Source: Trichoplax adhaerens
Lineage: Eukaryota > Animalia > Placozoa
Assembly: GCF_000150275.1 (NCBI RefSeq)
Contig: NW_002060945.1
Location: forward strand, 9,254,011 to 9,318,010
Direction of reading: 5' to 3'
Length of the DNA stretch: 64,000 nucleotides
The notes under the pieces were generated by a model. It made no database searches. It saw only the letters and a program-made list of their open reading frames with translations, and had not been told where the DNA came from. Positions 1 through 64,000 of the stretch are shown piece by piece (position 1 is the stretch's first letter; each line of letters opens with the position of its first letter). The position numbers were made by a program, and so were the translations under genes.

Positions 1-218
1 TAGTTTTGACTACAAAGATTAAATCAACAACATTACACGTGTTAATTGTCATCCAAGCGATTTTCTTCCATTTTTCCATTTTCTATCATTAATATCAACA
101 TCTACAAAACCTACACTATACATTGTTCATTGTAAATACTAATGTTAATGACGTCGGGAGACATTATTATCAACACCAATACAACAAATTGAAAATCTGA
201 AATTATCAGCTGACTTAC

Positions 219-2324
219 TAAAATAGCACTAAATGGTCAAAAGCACCAGTTGAAACGGAAACCAATGAAGTTAAATAAGCCGCGGCGCCAAAGAAGCGAT
301 GGAAAGGTAAGAATTGTTTGCGTTTAGCTTGGGATACCATTGATTCCGGCAGCAGGAAATAAATAACGCCAAAGACATACTGAATCATGCAAATACAAGT
401 ATTTAAAGATAGTATGCTAAAAAAAAAGTATGTGCAAGTACAATATCGCGATACTGTTTTTCAGACAAAGCGAGTACTATCTACACGACGCTTAAATTGT
501 GCTTCTACATTATGATAATTGTCGAGACATCAGTTGTGCAAACTCATAGGAAAGCCAGTACTGCATCAATAGTGCAGCGGGCATACACATATTTGCAAAT
601 CCGGGATATTTTTCAATTTTATCTTGGCATGACAAATTTGCAGCACCGTATCAATACGTCAGCACTGACTTTTCTACATGCAAAGCAGTTATTGACAGTG
701 TCCCTAGTCATACAGTAAATTCCAGCTAGAATAGGTCTTGTCCTTAATACCATAAGCACTAGCGATGACGATATTTCCCCAAGCTGTGCATATAAGTATA
801 GTATGTACAAGCGTAAAATAGCTATTTGTGTTGTTGCATAACTTTGAAAAGCATCTTGAATTAGGATGAGTAATAATCCAGCTGGTCAAAAACATATTAT
901 ACAGGTACAGTAGATGCATTTTCTTGATGATTCACTCTAGTACGAGATCATAAATTGAATTTAAACTAATGTACTACAATCAATAAATACCTGCACAAGA
1001 TAGCAAGCCAAGACCAACAGGCCTATCCAACTATGAGTTGTAAAAAAATTGGCAAGAGGCTTCTTTCGGTCATTCTTGAAGGAAATCACCGCTACTAGAG
1101 CGACTATTGAAAACACTAACGTCAAGGTATGTAAAAGTACGTGACCATATTTGACCCATTTCCTCTCCATATTGCGAAACATACGAAATATAAGGACCGC
1201 TAAATTCAAAAGACAACAAGAGAATTTCATGACCATACTAGGAGTAGAAAAAATTCTGATAAATAACTATGTTGGGCATCATACAGTAACATACTACCTG
1301 AGTAATTCAAATTAGCAAAGTCATGCTTTTCATTAATTGATAGTGTGATGAGGTAACGATTAGAGTATCAGACATGACACCTGCAAGGCTGTCAACTCTG
1401 CAAAAAGTAGGTCGAAAAGCCATTGAAATGAAAATGTTCCATTGCAGAGTCGATAGTTTGCATTTGCAGGTAGCAGGCCTAACGTTCTGATCATTGAAAT
1501 ACCAATTTGGAATGAGTCTACCCTATAATACATCTGTATTTATTAGACTAGCTATCGACACCTCCGATAATAATAATATTAATCTACTGTACTGACTATC
1601 CGTTCTTGCAGGCATCAAGTCTAATGCTCTTGTTATTAGGCTTTGGACACAGCCAACGGTAAGCATGACTTTAGTCGATTTTGTATCAATCCACCTGTTG
1701 GCACATGCATCCAATTTGAAGTCTTGGTCATTGGATTGATTAACGATACATGCAATTCAAATGTTTCGATCATTGGACCATGATAATAGCAACTTGAAAT
1801 CATAATCTTAGCTCATTTAAAACAATCCACCGTCTAATCGATGTGTCTTGATGGGCTTTCTACTCATCGACACATTGATCTCTGTGCTGAATGATATGGA
1901 CTACTAAAAGTTCCACGGGGAACAGTTAGTAGTCCATGGATAAACAATAGAAATCGACTTGGTTATCAAACAATTAGCTAGCCAGCTAGCTACAGTAGTC
2001 CACTTCAATTGCATGCATCAACTAGAAATCCACTGGAATATACTTGCCTTCAGTGGACAGGAACAGGTATCCCATCGTCATAAATAAGGGATGGAATTTG
2101 GATCGGCTTGTCAGGTTATGCCATTCAAAACCAGGGTGTGAGAAATAACTACTCATCCATACACCAAGAATGATCATAATGGTGATGAGAAGGCATTGAA
2201 TGATTGTGAATGTGATCTTAAATGACCTCGATTGAGGAGCTTGACCACGAATATCAATATCATTATTATTATTATAACCAGATCCTTCCTGGATCGGTGT
2301 GCGATCATCGAAATCTTTCTCCAT
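219..2324 (-). CDS. Cytochrome b561 family protein (CYB561/Dcytb-like), paralog A; last exon probably outside the window
   Basis: Exons 2324-2048, 1199-991 and 379-219 join in phase. All four heme-ligand His motifs are present (FHPLFM, HVLLH, FFTTHSWIG, PFHRFFG). Intron positions match paralog B. Intron 1 needs a GC donor. Confidence 0.88.
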
Positions 2325-3361
2325 CGCAAGCGGCAGCAATAATCTCTATCGTGGTGGAGGTTGGGCTCAGCGGTGCAACCCTCCAGACTAATAACAGACT
2401 TATATCACAGTTAGCAGGTCCAAAGGCGAAGAATTGGGGAGGTCCGACGTCAGTAGTATATCACTCTCAAGTCTCGAGACAGTCAGCAGGCCCCAGGGGT
2501 CACTATCACCATGACGATGCAAAAGTTGAATTTTTGTTGGGTACATTGTGTACTATATAATATACAAGAGTAGAAATGGCCGAGGGTATTGACAGATTGC
2601 ATCGCTCTCTTTCAGTGATCATTTGACGTTAAGGATTGAAAATTGCATATCACCTAGCTCATTTTCATCGGAATTCATACCCATACTCAGTGTAGGATTA
2701 TGCAAGCATGATGAGAGGAATATCCATAAAAATAGTCATCCAATTGGTTTGTCAATATCAAGTTGTGAATATCCAATGAGCGAACAGTTTAATGGCATTG
2801 ATGCGTTGATGTAATACTGTACTATCGAGCATACCAAGACTCTCATGCCTTCGATATTGTCCTGATTACAGTTGTAAGCTTTAAAGCATCATCCCCTCGC
2901 CTATCTGGCGTATTCCTACTCCTCCTCTATCATCCCGTTATCGTCCTTATTGCAGTCGTAAGCTTTATCCTGAACTCCCAAAATATCACCCCCTCACCTA
3001 TCTGGCATATTCCTACTTGTACATCCTGTTCTCCATTATCTGTTTTGTCGGTATTCCATGGTAGACACATATTGTGATCATCATAGCACTCTGTACCGTA
3101 GTAACATTTGCCATGGCATCGTCCTTATACAAATCCTACCACTTGAAACCATCACCCTTCCTTTTTCCCCCCTCATTAACCTCCAATCTCTCGCCTCAAA
3201 AATACCGAAAAATGGATGCAATTTGGCACCATTTTAGGGCTTCTTGGTGGTCACTTTATTGTTGCTCATCACCCCAGGAATGGCCAGTGCACTTTTCCGT
3301 AGAATCACATGATCGTCACGCTGTTGACGCTTTTTCTTGAAAGGCATCAAACCGGCCAAAG

Positions 3362-3767
3362 TGTGCAAAAACAATGTCAGTAGTCGATGTGTGTATCCTA
3401 TGGCTTCCAGTAGGAAATGATCGCTACAATGGTGACATCATTTTAGGTACATTTAGCGTATACTGAGTGGCAGTACAATACCATCGTTGTGTCAATAATA
3501 CAATACGTGTACTGTACACGTAAACCATTGACTAGCAAATCCTTTTAACCAGCTAAACTGTGCAAAAATAATGTCAGCACTCGATCTGTGTCCTATGGCT
3601 TCCAGTAGGAAATGATCGCCACAAAGGTGACATCATTTTAGGTTTCGACTCCACTTTCCTGGACTGTATACTTAGCGTATACTGAGTGACAGTACAACAC
3701 CATCATTGTGTAAATAGCTCAATACAAGCACAGTAGACTCCAACCTTTGACCAGCAAATCCTTTTAA
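3362..3767. repeat. Local tandem duplication, about 200 bp x2, upstream of cytochrome b561 paralog B
   Basis: TGTGCAAAAA(C/T)AATGTCAG...CCTATGGCTTCCAGTAGGAAATGATCGC...AGCAAATCCTTTTAA occurs at about 3362 and 3559. The second copy has a short insertion. Confidence 0.85.
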
Positions 3768-3850
3768 ATTTGAATCTCTGCCAGTTCTCCTTTTTGTGGA
3801 GAGTTGACATTCAGTTTGTTGAGTAAAAGGTCGCCAAATTACCAATTAAT

Positions 3851-5879
3851 ATGGATAAAGATGACGAATATACAGTGACGCCATCGCAGCGACAATCTGC
3901 GCCATTTTTCTTGAGTGGTTTTCTTGCTCAATCATGTGTGGTTGCGATATGTGTTATGATTGGGTTATGGATGGGAGTTTATAGCAGTCATCCTGGTCTC
4001 GATTGGACTGATACCTTTCATCGTTTACATCTCCATCCATTCCTAATGGTAGTTGCGGTTGTATTTTCTGCTACTGAGGGTATGCAACTAGTTGAAACAG
4101 AAATAAACATTTTGTATAACCATAGTCGGATCAACTGTAATCGATACTGCTTGCAACTGGTTGGATATCTTGTCAAAGTAGAAAAGTGACTACTTCATTA
4201 CACAGTGGAATCGGAATGATTGGTTTTGGACAAACCAATCATGTTCATTGACTTTTCCATTCTATCCATGACGACGAAGCAGTAGGCAATGATTGATGTA
4301 TCTTATGGATTGAAAATTGCCTAGTGTCCATTTATACGTGCATAGTATGAATAGTCAATATTATATCAAAGTCTATAAAATCTGTAGGAGTCGGATAGGA
4401 CTGTTGATCCTGATACTCTTCAACAGTTTCGCTTTCAGTACTGTAAAGTATAGTGGTGACTTTGCAAGTAAACCCACGCTTCCATCAGATAATCGATGCT
4501 ATTACAAATGCCGTCCTTAAATCGATAGTAATTACTCTAATTGCCTACTATTATACGGTAAAATTGTTCATGTAGACAGTTTACAGACATCGAGAAATAG
4601 GTCAGTTAGAAAAAAAAGTTGGAGATACGATCATCGCAAATGCTACAAGATACTCCTTCCAGCGATACAATTGCTTCCTAGCAAAATTCTTCATGATATC
4701 ACATCGAGAACAACAGGGCCTACAAGTGTACAATGAGTTAATCACCGTAGCAAATAAAACATGATCACGACTACCATACTCTACTACTGCTCTAGCACCG
4801 GCTGCACTGGCCCATTTAAATAACTCACTATACCGGCCTGTTTACAACTGACTGTCTATTGCATAAGTCAATTAATAAATACGTCGCTTATTATCATCAA
4901 TTTCATCTTTTAGCTATCTTAATCTTCCGGATGCTGCGTACGATTTCCAAGCCGACGGTAAAAGCGATCCATGTTTTCCTGCATACGGCCACCCTAGCTT
5001 TGGTTGGAACTGCCTTGGCAGCAGTGATTAAATCGAAGAACGACTTGAAATTTACTCATTTTTATAGCGCTCATAGTTGGTTTGCCTTAATAGTTCTCTT
5101 CTTATACGCCAGTGAGGTATACCGTTTGTCCGATATTGATATCAACCTGTTCAATCACAATACTTGACGTTGAAATGAAATTTATCCCTATCAGATATAG
5201 AATTGTATCGTATGCGTAAAGTAGAGTACTGTAGCTAGAATACTGAATGATTTGCCCAGACAGAAATAAAATTTTAGCATTCATTTTGGCTAATATCAAT
5301 ATACGATGTGCTATCGGATAGCTGTAAATAAGTAACATGATATAGACACTGTAGGATGCGAATTTAATAAAGCATTCATACTAATGTGTATCCATTTCAC
5401 TATTTACCTGTGTATAGTATGTAGCAGGAATTATAGTTTTCGTACTACCAACGCGCTGCATCTCAGACACCATGCGTCAGAATATTCTACCCTTTCACAA
5501 ATTCTTTGGTCTTTGTACATATGTCTTCGCTCTCATTACCATCGGTATGGGTGTATTTGATTTCTTGGAATCAATTGTTGGGTAAGGATGTTGATAGATT
5601 GATTCATGAAGTAAATAACTTGTTTTGACCATTACTAAGATGGTTTACTTAAAGTTGAAATAAGTTGGAAGGAACATCAACACTTATCTGATCGAAATTA
5701 TTCTCATTTTATTCAATAGTACCTCCGCTTATTCAAATTTGGGTCTTCAAGCAAGGCTTGGCAATGCAATATGTGTCATCCTACTTATTCTTGGCGCCAC
5801 CGTCGTCCATATCTTGACCAGAAGTACCTATGCACGACCTAGCACGAGTGATTCTCTTTTTGAGCCAGAACCACTTTAA
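3851..5879 (+). CDS. Cytochrome b561 family protein, paralog B (4 exons)
   Basis: Exons 3851-4079, 4914-5116, 5418-5581 and 5720-5879, all GT-AG and in phase. Motifs LHPFLM, HVFLH, FYSAHSWF and PFHKFFG. Stop TAA at 5877-5879. Confidence 0.92.
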
Positions 5880-7534
5880 AAACTGACAGTATTGCAGCGA
5901 CTGTTCATGCCACAATTCACCAACCAACCAACCTAAGGCTTCTATGAATGACTGCATCTCCTTTTAATCTTATGAAAGACTACTTACTCAATAAAAATGA
6001 ATGATGTCGTCATTAATAAGATAACTGTTAAATCGACCACTAAAGTTTGTGTACAAGTAGCGTCTTAATAACTAAGTAATGATATAAGCGTTGTACTCCA
6101 CCTAGTGCAGTTACGCCACAGTAGATCTTTTTCCATTAAATGTATTTTAATTGTGATTATCGACTGTTACTCATTGCTGTAACTGTTGAAGATAGCACAT
6201 TTCGCCACCTATATCAACTAAATAGAAGCTATTCTCACTTGATTATATGGATTTAAAATATTCAACCTGTTCCTCTAATTCAATTGGTTTACCTCGTGCC
6301 TATTTGTTTTGATTAGAGTACTCCTATTCAAATAATTTAATTGACATCGCTATCGTGAATCAATCCACCCTTCTTGTCTTGGATAGAACTACGTAATATC
6401 AATGAAACACGATACTTTTGAAATGTATATGCATATACACTCTACTTAATAAATAAGTAAGAAATCACTTACTGACTACAAGATGATAAAATATCCTAAT
6501 ATTCTTCGATTTTACCCTTAACTTGCTACATGTTTGTGTTCATTTAATAACCCTTTATTTATCTGTCAGTAAAGTTTAGTCAAATGGAAGTCAGAATATT
6601 ATACTATAGTATCCATAATGAAAAGCGTTCAAATTTGCATTGCAATTTGACAATGTTGGAATCAACACTCTACATGTCCAGCAGACAACTATATCATTCC
6701 TAATCGTCAGCAAAGTCTTGCACACTACTCATACTCGTATACTGTAGTTACGAAATTACCGCCACCTAAACTTAGCAATACGTGATAGCCAACTTAACTG
6801 CAAATGATATTTTAACTTTGTAACGAAAAATACTAAACTACAGTATCAAGTCCTGTATTGGCTTATGAAAGCTTTCACCAAATTGGGTACAAAGAATCTC
6901 TGATGGAATGTGAACGTTTACTTCTGTACTGTGAAATGTGAATAGTTTTGAGGAAACAGTGCTGCATTTACGATAAAAGTCATTTTATGGATAAATATGA
7001 CACGATCTAGGGCTCTAGGAGATTACTAATAAAGATGGTAATCTATACTTGGACTTTTGTGCAACATTATAAGCTTGTCAAGTTACTTGTTGCCGAAAGG
7101 TTGCAGAATGTACATTCTGCGATACTGTTTATTCGATGTATACATTAGCCAATAGACTGAATCGGTTTTACTCATTGGAATTAGTATAGTACCGCCCGGC
7201 CAATTCATTCATGGCTTTATCATCGATATTGTAGTTAGCGCCAACCAATTATTACAGCTACCCAATAAGGCATTTATTAATATCGCTACGATGGAAGATA
7301 AATAAATTCTATAGTACAAGAGTATTTTAGAGCAGTTGAAAAACATTTTATTTTATACATGGTTGTCATTCAATCCCTGTAAATAGCATCAAGGAAGTGA
7401 TTAAATGGCAAACAATTGTCAACTTGAATTCGGTTTGCATGGCGTAATATATAGTACAGGCACTGTCACTTCCTTAAAACAAGCTACACCGAAAGAATAT
7501 TCGTAAAAAATTGAAAGACGAGATGTAGTCCTGA

Positions 7535-10072
7535 CTAATCACCATCCTTATTAGCGGTTTGTCCAGAATAGAAATCGTTGAGCTATATTGCGATAGAAAG
7601 ATATTGGTTGGTATATTGATGAAATTAGACCTATCAATTAGACCCATCTTTCTACAATAATTGTGCATGATTATAGAAATGTAAAATAAACTTATTATAA
7701 ATTAACTTGTATAAAATAGGCGAGTGTAAAACTTACAACTTTTTGGATAATTTTAAGTCCTTGTTCATTTCCAGAGCAGTCATTGATACCGTAAGGCTCA
7801 CGGATTTTCACAGACTCATCTATAGCGCAAAGTAGCTTACCTTTCCATTTTACATCAAATCTATCGGGTAACAAGACGTATACAGTAGTTACAAATAGTG
7901 CATCAAAAGTTCTATCTTGTCGCTCATGAATACGTAATGCAATGCAGCATATAGAATATCAGCTGCACCGAAAGAGTTTGACGATATTAGAGAGCCTCTA
8001 TACTTACTTTTTCTTTATAGCTGCGTATACTAATGCTCCTGTTCTAGAGATACCTTCGCGATGAACTATTTTTCCTTCTTCAATAGCTTCTTGAAGCCGT
8101 TGATCGATGCCCTCAAGATTTAGTTCAGGTAAGCTTGGAGGGGATTTGTCGCAATCTTCGATGACATCTATCTCACGTAACTTTGTTAGGTTGACAATCA
8201 TGACATCCCGCCATTCACGATTTTGTGATTGTTTGCATTATTAGTGTTAAGAAGAAATCTTACCATTGCGTAATCACAAGCGCGAATATTATTTTAAAAT
8301 CAATAAAGTAGCATTGCTAAGTAAATGATAATGGACAAGATTGCTGCAATTAAAACGAAAACAATGTCGTCATTTCAAATAGGAGATGCACATCTTCTTC
8401 TTTCATAGTTGATGAAAGGTTTTATATCGCTCAAAGATGTTAATATGCGCACTCCCAGAATGGAATCAATCGCTAATATTTTACTTTAATTCAATATGCC
8501 GTCCATGTTGTAGTGATACTACGTACTGGTGGTTGCTAGTGCACTATCGCACTGAATGCGTATACATATTCTGTCAAGCCATTGGATTGAAGATTTCATC
8601 ATCTTCGATTTAGTAAAGGTAAAGGCCTTGATTGTAGTAAGAGTCAGTCAAGTTTGAGGGCAAAGATGATTTCTGGTGTCTAGTAATACGTAGGATAAGT
8701 TGTCAGAATCCTTTTTTGTTTATTTCCTATACTGTATGATGGAGTAGATTTGGACGAAAATTATAACGCTAGATAGAATGTCAATGCGCACAAATGTGTC
8801 CTCGACAAATTATGTATGCTATCCAGGATTGTAAATGCTAACTACATGCTTTATTTATACATTGACTATACCTTGCAATTTGTTTTGTCGAGTACAATCC
8901 CAATCTTTCATTATACGAGTAAGTAATCAATGTGGATTTGGGAGGTCTACTATTTCTTTTCAGTGTACTATCCTATCTCCATAAGAGATGAAATCATAAT
9001 GCATTTCCACTTTTACAGTATACCGTACTAGAGGGAAAACTTGACGAACAAGATGTCAACAACGTGTGTATCTATCAAATTCATTCACTAGCTATTTATA
9101 GTGATGCGAATGCAAGTATTCAAGAAGAGTAGTAACAGTTTCGTAGAATAGAGGCAATTCCTTTTAACAGTCCACTTCGAGAGTAGAACAAAAATCTATC
9201 GGACGGTATTGTAGGTGTCTACCCTTATGAGCTAAATAAACTGCCAACTTGTGATCAAATGAGCACTGTCTACAGTAATACTGCTTATGCTCGAGTGTCG
9301 GCTGTAGACTGTCGTTCATTTGAGTGCAGGCGGTAGGCACCTTGAGGGGATATCACGTAGAACGAATCGACGGCTATTCCATGACAAAATGACTATCGTA
9401 AAATCATCCAACAAGAATGTTTGTGGCATAACACTAGTGCGTGCAATCGTCTTCTTGACGACACTATTCCTGCCTACTCATGTTAACATGAAATCGATGG
9501 TCCATTGATGAATCCTTGACGGTACAGTGTTGTCGACAACAATATATGCCGACCTCTTCTGAATGTCCTGTATACGATTGCAAGGATGACATTGAGGAAA
9601 ATTGGTGATCGTCCATGACCACTGTAATCATGTCGACATCAATACGAATCACTGTATCCAATAGAATATCGACTGCTTTAACGAGCCTTACTATCTTACC
9701 GTGTGATCGTACCTTTCAATTAGTGTACTTTAGCGTAGAATCAAGCTACTACTGTAAACGAATTGGACGTTGTTGTATGCCTCTCTCTCTCTCGATCAAG
9801 AGTTTACAGCGGCGCTGATGTCTAGACATTGTCTCGTTATAGTCGTAAAACTAGCAACATTTCAGAATGAATTACAGTCCATCGATCAACATGAGGATAC
9901 TTAAGACCAGCATTTTGGTCTTTTCTTCAAAGGCGTCCACATCTCCTTGTAATTCGCTGCCTAGGCATGTTACTAATCTGACTTTATCCCCAATTCTTAG
10001 AGGCGGTATTTTTCGCATATTGAGTCCTACGGCATCGCTAGTAGAGACATCTTTTCGTGTGGAAGACGCCAT
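7535..10072 (-). CDS. LSM12: LSM12 homolog (Lsm domain + anticodon-binding domain)
   Basis: Exons 10072-9901, about 8230-8008, 7860-7737 and 7582-7535. Sequences 'TCLGSELQGDVDAFEEKTKMLVLK', 'VMIVNL...PPSLPELNL' and 'VKWKGK..IREPY...DCSG' match LSM12 as I recall it. The exon 2 start is uncertain by a few codons. Confidence 0.88.
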
Positions 10073-10851
10073 TTTTTTCCCCTTTCTACCACATTACGGA
10101 CTACCTACTGAGTACTGCAAACTCGCTAGTACCAACACCTTGACTGTACCATACTGAGTGTCTAGCGGTACTGATGTCCAGTACAGTACAATCCGGTCGT
10201 GAAGAATAGTACTGTAGAAAGGGACTAGGATTCAAAGCGAGCCATTGGTCTACTGAGACAATACTCTCACTCTCATACATTGCTCATTGCAATTACTCCA
10301 TGGCTACGACTGTATGAAACAATGTACAGTCCACGTGTACTCGCTGGACTGTACACTGTACAGTCATGACTCGTACTGGAGTACTGTGATACAGGTAGAA
10401 GAAATCTCTATGAATCGACAACTGCCCACTCAGCCCACTTGTCATGGTCGACATGTAGTCCATCCATCCATGATGTCTGAAGAGGATGGACTGCGGTACG
10501 GCCATCGAGTATAAAGAAAAAAACTTCACGTTATGGGCTACAGCCCTGACGCAAGAGACGGGACATTTGGACAGACAGGAAACGATCTTCAGATTGGAGC
10601 TCATTGGATATCCATGGCGGACAGTATAGTATGGACAGTATATTAGTCTCTATTTTCTTTTACTTTACGGTTCTGCGCTGTGTAGTATACTGTCAGAGAC
10701 GGGATAGGAAACGCTTGTTCACTATACTTAGCTGCTATTAGCTTACTAAGTTGGTTTGAACCAGTATGTGTAGATACGTTTTCATCGCTTTCGTCATCCT
10801 GTACCGTAGAGGAAGAAAACAACATGGCGTGCTGACTACAGAATGCATTAC

Positions 10852-11551
10852 ACTGGTAGTATAGATCATAAAGGGATTGAACCGCACCGAACCGAACTCA
10901 GGTTCAACTGGTACTCAGCATCAGTACGGTAGTGCACAGTGCACAGTGTACAGTACTGCACTGTAAACCGTCGTCAAAGTACTGTAGTCAAATGGTATTC
11001 AGCATCGGTAGAGGTGTCGCCTGGATACTGGTACTGGTAATCAATAGATCATAAGGGTTTTGAACCGTACCGAACCGCACTCCGGTCCAACTGGTACTCA
11101 GCATCAGGGCACAGTGCACAGTGTACAGTACTGCACTGTAAAACCGTCGTCAAAGTACTGTAGTCAAATAGTGTACAGTAGTACAGTACAGTACTGTACA
11201 GTACTCTCAGTCCGAGACCCTTATACCTGTACTGTACACTGTGTACACTGTGTACAGTACTGTACTCAGTATCGGTACAGGTGTCGCCTGGATACTGGTA
11301 CTGGTAATCAATAGATCATAAAGGTTTGAACCGTACCAAACCGAACTCAGGTCCAACTAGTACTCAGCATCAGTGCACAGTGCACAGTGTACAGTACTGC
11401 ACTATAAACCGTCGTCAAAGTACTGTACAGTACAGTACTGTAGTCAAATAGTGTAGTACTCAGTCGAGACCCTTGTACTGTACTCAGTATCGGTACTCAG
11501 TAGAAACCCTTATACTGTACGTGTACACAGGGTACAGGTGTCGCCTGGATA
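10852..11551. repeat. Three-copy degenerate tandem repeat (about 180-270 bp units) rich in CAGTAC/ACTGTA/TGCACA
   Basis: Units begin ATAGATCATAA..TTGAACCG.ACC.AACCG at about 10861, 11044 and 11311. Each ends GGTGTCGCCTGGATA. Confidence 0.9.
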
Positions 11552-11827
11552 TGCTGTACTGTATACAGGGTGTCTCATAAGTATTTCCCACTGTTTGAAA
11601 TCATATGAAATTATAGTTTCAAGCCCTTATTAGACAAATTTGGTATCATTTGATTGGAAATAAGATGCTTTATGCGAATATGTAATTTAAATGCACATAA
11701 AATGTGTTCAAGTTACTAATACTGTAGTTCTGTACTGCATTAAAGGACGACATTACACAGTGCACAGTGTACGGTATTGCACCCCAAAATCGCAGTCAAA
11801 GTACTGTAGTCAGAGGAGGGGATGAAT

Positions 11828-11880
11828 CACGTGCTATCTCATCGCCAACCAATCAAATCGCTCCGATCATTTTTTCGAAT
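11828..11880 (+). promoter_or_regulatory. Putative RacGAP1 proximal promoter: E-box, CCAAT box and CHR-like element
   Basis: CACGTG at 11828-11833, CCAAT at 11849-11853 and TTTCGAAT at 11873-11880. They lie just upstream of a likely non-coding exon ending at the donor AAG|GTAAGA (about 12029). Confidence 0.35.
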
Positions 11881-12292
11881 TTGCAACACCTCAACAGTAC
11901 AACAGTAGCCTAGTGTCAAATCAATCAGCCAAAGGCAAAACTTGCTCATCTCCAGTTGAAAAGAATCATCCCAGTCGTCCAATCTCCCCTATTGATTGCT
12001 ATCCTGTCGGTTGAAAGCAAGAAGAAAAGGTAAGAGACAAGTAGAGATTGAGCAAGAGTAAGGCAAATTGTTTTTTGAAAATAAGGGATAGAAATAGGAA
12101 GAAAAGTTTACATCCATTTTCAGCCATTTGGTGATACATGCAAATCTATTTCGACGCAGTTGTCATCTTTAGATTGTCTCCATCCAACTTGACAAATTCT
12201 ATTCTTCACTTAACAACATACAATAGATGAAATTGTTTTCTTGACGCACTTTTTTTAAATTGGATACGCAGAACGATCAACAGTGAGAAAAG

Positions 12293-15200
12293 ATGTCATC
12301 GCTGCTCTCCAAGTTTGATGAAATTACTCGAATATCGGCCATCCTAGCCGAAGGCAACGAAGAAGGTAAGAGGATCGACATTATCATCAACATCGATACC
12401 AACTTAGCCAACCATGATGGGATATCATCATGCCAATTTGTGACTCAATCAATTGGTTCTACACATCAATCCAATGTTATTATTCTTGCTAGTTTACGCG
12501 TAATTATGACAATTTATTGAAATTATCAAAATACAAAAATGGAAGTGGATAATAGCTTGATACACTGTTATAACAAGCATCAGACTCCAATAGCAATCAG
12601 TTGATATTATCCTTGCCACCATCCATCCATCTATATGGGGGATCCCATGAAAATATTCAACTTCAATTCCATCCTAACCAATGAATATCATTATTCTTGG
12701 ATAGATTTCTATAATTTTGCTAAAAATCAAGAAGAATGTCGCGTACGATGGTTAAAAGCCGAAGGAGAAGTTGAAAATTTACAACAAGCCTATAAAATGG
12801 TCAAGGTAAATACTGACTAATCTTGATAGTAGTTCACAACGATATTAATAAACTATCCAACGTGCTAGACAAATACTATAACGATGGCAAAGACTTTATA
12901 ACTAAAAAAGAAAAAAATACTGTAGCTTATCAGTACATCACTACTGTATTTTCCAGCATCAATCAAAAATTATATCGATATCGACTTTCTCCAATAATGC
13001 ATTTTACCTCATGAGATAGTAAAATAGTTTTAATCGTAAAATAGATAGAGCCTACTCCAGATTTGATGGATAATGGTGTCATACAAAGACACAATAGTAA
13101 TGGATAATATCTTCAGTACTATGATACTCTTATTAACGAGTAGAAACATTTTAATCATAATGATCTACGAAAATTCAAACATTACTTTACAAATGTACTA
13201 TACTCTACATTAGAATTAGATGAATTTCCAATGTAAGTACTGTCTAGCATAGTTCAATCTTAAAAATTGTATAATTATTTTCATTTTATCCTACACTTGC
13301 CGTATACTTACAATCTTCATGCCTAATATCAACGATTCTACTTTTATTCATTCTTATATCTCCAATCATTTCCTTGCGACTGAAACTAATAGTCTGACCG
13401 AGAGACTTACGATATAAAGCTCAAGCACATCAGGTATACACACCTATATCCAAAATTAAACCTCCATAGACTACAATTTCTAAGCAATGACTCAATAAAA
13501 TGCGCTGTTAGCGTCTACTTTTTAATGCTGTAAACCCAACCATAGTAATAACCATTGCATATCTTGAACCTGAATTACTTTGAATATATCAGTATTAAAT
13601 AGTACGATAGACGACTCTAACAATCAATTTCATTATGCTGCCAATTTGCCTCAACTCATAACACTTTTTCATTTGTGCTATTTTTCTACTTTGAATAAAA
13701 TACAATAGTAAAATGATATAAATTTGAATCAATTTTAACTCCATTTCTAGAAATCAGCTACAAATTGAAATGGATAGAAGAAAAGAAGCAGAGGAAGAAA
13801 TTAGAAATTGGGTAAGAACCTACGCTTTGAAATTGCACCATGCAGTAGGGCGATTTTCTTCCATCGACACATAGGAACATGAATTACGACATAATTCATT
13901 TGAATAACTAACGTTGATCAGTGAAAAAGATGTCCAACCATTTGCTTCGTGACTTCATTGACATAGAACAATCATAAGACATATCACTAGTTAGAAAAAT
14001 TTTCACACTGATGTTTACACGAACAGGAGATGCAGATGACCCTTATAAGAGAAATATTATGCGATCCTAAATGTACTGGCTTATTATCAGAAGAAGATCG
14101 TAGAAAAATACAAAGTCTAGGATCATCTCAACAACGTCCCAGTCCAAGGTTCTATTAAACTTAGCTTTTAAAATAGTCATAACATATGCTACAATAGAAG
14201 GAGTATTAGTCAACTGCGTATTATGACTAATTTTGGACGCTTATTCTTCTAAAAAATATAGACAAAGTGTCTCTTTCACCTCAGTCCTATCCCCTTCTGA
14301 CATTAGCTTCGATAATACTATCGACGATTTGGTAACCTTTGTCTTAATATCAAATGATGATAGTTCTATTTAGCCAATACTATTATACTAAATAACGCAA
14401 ACCTTCAAACTGGTTTAGGAGGCATATTCACGAAGAAGTAACAAATTCAATAAAAGAGTAAGTAAAGATTTTTATCAATCTTCCAGTACAAAATTGAAAT
14501 CGCTCAATCTAATCTAAATTTATTCCTCTATTTACAGAAAGCCCCATCTGCACCACCAGAGCCGTTAGTAGAGGTAGTCATACAATTCTTTACCTTATTC
14601 ATTCTCTAGAACAACAGTGATATTGCTGATTTTGCTTAAATCTAGGAACCTCCACTTAAGAAATCTTGTAGTCCAGTCCATGAAATTCAAGTAATACAAC
14701 CTCTTACTTTCAATGCGTCTACATTAGTATATTGATAAAAATTTAAAATTTTTTGGACCTACTTATCAGAGTGAATCCACAAGTGCTGAATCCGATGCAT
14801 TTCCTAAAGTTTCCCCCAAACCAATGCCTCGTAATCTTTCGCGACCGCCCTCTCACTGTACGTAGTAATTTCGAGCTCTACAGTCTGTACAGAATTAAAC
14901 TGTTCTTATACTGATGTTTCCAACTATGCATATTGTAGCCCAAGCTCGTCCACCGGTAGATTCCTTTTTTGGGACATCTATACCAGGAGACTCTCCTGAT
15001 GTTAAGCGGAGACTAGAACGTAATCCAACTAATGGATCGGTTACTTCAATTCAAAGCTTGGGGTATGTCTTTACGAATGTTTTTATTATAACAACTATCA
15101 TGCCTACGCATCAAAGTACGTCATCACAAGTTGTAGTGCTATTGCATCTAAACGTGTATTTCACCAGTAATTGTTATCTTTTCCATTTCTAGAACTCCAA

Positions 15201-17223
15201 CTTCGTCGAGACTAAATAGGGTATAATCAGTCGACGATATATGCATATTGATTTTGCGTATAAATCTGATATTGAGAGTTATGTCGCTACTGTATTACTT
15301 TTAGATCCATACATTCTGTAGTAAAACAATTTACAAGCCTGAAAACTGCACAGTGGTAAGTTTATGTTTATGCTGAGATGAAATGCTAAAGTAACTTCTG
15401 CTTCCCAATAAGCAAAGTGCTATTTACTAACATCTAATGTTACATAATTAGTGCTCTAAAAGGATAAAATTTGGAAAAGTTGTCTTTAAATGTAAAGACT
15501 GCAAAGCAATAGCCCATCCCGATTGTAAAGATAGTGTCCCACTGCCTTGCGTTCCAGTTGCAAACACGCCACAAAGATCAAATAGTAAAAAAGTAAAAAT
15601 GGTAATAACTCAACTTTAGCCGCCCTTTTATGGCTGATATAGTCTAAAATAAAATTGAATCCCTATTATTTAGCTGTTAACAAGTTCCATATGTAACTCT
15701 CGATCTATCATTATTTTCGCCTGATCACTAGGAGGGTTTAATTGCAGATTTTACTCCGAGTAGCGCTCCTATGATTCCTGCCATAGTGGTTGGTTATAAC
15801 CCATACTACATATCTTACCTATAGGCTTTAATACCAATACAATTGATCTATTCATATTATTATTATATGCTACCGACATTGTAGATTCATTGTATACAAG
15901 AAGTTGAACGACGTGGCCTGACCGAAGTGGGCATTTATCGAGTTCCAGGTGTTGAAAAAGCGGTCAAAGAGTTGAAGGAGAAATTTCTTCGAGGAAGAGG
16001 AGCTCCTTGCTTGGTTAGTCAAAGCATACAAGAGTAAAAGTTGTTTATTGTATATAACTATACCCTATAAAGTATACGATCAAGTTACACTTCATTCTTT
16101 TTAGGCTATCCTGATAAACATTCATCTAACAAATAATAATAACATTATTATTTTCTCAACTTTGATAAAATTAGACAAATATCCAGGACATCCATATCGT
16201 TTGTTGCGTCTTAAAAGACTTTCTCAGAAACTTGAAGGAACCTATAATTACGTTTAAACTTCATCCGGAATTTATAAAAGCTGCTGGTAAGGTCTCAACA
16301 ATACTTATTCTTTTGTTGCAATAGTTAACATACGTTTTCTTATTTTCTCTAGAAATGAGCGATCCTGATCAGAATGTCCGTGCAACGTATGCAACAATTA
16401 AAAAACTTCCTCAGCCAAACCGCGACACTCTCGCTTTAGTAATGTTACACTTACAAAGGTATTAAAATAGTATAATTTATGGTCACTATGAAATCGATTC
16501 ATATCTAAGTTTTATCATGACAAAATTTTGTAAATGTCAAGCGATAACTTATGGTAAATTATATAAATATGTAATATTTATGACATAGAGTTGCAGCTAC
16601 ACCTGAATGTAAAATGGGTACTAATAATCTAGCGCGAGTATTTGGCCCAACATTAATTGGCCACGGATCTTCTAATCCAGATCCGGTTGATATGCTTCAG
16701 GATACAAGAAATCAACCGAAGGTAACGTTTTATAATTAGATGCAAGCAATCTTACTCCCTTTTGGTACTTTATTGTAATTAGTATAACTTTTTTTTCTGT
16801 AGGTAATTGAAAGCTTGATGTCTTTGCCAAGTGAGTTTTGGAATCAGTATGTTGATATCGACGGAACTGAAAATGGCACAAGTAACACCAATACTGAACG
16901 GAATAAGACACCTCTTTCTGAGGCCAATGCACCAAAATCGAGGAGCACTACGCCAAGGACCCCACAATCCAAAGAAGGTACCATTAGAATAATTGTCTAC
17001 ATGGCTACAATATAATACTCGCTTGATTTCAATCACATTAACTTTATTCTATCCTATTTTAACAGCACCAGCCAGTATTTTAGGACCTGCTCATTTTACT
17101 CCCGGTCGCTCTACTGGCACTAAGAGCAAGGAAAATGTGAAGACAACACCACGCTTCGGTAGTAAAAGTAAAAGAGCCAACAAACGACCTGATGCTTTTT
17201 TCGCTTCTCCTTTCTTAAAGTGA
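12293..17223 (+). CDS. RACGAP1: Rac GTPase-activating protein 1 (MgcRacGAP/CYK-4), multi-exon
   Basis: N-terminal coiled coil; C1 domain ([42 protein letters not shown], about 15308-15550); RhoGAP domain ([45 protein letters not shown]); C-terminal FFASPFLK typical of RacGAP1. Confidence 0.93.
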
Positions 17224-18327
17224 TGAGATTACTACACAAAATGACTGTTTATAGTATAATATAGATGTCCATGAAAAGATATTTTAGGTTGATATTAAAT
17301 CAACATTTTGTTAGAAAGTAGAAATTATTTATATCCAGTATAAATATAAAAATTCATATTTATTATTAAGATTAATTAGAACTCTCATATTACGCTAAGA
17401 AATTTTTTGTATAGTTTCTTATATTTACCGAAACCAGCTACTATAGTACATTAACAAGCGGTTTCAACTATAGTAGATGGTTGTATTAATCCCTAGTTTT
17501 AATATCAATGCTAACTGGGATTATCCTCGTACAAATAAAATAAATAACTCTGTAATGTGCACTACCTTAATATACGTTCTCATATATTTACTTTTATTAA
17601 AGTAGGCTAAACCCGTGAGAATATCCGCTATCGTGTAGGTTTTCTCTCACGGTCCAATAGTAATTAGTAAATCTATTGGTCTTGGTGTTATGATTACTTA
17701 GTTATTACGTCACCAAAAATAATAATGCATTAACTCTAAATTTATGTCATGTAAATATATCACTAAATTGTACTGTAAAGGTTTTCGTTTAGCCTACAGT
17801 CAATAAAAATCTTTATTAATTGATTTACAATCAAAATGGGGAAATAATTTATTATTACTATTAGATTGACAATTATTCCAGATTTTATATATTGCGTATG
17901 CTAGCACCAGCTCTACGATCAATGCTAAATCATTCACCGCATTAATGCTTGCTTAGCATAATCACATAACATCATACCTTGTTTGCCGCAGTCACAAGAC
18001 TATAACCTTTCTTGTAGTACAAATTTGTATTTCTGAAATAATTCGAATTTAGGAACATACAGTAACAGTTATTGTCTCGTAATTTTTGGTGATAAAATTC
18101 TTTGTATTTAAAAATCTACAAGTACGCTAGAGGAAGTAGCTGTTTGATATTGCGCGTATTCGAATGATTTTATTGCATTATCGCTTGATATGATCTTTAT
18201 ACAAAGCATCTACGAGTTAACCAAGTAAAACCGCATATTTTCTATTTCTACAAAATTTTTAATCCTGGTAGATCCATTTACTGAGTTAATTACAAGGCCA
18301 TAAACACATTCCCCATTCATACATTCT

Positions 18328-19669
18328 CTACAAAGTGGTTGTTACTTCGCCCGATCGGATGGCATCGTAATATTTATCAATGGCCTTTTGCATTTCAGAT
18401 TTCTGTAATGCTTTCAGGAAGACATCTAATGTACCTGATTTTCCCTTACTGCAAGACCAGGTCAAAAAAAGTTTATAATACTGATTATAACTGCCACGCT
18501 CATCGTGACTAATATCGTCAGTATCTTGCTCCTTTAGCTTAAGTTTATTTGCCACTTTCTTAAAATCGTTTCTCTGAAGCCGAGAAGCGAAAAAATCGAA
18601 TGTTTGACGTAGGTTATCTCCTGGAAAAAAAATATGATATAAGTTTATGTAAACGGTAATTTAACGATTTATATAAGCATATGCAGTATTAACTGGATAA
18701 TTAAGTATATTACCATTGCGAACAATTAGAAAAATCAAGAGTGTAATTATATTTATCTTTGGATTGATACGCTTATTACTGTACAAGCAGAAATTACTCA
18801 GGTATAGCTTAAGCGCTCACGTAGTTTGCTAGTTAATTGAGAATGAGTGTATAAATATAGCCATGTCCTCTACTGTACTGTACAATCTTTTGGATGAAAT
18901 AGTAAAAGCATAAAATGGAGTACCTTGCATGCTAGGGTAATACAGTATAGTATAAATTTCTGAACCTTGTATTGACAGAGCTTTCCTATAATCATATCTA
19001 TTAGTCAAATGTTTCACTCGTGATATTTTACGTACTTGTATACCAAATATAACACATGTATCTCAGCACATAATGCATGCTATGTATATTATAATTCTGC
19101 ATATACATGAATGTATAGTAACTGCTTCCATAAATTAATCCTAAATCGCCTGCCTACTATCCATAACTGCATACTGCAATAGGTAACTATATATGTTTTT
19201 TTTAATATAGAAATATATACGTATATCAATGGGATGAATTAAATTATACTGCATTTTTACCCCATCTAGCGAGATCTTGCTCAGATAAGGCATTATTACT
19301 TAAATCTGTATCCTTGTTTTCATCTGGTCTGGCTGTATTTTTATCGACATTGATATCTTTCTTTATCTCTTCCCCAATATGTCGACAATTACATGAAGGT
19401 TGAGTAATGATTTTTAAAAAGACGTGGAATTGATTAACCGTTTTACTGAAAAGTAAATTTAACAGTTTGAAATTGGCATCAGAATCGATCTGCAATTGCG
19501 ACAAATTATTAGTAATATTTCGCAATTCCTCCAGAGATAAAACACCTTCGTTGAATAATTCCGAAGCAACTTGCTTAGTTTGTAAATTATCTTTTAGTGA
19601 TGTGAAATTTTTCCTTAAAGCCTCAAATTCCTTTTGATCATCTTTTAAAGGAGATTCACCATCGGCCAT
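18328..19669 (-). CDS. CARD + death domain adaptor protein (RAIDD/CRADD-like architecture)
   Basis: Exon 1 (19669-19261) is CARD-like: LRKNFTSLKDNL..VASELFNEGVLSLEEL..LLNLL..FHVFLKII. A phase-1 GT-AG intron follows. Exon 2 (18620-18328) is DD-like: DFKKVANKLKL...YKLFLTW..KGKSGTLDVFLKAL. Confidence 0.78.
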
Positions 19670-20831
19670 GATGATTGCTAACGTGGCATGCGAATAGAAA
19701 GTTCTAGAGCAAGAGTGCTACTACGCGTCTAAACGCTATGACTTTGTATAGCTAGGACACTGCCTGGTCGATCTCCGACCACCCAACACGTTGCCATGCA
19801 ACGTTAGAGCTTGCTTGTGAACAGTAGTGCGTTTAAGGCGTACGATTCTAGTCTGCCGGCACAGTAAAATGGCCAGCAATCATAGTCAGCCATAGAATTA
19901 TCGAATCTGTCTTTTCTTTTTATTTTAGTAGTTCTTGCTTTTAGTAGTCCCTGGTCACTAATACTCATATTTAGAGATTTTTACAAGAAAATGATACAGT
20001 ACGATGCAACTGTATAGCACAGTGAGGCAGCTGGATTGCGGTTACTTTCGGTACTGTGCAAAGATATTGGCTCCAGCCCTCTAAGCGCAATATCGTTTTT
20101 AAGAACGATTTGTATATATATACAACAGGTAAAATGAGGTCTGTTTCCATCCCTAGTGCAGCCTACTGACTGGCTAGCAAAAAAGAAGCAGGGTCGACAA
20201 ATAGAATCCTGTCTCGCACTCTCGTTGCACTGCAGGGGTGCAGGTCTACCACCACCTTACTAGTGCATTGCACGAGCAATAGGCAATTCTGAAGATCGAT
20301 CCATCTTCCCTGTCTGTGTACACCCCATTTGCAATCAAAAATATAAAAAAAAAAAAACCTTCCTATCTTCCATCCCTTCCGATATTTTCTGTAGCAAACA
20401 TCAATATCCATTCTGTTCAGTTCGAGCTGTACTACAATTATTTTCGATAGCCTTAAGAGATTGCTAGTCCCCCAAAAGAGGTGTGGCTTTTAGCGAGTCG
20501 TCAAGATTGAAACTATGCGCAGTCTCATAGCCCCTTTTCCTAATTCGAAAATCGACAAGTTGTCGCCCCCCTTTAACATCTTCTCCCACCTTTGCAAGCC
20601 TACCATCCCTGTTTTTCTTCACCAATTTGGCTGCTTCAACTTGTTTTACTCAAGCCGACAAGTAAGCTGTAGGTAAGTGTAGAAAAATGCTGCTTGTAAT
20701 GGTTATTGATTGTGTAGAGAGTACTTGAAAGTTGATCAGTAAAGAGTAAGTACGCTTGTATCTTACGTCTTGTGATTAATTGCAGGCAGCTTTGAATTAA
20801 TTGATCACACGGAGAATTGCAACTATCTGAA

Positions 20832-21674
20832 ATGGCTGAAGAAAGACAATCTACCGAGTCGAAAGCACTACAATGGAACGCCAATGATGAAACGTTAACT
20901 GCATTCTTAGATCGATTGCAAGTAGAATTAGATGATCGAGAAATTATCGATAATCAACAGTGTGTCTCCTGTTTAATTCGAGCACTTCCACCTCTGATAC
21001 GAAATGGACTGAAAGCCATGTCCAATGATCAAGACGTAACACAGCAAGATTACCAACAAGTTGTTGAAGAAATCAAGCAGCAATGCCTACCTCAAGCGCA
21101 ACCCTCTAAAACGGTGTGGTGGCATCGAGCACAACTCTATCAACGAAAGCAAAGATCCAAAGAATCGATTGAACAATATAAAAATGTGCTATTAACGCTT
21201 GCCAAACACTGCCAGCTCCATTATCATCAAGATATGATGTTGACCATGGTATTTATAGCTGGCTTAAGAGAAAGATCCATTCGACGTCGTCTTCTCGATT
21301 ACCAACAAGAACTCAACTTTATCAAAGTAGTCGATTATGCTTTAGAAATTAAAGCAGAAAAATCAGCCGTGGAGACTACACAAGATAATACGCGTATCAA
21401 TCATGACAGTGATCATCATGATGACCATGCTGAAGTCGATGATAACAGTAAAAATCCAAGAAGAAATCGAAGGAGAGAAAAAAGACCACAGCAAGCGCGA
21501 AATACCTATCATGAATCCAAAAAGTCTTGCTATCGTTGTGGAAGTTTCGCTCATCTAGCTGCAAGTTGTACCTATAGAAGACTATATTGCGACTGGTGTG
21601 GAAAGAAAGGCCATATAGTTCGTGAATGTTATGAAAAAATGGACTATGATGACGATTATAACTATTATGATTAA
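20832..21674 (+). CDS. Stand-alone Ty3/Gypsy (Mag-like) Gag protein, 280 aa, with two CCHC zinc knuckles; probable domesticated gene
   Basis: Uninterrupted ORF. Capsid major-homology-like segment LYQRKQRSKESIEQY...LAKHC...FIAGLRERSIRRRLL. Knuckles CYRCGSFAHLAASC and CDWCGKKGHIVREC. No protease, RT or integrase follows, and I see no LTR pair. Confidence 0.85.
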   Translation: MAEERQSTESKALQWNANDETLTAFLDRLQVELDDREIIDNQQCVSCLIRALPPLIRNGLKAMSNDQDVTQQDYQQVVEEIKQQCLPQAQPSKTVWWHRAQLYQRKQRSKESIEQYKNVLLTLAKHCQLHYHQDMMLTMVFIAGLRERSIRRRLLDYQQELNFIKVVDYALEIKAEKSAVETTQDNTRINHDSDHHDDHAEVDDNSKNPRRNRRREKRPQQARNTYHESKKSCYRCGSFAHLAASCTYRRLYCDWCGKKGHIVRECYEKMDYDDDYNYYD

Positions 21675-23384
21675 AAATAATAATAGGAACCGATCGATAG
21701 TCACTCCAATAGAGTTATCCTAGTAATGATAAACATATTAACCAACATGACTTAGCCTCGGTTATAACAGTATTTAGGAAACGGATATATCTGCTTCTAT
21801 TTATTGTAACCCATTAATATGCAACTTATCCTATCTTTACTATTTTCAATTAATCAATCGCAAATTGCACTACATCGTTATAGATATAGTCCATTTGTAA
21901 TTGAAAAATTATGTTGAAATTGTTCTCTTATTGATGTTATTCGTATCATGGCTTTCCAGTCGCGAGCCATAGGTATTTCTACCTTATTTATTCTCAACAT
22001 CCAATTTGTTACTGTCAGGCCTTTATTATCAAAATCAACTAGTATAGAAGCTAATTCTTATGTTAGTTGTGTTGTACCATGTTGATGACAAAGAATATGT
22101 CTACCACTTCATGTGCAATGTACTGTATATTTTGTATAATCTTCGTGGATTAAATGATATTTAAGTAATAAAAACTTGTATGTCAACTCTTCGTCTATAA
22201 CACAGTTATAATCCTTATGTTGTCTCTTATTTCATGTTTAAGCAATGTGGCTGTTGACTATCTTTTCCATGTCCACTACATGAAAATCCTGTCCTTTTCG
22301 ATAACGCTACCTTGTTAGTTAATCCTTCCCTTTATCATCGATAGCAGATAAATTTACCTTACCAATGACTACACGATATTTTGTAAGTATCTCATCGAAA
22401 AACATCCAGGTACCTTGAATAACAAATTTTTATTTGATCAGTAGCTACTTTTGCATGTCGAAGTAAAGAGTTGCTATAGTATACTTTAGCATTGAACTAC
22501 TGGCTATCAAGCAATGTAGCTATTAACTACTTTCTCCTTTGCCTACTGCGTTGAATCCTTTTCTTTCCATGCTTCTATTCTTTATTGGATAATCCTATTC
22601 TCCTTACGATCTATAAATACGTATATCAGACAACTACCTCCTGAGAATTAAATAGGATGTCTACAAATGATGTGGACGGTATTTTGCAAGCATCTCATCG
22701 ATATACATCTTGATACTTTTACGATAGCAAACTTTATATTTATCAAAGTATAAAATCCACTTGTACACCATAATGTGCGAAGCGAGAGTTTCCACAGTGT
22801 ATCTTAATGCAGAAGTACACAATGACGATGATTTACAGGAATTATCGTATGTAGAATAATTCATACTTTCATGACAAGAAGATAATTTGGACAGACTAAT
22901 GTGATAATTAATCTATACTACGTATATTCCATGATACTTTTTTAATACAGAAAATAGTTGTTCAGTTTACTGTAGTACCGATACTTTAAACCCATCTATT
23001 TACTGTTAGTCCTTTACTGCATTCTTAAACATTAATCATATTTGATATATATAGGTTATATATCAAACATACGAGTACCTGGTAAATCGATAATGACTAA
23101 TAAGTGTGGTAGTAGCGTTAGCATAATGGATTAGTTACCAGAGTCAATAAAACAGATCAAAGCAATACGCTGCCAAATTAAAAAAGACTATCTTGCCTAC
23201 TTACTATACAACTGTAAGCTATACAATGCAAGCAATAATTCTTGGCTATAAACTAGTAAAGTAAGAAAGGCAATAAAAAGTATTAAGCTATTTCCACTAA
23301 AATTGTATCAAATACCGTACCGGATAAAAATTATAATGACGGATCACGAGTATGATGGAATTCATTCCGTAAGGACGTCAGTTG

Positions 23385-26300
23385 TCATAATATAGAACAG
23401 CAACAGCAATATTTTTGTAATATAGTTTCTTTCCTTGATGGGAATAAAGGTGCTTCTTCCCCTATGTATTATAAAAAAAAATATAATTGATAATTAATAT
23501 AACTTCATAGGGCAAGGATAATATAAACTACCCATTCAATTAGTTGCTACAGCAATAAACAATTAATCATTGATTTATGTATGAATCTATAAATAGATAG
23601 CATAATGATATCTGACAAAATTTTTACATGTACGCGTATATTAACACTAATTATGTTCTAGGATTTAATTTACCATTCTAGTTATATGAATAGAATCACA
23701 TATCAATACCTGATATTAAGTCTGAGGAATTTGGAAGCTGAATTTGAGCTGTTTGTAACGGCAGTCGAGACTTATTCTTATTTGTATCTACATGTAACAA
23801 ATTGAAAGACATAATTAGTATTATTAGAATTGCTAACGGCTACTGCATAACTTATAACTTTATAAAGCACACCAAGAGGCAGCGCATAGATAGAGTTTTG
23901 CGTTTGAATAAATAATCAGGACTAACATAAAAATTTAAGTGATGGAATTGAACAAAGTATTTTATGTTAGAACTACTACATGATATGTAACTCCATAGAT
24001 CTTATCAAAAGTAAGTTCAAAAGTAGAATTTTGAGATTGAACAAGATCATCAGGACTACTAGCTGTGGTAGTATATTTTACCTGACTTCATAACTATCAA
24101 GTTACGGATTATACATTTATATAGAAAAAATCAGCATAAAAATCCAAATGATGATGGTGTTGGTGAAGATGGTTTACAACTATCAGCGCTAATAGCACTC
24201 TATAAAAGCCATTTGTATCATTATTGTGAAATGCCTAAGGAGTCTACGTCTGTAGACTCTTCGAACCCTCCATCACACTATTAAAACACTAAATTTCTAG
24301 CTCATCGTACCAGTTATAAAACCAGAATTAAATTCTTCACCTAATTGCGCGCCATCGAAATTATCATCTACGTGAGGAATAATTATAATTAATTCATTAT
24401 TGGAGATGTAAACACCAATTTACGATTAGGAATAGAAATTATTTGCCAGCACTATATAATTAGTAATTTCTATTGCCTGGTAATCGCATCACTTCAAGTT
24501 TATCCTAGTTAAGTAATTCAGACAGCAATTTAGTTACCGTACCATGATTATTAATTGATAGATCCCGTTGTTTAAGATTATTTATTTCTTCCATCCGTTG
24601 AGATAGATCATAAGCCATAGATCGCTTATCTTGTAGTAATCTGTTATTTTCAGCTACAATTATTTAGAGGAAGGAATATACTATAACAATTAACTTTACT
24701 TTTCGTTACTGGGAAATTTTAATAGAATTGTTCCAGATTATGATATAATTGATATATTTCATTGTTGATTCTTGTAGAGTCTTATTTAATCATCATACCT
24801 TGTAGGATTTCAATTTTGTTATTTAATTGCAAAACTATAGTAGAATTGGACGAATCTTCTTTATCAGATTTGTTACTGGTTTCGAATTTTTTAATAAACG
24901 CACTAACTGCCGGTTTTTCTTCTGCTGTTTCTGCAATAAAATTGATCGGTACGATTTGAAATAGATCTATTTCGTAATAAGCCTATGACGAGAAAATGTG
25001 TCGCCTTTTAGTCAATAAACAATTCCTATAGCAACCTGATGACTTGCTTGTAGACATAGATGGCTTTCCATCCTCGCTATGTGAAGCATTACTATCTGTA
25101 CGCTTTCTTGTCTCATCCTTCTTGTCTTTCGCTTCAGTAATTACATTCATATCCGCTAATTATGGTGAGAAAATTATAAAAATTAGTTGATATACATTAG
25201 CTTTACATCGCAATAGTCTAAATCTATACAGTATCCAACTCAGTAATTTAAACTAACACATTAAGTTTTGAACTCTTTCTTGTAAGAGCAAAATCTTTTG
25301 ATGTTTGGCCGTTGATTTTTTTGCAGGCGATCCCAACTCAATTGTTCCGCTTGTTAAATCATCTATATATATAAATAAATTAATGTTGGTCATAACTGGT
25401 TATCCTTAGTATTTCAATTTTAAATTAAAGAGACTATCACGATGGAAATTAATCGCTTGCAATAATAGATAGGAATAGCTTATGCCTAAGTTCCCGGAAA
25501 TTTACTAAATTCGGCATTTTACAATATGATAAAAACCTTTGTAGATTATACAATACACTTCATGACCGCATACCTAATAATTGCCATAACTTGAATACTA
25601 GCCGTTTTATTTCTTCTTCTCGATCTAACATAATCTTTTGCGAAATTCTTTTCTCTTGATATAGTCCTTTCTGTTCCACTAAAGTAGCAAAGATAGATTA
25701 CTATACTGATACATTGATGGGTAAAATAAATGAAAGCCTAAGTTGTATTAAGACAGTTTAAGCAACGATTAGGATAAATGCGATGGAATTTCTTTAGGCG
25801 TAAGTAATATAAATCAAAGTGATGCCTTATTTTGCATTAATTCAATCGAAAATCAAGCTCCAATTTATCACACATAGTAACTTGGCCACTTTGCTTTCAT
25901 GTAGTTTTAACTCATTTTCTTTCTTTTCTAATTGTTCCTCCAACTGTTTCTTTTCCGAATAAATGGCATCCTTGTCAGCTAGAGATTTTATAGTCAATAC
26001 AGGCACGATAAAAATGTTGAATGGAATTTCCATAAATAGACTATATTAAATGCCAAAGTAGCTTAAATAATAAGCATTAGCTCTTGAGTTATTACAAATA
26101 TTAACACAAATAATATAAAGTAGTGCTATGAAACAAGAGTAAACATTTTTGATTACTCATAGCTTAAAATATGAATTTATTAATTCATTTAAGAATTGAA
26201 AATATGAATTACTGATATCACTATATCGTATGTAGTCAATTACAGCTATTATAGCACTTAAACAGGGGCAAATATTTTTAATTACGAATATTTTGAAATA

Positions 26301-29300
26301 TGAATTTACTAATTAATTTAAGAATTGAAAATATGGATTACTGATACCACTATATCATATGTTACTAATCATAGCTATTAGGGGATAGTTACATAATGAA
26401 TTACATTCGACGTTAATCCTTTTACGTTGGTTCGCTGGAGTATAACGTATTTACTGTTATTGCAAATATTTATTTTTAAGCTAGGGCATTCTTGACAGGG
26501 ACATCTGAGAAGAAATTCTGAAATTTCCCCTTAAAAGTCCCTATTCTTGAGATGATCTAGCGCTAAAAGTATTAGACTTTATCAAAATGATGGCTCGTCT
26601 CTCTAGTATTTGCATAACATTATAAGGTTGGTTCTATCAGTGCTTATGATAGCAAGAATTGGAGAATGCATGCAAACGAAATTTGTTCGTTATAAGAGAT
26701 AGTTTAATTGATGCAACATGATCGTAGATAGAACCGTAAATATGAATTTACCTATGGCGTTCTTTACCTGATACTCTCTCTAAGGTTTTTTGCATGAACT
26801 GCATGGGTTCATTGGAAGTGTTTGTTGGACTTCCATCATTAGACTGTTCACCTTCTGTGGAGGCTAGTTTTCCTGAATAGAGTTGATTAAAATCAATCAG
26901 AATAGTCCTTTTACCTAAGACCACTAGTAGTATTCATTTTTAAAGCGCATAACACAAATAGACGGAGTAAATTCCTTCAATTTGAATAAATCGTTATCAC
27001 AGAATTCCACCTTCTATAAATATATCAAAAATAATCTATTTTGTATCCATTAGGAATAATGCACCAAGATAGATTAGTTCTATAATCTTGGTGATTAAAT
27101 TGCAATTATTAAGTTTTATACAGTAGTAAGTGAAATTTTCATGCAATGGAATAGATCAGTTCTTATAACCAATAACAACAATCGAAAAATTTCTTTTAAA
27201 TTATTCATCTCAATATCCAATTTATATTTCAATGTGAATTCCAACAGGATAATATTGAAATAATAGTAGTGTTACCCATGAAAGTCGAGAGATAATACTT
27301 TAATTAATTATTAATGAACGTTTTTAATGTAAATAAGCAAGTATCTATGGCCTAGTATAAAATAACGATAAAGAATTATCTCGATCATCGATACATAAGA
27401 CTTTATGATATTAACTCAAGCCCTCAAAAATAGGAATAAATTCATTTAGCCTAACAGATATGAACTACTGATAAATCACTTTTACTAGTTAATGTTTAAA
27501 TGTAATATCTATGTAAAGGCTAATATAACATTGTTTAATGGATCCTTAGCAATAAATGTTCTATTCTAACGACTAAAATGGTTAAGGGTTGCTACAAATT
27601 TAATACAAGATATTACATGTTGCATCAGACATTAAACTTAAAAGTAAATACTACAGACGTAATCTCAGAGTCATTATCATTCTGCATTGCTCCAAAGTTT
27701 GTACAAATAACCACTACGGTAAGCTTGGGATCGAGATGGAAAGAGAGGTACAAAATTGGATTAGTAAAAATATTAAGCTACTACGAATGTTATTGCAGCC
27801 AATCTTTTAATAGAAATCATCCTGAATACTAAACGGATGAACAGAACAGATTCTTATTGATTATAGTACGAACAGCTTTGAAGCAATTTAGAAGAAATCT
27901 ACCGTTTAACCTGCAAAATTTACTCAAGATAGTATCGCCAATAAAAATAAAATCGATTTATTTGTTGATGCCGACAAGACGTTAGATAGTAGTGCGATGC
28001 TTTGGGTGACAGTGAAAGATAGGATTAAAGAAACATAGAGACGATATGAACTAAGAGAAATCTCTTACCGTAATTGCCAAACGAATCTGCTCTTCGCCTT
28101 AATTCATGAATTTCCACTTGCTTATTACCGACCTTCTTTTTTAGTGATTCATTCTCTTTCCTTAACGATTCCTTTTCGGCTAATAAAATATGAAGTTATC
28201 GATATTATTCAAGTATCATAGCAGGATTGTAAGAGAATGGTTGCGGCGATATATAATTACTGTTAAATTAATGTACATTTTAATTAGAATGGTATATATG
28301 AACGAGCATAAACTATAGTTTGGAATAAGATGAGCATGGATAACGAGGCAATCTGATGCCATTACTGATCGTAAATGAAGCTCTTGCTAAAATCTAAGAG
28401 CAGGACTAGAAGGCCTAAATCTATGCAACGATTACATTCTAATCCACTACTCGAATAACTTAGTAGAATTGACAATATCCCATTGCTAGATTATAATCAT
28501 CAGCGTGAGATATTCCATTTACTAATTTCATCATCATATTACTTAATCTAATCTATTGAAGCGATCTTAATAAAAGGTGTTAGACTGTCTAGCAAGTGTA
28601 GGATGTTAGCGGATGGTGTGGATATCGGCTAATAAAGTGTTAAGTAATCGATATTCTGCAAGTATTGTAACAAGATTGAACAGATGTGAGGCTATGGTAG
28701 TACATCGATACTGTTAATATACATTGTAATTGTAATTGGATCCATGCACGAGCGAAAACTATAATTTCGAATAAGGTGAGCATGGATTCCGATGGAATCT
28801 GATGCTATTGCTAATCCTAAATGAAGACTCTTACTGAAATCTCTAGGCAGGAAAGATGACCTAAATCAATGCAACGATTGCCTTCCAATCGACTACTCCA
28901 ATAACTTCAAATCTGCAAAGATAGATCAATCAACGAGTAAGATTGTCGATATCTTATTGCTCGATTAACAGCATGCGATGCTCTGTTTACTAATACTATC
29001 GGGTTATTCAATTGAATTTATTGAAGCGATGATAGCAAAAATGGAACTCAATAAAAAGCGTTGAAAGGTGTTTGTTTCTTGTTCATTTTCAATCGACTAG
29101 AAAAGTCTTTCTCATTTTACAGTCAAATTTTCATTCTTTTTGTCCTTTACAAAGTTCTGTTTACTAATTTCATCATGTTATTCAATCTAATTTATTGAAA
29201 GGATCATAGTAAGGGTAGAGCGGTCGAACAAATGTTGAATGCTATTTGTTTCTTGTTCATTTTTAATCCATTCGAAAAGTATATATGCCGCCAACTTTAA

Positions 29301-29677
29301 AATTTTCTATTTTACTGAGAAATTCAAATTCTTTATATTCTTTACAGAGCTGTTATCAAACTTTATACCAATATTGTCAATGGGTGCAATAAAAGAATCG
29401 ATTTAAGAAGCTTTAATGATACGTATGTTGCCATTTTACGTGGTTATCGTGTCTTGCCGTATTGCTGCCGACTATCTTAATGTCGATTTATGTCTTCAAA
29501 AAATGAATTTATTTGCTATCCTTTTCTATGCCTATAAGCAAGCCATTGTGTCTCGACTTATTCAAAATTGGAAACGTGATTTAGACAAGATCAATGATAT
29601 AATTTACCTTCTAAATTCCAAATTTTATCCACAAGCCTTTTGGACTCAACACCTTTGCCAGCACCTTCAGTTTCCAT
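23385..29677 (-). CDS. Uncharacterised 391-aa coiled-coil protein with C-terminal CaaX box (CCCCSIL)
   Basis: Twelve exons: 29677-29608, 28179-28069, 26872-26768, 25978-25874, 25678-25574, 25362-25258, 25155-25036, 24930-24799, 24653-24543, 24367-24311, 23787-23710, 23461-23385. All introns are GT-AG and phase 1, and the frame stays open. An in-frame TAA immediately precedes the ATG. Confidence 0.8.
26165..26380. repeat. Intronic tandem duplication, about 130 bp x2
   Basis: AAATATGAATTTA.TAATT.ATTTAAGAATTGAAAATATG.ATTACTGATA.CACTATATC occurs twice. Confidence 0.75.
28300..29280. repeat. Degenerate intronic duplication (about 450 bp period) plus partial copies
   Basis: GAGC..AAACTATA.TTT.GAATAAG.TGAGCATGGAT...AATCTGATGC.ATT.CT.ATC.TAAATGAAG occurs at about 28304 and 28750. 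TTTACTAAT...TATTGAA recurs at about 28520, 28985 and 29160. Confidence 0.7.
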
Positions 29678-30974
29678 TTATGTGAATTCTCGAGGCTACT
29701 TACGTCTGCTGGTATGGCTAGAAATTATTCAACCCTTGGCTTTAATGATATCAATCTTCTTGATTGGCCAGTAGCAACCTATATTATAGTCGTAATAGAT
29801 TGTCTATTGAATGGATATTGACTATTTGGTGTTTATGTTGACAGATACCATCTGGAGGACGTGAACCTTCAACACTAATAAATAAAAAATGTCCTTATAA
29901 CTATTGTTTTCGGCTCTAATTCAATTTCTACCTTTGGATAATACTATTCTTGTCAGTAAAATTTCTTCTTGTTGACAGTATGGAAATGGGTAGCAATAAT
30001 TCCTTCCTCTGCTGTACCAAAAGGTTTATATATCCAAGATTAGCAAAATCATGATGATCGATAACGCTGCAAATGGCACAGTAGCTTACAGATTGGCTGC
30101 CTTAATTAATCGTTGACTTGTTTTCAAGTTTACCGGCAGCAGCGTTCAATTCTATTGCAACAGTGTGAATTAGATATGTATGTCGATATTATTAACGAGC
30201 ATCAAAAGACTCTACAGTTACGACAATAGGTTAATCTGCGGGATAGCGGCAAAATCAAGCTAATCTTTCTTCATCATAAGATCATTTCAATCATAAAGTA
30301 ATTCTCGAATTGATCCATGATCATTAGCAGTACTCTGCAAGACGTTGTACTGCAATACTATCAACTATTGCACACTATCCAAGACTTTCAAGCGACTATC
30401 AAAGAGCTCATTGGCAATGGAATAACAAAGTAGGAATAAACTCACTGTCTTGGTCACAATCTCGATTCTTTCAGTTCTTATTTACGTCTTTTAGTTCGGT
30501 AGTTGTTCAATTTTGGCTTAGGCAACGATAATTCAATAGCAGAGGGGATAAATGACCTCAAAATTGTCATCGAGAATTGAGGAGAAAACCAGCGTCGAGC
30601 GACTAACTTATTGTAGGAAGCAACCTACCAATCGATGGATAGGCAAGCTTATTTATTGATATAGTGTTTATTATGGTGGATAGAGCAAGAACTTAATGAC
30701 TTTTGCCTCGTAAATTGCAATTATAATAATATACGCATATACTTATTAAAAGCCGTCATTCACAGGCAGACAATTGGACAGACAAAAAGCAAAATAATAT
30801 TTCTATGGATAGCAAGGTAGAAACGATAGGTTATTTCATACATGCATCCTCCAGGATTACTCCATAGGTGGATTGATTGGAAGCTTGCAATATGGATTTT
30901 AACCACGTTAATTGAGTTAGTGTTTTCCTCACTAAATGACTATTTAACAATCACACGCTGAGATGAAGATGGAA

Positions 30975-32890
30975 ATTAGAATCGAGTTGTAGCGGCTCGT
31001 CTCTTGATTAAAATTTTGTACTTAAGCATTATGGAAAGGAAACTATTTTAAAGTTGCAAACTGAGGTCCTGTACCTATCGAAGTGAGTGTTTTATTTGGC
31101 TTTTGCCGACGACATGATAGAAGTAAAGATTTCTAAAATCAACGGAAATCGAGTTGTAGCAGCTCGTCTCTTGATTAAAATTTTGTATATAAGCATTATG
31201 GAAAGGAAGCAATTTTAAAGTTGCAAACTGAGCTACTATACCTATCGAAATGAGTATTTTATTTAGATTTTGCCGACGACATGATAGAAGTTAAAATTCC
31301 TAAAATCAACAGCTAGAAAGACTAAAATACTTTTTCAGAAAAGGAAAATATCAATGGATACTTAGGCAAGAAAATGTCTAAAATGCACCATGAAGTATTC
31401 GGCTGGCAGAGTAAAAGGGAATACTGTTTGTTGTTTACTGGCAACATTATGCAGTAGTAAACAAATGTTCCTAGAATTAGCTGATAGGCTGGCTTATATA
31501 ATTCTGCCTTATACAGTAAAAGTGATTCCTTTTATCGTTTGCCGACGACATTATGTAGCAGTTAATAAATATTCCCTAGCACAGCATGATAGACGTAAGG
31601 TGTACAATTATGGGGACTTCTCACGCCTGTAAACGCTTACATTTTTGGCCTTTTATCGACAATATTATGAAATAAAGATTCCTAGAATAAGCCAATAGAA
31701 TGACTGAAAAAGAAAATACTTTAATTCCTAATGAAATCTCTTTCCAATAGCTAATACTTTTGGCGTTTTCCGACGATGTTACAGTAAATAAATATTTCTA
31801 GAACAACCTGATATACACTAGGAATACAACGATAAGTGTAAACTTCTACTCCTAGAATGAATAGATCAAAGGGTATTAAAAAGACTGAAAAAGAAAATGT
31901 AGATCCTGTACATCCATTAAGCAAGGAAAGACTTAAATTACCTAATCAAGCCATTTTCTAACAGCTAATGCTGTTTAACAATCATTAACTGACAATATTA
32001 TAGTAAATAACTATTTCCTAGAACCACCTGATATACGATAGGAATACAACGATAAGTGTAAACTTCTACTCCTAGAATGAAAAGGTCGAAGGGAAAAGAC
32101 TGAAAAAGAAATTGTTGATCCTGTACATCCATTAAGCAAGGAAAGACTTAAAATACCTAATCAAACTTCTTTCTAACAGCTAATGCTGTTATCATTAACT
32201 GACGATATTATAGTAAATAGCTATTTCCTAGAACCACCTGATATACACTAGGAATACAATGATAAGTACGAACTGCTAGCCCTAGAATAAACCAATAGAA
32301 AGGAAAAAGATTGAAAAAGAAAATATCAATACTGTACGTCTAGATATTAAGCAAGGAAGTACTTAATATACTTAGTGAAGCTTCCATCTATAACTATAGA
32401 AGCAAATACTTTTATCCTTTACTGGCGATATTGTCATAAATAAATATCACCTAGTGCAACCCGATCCACGTCTGTTAAAGGAATACAATTTGAAGTAGGA
32501 GCTCTACTCCTATGAGCGCTAACATTTCTTTCGCCTTTTCTCGATGACATGAAATAAAAAATTCCTAGAATAAACTGATACAAAGACTGAAAAAATTTGT
32601 AAATGCGAATACATACTTTACTCAAGAAAATGTTTAAAATACCTAAAGAAGCTTCCTTTTAGTATAGTAGCAGCGAATACTTTTGTCGTTTACCGACAAT
32701 ACTACAGAAATGAATATTCGCTAGAACAACCTGATATACACTGGGGAGTGCAGGTAGAAGTATGAGCTTTTACTTGTAAGCGCTTATAATCTTTTACCTT
32801 TATCGATGACATCAGAGAACTGAAAATCCCTTGACATGAATCAATGTAAAGACTTCAAAAGAAAATGCCAATGCATTCGTTAAGCAAGAT
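30975..32890. repeat. Degenerate tandem-repeat array (units about 170-240 bp)
   Basis: Two near-identical units of about 168 bp (AATCGAGTTGTAGC.GCTCGTCTCTTG at about 30980 and 31147), then diverged units sharing CCTAGAAC.ACCTGATATAC, GACTGAAAAAGAAA and TTAAGCAAGGAAAG. Confidence 0.85.
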
Positions 32891-35548
32891 TTTTCAGCGG
32901 TGTATAAAAGCATCGTTGAAAGTGAGATAATAAATTTTGGAAGAATCAATCACCCAAATTATTTTATAAATGGTTTATCCATAAAATTTTAAGTACTCCT
33001 GTCTTGGCTGAATTTGACGTTCATAGTTAGATATCGCATTCTTGATTTTATTTTAAAATGGCAATACTTATACCCACCGCTCTGCTGATTTACTGCATAT
33101 TGTTAATATTATAAGTTATAAATGAATCTGTATTTTATCATTTACTGCTCATGTGTGTACAGTAGGTACTTAAAAGCATAGTAGATTGTAGTAAAATGAT
33201 TTGGGAAGTAATTATTGACTTATTAGAAATTGGCAACACATTTATACCTGTCCATTTGCTCATTTATATTATTTTATAAATACAATAAGTGATGAATTTA
33301 TATTTTACCATTTGCTATCAATGTGTTATGGCCTTGTAAAATAGAGTAAATTGCAGTAAAATGATTGGAAGAGCAATTATAGACTCTCTTTGCAATCAAA
33401 TTGCAATGAAAGAATTTGAAGAGCGATTATCGACTTATTATAAAATGTAATACATCTATACTAGCCTCTTTGCTCACTTACAATATTCATTCATGCTACA
33501 AGTTATACGTACTAATGTCAGTCTCTGCAAGTTATGAATCTACTTGTATATTTAATATATTTGTTATGCACATGGACTGGCATTATAAAGTATAGTAGAT
33601 TGAAGTAAAATAATTGGAAGAGCGCTTAGGCTGTCGGTGTATTTGACCTAACTTAACCGACAGAATATAGATGATTAGATATAAATGGCATTGGATTTGC
33701 TTTCTAGCTTGTATCATAAGCCAACTAAAAAAGAAGACTCCGGCCAGGTACTCGTATATCATCGTTACCGTCGCTGTCTAAAATTAACAGTCAATATAAA
33801 GAAAACTATAGCCTTCCTATCTTTCCTATCTCTGAAATTATTCTCTCTAGTCAATTTATAATTTCAATAAATATTCTACTGCAGCTATAGCCGTACTAGA
33901 ATATTATTTAGACAACCTTAAGGAATCATAACTTGAATCGGTATAGCATAGTGTATACCGACGTTTGAAATCAGGGATTGGCCGACAGTATCTGTAGTAG
34001 GATGGTAAATATGCTGTAAGGCACCGAAATCCAAACGAATTGATACATAGCACGATCTTAATTATTTTTTATTTGCCATTCTCATGCATGGTGTGCCATT
34101 CATAATTGTTATATATTAAAAATGGAGTGAAAGTTGTTTTAAATGGAGGAATTAGCTTAACGTAATACTGGTACGATTACTTGACGATAATCTTTCATTC
34201 CCCACTACGTTGAGTTAAACGATAGTAATTAAGCTACCATTGATAATTGCTATGTGTATGTTCCTTTCAAGGATTTTGATTTAGGATAGCATTGACTGCC
34301 GGTAAGAGTAGGCCAACGACGTAAAAGTGTCGAAATAGTCCTGGTTGTAGGACATCATTTCAGAGAAAATTGTTGTCTTATTTCTGTGGTACTGTAATAT
34401 TGCAGAATCGAATAATGAGCTACTTAATTAAACTCCGCCTTGTTGTCTTCTCTGTCAATATTTAACAGATTTTTGCAATTAGCTTCAGTTATGAGAGATT
34501 TCGAATGGAAATACAGTCGAAATAGGGCCCCGTTGGTACATAAACATAAACTAGTCGCGGTTTACGCAATGTCCGAAGCTATCCCGACTTGCGTTATTTA
34601 GCATGATGGGACTCGTTTTACCTTGTGTTATACATTATTGTAATACAGTCCGAAAATAGCTTCAGATGGAGGTTATAATGCGGCCATTATGCATAATGGT
34701 GATCCATTGTAGACGAATAGATTGAAGATAGATATTCGTTGGTAATTAGTCTGACGAATCAATTTGTGGAATAAGTTGTAATTTGACAGGAAATTGAAAT
34801 TCTAGTCACAATAGTCTGGAACGCTTTATCGCCATTATACAATGATAATGTCTAGATCTAGTTCGAACATTTATTTCTGTAAAAGAAATCCTTTCACTGC
34901 TGCATGTGATTGCAATAACAAATTGTCAGTAGATACTTGAAGTAGGACGAACCTTTCCATTATACAGACAATCGGATAAACAGCGAGTCTGGTAATAAAA
35001 TAAACCCTGCCGGGCTGCTTATAGTGTTAAATTGAATTAATGTACTCTAGCCGAACCCATTAACTGTGGCTTAACTTGTAATATAATACACAATACAATT
35101 ACATTTATATTAAAGCTTAACATAGCATGCATTAGTATTTAGCTTGAGTAGTAGGGAAAAAGTGGCTAGGTTTAAATTCCCTATTGAGGACTAAACAATG
35201 CTTTAATAACTGCGATTTTAGGGCGAGGCTATATTTTATAGACTATTATAGTGGAAGGGGAAATTATTGGTTACTTTAGTATTTATTAATAGCAATAGTA
35301 CTCGTATAAAGAATCAATAGCTAATAGCCCAATGACTAGAAAGGGCTTATGGCACTGGAGCTCATGAGTCTAGGTTATAGTAATCTAGTGTGTAAGCGAG
35401 AGGATTAATGGAGCACTATGGGACACTATACAATATTGATTCCATCAACAACAGGGCTACCATGGCAGCAGACTAGTAGCAGCCAATTTCACCTCCATTA
35501 TCAATCAACCGCTTTCTTATATAGAATTAACACTAGGATTACCTACAG

Positions 35549-35590
35549 CATGGACAACTAGAAAAAGCGGGCTTTTTCTAGTTGTCCATG
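35549..35590. mobile_element. 42-bp miniature inverted-repeat element with 7-bp target-site duplication
   Basis: CATGGACAACTAGAAAAAGC-GG-GCTTTTTCTAGTTGTCCATG has perfect 20-bp arms and is flanked on both sides by CCTACAG (35542-35548 and 35591-35597). Confidence 0.8.
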
Positions 35591-38500
35591 CCTACAGCTA
35601 TAGCAATTGCACTATTTTCATAATGATCATGGTAAACTGATGCGCTTATCACTGCAGAACATATTATTCTGAGTTTTGAACGGCTTAAAGGCATTAATTT
35701 AAGGTATAATGTAGGATAAAATAATATTCCCTAATAATTATTATTCTACAGGTATCCAAAAAATAATCTAATATCATTAGCGGAACTTCTGTACTCCTAA
35801 ATTGACCTAATTTATGAAATAATATTATTTGAGGGCTATTTAAAAATATGTCGTCGATAAATTTTCAACATGTAGTTAACATAATAGTCTACTCTTCGCC
35901 GTATTAGTTTGTAGAGTTTAATCAATTTCAGACAGATACTTTTCTTACATATTTTAAAAAGTTAAATGTCCTTACAATTACTGATATTACAGAATATCAA
36001 AATGTAATGTTACTATTAACAAATACATAACTGATATCACATTGAATAAGGCATTTAGTTATTAAAATCATCTTATCTAAGCATTTATCTCTACTACCGT
36101 ATTATCGAAACTTGCGAAAAATCATACCAATCTTTTTGATAAACTGTATATTGTAACTAAAAATAATGAAATTCATCCCACAATTAGAGGATATTAATAG
36201 CATAGTAAAAATAAATGGCAAGAACTAAAAGTATCAATTAATCGTATCTACTAATGAACCATATTATTGATGCTGTTCTATTTTTAATATATTGATTTAT
36301 CATAAGCTTAATACCTTCTTAGAATGAAAAGAATAAAAAATAATTTATATGAATTGGATGTATTATCCTCATCAACTAGTTGGCCATATAATAATGAAAT
36401 TCTATTTTTAATATATTGACTTGTTATTAGCTAAATATCTTTCGAAATGACAGGAATGACCATAATTACTGCATTCATTACATCCGTATCTTAACATATA
36501 GTTTGTGCACCTTAACATATACCGAAGCTGTCATATGCCAAATTTATATTTTATTGCGATACTATGTTGTAAAATTAATAAGATATCGAATTTTCAATCA
36601 GATTCAAACTTAATCATAGACAGATTTTGATACTTGTTGATATTGTCAAAAATCATCACTTTTATATGCACTAGAAATTAAATTAAGAAGTTAACGTGTT
36701 ACATGATTTATTGGCTTTAATTTAATGATGAATTTTAAAATTACTTAAAATAAATATTTTTTACTCCTAAAAATCAAAAAGAGTAAGCTAGGAAAATTGT
36801 AATTATGAATGTTACATTTTAATAGAATATTTTTGTGTATTCGTACCATAACGATTAAATTGATAAAATTAACAGGACAGTCAAAACTGTAATCTGGATA
36901 ACTTTACGTATATATTCTATAAAACTGCCAATATAACGTATTAATTATTATTTCGGTTGGCTCAAGGTTACTTTATTTGGTATATGCTGACTTGGAGAAA
37001 TTTATAGGAACCTATAGAAAATTACAACTATTTATGCTGCCTAGTCCGGTATTGTTCGGAACTTACACTAATGGGAAGTGGCAGTGGAAAAAACACGCCG
37101 ACATAACTTTCTATGCATATAACAGATTACCGTTATTGTGAGAGAGCATATCCAGATAAAAGAAATAAATCTATAAATACTAGTTCAATTGCCTAATTCT
37201 GATTACGAAAGACGCTTTAATTAATAAGTAGGTCATGCCGAAATTACTGTTGGTATAATTTTATCGAAGTGACGATACTTACATTCAAGCAGCCACCTGA
37301 AGAATAGAAAATAAGAAGGATTCTTTCTTGAAAGTTCATACTGGATAAACTTATTCTGGAATATCATTTAATTTTACTTTTAGATACTGTTGTAAAATAT
37401 GATGTATCTATTTACTATTAAACAATTTTTAATGAAGGACAATCGCTTGTGACTAATATTCTCTCAACTGTTAACGGTTAGTCATTATATTATCGCTAAA
37501 TTGACGCTGTCTTTCAGTTAATTATTAGCGTGATAATAACTTAATCTATTTAAAGATTCAGCATTGAAGAATTTAACTTTCCAGTTGAAATTAAAATGCG
37601 CATGGCGTTATCAAACAACTTATTCATTATGTTGGCGACAGAACTTATTAACATCAATTTTAAAAGACCCTACAACATGTAGCACTATAACTACACTACT
37701 TTAATATAAAAATATTCCCTTACTGTGTAATCTGACCTACGACCTGTTTTTATCTATTCCTTGAAAACTACTGTCTACTTATGGTTATAGAAAATTCAAT
37801 ATCACCCTTAAATATAAAAGAAAGTAATATAATAAAGAATGAATTGATTTCTTAAGAGTCAGATGTTAACAACTACTCTAAATGATTTCTAGCTAAATAT
37901 AACATGACCTTAATTATTCGTCTTGGAAACTGGTTGAATGTCAGTTATTTTTAGTTCAATAAAATAATAACCATTTCAATATACAGTAAATCACTTTCAA
38001 AGTAGATTTTAATTACGCCTCTGAGTGACAATCACACGTTATAAATCATTGACACAAGCAATTATAATAGCTAGCTTTTGAAGTAGAAAATGATGAAAAA
38101 AGTCGATACAAATTTTAATGCAATCATGAATAATTAGACGATGAAACTAAAAATTGTAGTAATCATGATTAATAAAATATATTTTCCATTCATCTCGTTA
38201 CAAAAGTGAGCATCGTTTATAGACTGTTGTATGAGAATTGATTCACGTCAGAGATTTGATGACTTTAAAGTCAATTCGTCATTTACGTCAATAAGGTATT
38301 GTATTCATTTGTACCCATTCATGACATGGCTAACTCTAAATTAAGCTATCATTTTATATGCCTAAAGGAATTAAGATAATTTATTTTAATGGCATCATTA
38401 ATTCCATCAAGGTCATCTAAATTTATATTCTATTTAGATTGAAAGCACTCATTATCATGAAACTAGCAACAAGTTGAAATTGGATAGCAAGAAGAAATTG

Positions 38501-39717
38501 AAATAATCCCCCAATTATTTTGATAATTCATCTAAATAATCCATTGGTGATAATAAAAATAATGATTTGATCCAATCAACACCTCTAACCCATGGCTATG
38601 GCATGAAACTCAAACTTATATAAGTATAGAAAACACTACAAGGTATCTGTCTCTTTCTTATGTATACCATGATGATTGGATCAATCATTTGAGTATATGC
38701 AGCCTTGATTAAACTTTATCATCACATGATGATTGGAATGGATTGTTCGCCACCTGATTAGTTACGTCATTCTTTATCTTGTCTACCTCGATAGCTAAAT
38801 TGCCATAGCAACCGGATTGCTGGTCTTATTATCGTCACAAATTGTTTTTCTACTTGTTATTGCTAAAACAGGACAATAATATAATCGAAGCAGAAGAGCT
38901 CCTCTACTTTTGTCTCATAACTTTCTACAAGGGTCGTGTTATAATCAATGCAGTCTTTTCTTCTCATTTATTATTAAAAAAAACAAAAATCTACCACTAA
39001 GGCAAATTATACAAACCCATTGACAACGATACAACTTGTTGAATTTGAACAGCGAACTAGATTGGCGAATTTGCATAGACGTCCTCAAATTGATGTCGTC
39101 TTCGTTTCTTTTTGGTTATTCCTCAACATAAGATAGTATTTTTAACCCTAAAGTGTAGCTCAACAAAAAACTAATCGATATTAAGTCATTACAACGCTAA
39201 TTCTAAATTATTTCTTCTCCAAATTGTTTCAAATATCGGATCGACTATTGAACATCTTGAGCTATCCCATCCTCCAACAGGTTATACCCATTAATCTTGC
39301 CATCGTATCAAGTATCCATTTACTTTACTCCTCAAGGATAGCCATTAATCGAATAGCAAGCTGATTAGAAATAATATTGGATCATAAAATTCCTCAATCC
39401 GCATAAAGACTTATTATTCCAATTGAAACCATTTAAAAAAAGAAATCGCTTTACATTCCATTAAAATAATTGGATTGATACTATAGATTGCACACATCAA
39501 TTTATTCTTTCCGTCGCGATATTGCTTAACTTCATAGGCTTCAGCCTTAAATATTAATATCCAGAGATCAAGAATAGTATGTATTGACTCTCATTGGCAT
39601 TAATCCATTGGAAAATCACTTTATAACTCTGCTTTTAGATATCCTACATAATTATTGGCTATTGTCTACAAGAGTAAGAAAACGTTTCCAACTTACCGTT
39701 GATTGTATTACCCAAAG

Positions 39718-42700
39718 ATGGGTGCAGTATTAAGTAGGAAAGTACAACTGGCTAGTGACGACAGTTGGAAATACACTGTTCGTAATGATGACGACGACGG
39801 AGGTGAAGAAAATAAAAAAAATAATCAAGAGAATTATCATACTATTAGTAAATTATTAAACTCTACTCATCAAACAAGTACAGTTCCAGCCATGACTAGC
39901 AATAGTAAAGCTTATAAAGAGCTAAATTTCGATTACGAATACACTTGGCCATTCGAAAATCTTGTTCTTGAAGGAGGTGGTAGTAAAGGGATGGCCTACG
40001 TTGGTACTCTTAAGGTTAGTTTGATAAAGTAAACATCTCCATCATTTGCTTTGATAATCATTCATGTAATGAATAGCAATATTATCAAGCATAAATAAAA
40101 TAAATCAAGTAATTTAAACCTAGTGGAGCATATCGCTATAATAAAAAGTCGCTCGTATCTTTCTTAAACAACATCATCCCTAAAATCTGACCTTAGTGAT
40201 GAAATCAAATTCATTTTCGGTATTTTATTGCAAAGTCCGCGGTTAAGGAGCACATATAGCAATCACTGAGAATTTAATTACCGAATGATAAAAGTCAGAC
40301 AATAACTCATTTATATTCCATTTTTGTTTTACCTTATTTTAATACGGATGAAACGATAACTTTTTTCTTGGTTTTTGCATTACGTACCTTATCAGTTCTA
40401 TGATGTTACTGTTGATATAAAGAATCAACCATCATAGCATAACTTCAGATGCTTAAAGTCTCAAATTCTATTGCATAAATATATGAATTTTAAAGATAAG
40501 AGCATCAATTGAAAGTTTAACTCTACTATAGATTCATTGGCAATTTATGATAAGCATGTTAAACCTATCGGTTGAAATTTGACTTTAAATTCTTATAATG
40601 ATATAGGATAACACATTGAGTAATTTATTATTTTATGATAGCGATCCATTTGCATTAAATAGTTATTAATCAAAGGAAGATATTCTATGCATGATACGTT
40701 TAGTACAGTCTAACCTATTTTTGCCTAATTCTAGTTACTTAAAAAAACGGTCATTAACATAACCTGCTTACTGATGTAGTGATTTTATTGTAAAGAGTTG
40801 AATCGAACAAGTAACAAGGATGACCGATTTTATTTCATTCAATTTAGCGCGTTTTAGGATAGATATAAGATTAAAGTTAGCGTTGTCATCAGTATTTTTT
40901 CTGAGCTGTTACACATCTTTAAAATAACTACCAAGCTCAAATTTAATATTTTGATACGGTAAGATACTGACCTTGAGGTATGAAGATGACGGTTTCCTAT
41001 TACTAATTTGCCCTCTTTTCCCTCTGATCACTTCATTATCCAAAGACATTATTATAATCTACAACATGCAGTGATTATTTGATGCCAGTGGGTATTAATT
41101 CTCAGAATTCATAATTATACTATAAATTGTTTCTTAATCCACGCACACAAAAATATCGGAGCCAACAAACTACATTAATGAAGGATACTTTTCAACCTTG
41201 AATTTATGCTCGTACTTAGTTTGTACCATTGGATGGCTTATATCGACAAAGCTTGAATCCTTTTAAACGACAGCTAGTCATTTTTATCTTTACTGCTTTA
41301 TTCTAGCGGATTGGGTAATTAACTTTACAAATGATGATTGTTATACCGTCCAAACGTTATAAAATTTTATTCTGCCTCAATTTTTCGTACTCTACTAATA
41401 CACGAATTGAATAATATTTCGTATAGAATCGAGTATCGTGTAGTTCCAAACATTTAGTAATAATCAAGAAATTATAATATTGCAATAGGCAAATTGAAAA
41501 TAAACGATTTGCGCACGAAACAAGTGTTGCATCATGTACTCCTGAAATTTTATGGGATACCCAATCAGTCAAAATTTCGCTACGTCTACGCTTGTACTGA
41601 TATTTTCAAATGTGGGTAAATTTGTGATCTAAAATTATATAAAATTAGTTGTAGATGAAATAGATATTTCAAGACTAAATACGGCAGCAGATATTCATCA
41701 GTGCCGCTTTGGATTTTATTAGATAGCACCATTTTTAATGTTTTCTTCAGCCTGTTTGATCCCTACGAAAGCGATCTGCATATAGCAAGCGTCTGAATTC
41801 TTTTAAAAGGTGTTCTAAACATACGCATAGAATAGATATTTTGCTGACTGTGTAAACATCATATTCAACTTTGACATCTCTTTTACGCCGAATAATATAA
41901 CACCTAGAAACCGTCGCATACCACTCTCATCATACAGGTCTTAGTTAGCCTAGGAAAAAAATAAATTCGACAGTAAAAATCATTTTTTTCCTATTGCCCA
42001 TCGATAACACCAATTCGACATCATCCACAAACAGTCCGATTTGACTTTATACTTTAATCAAGAAATTTCTTCAAAAAGAAATCATTGTCTATAGTCAGAA
42101 AAAACTCCTTAGGTGCCAACTGAAAATGATGAATTGTTTTCTTTCAATCTAACTAGAAGCTTATGCCCATTCTTTCCTGCTACATACCTTTCTATCGATA
42201 TTTTGTTGTCTAGTTTTTCAATCCCATTCAGGATCGATGCCACGCCTTATGTATATATACAGTATATGCCGCCGCTATTGATTCAAGTTTAACTACGCCA
42301 TTTTCTATTATAATTATTTCCCTCCTCTGTTAGTAATTCTTGCCTGTCTATCTACTATGATAAAGTCTTGCATCATTTTTCTATTCAATGTTTTTACCCT
42401 ATAGCGATAAGAATCGGGTTTAAGTAATTTTGATTTAATTTCCATTCCGATCAGTTTTTGCTAGCAGTAATAGGAATCATCCTTTACATTTAGAGAGCGT
42501 ATTTTATCATGGACTTCTAACAAGCCCCCTGATTTTACATACTAATCTGTCGTAGTAATGATAGAGAGGTGTAGACTTGTCGTTGTGGACGATTTTTCGC
42601 TAGCAGCAATGATCTAAGAATTTTATTTTACTAGGAAGTTGGAGGGCATATTTTGCACACCCAATCGGTCGTAGTAATGATAAAGAGATGTACATATACT

Positions 42701-45700
42701 TGTCAATCCTGTTATTCAACATAGTGCATCTAGATACATAAAATTCCATGGTCAGAGTGGATAAAATGAGAATTCAGTTGAATCAGACTAGAAGAGTTTA
42801 ACAGGAAAATAGATGAGATGGACCTGTTGCTTGTACAATCGCTTCATAAGCATTGACATTTGTATAGGAACTATCGCAATCGTTGATAATTCTTCGTTAT
42901 AGCTTTTATTAATGACCATGATGAATATGCGATTAACTTATCCTACATCCGGATAAAAGGAGCAATAAAAGATAATAGGTTAATAGTGCAATGGCGAGTG
43001 GTCCTTTTTAATCCTTTCCTTCCTCATAGTTAGAGATGGAAAGAATAATGTATCAAAGTTAAAATTTCTTGTCATATGATATTTAAGGAACTTGATATAA
43101 TCAGAAATAGAGAAATTCAGTTTCTATATTATGACGCTAGTAATTCTATTAGAAATAGCATATTGACAACCTTGATGGAAAAACGTAACAGTTTGGTAAT
43201 TGTTGCAGTCATTAATGATTAGCATTTCATAGAGCAATAATTCCTAGCTACACAACTGGATTATGTTATAATTGTATTCATTCTTAATAATATGATAGGT
43301 ATTAGAAGATGCCGGCATTCTTCGAAATATAAAACGCGTAGCAGGCGCAAGTGCAGGCGCCATGTCAGCTTGCCTAATTGCAGTTGGCTTGAAACCATCT
43401 CAAATAGAGGAATTCTTGAATCAAGATACTCGTAAATTATTAATGGGTAAGTCCTACGAATTTCATTTTGTACGTGTATATCATTTGCAAGCGATTTTAA
43501 TTGCAATTTATAAGCTATTTATTGATCCTAATTGATGATAATATAAAGATTCATATCATCATCATACTGTATTTTTGATAGCCAATGACGACGGTAGATA
43601 AATTCGTAGTTAGGCTTTAATGTCAGTAGGAATATATGCGTATAAAAGGACAAGATTATTTTTGAGCTTCTTGCTATCATCATCAATGTTAACGAAGCTA
43701 TGCGAACATACTATCGCATATGATTACGTCAAATTACGATCATAATGAATAATTTACGTCGATAAAAGGGAAAGGTGTAGATAGATTTGTTTCAATTGAC
43801 TACATTATATGTTTGATCACAATTTCCTCTTTCATTATACTATGAATGACTAGCTATAGTAGAGAAAATAACGTCCATTTATTCCCTTATACTACAAGTA
43901 TTAGTAAGATAAAATTAATGATTACCAGCAGGGAGTAACCTCAAAGTATTTAATTATTTTTTTCTGTGGTGTTATTGCTATTTACAGATCATTCTTGCGG
44001 TTACCTCAGTTTATTACCAAATATTTTACAAAAGTACGGCTGGAATCCAGGTAAAAGATTATTGCATTGGTTCGGTGAGACACTAGAGAATGTCACTGGT
44101 AATGCCGATATCACTTTTTGGGAGGTAAGCTAAACGAATAGAGAAAGTAAAGAAATCATAGTAATTTTTTCTTGATTTTTAAATTTATTTGAATATGAAA
44201 TATATTCATTTCTACGGATAGGTTTATGAAGGCTTTGGTATTGAGCTTTGCATTGTGGCAACAAATCTCAATTTAATGTCAGTAGAATATTTCCACCCTA
44301 AAACATCCCCTAATATGCCAATAAGGAAGGCAGTTCGTATGTCTATGTCAATTCCAGGTTAGTATAGTATTTGCACAAGATACTCTACTGTAGACATATC
44401 CTACAGCAGTATCCAATAGAATATCTCACACAAGATATTGTATCATTATTAAACTTTGACTCCATTTATCATAATAGGCATATTTCAAAGCGTTTTACAC
44501 AAAAATCACGAGCACTTTGATGTTTATGTCGATGGTGGGTTACTCTGTAATTATCCAATTCATGCGTTCGATGGTTGGTGGCTATCGATGAAGCCTGAAG
44601 ATAGTTTTTTAAGAAAATTACAACCACTGAATGATTTACCACGATTATTTGATAAATCTGAACGATTTGGTGTATGGAATGATAAAACGATTGGATTGAT
44701 GCTGGTAAAGTGATACACTTATGCGTCTAAAATCATATTCTTTACAACTATTAATAAACATTTTTCAAGGTTTATTAAATAAAATCATTTTTTATAATAA
44801 ATTATAGTACTCGCGTACGGAAAACGAATTTCTTAAAACTTACTTAAGTGCTAGAGATGGTTGCCAACCTCCATTACCACCAAGAACAAAATTATCAATG
44901 TAAGTATATGAGGATATTATGTAATCTAACGCTTTTAGCTTATTTACAAGATACAGACAAGAATTCTATTGTCAATATACGATCAATTCTTTGGAAGCCT
45001 TTATAATCTTGTTTAAAATTGGTAAATTGAAAAATTTTATAAATGCATTTATGTAGTGCTAGAGAGAAAATCCGACAGAAGCAACAGATAATGATGAGAG
45101 ATCATAGCAAGGTTGTTAAAGCAATCGAACGTTTTCTGAAAGTCTTAGCCGAGAGTAACATCGACGAAGATGCCATAATTGATAAAACTGAGCTCAAGTT
45201 GGCATTTAGCGATGTAAGCCCGATATTACTACAGGAATAGCGATTTAGATACTCGTCAATCAAATTGCTTAATAGTTTTTAAGCTCTTTAGAAGATGACA
45301 GGCTCGTCGTTAATAATACGACCATTAAGCTTCTAGATTTGCTTAGTATTAGCCTAATATTGATCAAAGTATAATTTTTATGTCGACATTCACGTTTATA
45401 GAAGGAAAAATTTTCCGACGATGATGCATATCTCCTATTTGGTAAAGATTATACCTTGGCATCAGCATTTGAAACTTTAGATACTGACGGAGATGGAAGT
45501 GTAAGTAAATCTGTCATAGCTATCTACAGCTCGCTTGTTAATACTAGTCTATTTGAGAGTGTTCTCTTTCATTAAGAAAAATAGAGGGTACTGTTAGTTT
45601 TATATTATCAACAGCAATCATAGCATTGGAACTATGGAACACTTATCACAACGGATTAAGTGTCATTAGGCTAGATTAACTTATTGTAGCTATCAAATCG

Positions 45701-47253
45701 TGACCATTACGGCGCAAGATTTTCTTCCACAGAATAGTTTTGACATATGTATATAGAATATTTATAGTTATAGAAGGTTGACGATTACAAGAATGATTGA
45801 TATGCTACGATTTATTTCTTCTAGATCACGTTTCAAGAATTAGTTAATTTTGTAGAAAAGCGTGGTGTTAGTTTACAAGCCCGATTTGAAGGTTTAAATC
45901 GTAAAGAGATTAATGGTCTTGGAGATTTTATGGTTAATCTACAGGAAGCATTATCTATTAATGTAAAAAAAGTCTACGTCGAGGTAAGATATTTGCTATA
46001 GAATATTCGAATATTTTAAAATGCCTTCAGTTAAAAATCATTGGTTTTAAGTCCACTTCCAGACATTTTTTCGCACAGCTAGCCCTTCAATAGCGATTTA
46101 TAATAAGCTTCTATTAAAATTGATCAATTTATTTCCTATATTAATTTGATGTCCATACATCTATATGAAATCGATGTTTAAAATAGTCGGTTTATGCTTT
46201 ATTTTAATTTAATGTAAGCGTATAACTTTGTAAAAAAGCTCGAATTGTACTTCGATTAATTTAAGTTTATAAGCTTTAAAGACTACTGTTAGATGTTAGA
46301 AGACTTAAACTCTGATTATGTAGGAATTAAATTACTGTCGTTTTATCTTGTAGAAACGCGATGTAGAAAGGACGATCGGTATCGATACCGATTATATAGA
46401 AACCACTGACTTTGAATTATTAAAAGAAGATCGAGAATTCTTACTGGAGGTAATAACGCTTATAGATGCACTATTTTCTATCCACTGAAGGATTTTCGAT
46501 ATAAAATTACTGTATAAGTATCAAGTATACAGAAATATTTTATCATCTATCATCTTGCCTGTATTTTTATAATATTAAGCCAATTTTGGCGCAATACCCT
46601 ACCTTCTCTAATTGAATTAAATGTACTCAGGTTGGTCGTCGATCTGCTAGAGCATTCCTGTATGACTTTCTCAAGCGAAAGAATCCACCTAGGAAAACAG
46701 CAGCTGATTACAAGAGAAGTCGTCGAATGGAAGCATTGCGACATCAACAATTATTACGACGGCGTAGCGAACAAATCTTAGGTTTATCATCAGGAAGTCA
46801 ATCTAAAAACAAGAAGAGTCTGTCGGGACGAAAAAAAGTTTCCGTAAGTTTAAGCACTATAGTACTATTATCGGTATATTGTATCAGATTTAAATGTAAA
46901 CATCCAAAACGATCTCTATAACCATCATTGAATCTAAATGATTTAACTACTGTACTGGTATTGTAAGTGGTACCTTATTTTAGTATACCCAGGGTGAAAT
47001 ATGAAGTGATTGTGCAGTTTTATCCTTTTTTTAAATGGTTACTGTGTTAAACTCGTACTGATCAATCTGTTTTTTAATTATCTGACGAAAATAGATAAAG
47101 AAGAACGCCAAAAATCCTATGATGAGGCAAATTACAGAAGAAACAGAAATTACCGATTCCGATGCAAGTGATATCAGTTCAACTGGTGGTAAAGATACTC
47201 GTAGACTGAATCCAATTAATAATAGGCCTCGAACAAGAACATGGGATAATTAA
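39718..47253 (+). CDS. Patatin-like phospholipase (ExoU/VipD-like subgroup) with EF-hand pair and N-myristoylation motif
   Basis: MGAVLS start; ENLVLEGGGSKG (exon 39718-40014); GASAG nucleophile elbow (exon from 43299); AVRMSMSIPG; YVDGGLLCNYP; EF-hand loops NIDEDAIIDKTE and DTDGDGSITFQE. Last exon ends at TAA 47251-47253. Confidence 0.87.
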
Positions 47254-49383
47254 CGCAATTATAACAAAAGTTATAAGAAATTGATGGAAAAGCTGTAAAG
47301 CTTGGACCACGATTACTACACGAATTTTAGTTTATGATATCTAGTACTGTATATTAGCGGTTTTGAGCTTGAACGGATAGTATTATATAATTATACTTTA
47401 TACCGTCGAGCATTCGATGGAATAATTCTTACTTGAACTTATAAATACGTATAACATTGAATTATTGACTTTACTATTATCGTCGTGTAGCTACGAAGAA
47501 AATATGTTTTAGTATATTTAATAGCAAAGTATACACCTCGATATGCTATCCTTTCTCTACGAAGTCAAAGAAATCGATTCTGCTATTTTTTTCAGCACAA
47601 TTTAAATTTTACACATCATACTATGTATCAGTTAGAATTTATTAATAGATAGAATATATTGAGATTTTGTGCCGCCGATAAGAATCATCTACACGCTGTA
47701 CTTACTGCTTGACTAATCATTATCAAGTCTACATCATTCAAACAATAATTCCAATTTGATGCTTATGTTGATTGTAATATTTGGATTATGACTACGAGGT
47801 GGAATAATCAATTCCCTGTAACTATTATTGTCATTGTAGTTGGCCATGCCAATATACATAAGTTATTGAATTGATCCTTTAGAATTCATACTTTAGGCTG
47901 GTAGCATATTTACTGCACAATAATGTAATGCATTAACATAAAAAAATTACGGCGAGGCGGCTTAGTACAGTATCTATAAATCATTACTCGCATCTAAAAT
48001 GCTAAATTATTTCATTGCAAAATTCAAAAATTTTTCTGATCATGTTAATGATTTTAAATGATATTCATGAACTTTTGCTGATCCATATTATTTCCTTACA
48101 TGTTATCTGTAATAACGGTATTTCTTCTCCATTATCGCCAATATCAATATCTCATTTCATATTTCGATAGATTACCATGTATCAAATTTAGGTCAATTGT
48201 ATGGGTAGTTAATTATAATGTAATTGATAAGATGCTGTCATAACATATTGAATAATTACAATCAATCTATCAAATGTTAACTAAATAGCAGCTTTGATAG
48301 CAGCCATTTTTATATTTTGCAAGTTCATTTTTAATTATTGCCGCTAGTATGGTTACTCTAAGTTAAGTTCAAAAAGGCTACGCAGGTACGTCAATATCTA
48401 GAATAATAGCCTACCTATTTTAAATAAACTTATTCTAAATTGAATATAATGGTATCTTTAATTAAGCTATAATAATATTCATCATTAGTATTAATAACCT
48501 ATTATAATAACGATTGGGAAAGTGATCACAACCTACGTAGCAGACAATTCAATGGCATTAGATAGAATATATCTGTTGAATTATACTGTATTCATGATAA
48601 TGATGACATAGCAGTATTAGCAAATAAAGATAATACACTCCTCTCTTTATTGTCCATTAATTTAACATTTCATTTCCTGCTTATTCTATAAAGCCTGTAT
48701 AAACAATCTACATGAAATTGTGCTACAGTTACCGTGTACGTAACGATAGCATAAAATTGGTGTAAAACACATTTTTTATTTCTTAATGTGAACTAATTTG
48801 AACATTGTAGCTAGTTTACACCTTATTTTGTAAAATGTTAGAGAATTCCTGTCTATATATTTTATGTACTAGGTGTGTAATACATTTCGGCTCGTATTTA
48901 ATGAAATAATAAAAAAGAAATTGGAATAGTTATATTTGAATCAAAGATGTAGTTGTTGTCTCGATATAATATAATCGTGTAACAAAGCAAATGGTTCAAT
49001 AAGGAAACCATGGGCAGTAAAAGTTACGAACAAGTAATTGCTGATTGTTTATCTACTACAATCGCTTCTATGTATAATAATAATGGAAATATTAGCGTAA
49101 ATATGCTATTACTAGTACTGAATGGACTGATAATTATTATCATATAATACAGTAGAGATAAAGTAGATTTTACAGGCTTACAGCACTGATATAGCAAGTA
49201 CGTTTAACACACACATACTATACATATATATGAATATGAACGAGGCTAGAGAAATGTTCTATAAGCTGCGTATCAGTATATTCCATTAATCTTTTAAGAG
49301 TATGCATTTGTTTTGATATAGGCAAACATAACTAAGAGATGATATCAGGTACCATAACAATTCAATCAGTAAGCTTTCGTGAT

Positions 49384-50651
49384 CTATGTTTTTTCTTTAC
49401 TGCTTTCGTGTAATAGACCTAAAAACAAGAAACAGAGCTATTTACAATGCCTGAATAAAGTTAGTTTTACAATAATTAAATATACATAGAGCGTCTATAC
49501 GTAATGGTACTATCCTGACCTATCTTTGAAATTATTCCATCAACTGATGGCGTATAAAACGAGAAAAGTAGCTTGAATTAGAATTTTACGAACTTACTAT
49601 TAATCCTATCGGTAGTAGTTTTCCGATCTACCAAGAAGAAGATGTTGCTATTGGGTTGCTTTGAGTACACTGCCTGCAGATATTAAAGATTAACTTGTTC
49701 TATCATCGTATATCGATTTTATTTATTAATATGTATAATTGCATCATTGGATAAAGATATATCACAGCTGCATAACCGATCGATTATATATTTAGATTAT
49801 TCATTACTTTATCGTACAGTGAGTGCTGCTTGCTAAAGTAGATTATATTAACGATAAATTACAGATTAAGAAGGCGACTGATAATATTGATGGAGTTGCA
49901 ATCTTCAACTTTAAAGGACTGTCATCCTAAACTACAGTTCAATATGGTTGACTTACTCGATTAGGTTTCAAAGAAGTTAATTCTCCACTCATCACGGTCA
50001 ATTCATGGCGCTATTGGAAGTAAAATAGGGCATTATTATAATTTAGACGCTTAAGTTATACGCGTACATCAGTTATACTCATTATTATTGAAAGTAGAAC
50101 TTTTTGAAAGACTCAGATTTGGTAGTCCATCATTAGTAAAATAACTTTCGCTCTTTGTAGTCTTCGACCTCTTATACAATAAACATTTTGTAGTTGTACA
50201 GTTTATTTCCATTTCTCAACCAAAAATATCCTTGGGCATATATCATTTCGAGGTAGTCCACAGTTTGTACACTGTGCACTGCATAGTGACTATAGTTACG
50301 ACTGTAATTGAACAACAAATTAAGTTGCAGTCGATCGTACAGTATCCTCCTCTTCAGGACATGATCTACAATCATATTGTAATTTACAGTAATCAATATA
50401 CAGTTATGCCGTCATTTGAATCACAACTAGCTGTTTTATTGCATCTTCTCAAGCAAAAATGGCCATTAAATCATCCAAACCTATCAAAATGATTCAAGTC
50501 ACCCACTCACTACCGTCATTACTTGAGCGATGAATTCAATTGCAGTATCTTATTGTATATAATAATCTAGGATGATTTCTAAAGTTATCCGTGTATTTGG
50601 AGTATGTACCCTTCTTTCTTCGTCAGTAAGACGTTTTGGAACTTCCTCCAT
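49384..50651 (-). CDS. ASDURF: ASDURF-like small prefoldin-like protein (68 aa), PAQosome subunit homolog
   Basis: Exons 50651-50610, 50010-49957, 49673-49598 and 49418-49384 give MEEVPKRLTDEERR/RHELTVMSGELTSLKPNR/AVYSKQPNSNIFFLVDRKTTTDRIN/SLLHESSKEKT*. This matches the human ASDURF signature as I recall it ([26 protein letters not shown]). The first exon is less certain. Confidence 0.82.
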
Positions 50652-50729
50652 ATCGAGTCTAAGTTGCCAGAAAGGGTCCGAGATAAAATGGGCGTAGAAG
50701 GACTTCTATAACTTTGAAGGAGAGAAATT

Positions 50730-50910
50730 TAATTCCTTGCTCAAGTATTTATAACAACAATTTGGCCACAAGCCTCTGAATTCCTCATCACAAGTCCTTA
50801 AGCTTCCACATTACAGTAATTAAACTCCTTGCTCAAGTATTTATAACAACAATTTGGCCACAAGCCTCTGAATTCCTCATCACAAGTCCTTCGGCTTCCA
50901 CGTTACAGTA
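50730..50910. repeat. Near-perfect tandem duplication, about 92 bp x2
   Basis: TCCTTGCTCAAGTATTTATAACAACAATTTGGCCACAAGCCTCTGAATTCCTCATCACAAGTCCTT occurs at 50734 and 50826. Confidence 0.92.
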
Positions 50911-51630
50911 CGTCGATTTGGAAGGATCTCTATCCAAGCACTGTAGATTGTAGTCAGTAATCGCCTAAGTAAGTTAGTATACAGTATCGAACCCCGCGAT
51001 TGGCTGATACAAATTACTGTCTAGACTTGCTAGGTTAGCGCGACTCCATTCACCGCTGCTACAGTACAATTTGACCGGACTGCTACTCAAGTACAGCATA
51101 TAAAGTACTGTAGTGTTTATTTCTCTCTTCAAGGGACACCAGCCATTTTGCATCAACTTGATATATTCCTTCCGATGAAACAGAATTTTCTCTAAAATAA
51201 ACTGGGAATACAACATTACCGAACTAAAATATCAATTGTATTGGTACGATACGATAATAAATAGACATTTGTTTTAACTAATTCGATCATTTTTCAACTC
51301 TACAGTCTACACAACACGAATGAATGCACTATTTCTTACTGAATGAATTCAAAATTTCTCCTTTTAGCTGCAAAGATTGGGCATCTTTTAGTACAAATTG
51401 AACACGTTACAATTAATCAACGCAATTCTAAGGTACTGTTGTACCATCTGACGAGCACTCACCAAATAGACTGTGCTATCGAGATCAAATAGCTTATCGT
51501 ATTACAGCTAGCAGCTAGCGGTTTACTGTTATCGCTCAATACAGTATTAGATACGCCTTCATAAGACATACCAGAGTCTCGACCGAAACTGTGCAGCAAA
51601 GTCTCCTTCAAACTTCTTCGAGGTTCAGAT

Positions 51631-54619
51631 ATGACATTGTTAACGTTGTTACGCCGTTCAGTAAGGGATAAAGGACGTGCCCTTCGCTCAGTTATAAGTC
51701 AATATCAGCCGTCAGCATCTGTACATAATGATGGGCCTTTGAGAGGCATTAAAGTACTCGACCTGACAAGGTATGATAGAATAAGGTGCTTTTTCAACAC
51801 ATTATCTGCAGCATAGAAGTACGCATAGCTTTACCAAAAATAGATTACACTTTTTATTTAATCTACTAGTAGATCCCTCGCTCGTTATACTTCGCGTACT
51901 AAGTACATGTACAGTATTTGTGTTTATACTCGACTCATTATGCTTGTATTTGCTTAAATGGAATAAATATCTATTACTATTTCTTAGAGTTTTAGCTGGG
52001 CCGTATACAACAATGGTGCTTGGTGATCTTGGAGCTGAAGTAATTAAAATTGAGAAACCAGGTTAGTATGATTACAATAAGAATTTAAAAGCGAGCATCA
52101 TCCTATACTATAGGAGTGATACAACCGTTGATAGTGATATGCTATCCGATGATGATTTACAACATAGGAGTATACATACTTCCTGCCTAATCTTGATCGG
52201 TACAGTTCATTCTATATAGAGGTAAAAAATGAACTTATAGCATACATTGAATAGGAGATGGTGACGATACAAGATCTTGGGGTCCTCCATTCGTAAATAG
52301 TGAAAGTACCTACTTCCTGTCTATCAATAGAAATAAAAAGGTATAAATTATATTTCGGATGGTCAACACTGAAATTGCTATTGTATCAGGCTGAGTATAA
52401 AATTATGCTATACTATACTTTTATCTTATTGTGGTGAACAATGTTATTAAAATCTACGTATATGTAATTGATTTGTAGTTGTGTAGTCATGATATAAGTA
52501 ACAAGTTGGATAGTACTTTGAAGATGAACTGGTTCAATAAAGTTATAATTACCAACTCTGTATTAATGTGCGTTAATTTAATAATTCTCTTATGACAGGT
52601 GTATTGTATTACCATAGTGACAGTTTTTTTGCTTTATATGCGCAGCAATCATGCTAAAGAAACATGTATGCTAATTTTAATATTTAGAGTGTTGTTGTTG
52701 ATCTAAAACGTTCAGAAGGATCCAATCTTGTCAGAAAGGTTAATATCACAATATTTATATTGAATTATACAAATAATTGTAAACATAAATTGCTTATCAC
52801 TAATGACTTCTGGTGTGACTATTTCTCACTTAGTTAGCTGCATCATGCGATATTTTAATTGAAAATTATCTACCTGGAAAGTTGGACAAGTATAGATTAG
52901 ATTATGAAAGTATTCGAGAGTCTTCACCCGGAATCATTTATTGCTCAATATCTGGCTATGGATCAGATGGACCTTATCGAAATCGTCCTGGCTATGATGT
53001 GATTGCTGCCGGTATTGGAGGACTATTGCATATAACAGGACCTGAGGTAATACTATCGTTGAGTGAAATAGCAATGGCATAGAATATCAACTTACCTTGT
53101 CAATATTCTTGTACTGTGTTACATCCCCTACGGAATTTAAATTAAATCTTAATTATCTTACCATACCTTGCATATCTGACGTACTTTTAGTAAAGTTTTG
53201 GATATGTTAACATCAGTAGTTTGGAGGATCTAGGTAGTTGCATTTAATGGTAGCATTTCTAACGCGCAATAAATAATAGGATAAAAGTCACTCTGGAATA
53301 CTAGATGATTTATATTTAATTTGTGCTTCATTTGAAAGGGTGGAGATCCCTGTAAAGCTGGCATTCCAGTTACGGATATGGCTACGGGATTATATGCTTC
53401 CACTTCAATTATAGCTGCTTTAGTAGAGAAGCATAAGAGTGGAGTAGGTCAAAAGATTGAATGTAACCTGCTGAATACCCAGGTAACGATTAGAATTTGA
53501 TGTTACGAACCTATAGCTTTTATCATATTGTACATCTTTACTAATAAAAGTATTCTTCAATTGATTAAGGTAGCAATGTTAAGCTATGTTGCTGCTGCTT
53601 ATCTAAATGGTGGACTGGAATGGCATCGTTGGGGAACAGCTCATGGTAGTATTGTACCTTATCAGGTGCAGTATAATTCTTAAACTATTTACCTATACGA
53701 TCTATAATTCGTGCAATATTATACACCTGTGTTGTGTTCACCATCTAACTAGTATTAACATATCATCATATACAAGGCATTCAAAACGGCCGACAGCTAC
53801 ATTGTTGTAGGAGCTGGAAATAACACTCAGTTTCAACAATTATGCAAGGTAAATGTAGTAAATTAAAATAAAAATACCAACAAATCGATTTAATAATATC
53901 CAGATACATCATTAAGTTATCAACTTTCACCGTTATTAATAGATAATACAACTAGATAATTTAGCTGATGATCCACGATTTAAAACAAATGATCTGAGAG
54001 TCAAGTATCGGAATGATCTAATAAACACTCTGAGTGAACGGTAAGAAGATAGACACAATCATGTCGTAATATGTGATAAGTAGAGGCTTAACATACTGAT
54101 ATTATTTTCTTAACCTCCCTGTATCACTTTTTAGATTTCAACAAGCAACAACAAGCAAATGGCTGGAGCGCTTAGAGAATTGTGGATTTCCCTATGGCCC
54201 AATTAATACAATAGGACAAGTCTTAAACGATCCACAAGTAGTACACAATGGTCTAATTCAGACTGTCGAAAATGCAAATTCCGATAAAGTTGATATTATC
54301 GGTAAGGCATCCTAATTAACTTTGTTAGTTATTAGAAATGATTGTAATCGATACATGGTTGAGGCAGATGCTATAGAGTAATCATACCGTACCAGTTTCT
54401 TTTGATGAAAAGGAGACATACAGCAGTAATTGCTATTAATACATAGGTATTTGATATTGTAAAGGTCCTGCAGTTACGTTTAGTGAAAGCCAAAATCGAA
54501 TTCGATCTCCTCCGCCGCTATTAGGACAACATACAAGAGAAGTTTTGAAAGCAGAGCTAGGACTCGATAAAGACAACATAGACAGACTGCATAAAGAGAA
54601 CATTATTTATTGTGCATAA
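51631..54619 (+). CDS. SUGCT: Family III (CaiB/BaiF) CoA-transferase, succinyl-CoA:glutarate CoA-transferase-like, with mitochondrial presequence
   Basis: Arg-rich N-terminus; [17 protein letters not shown]; [14 protein letters not shown]; [10 protein letters not shown]; NRNKKSV; [15 protein letters not shown]; PPPLLGQHT. Stop TAA at 54617-54619. Confidence 0.9.
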
Positions 54620-56830
54620 GACCTTAATATTTACAGTATTCAATACTGTAGTAATATCAGTAAAGCTAGCTAGCTATGGGTGTAGACATTGCAGAATACG
54701 ATATAACGTATTATTTTTTTTAAAATGGTATCCAATTTAGGCAAGACCCCGCAGCTCATAGTAGCTCTGTAATAAGGGAACCAGTATTAAACTAAGTGTG
54801 TACTACAATGTTGAACTTTTAAGCTGATAATAGCTAAAGCGATCAGATAAAAAATATGTGTATGAAAAATGTTCTATCCTCTCTTTATGAAACTATATTA
54901 CTTAGTAAGGAATTATGTCACGTTAAAAAGAAGAATAAATTGATTAAAGGCAAATTTTAAAATTAATCAGTCGACCGTTTGATATAGTATCTACTGTACG
55001 TTAATGAATCAGGCTTTGAATTGATCTTATCATATTTGCCCGTTACTGCACAGTAAATCGCTAGTAACTAAACAGTAGTTCGAAAATTACTGTAATAATA
55101 TTATACCGCACATTTGCATCATCAGGTTTTGAGAGTTGATATACTACAACAACCGATTAAGGACAATACCATGGATTTGGGTTGAACAAATTTGAATTTT
55201 TGCTGCATAAATATCGCTGAAAAAAGTATTTTTTGATTCACCATTGATTGCTTGATCGAGTCTCATCTAATTAAAATAGATTGACTTGCAAATGACACAC
55301 CGAAAAGGATAAACTGTATTATCCGATAGTAATTCCTAAATAAAGTAAAAAGTATAAATATAGTCGTTTACAGTCACGTGAAGTATGTACTAGCGACAAA
55401 TCGACTAGTTCTTCATAAAAGACAGGTTGCTACATCAACTAGACTGTATTCATTGTAGCAATTGCTATAGTATAACAAATCCTTTTGGTACACCGGGTAT
55501 ACAGGTTAAAAGGCATTTATTGCCAATTTATTTATTGAACCATTAGTAGACCAATGGTTAAGTGACCCAATAAACTGTTTCAGCGTCATTTTTGGTACGC
55601 AAATTGATCTTGAACGGTGTGTCAGTGACTACTAAACCCTGACTATACCCAAAATGATACTCAAACTTTCATCTTAGAAAAAATAGGTAGGGAGGGAGTT
55701 TGAGAGGGACTGGTGGATGAGTTTAGCCTCATTTTGGCTAGGAAATTTGACATCTACATTCTACAGTGCTGTAGTATTATTGTACTGCAGTAGTTGCTCT
55801 TCGACTTATGGTTGCCGTATTAATTTGAATAACATTGATGATTTAAAGTTACTGCTTCCAAGCAGAGATTAGTAATAGGCAATGGAATACAATATATTAT
55901 TACTTAATTTAGAAAAAATGGGTCAATTCAGAATCGACTGCCTGCATACTAAAGTACTGCATCAAGAAGTGTTGAACACAATTTGTCGACGAAATGAGGC
56001 CAAATATCTGTCCGTCGAAAGGAGTGTCCAGCCTAGGTATTCTTCTAGTGGTCCATGACCGTGTGTTGCATACTAAAGAGTCTTTCTAAACTATCGGATT
56101 CTAGAGTGGGACTGGATTTTTTCGTATTTCCGAGTACAGTACTGCGCAGAACACTGCTGTAGTGTATATTAGTGAATTAAAATTATTATACTGATAATGC
56201 GATGGGATGGAGCGGGATGAGACAAAATTGATCAAATGTTGCAGACTTCTGCTGTACAGTATAAAATCGACATTTTCAAGTCTTCCTCAATGCATTACTA
56301 TCGATATGTAAAATACATGTCGTGAGTTAAGGTATCAGATACACAACAGTATATAGACATTCTATGTTGGTGGATGACATCTCTTTTTACACAATTGTGC
56401 AAGATCAAGCCTGCTGGTAGCCAGTGGGACCATACTGCCAAACTTGTCTGCTGTACAGTGTACAGTGTACAGTAAAGACCCTTCTAGAGTACAATGTACT
56501 GTACCCGATCAGGCAATAGTGATCCAGTAGCGTACGACCGTACAGTACTTGAACCGAGTGCAGTACGTGTACACTAGCGGTCAACTGTCAACGGTCAGCA
56601 GACTACGTAGGTACGACTGTAAATTAGCGTGAATCTAGTAGTGGATGACACGCACGCACAGTCAGTCATTAGAGGTGAATTGCTGTTCCTGTGGAACATT
56701 GATCCCAGCACGACAAGAAAGCCACAGTGAAATTTTTCTCACCAGTTCGTCCATTGCCCTCTTCAATTTGGACAATTAGTTGAATGATTTTACAAGTTTG
56801 CACAAGGTGAAGAGGAAATTAAGCAATCAG

Positions 56831-59800
56831 ATGGAGGATATTTTAGCGGATAGCGACGCTATGGTACATCGTAATCGACCTGGAACAAAATCGAAGGTAA
56901 GCGAGATATTTCAGTGTACTGTACTGGACTGGTTTTCCTTGTCAACATGATCCCCAAAGACGATGGGCTAGGAGCGAGGATATTTTACATACAAAGATGA
57001 AATTTGACTTTCAGTCTACAGTATTCACTTTTATACAACAACAGCTTAAAGATGGAGGTTTTCTGTCCTTTGTAATTTATTATCCATGTATTGCACCAGT
57101 GAAATGGATACTTTCTGATATGATAATAATTATTGAATTGAAGAAAAAGTTGGAGCTACGGTATACTGGACATTCTCCTACTTTCCACCTACTACAGTAC
57201 GAGTATCATATTGTACCATTGGCATAGACTTGCTGGATCGACGCGCGTATATCATGTTATTTGGTAGAAGCAAACTTGAGTTGAGTTTACAATACTGTAC
57301 AATTATTTCAACGCTTGTTGGATTGCATCAAGAATCAGCTTTTATGTCCAAGTTACATGCTATTTCTCCATACAACTGCTACATGGACTATCCCATGAAA
57401 TAATTGATTGCTTGACAGGAAAATTACTCCTGACTTATATCGAACTGATAGTACTTTGCTTGCCTTTCAAATGCCATACAAGAGATCTCAGATCAAGTTG
57501 ATCCGATATCTCATAGATAGTCTGCAAAAAAATTCATTCATTGTTTCGTTGTTTGTATGGAGAGATGATTAGGAATGATATGTAGCAAAAAGTCAAAAAA
57601 CGCATCAACTCTTTCCTTATTTGTGCCGAGAGACGATTAGAAATGATACGTAGCAAAAAGTCAATTTACTTGATCATAGGAAGGTTGCAAGGCCTGTTAT
57701 TTCCAATTGGTGAAACTGTACGTGATGTTTGATTTCATTGCCCCTATCTCTCGTCACTTTAGCTGTGCATTTAAAATTTTAACGCTAATGACAACGTCAG
57801 CGATTCATGTTGATACACTGTAGTTACTACAGTGTAGTATCGTCATCCCTCCAAGAAGATTCGTCAATGACAAAAGCAATTCGTTGAGGATACGTATACT
57901 GCCACAATCGCAAATAGCAATACGCCAGAGTCGTATTTTGTGATCATATTGATTTTGCACCATAGCTGAACGTAGGAATACAAACTTGACAGCTTTAATC
58001 GTGCCTGGAATTCATCTTGACTATACTCATTTTGATGACTGAGATAGATTATAATGTCAATACCTTAGAATACTTGTAATCTACAGTGCTAGTTTAATAA
58101 AGCGATGAAAGGATCCTCCCAACGCAATATTATTACATACTGGATTGACAAATATTTCCAATTGAAAATATTAGTACAGTACATGATCCTATTAACCACG
58201 CTACTGTTTTATGTATTATCGATACCAAAGCTGTTATTGTATATTTATTACTCTAGGCTATGAACCGGTGGCCTGATATCGAATTTGATGACATGGATTC
58301 TATACTTTGTGTACAACAGGTATTGACTGCCATATAGTACTTACTCGTACATGCTTATTACGTAGTTTTTAATATGGAATAGGTCATGGACTCTTGTCCA
58401 TGCCTATCACTTGATGATACATAATACACAATTCGTATATTAAAATGAATTATTCCTCCATTATTTGACAATTACAACAAAACATATTTCGACGGTTCGT
58501 TCAACCACAATAATAACTTGATTACAATTTTAGAACGACTGTACTATATAAGCGATACGAGAAGACCTAATTTTGAAATATTTTAGCAGTTGACTTGTAG
58601 ATGTAAAACCTTAACAGCATGTCAATAAAACAGTACTTCAATTATAGACTTTTAACTGAACAAACTTGTGAACTTATTAACGTAAATTTTTGTGCTACAT
58701 GCCAGTGCTGTTCTAAATATCAACTTATCAGTATGGGGACAATTAATCTATTACAGCGATTTATTACTGCATTGAGTAGCTAATTTTAATGTTGAAAAAT
58801 GTATACTTACTGTATACACTATTTGAAAAAGCTAAGTACAATCTCTATTTCATTGTTAGATAATTCAGCAACGAATTAAGGATGATGCGTCGAATATACA
58901 AGTAATAATTAATCCTCCTCCATCTCAAGACGAAGATGTTTGGAAATACGAACATATCAGGTAACCTTATATAACTGCTGTCAATGGCTAAATGAGATAG
59001 CATCTTGGTATTAGAAAAATAAAAACTTTATTATTCCTAGGCAATTTTGTCAAGAACTGAATGGATTAGCGGTCCTGTTACAGGTTATAATCTTCATGCT
59101 ATTTATTTATGATATTATGATCTAAGTATCATTTTCTATGGACTGTTATTGCCAAACTAATGGACATTGGATGCAACGAATTTTTTTGGCAATATTATTT
59201 ATTAAATCATTATATAACTAATATCAATGTTTTTTGGAAATTAGGCTGAATGCAACCCAACCAGTTGCCCGCAGATGATGGCAACAGAACAGTGGATTTA
59301 CTTATGTGCTGCCCATAAAATACCAAAAGAGGTAAATGATGAACAATTTATGTAGAAAGTATCGATCCATTGGTGTAATCATTACGCTGGTGCAATGGAT
59401 GATTAGCAATGTCTTTTTAAGACTTTCATCATTTTACTCTTACAGTGTCCAGCAATCGACTACACAAGACATACTTTAGATGGCGCTGCTGTATTATTAA
59501 ATAGCAATAAATACTTCTCTAGTCGGTAAGGACTATGATTTGCGAATAAAAAAAAATGAATAGTAATCTAAGTGACCTAACATGTGAAATTCAAATTGTT
59601 ACTATAGGGTGACAATAAAAGATACATCCGTAGCAAAGTTGGCTTCAGTGTGTCGTAGGCTATACAGAATCTTTTCTCATGCCTTTTATCATCATCGGGC
59701 TCAATTTGATATCTTCGAGGTTTGTTATAGCTTCAACTTAGATACGATTATGAAATATGCTTTATCTGTGTCATTACTGCATATCTTATCTTTCCTTCAG

Positions 59801-59926
59801 ACTGAGACCTTTCTTTGTGAGCGGTTTACTGCTTTTGCAAAAAAGTACGAGCTAATGACCGGAGAAAGTTTAATTGTAACCCTAAATCATGATAGTAACG
59901 CAGATAGCGAAGGTATGGAATCATGA
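56831..59926 (+). CDS. MOB4: MOB kinase activator 4 / phocein (STRIPAK subunit)
   Basis: RNRPGTK; [10 protein letters not shown]; [21 protein letters not shown]; [34 protein letters not shown]; [19 protein letters not shown]. All introns GT-AG. Confidence 0.95.
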
Positions 59927-62900
59927 CCATGATAAGAGAAGCATTGCATATATGCTTTTATTTGATTAGAAATGTTTTTAATAGCCGATTTTAGGGCAGA
60001 TACATCAATTCTGTGAAAGATTAATGGAAGGCTACTTAAGACGAACAGAACATACGATTTTCTTGCATTTTAGTAATTAATAGCGATACTATAACTTCAT
60101 TAATTCAACTAATTTTGTCTAATATGTTTATTTGAACTGACTTTATACTGTAAGTTATTTCGCTATATGTTAAATTTCAGTGAATGTTAATGTGCATATA
60201 AACGTTCATTTTATCTGTCTATGAATATAAATTTTTCGAAGGTATCGTGAATAACAGACAGCAATTTATAGGCATAATTATATTATGTAACTAGCCTGCA
60301 ACTGACCAACAAATTATGATAATCACACAACTACCCTGTAAATATACCTTTTATCTTTAATAGCCTCATAACATTGCACAATATATTAACACTACTGCTT
60401 ATAGCTTAGAGCGTGGTAGAGTTTTCATGTATATATATACCTATAGGATTCCATAGTATTTTGAATATATAATCATTCTTATATTGGAGATTCTAAATAT
60501 TTTAATTCTATCATTGCACTGCAATAGCAATAATCGCTTGAAGGTTGATATTAGGATTATGTAACGGACAGTTTGTCAAATCTTCTCGAATATTGCAATC
60601 ATTTTTGCTTATAACAAAACATAAGTGGCATTAATTACTTTTTCGTTTTTTACATGCCTAAATTAGCACCTACCTCTATAATAAATTATAATTGTGAAAT
60701 TTATGATTGTAACGTTGTTATAAGAGTAGAATTCTTATAAAAAAAACTGAAGTTTAAAAATTATCGATTCTACTATTAATACTGCCCGATATCCTACAAA
60801 TTCTTTAGGTGTAAATTATTACTCAAGGGACAGATGTTATGGACCGCGCGAAGTCAATCAATATCTACCGTTACCACCATACTCGTTTCATTGCAAACCA
60901 TTATAACGTGTACAGTACCGTTGTTTGATCATTGTAGATTCGTTAAAGTTCGAAAAATGATCTGGTCTGTCGTACGGTTGTAAAGTACAGTAGCCGAGGA
61001 ATTTGTTATGATAAGATATAAAAGTATGCACAGGGCGAAGGTCAATCTACGTTACTGTAGCGGACGATAATTTTCTTCGTAATGAATGAGTGCTATGGAA
61101 ATATACTGGCAAGAGGATTATAAGCTTGGTTTAAATATTTACTGACATCATGATCTATCATAAAATTTATAGATATTGATATTTTAATCGTATAGGATGC
61201 CAACGAGGGAGTACTCAGGAAGCAACATTTAAGTTATCTTTTGTTGTTAGCGCAGAAGCATTTTCTAAAGATATATTGCAATAGGTATTTGGCGACTCTT
61301 GTACAGAGAATAGGAATGTTAGTCAATTTACAAAAGGTTTAAAATGGCTTAGTTCTTAAAGTAGGGAACGTCCGATAGCAGCTATAGCACTTGCAATACT
61401 ATACGATTGTGCATGTCTGAATGATTGTTAGAAAGAATAAATAATTTCATTTGCCAAAGCTAATTACAAATATTATAGTATTTAATGATTGCACACTGAT
61501 CATCACTGTACAAAGGATTTTTCGTTGTATAAACTAATCTCGCGAGAATCTTACTGCCATTAGATCGATCTTGTATGATATTCTAGGATAGTCTTCATGT
61601 ACAGTAGACAAGAGCCTCACTGAATGTTATGTTCTTATTAATCAGTAAGAATATTTACAATAATTCTATGTTATAATTAGTTTCTACCACGTTTACAGAA
61701 TTATGAAGAGTACTTGCGTGATAAGGTATGGATACTTTTCCATATTCGTAATTGAGCATAAAAACTGAGTTTACCACAAGGATAGTTTCCATAGACGAGC
61801 ATGAAAATCATACGTACACTTCACAATAGCATAGACAAACCTAGTTACCGTATCAAATATGTGAAACTTATTGGATCGAACTAGACTAAACTTTCACATA
61901 ACTTGCATCATATGTAGTAGGATAGCACGTAAAATGTTCATGCAAAAATATCATACTGATATATTGTACGACTATATATACTAATCCTACATTAGGTAGA
62001 ATAATGTACCTGTAAATGAAATAGGCTATATCCGATTTATGCTTATAAAAGTAGCGTAATCACCTCGATAAGCACATCTAACCGTAATCCTGAAAATACA
62101 AACTATCGTTACTAAATATAAAATTTTGTACCCATATTTATTAAAATATCATATTTTCTTCAGAGACTATAGGAATATATCTTATCCTATCTTAAAATAG
62201 AAATAAATTGCGAGACAACAAATGAATTATTTCCTCTCGCTTAGTAAACGAGAACCATCTATAGATATCATACTATAAATTAAGTATATTTTTCGAAGTA
62301 TTTCTACTGTAGGTAGAGAGAAAGCTGAAATTCAAAACAAGAAATCGGTTTGAAATTTTAAAGCACTAATAAGTATAATTAGTGTACTAATAGCGTAACT
62401 AGATTATCAAGTTGACCAAGGTATAACGAATTGCTCATACATTGACATAATCTGTTAATATCAAAGAAAGGAAAATTATGACTCGTTATAAATATGGAGC
62501 GATATAACATTGCACCGCTACTATACTGTTAGAAATATTTACACATACAGAACGAAGACGTAAAATTTAGCGGAAATAGTCTAAGTCTGTAACTATACTA
62601 CTAAATAATATGCAGAATTAATATAACTACGTTATGGAATTAATATGATAAATTATTGCCGGATAACAAGAAAACAAGATTAATTGAATTATTACGTCAT
62701 AGATGTCACTTCTATATTACAAGTATTTATTTACATTATAAAATTGATAATAAAGATGAAGGAAGGTATTAAAGAAAGCAATTTGAGATCATTAAAGCAA
62801 ACAGCAGATCAGAAGCAGTGCAACTAAGTGATAGTACTAACATAATCTAATCTCGTAAAAGAATATGACGATTTATTGAATACGTCTTTTATGCCGCATG

Positions 62901-64000
62901 GACCGTCGTTATCTGCCGGTTTATTTACATGATATAACTGATAATAAGGGGATACATATAGGAAAGATAGGAAAATTTACGAAAATATTTTAGACTAAAG
63001 CATACCAGTAGAACTTCTCCGAAACTATGCAACTCAATTATAATAATATTGACCCGATCCAATCTTGTCTTTGACAAAGAAAACCGCGATTGATTGAATA
63101 CTATGTTATACACACCGGTATTTATGTAACTAGTCCTATTCTGATATAATGTATACCAGCTCAATAAATATAGTTGAATATATCCAATATTGAACGAATT
63201 CATTATACATACACTTAAAAAGATATAATAATAGCATATCTATGGTTTACAATACTATTTGAAAGGATGTGATCTTGTCGAAGTAATCCATATACAGTAA
63301 AGGGAAGATAGTGAGGCCAAGAAAAGTGGTTTTAGATGTAATTATATAACTCGCCAGAAATTACATAACTAGATTATTGGTATTGACATGATCTAAGCTT
63401 GTTCCATACCAGAAAGACACGATAATTGAATACTATAACACTTAACTTGATTAAAAAGTCTGTTGATTTTAATTGAGCTAAAATTTATCTCATTAACGGA
63501 TAATTATAAACTAAAAAATTTAGTAAATTATTCCCGATAATTATTAATTAGGCAATCATTTGAATTTCCCTTTTATCTGCGTTTTAATAAAAAACACAAA
63601 ATTTCCAAGTATAATATCATGACAGTATGAGATACGATAATTGTTTATTAACAGTAATTAACCCTTGGTAGATATTGCAATCTATTCGTTTATTCTATTT
63701 TCTTATTTATAATATACGAGATCAAGAGGAAAATTATAAAATTGAAAATTTATTATTGTGTCTGTTCATTGTCCATTAGTAAATAATACCAATTTTGAAT
63801 AACAATAACTATATTATCGGTAATATATTACAACTGCCAAGGATAAAACGTGACGATCATTTAAATAGAAATTATTAACTAGCTTAGAGTCCGAGGAGGA
63901 AGAAGTAAGGAAATTATGAAATAGACAAGAGCTTCATGTCTATATCGATCCAATAGAAGTAGCAGCAATATAAGGTTAGAGTGGATACGCTTAGAAAACG

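What the first reader, a model, noticed from the sequence alone, without database searches (positions are those of the whole stretch)
20129..21674. Apparently domesticated retrotransposon Gag (capsid + 2 zinc knuckles) as a host gene
Seen: an intact 280-aa Gypsy/Mag-like gag that stops right after the second knuckle with an acidic, Tyr-rich tail (MDYDDDYNYYD). No protease or pol remnant and no flanking LTRs are visible. Upstream are strong splice signals consistent with 5' UTR introns: AG|GTAAGT 20673 to TTGCAG 20785, and CAG|GTAAAA 20129 to TTTTCTGTAG 20394. An AATAAA lies downstream at about 22167. Known: an intronless CDS with introns confined to UTRs is the pattern of domesticated gags (Arc, dArc, PEG10, PNMA), several of which form RNA-packaging capsids. 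Inference: an independent Gag domestication, possibly a capsid-based RNA transfer or anti-retroelement system. This would be notable if the host is a neuron-less placozoan.
Basis: partly seen in the sequence, partly recalled or inferred. Interest (0 to 1): 0.88.

Follow-up and report, generated by a model that had tools for sequence, protein, structure and literature searches.

The report
Domesticated retrotransposon capsid gene in placozoans
Trichoplax carries a single, pol-less, LTR-less copy of a Ty3/gypsy retrotransposon capsid (Gag) gene that has stayed intact, in the same chromosomal slot and under purifying selection, in at least three divergent placozoan lineages, so it is a host gene of viral origin in an animal without neurons.

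Summary
Window 20832-21674 (+) is an intact 280-codon ORF in Trichoplax adhaerens. It encodes a two-lobed capsid domain, two CCHC zinc knuckles and an acidic, tyrosine-rich tail.

- **Origin:** its closest relatives outside placozoans are Gag-PR-RT-RNaseH-IN polyproteins of Ty3/gypsy elements, at 33% identity or less.
- **No element around it:** I found no pol relic in the 64 kb window and no flanking LTR-like repeat.
- **Orthologues:** one in Trichoplax sp. H2 and two in more distant placozoan-like lineages known only from short contigs (54% and about 53-57% amino-acid identity).
- **Synteny:** the more complete distant lineage has the same neighbour genes on both sides.
- **Selection:** dN/dS is 0.16-0.24 while synonymous sites are at or near saturation. 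In a neutral simulation, 0 of 5000 ORFs stayed open.
- **Gene structure:** a short 5'UTR intron (20673-20785) has its donor and acceptor signals kept in all three lineages. The second proposed intron could not be tested. The AATAAA occurs at chance density.

The domestication reading is well supported. The gene is not a sequence member of Arc, dArc, PNMA or PEG10, so it looks like an independent event. I found no published description of it.

Function is inferred only. Most likely it forms an RNA-binding, capsid-like assembly. Transcription and genome-wide copy number could not be checked with these tools.

The parts
20832..21674 (+). Complete single-exon CDS of the domesticated Gag (280 aa plus stop)
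   Evidence: Called as a 280-aa gene in the public T. adhaerens annotation and as a 284-aa gene in Trichoplax sp. H2.
20871..21095 (+). Capsid N-terminal lobe, residues about 14-88, four predicted helices. It includes the strongly conserved QWN.N.ETLTAFLD motif.
   Evidence: AlphaFold2 model built on a 91-sequence alignment; pLDDT is mostly 84-94. Alignment.
21114..21401 (+). Capsid C-terminal lobe, residues about 95-190, five predicted helices. E111 and L120 belong to an MHR-like motif that is nearly invariant in the family.
   Evidence: Foldseek top hits are Arc CTD, dArc1, PNMA2, MLV CA, Ty3, Copia and the PEG10 CTD.
21402..21527 (+). Low-complexity linker: a His/Asp-rich stretch followed by an Arg-rich stretch. 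It is predicted disordered and evolves fastest. The 12-nt in-frame indel between H1 and H2 lies here.
   Evidence: pLDDT 46-54. pN/pS 0.56. Indel.
21528..21569 (+). Zinc knuckle 1, C233-C246 (CX2CX4HX4C), with an aromatic Tyr after the first Cys
21588..21629 (+). Zinc knuckle 2, C253-C266 (CX2CX4HX4C), with a conserved Trp
21630..21671 (+). Acidic, Tyr-rich C-terminal tail (5 Tyr in 14 residues). It is conserved in all placozoan copies and absent from 105 transposon relatives.
20673..20785 (+). Candidate 5'UTR intron (113 nt, GTAAGT...TTGCAG). Matching 86-nt and 101-nt introns occur in the two distant lineages.
   Evidence: aligned acceptor. Not confirmed by RNA data.
20786..20831 (+). Last 46 nt of the 5'UTR, between the acceptor and the ATG
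   Evidence: inferred
20129..20394 (+). The signals are present but the intron is untested.
   Evidence: The upstream region does not align with other lineages.
22167..22172 (+). AATAAA 493 nt after the stop codon, at chance density
   Evidence: 1.64 per kb on this strand
19244..19669 (-). Upstream synteny anchor: first coding exon of a Death-domain gene, head to head with gag and 1.16 kb from its ATG
   Evidence: Orthologous exon in L005 971-1405(-).
18457..18627 (-). Upstream synteny anchor: next exon of the Death-domain gene
   Evidence: tblastx to L005 2-172, 58% identity
23379..23477 (-). Downstream synteny anchor: last exon of the 391-aa gene
   Evidence: tblastx to L006 3110-3208. Gene call.
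23708..23764 (-). Downstream synteny anchor: penultimate exon of the same gene
   Evidence: tblastx to L006 4247-4303, 79% identity

Best explanation
Shown: this is a host gene derived from the gag of a Ty3/gypsy LTR retrotransposon. It became fixed before the sampled placozoan lineages split and has been kept by purifying selection since. It has lost pol and the LTRs. It sits between the same two host genes in divergent lineages. It has a host-type structure: a short conserved 5'UTR intron followed by an intronless CDS.

Inferred (about 0.45): every part a Gag needs to build a particle and hold RNA is preserved. These are a two-lobed capsid domain with the MHR-like motif, and two knuckles with their stacking aromatic residues. 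The protein therefore most likely self-assembles into capsid-like oligomers or shells that bind RNA, as PEG10 and dArc1 do. The placozoan-specific acidic Tyr-rich tail stands where the protease used to begin. It may regulate the basic nucleocapsid region or serve as a docking or modification site. Whether particles leave the cell is unknown.
For: - **Homology to Ty3/gypsy Gag:**
- **Capsid fold:** the model has pLDDT 83.7, and the Foldseek top hits are all retroelement capsids. The family profile hits dArc1 at 3.4e-6 and PNMA2 at 2e-4.
- **No pol, LTR or second copy:**
- **Orthologues and two-sided synteny:**
- **Selection:** dN/dS 0.16-0.24 with Fisher p of 4e-8 to 3e-24. None of 5000 neutral simulations kept the ORF, even at 0.17 substitutions per site.
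- **Conservation relative to a host gene:** gag (54% aa identity) is better conserved than the neighbouring Death-domain exon (41%, dN/dS 0.47).
- **Single origin:** the placozoan sequences form one clade (SH-aLRT 100) on a long stem.
- **Gene structure:** conserved 5'UTR intron signals.
- **Strongest constraint:** the knuckles plus tail have the lowest pN/pS, 0.26. The tail is unique to the clade.
Against: - No expression data could be consulted.
- Copy number in the rest of the genome was not searchable.
- The distant orthologues come from short, unnamed environmental or SRA contigs, so their species and taxonomic rank are unknown.
- In one lineage each of the two contigs carries one disabling difference at a different place (L003 and L004). 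These could be low-coverage errors or real null alleles.
- Foldseek E-values are modest (8e-3 to 0.1), although probabilities are about 1.
- Purifying selection alone would also fit an active transposon. Synteny and the absence of pol are what exclude that.
- Nothing tested here shows assembly, RNA binding or export.
Confidence: 0.8

Rival explanations
1. Anti-retroelement restriction factor. A Gag kept by the host because it co-assembles with, or caps, the capsids of related Ty3/gypsy elements and poisons them. Fv1, enJS56A1 and the Ty1 p22 self-restriction factor work this way.
For: The capsid domain and knuckles are intact, so co-assembly is possible. The gene lies head to head with a Death-domain gene, and the arrangement is conserved. 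That would suit a defence locus.
Against: Averaged dN/dS is low (0.16-0.24) over saturated synonymous divergence. Gag-derived restriction factors more often show arms-race evolution; that is from general knowledge, and site-level tests were not run. No close transposon relative (above 33% identity) appears among the best 150 of 1.84 billion representatives, so no obvious present-day target is visible.
Confidence: 0.2
2. Non-capsid RNA-binding or adaptor protein. The knuckles serve as an intracellular nucleic-acid chaperone or regulator. The capsid lobes are reused as a protein-interaction module, as in SCAN domains, MOAP1 or monomeric Arc. No particle forms.
For: Constraint is strongest on the knuckles and tail. 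The new acidic Tyr tail suggests a new partner or regulation. Several domesticated Gags work without forming shells (general knowledge).
Against: Both capsid lobes and the MHR-like residues E111, L120, L137, G144 and A170 are kept. The capsid part is under clear constraint (raw pN/pS 0.43; pN/pS understates the constraint once synonymous sites saturate).
Confidence: 0.2
3. Not a host gene: a decaying solo gag, or the gag of a still mobile or non-autonomous element that happens to lie here.
For: Its nearest relatives outside placozoans are transposon proteins. Pfam scores are below threshold. One lineage shows disabling differences.
Against: Neighbour genes are the same on both sides in a lineage with dS about 2. 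There is no pol or LTR in four independent contigs. The ORF is intact in H1, H2, L005 and L006, whereas 0 of 5000 neutral simulations stay open.
Confidence: 0.03

Closest known systems
Ty3/gypsy (Metaviridae) Gag, e.g. the 'K02A2.6-like' polyproteins of arthropods and the Ty3 capsid (PDB 6R22-6R24)
   Same: It shares sequence homology over the capsid and nucleocapsid (E down to 5e-20, 25-33% identity). It shares the two-lobed helical capsid fold and the paired CCHC knuckles.
   Different: No protease, RT, RNase H, integrase or LTRs. It is single-copy in the window, sits at a fixed syntenic locus and has a 5'UTR intron. A new acidic Tyr-rich tail follows knuckle 2.
Drosophila dArc1/dArc2 (PDB 6TAP, 6TAQ) and tetrapod Arc
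   Same: They are independently domesticated Ty3/gypsy Gag genes with the same capsid fold. They are the Foldseek top hits, and the family profile hits dArc1 at 3.4e-6. dArc1 and Arc form capsids that carry mRNA (literature, general knowledge).
   Different: The placozoan protein or profile shows no direct capsid-level sequence match to them at E<=10, so this is a separate event. From general knowledge, Arc has no zinc knuckle and dArc1 has one, whereas this protein has two. The host has no neurons.
PEG10 / RTL (sushi-ichi derived) genes of mammals
   Same: A domesticated Gag that retains capsid plus CCHC and binds RNA. The PEG10 capsid CTD superposes well on the model (TM 0.76 on the target, rmsd 2.2 Å).
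   Different: PEG10 keeps a protease and a -1 frameshift to a pol remnant and has one knuckle (general knowledge). Here nothing follows the knuckles except the tail.
PNMA family (PNMA2 capsid, PDB 8UYO/8RB3)
   Same: Domesticated Gag. It gives the best whole-capsid superposition (TM 0.55-0.57 on the target) and a family-profile hit at 2e-4.
   Different: No direct sequence match. PNMA2 lacks a nucleic-acid-binding domain and its capsids are not known to package RNA (general knowledge). This protein keeps two knuckles.
[quoted passage not shown]
   Same: It meets their two criteria in kind: shared synteny across species, and evidence of selection (for the criteria; for the data).
   Different: It is not among their seven animal cases (Arc, dArc, RTL x2, PNMA, SCAN, a beetle gene). 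The paper's main text does not mention Placozoa.

Membership tests
Ty3/gypsy retrotransposon Gag (by descent) | Significant sequence similarity of the capsid region to Gag of elements ordered Gag-PR-RT-RNaseH-IN | tested here: met
   (E down to 5e-20). (domain order of seven relatives); the capsid part alone hits 8 long relatives (900 aa or more) at library-size E<=1e-3; three of these (P0025, P0032, P0070) are confirmed Gag-Pol.
Ty3/gypsy retrotransposon Gag (by descent) | Two-lobed all-helical capsid fold | tested here: met
   The model has pLDDT 83.7 with 4+5 helices. All top Foldseek hits are retroelement capsids, though E is only 8e-3 to 0.1.
Ty3/gypsy retrotransposon Gag (by descent) | CCHC zinc knuckle(s) after the capsid domain | tested here: met
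   Two CX2CX4HX4C motifs. They match retroviral nucleocapsid at 5e-5.
Active or relic LTR retrotransposon (as an element) | gag followed by pol (PR, RT, RNase H, IN) or recognisable remnants | tested here: not met
   tblastn of 26 long relatives (900 aa or more; seven scanned are Gag-Pol) hits only the gag ORF in the 64 kb window and in L004, L005 and L006.
Active or relic LTR retrotransposon (as an element) | Flanking long terminal repeats | tested here: not met
   No direct repeat pair brackets the ORF within 12-32 kb. Self-blastn of 19-24 kb against the window returns only itself.
Active or relic LTR retrotransposon (as an element) | Multiple dispersed copies in the genome | tested here: inconclusive
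   The window holds one copy. No paralogue appears among database proteins within the searchable length range. The whole genome could not be searched.
Domesticated (co-opted) gag gene, criteria of Wang & Han 2021 | Orthologues at a syntenic position in different species | tested here: met
   In H2 the same upstream genes are called, the DNA is collinear and 99.4% identical, and there is one 912-nt indel. The distant lineage has the Death-domain gene upstream and the 391-aa gene downstream. The family rank of those lineages is unknown.
Domesticated (co-opted) gag gene, criteria of Wang & Han 2021 | Evidence of purifying selection | tested here: met
   Nei-Gojobori dN/dS 0.16-0.24, Fisher p<=4e-8. 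Neutral simulation gave 0 of 5000 open ORFs.
Domesticated (co-opted) gag gene, criteria of Wang & Han 2021 | Transcribed as a host gene | not testable with these tools
   No RNA-seq access. The only indirect support is the conserved 5'UTR intron signals.
Arc / dArc | Sequence orthology to Arc or dArc capsid domains | tested here: not met
   phmmer of the protein and hmmsearch of the placozoan-only profile against all PDB sequences match only nucleocapsid knuckles at E<=10. Only the broad 91-sequence transposon-family profile reaches dArc1.
PEG10 / RTL | Sushi-ichi-type Gag with a retained protease or frameshifted pol remnant | tested here: not met
   No protease or pol lies downstream. No direct sequence match.
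PNMA | Sequence orthology to PNMA capsid domains | tested here: not met
   No direct match. Similarity is seen only at the fold level and through the broad family profile.
Gag-derived restriction factors (Fv1-like) | Recurrent positive selection, and activity against a related element | not tested
   Only pairwise averaged dN/dS was available (0.16-0.24). Site models need more genomes, and activity needs experiments.

The most novel reading that the evidence does not exclude
Placozoans, animals without neurons or synapses, make an endogenous virus-like particle from an independently domesticated Gag that still has a full capsid and two RNA-binding knuckles. They use it to package and move RNA between cells. 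A lineage-specific acidic Tyr-rich tail acts as the switch for RNA loading or release. This would show that capsid-mediated RNA transfer is not tied to nervous systems.
Probability: 0.2. Interest if true: 0.85.

Novelty: new member of a known kind. Interest (0 to 1): 0.62.

Why it matters
Domesticated Gag genes with a proven or likely capsid function are known from tetrapods, mammals and insects. A 2021 survey of 2,011 eukaryotic proteomes listed only seven animal cases and none from non-bilaterians (PMC8321522).

This case comes from Placozoa. It is unusually complete, with capsid plus two knuckles, and it is clearly constrained. It gives a simple, neuron-free system for asking what a host does with a retained capsid, and whether RNA-carrying capsids arose repeatedly for cell-to-cell signalling in general. 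The conserved acidic Tyr-rich tail has no counterpart in the 105 transposon relatives examined, so it is a concrete handle for experiments.

Tried and rejected
- **Single-sequence AlphaFold2:** the model was useless (pLDDT 41). It was replaced by a model built on a 91-sequence alignment.
- **Pfam:** all matches fall below the curated cut-offs, so the Gag call rests on HMMER, tblastn and fold evidence instead.
- **H1 versus H2 for selection:** the CDS has one synonymous substitution and one in-frame 12-nt indel, against 2.3 substitutions expected. The comparison has no power.
- **AATAAA as a polyadenylation signal:** it occurs at chance density.
- **Upstream and downstream non-coding DNA across lineages:** it does not align, apart from the splice signals. 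The second proposed intron, the promoter and the 3'UTR therefore could not be tested.
- **JGI metagenome scan for more orthologues:** nothing found. Two further profile searches added only P0170/P0183.
- **Literature:** searches for the H2 locus tag and the SRA run, and for Trichoplax or placozoa together with Gag terms, found no description of this gene.
- **tRNA and Rfam scans of the window:** empty.
- **The 'Mag-like' label:** not tested, because no named reference set was at hand.
- **L003 and L004:** Their natural ORF pieces (P0020, P0021) were analysed separately.
Full report
**1. What is there**

Window 20832-21674 (+) is an uninterrupted ORF of 280 codons. The window comes from Trichoplax adhaerens (GCA_000150275.1, scaffold DS985243.1, near 9.27 Mb). 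The public annotation already calls this ORF as a single-exon 280-aa gene with no domain assigned.

The protein has these parts:
- A helical region, residues about 14-190.
- A disordered linker that is His/Asp-rich and then Arg-rich.
- Two CX2CX4HX4C knuckles, at residues 233-246 and 253-266.
- A 14-residue tail with five Tyr and six Asp/Glu.

**2. Is it a Gag?**

Pfam gives only sub-threshold matches: zf-CCHC 20.6 bits against a 20.8 cut-off, and Retrotrans_gag 17.5 against 24.1. Stronger evidence comes from four other sources.

- A full HMMER pass over 1.84 billion representative proteins gives 2639 hits at E<=1e-3 and 159 at E<=1e-10.
- Seven of the long hits that I scanned have the order (Gag)-protease-RT-RNase H-integrase, which is the Ty3/gypsy arrangement. 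The named ones are arthropod 'K02A2.6-like' polyproteins.
- The similarity is not carried by the knuckles alone. Residues 1-190 on their own hit 53 of the fetched relatives at E<=1e-3, with the E-value scaled to the whole library. Eight of those are 900 aa or longer, and three of them are confirmed Gag-Pol polyproteins.
- An AlphaFold2 model built on a 91-sequence alignment has mean pLDDT 83.7, with 4+5 helices and two well-defined knuckles.

Foldseek of that model against the PDB returns only retroelement capsids at the top: Arc CTD, dArc1, PNMA2, MLV CA, Ty3, Copia and the PEG10 CTD. Probabilities are about 1, but E-values are modest at 8e-3 to 0.1. The viral structure library returns Gag and coat proteins of reverse-transcribing viruses. 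A profile of the 91 sequences hits dArc1 (3.4e-6), PNMA2 (2e-4) and Ty3 (9.5e-3) among PDB sequences.

**3. Is it still part of an element?**

No.
- tblastn with 26 long relatives (900 aa or more; the seven scanned are Gag-Pol) finds only 20820-21641 in the 64 kb window.
- No direct repeats bracket the ORF within 12-32 kb.
- The window has no second copy.
- The three contigs from other lineages likewise show no pol within 1.0-2.3 kb downstream of the stop codon.
- Profile searches of 5.8 billion proteins found no paralogue from Trichoplax within the length range that tool can see.
- None of the ten best outside hits comes from a placozoan.

The rest of the genome could not be searched at the DNA level.

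**4. Orthologues and synteny**

Trichoplax sp. H2 has the gene (RDD38620.1, 284 aa) at a collinear locus: the same two upstream genes are called and the DNA is 99.4% identical. The CDS differs by one synonymous substitution and a 12-nt in-frame indel. That is too little divergence to say anything about selection.

Two more distant lineages were found.
- **L005/L006.** An intact 272-aa protein, P0170/P0183, on two Logan contigs from SRR30660616 and SRR30664516.
- **L003/L004.** Two overlapping ORF pieces, P0020 and P0021, on contigs from a marine-biofilm metagenome, SAMN08714533.

Amino-acid identity to Trichoplax is 54% for P0170 and 53-57% for the two pieces.

In L005 the gene upstream and head to head with gag is the orthologue of the Death-domain gene at window 19244-19669(-) and 18457-18627(-). 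In L006 two collinear minus-strand matches downstream correspond to the last two exons of the 391-aa gene, at window 23379-23477 and 23708-23764. The gag therefore occupies the same intergenic slot in a lineage whose synonymous sites are saturated relative to Trichoplax.

A maximum-likelihood tree puts the four placozoan sequences in one clade (SH-aLRT 100) on a stem of 0.99 substitutions per site. Trichoplax is sister to the other two lineages.

**5. Selection**

| Comparison | dN/dS (Nei-Gojobori) | dS |
|---|---|---|
| Trichoplax vs L005 | 0.16 | about 2.0, saturated |
| Trichoplax vs the L003 and L004 pieces | 0.14-0.23 | 1.5-2.1, saturated |
| L005 vs the L003 and L004 pieces | 0.24 | about 0.7 |

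Fisher tests comparing nonsynonymous with synonymous change give p from 4e-8 to 3e-24.

Raw pN/pS by region is 0.26 for knuckles plus tail, 0.43 for the capsid domain and 0.56 for the linker. The adjacent Death-domain exon, a true host gene, is less conserved: 41% identity and dN/dS 0.47.

In a neutral substitution simulation with no indels, 0 of 5000 copies of the ORF stayed open, even at 0.17 substitutions per site.

One caveat concerns the biofilm lineage. Each contig has one disabling difference where the other is intact: L003 has a one-base gap just after the start codon, and L004 has an in-frame stop at codon 138. All the differences between these two 99.1%-identical contigs fall in two small clusters. 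That pattern looks like low-coverage error, but null alleles cannot be excluded.

**6. Gene structure**

The motif G|GTRAGT occurs 3 times and TGCAG|G 9 times on the + strand of the whole window. Yet one of each lies just upstream of the ATG, in the right order, in every lineage (acceptor aligned).

| Locus | Donor-to-acceptor distance | Acceptor to ATG |
|---|---|---|
| Window and H2 | 113 nt | 46 nt |
| L004 | 86 nt | 41 nt |
| L005 and L006 | 101 nt | 86 nt |

The surrounding sequence does not align at all between these lineages. This is good comparative evidence for a conserved 5'UTR intron at window 20673-20785, but it is not RNA evidence.

The AATAAA at 22167 occurs at background density, 1.64 per kb.

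**7. How it probably works**

Shown: a Gag-derived host gene that has been kept for a long time.

Inferred: both capsid lobes are kept. Five of the six capsid residues that are nearly invariant in the family (E111, L120, L137, G144, A170) are kept in every copy, and C127 is Ala in one lineage. Both knuckles and their aromatic residues (Tyr after the first Cys of knuckle 1, Trp in knuckle 2) are also kept in all copies. The selected activity is therefore most likely self-assembly together with RNA binding, giving a capsid-like ribonucleoprotein as in PEG10 or dArc1. I put this at about 0.45.

The tail is a clade-specific novelty. Its D/E/Y content is 79-85%, against a mean of 8% (maximum 43%) for the same position in 105 relatives. 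No relative has more than one Tyr there. An acidic tail next to a basic nucleocapsid could act as an intramolecular competitor for RNA, or as a docking or modification site. That idea is speculation.

The rivals are:
- A dominant-negative restriction factor (0.2). The low averaged dN/dS and the lack of close transposon relatives disfavour it.
- A non-capsid RNA-binding or adaptor role (0.2).
- A non-functional relic (0.03 or less). Synteny and the intact ORFs contradict it.

**8. Comparison with known cases**

By descent this is a Ty3/gypsy Gag. As an element it fails the tests for pol and LTRs. It meets the two criteria Wang & Han (2021, PMC8321522) used for co-opted gag genes, shared synteny and selection, but it is not among their seven animal cases, and that paper's main text does not mention placozoans.

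It is not a sequence member of Arc, dArc, PNMA or PEG10/RTL. Neither the protein nor a placozoan-only profile finds their capsid domains among PDB sequences at E<=10. Transposon polyproteins, by contrast, score down to 5e-20. I therefore read it as an independent domestication. Full-text searches found no paper describing it.

**9. Verdict**

The gene is a new member of a known kind. Its function is untested. The main gaps are transcription, genome-wide copy number, and the identity of the distant lineages.

Noticed in passing
window ~23474-23475 (L001 12643/12644 against L002 12655-13568): Trichoplax sp. H2 has about 912 nt here that T. adhaerens H1 lacks. The site is at the 3' end of the downstream 391-aa gene, close to its last exon. 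It could be an insertion, a deletion or an assembly difference.
   Followed up: no
window 19244-19669 (-) and L005 971-1405 (-): A Death-domain gene (weak Pfam PF00531 hit) lies head to head with the gag gene, 1.16 kb apart in Trichoplax and 1.58 kb apart in the distant lineage. The conserved divergent arrangement could mean a shared promoter region.
   Followed up: partly
L003 (near its position 88) and L004 (codon 138 of the ORF that starts at 210): Two biofilm-metagenome contigs of the same orthologue are 99.1% identical. Each carries one disabling difference at a different place. All their differences fall in two small clusters, which suggests low-coverage errors rather than decay.
   Followed up: partly
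window 21436 (linker of the Gag): H2 has a 12-nt in-frame extra copy (DDNH) in the His/Asp-rich linker. This is length variation that preserves the reading frame.
   Followed up: yes
window 26131-26380, 28176-29280, 30980-31310: Several families of local direct repeats (units of about 120-165 nt; a 446-nt period around 28.2-28.9 kb) lie in and next to the large introns of the downstream gene.
   Followed up: no
window 20163-20411 (-), 20636-20884 (-), 21363-21554 (-): Short antisense ORFs (63-82 aa) lie upstream of or overlap the gag locus. No evidence supports any of them, and they look like chance ORFs.
   Followed up: no
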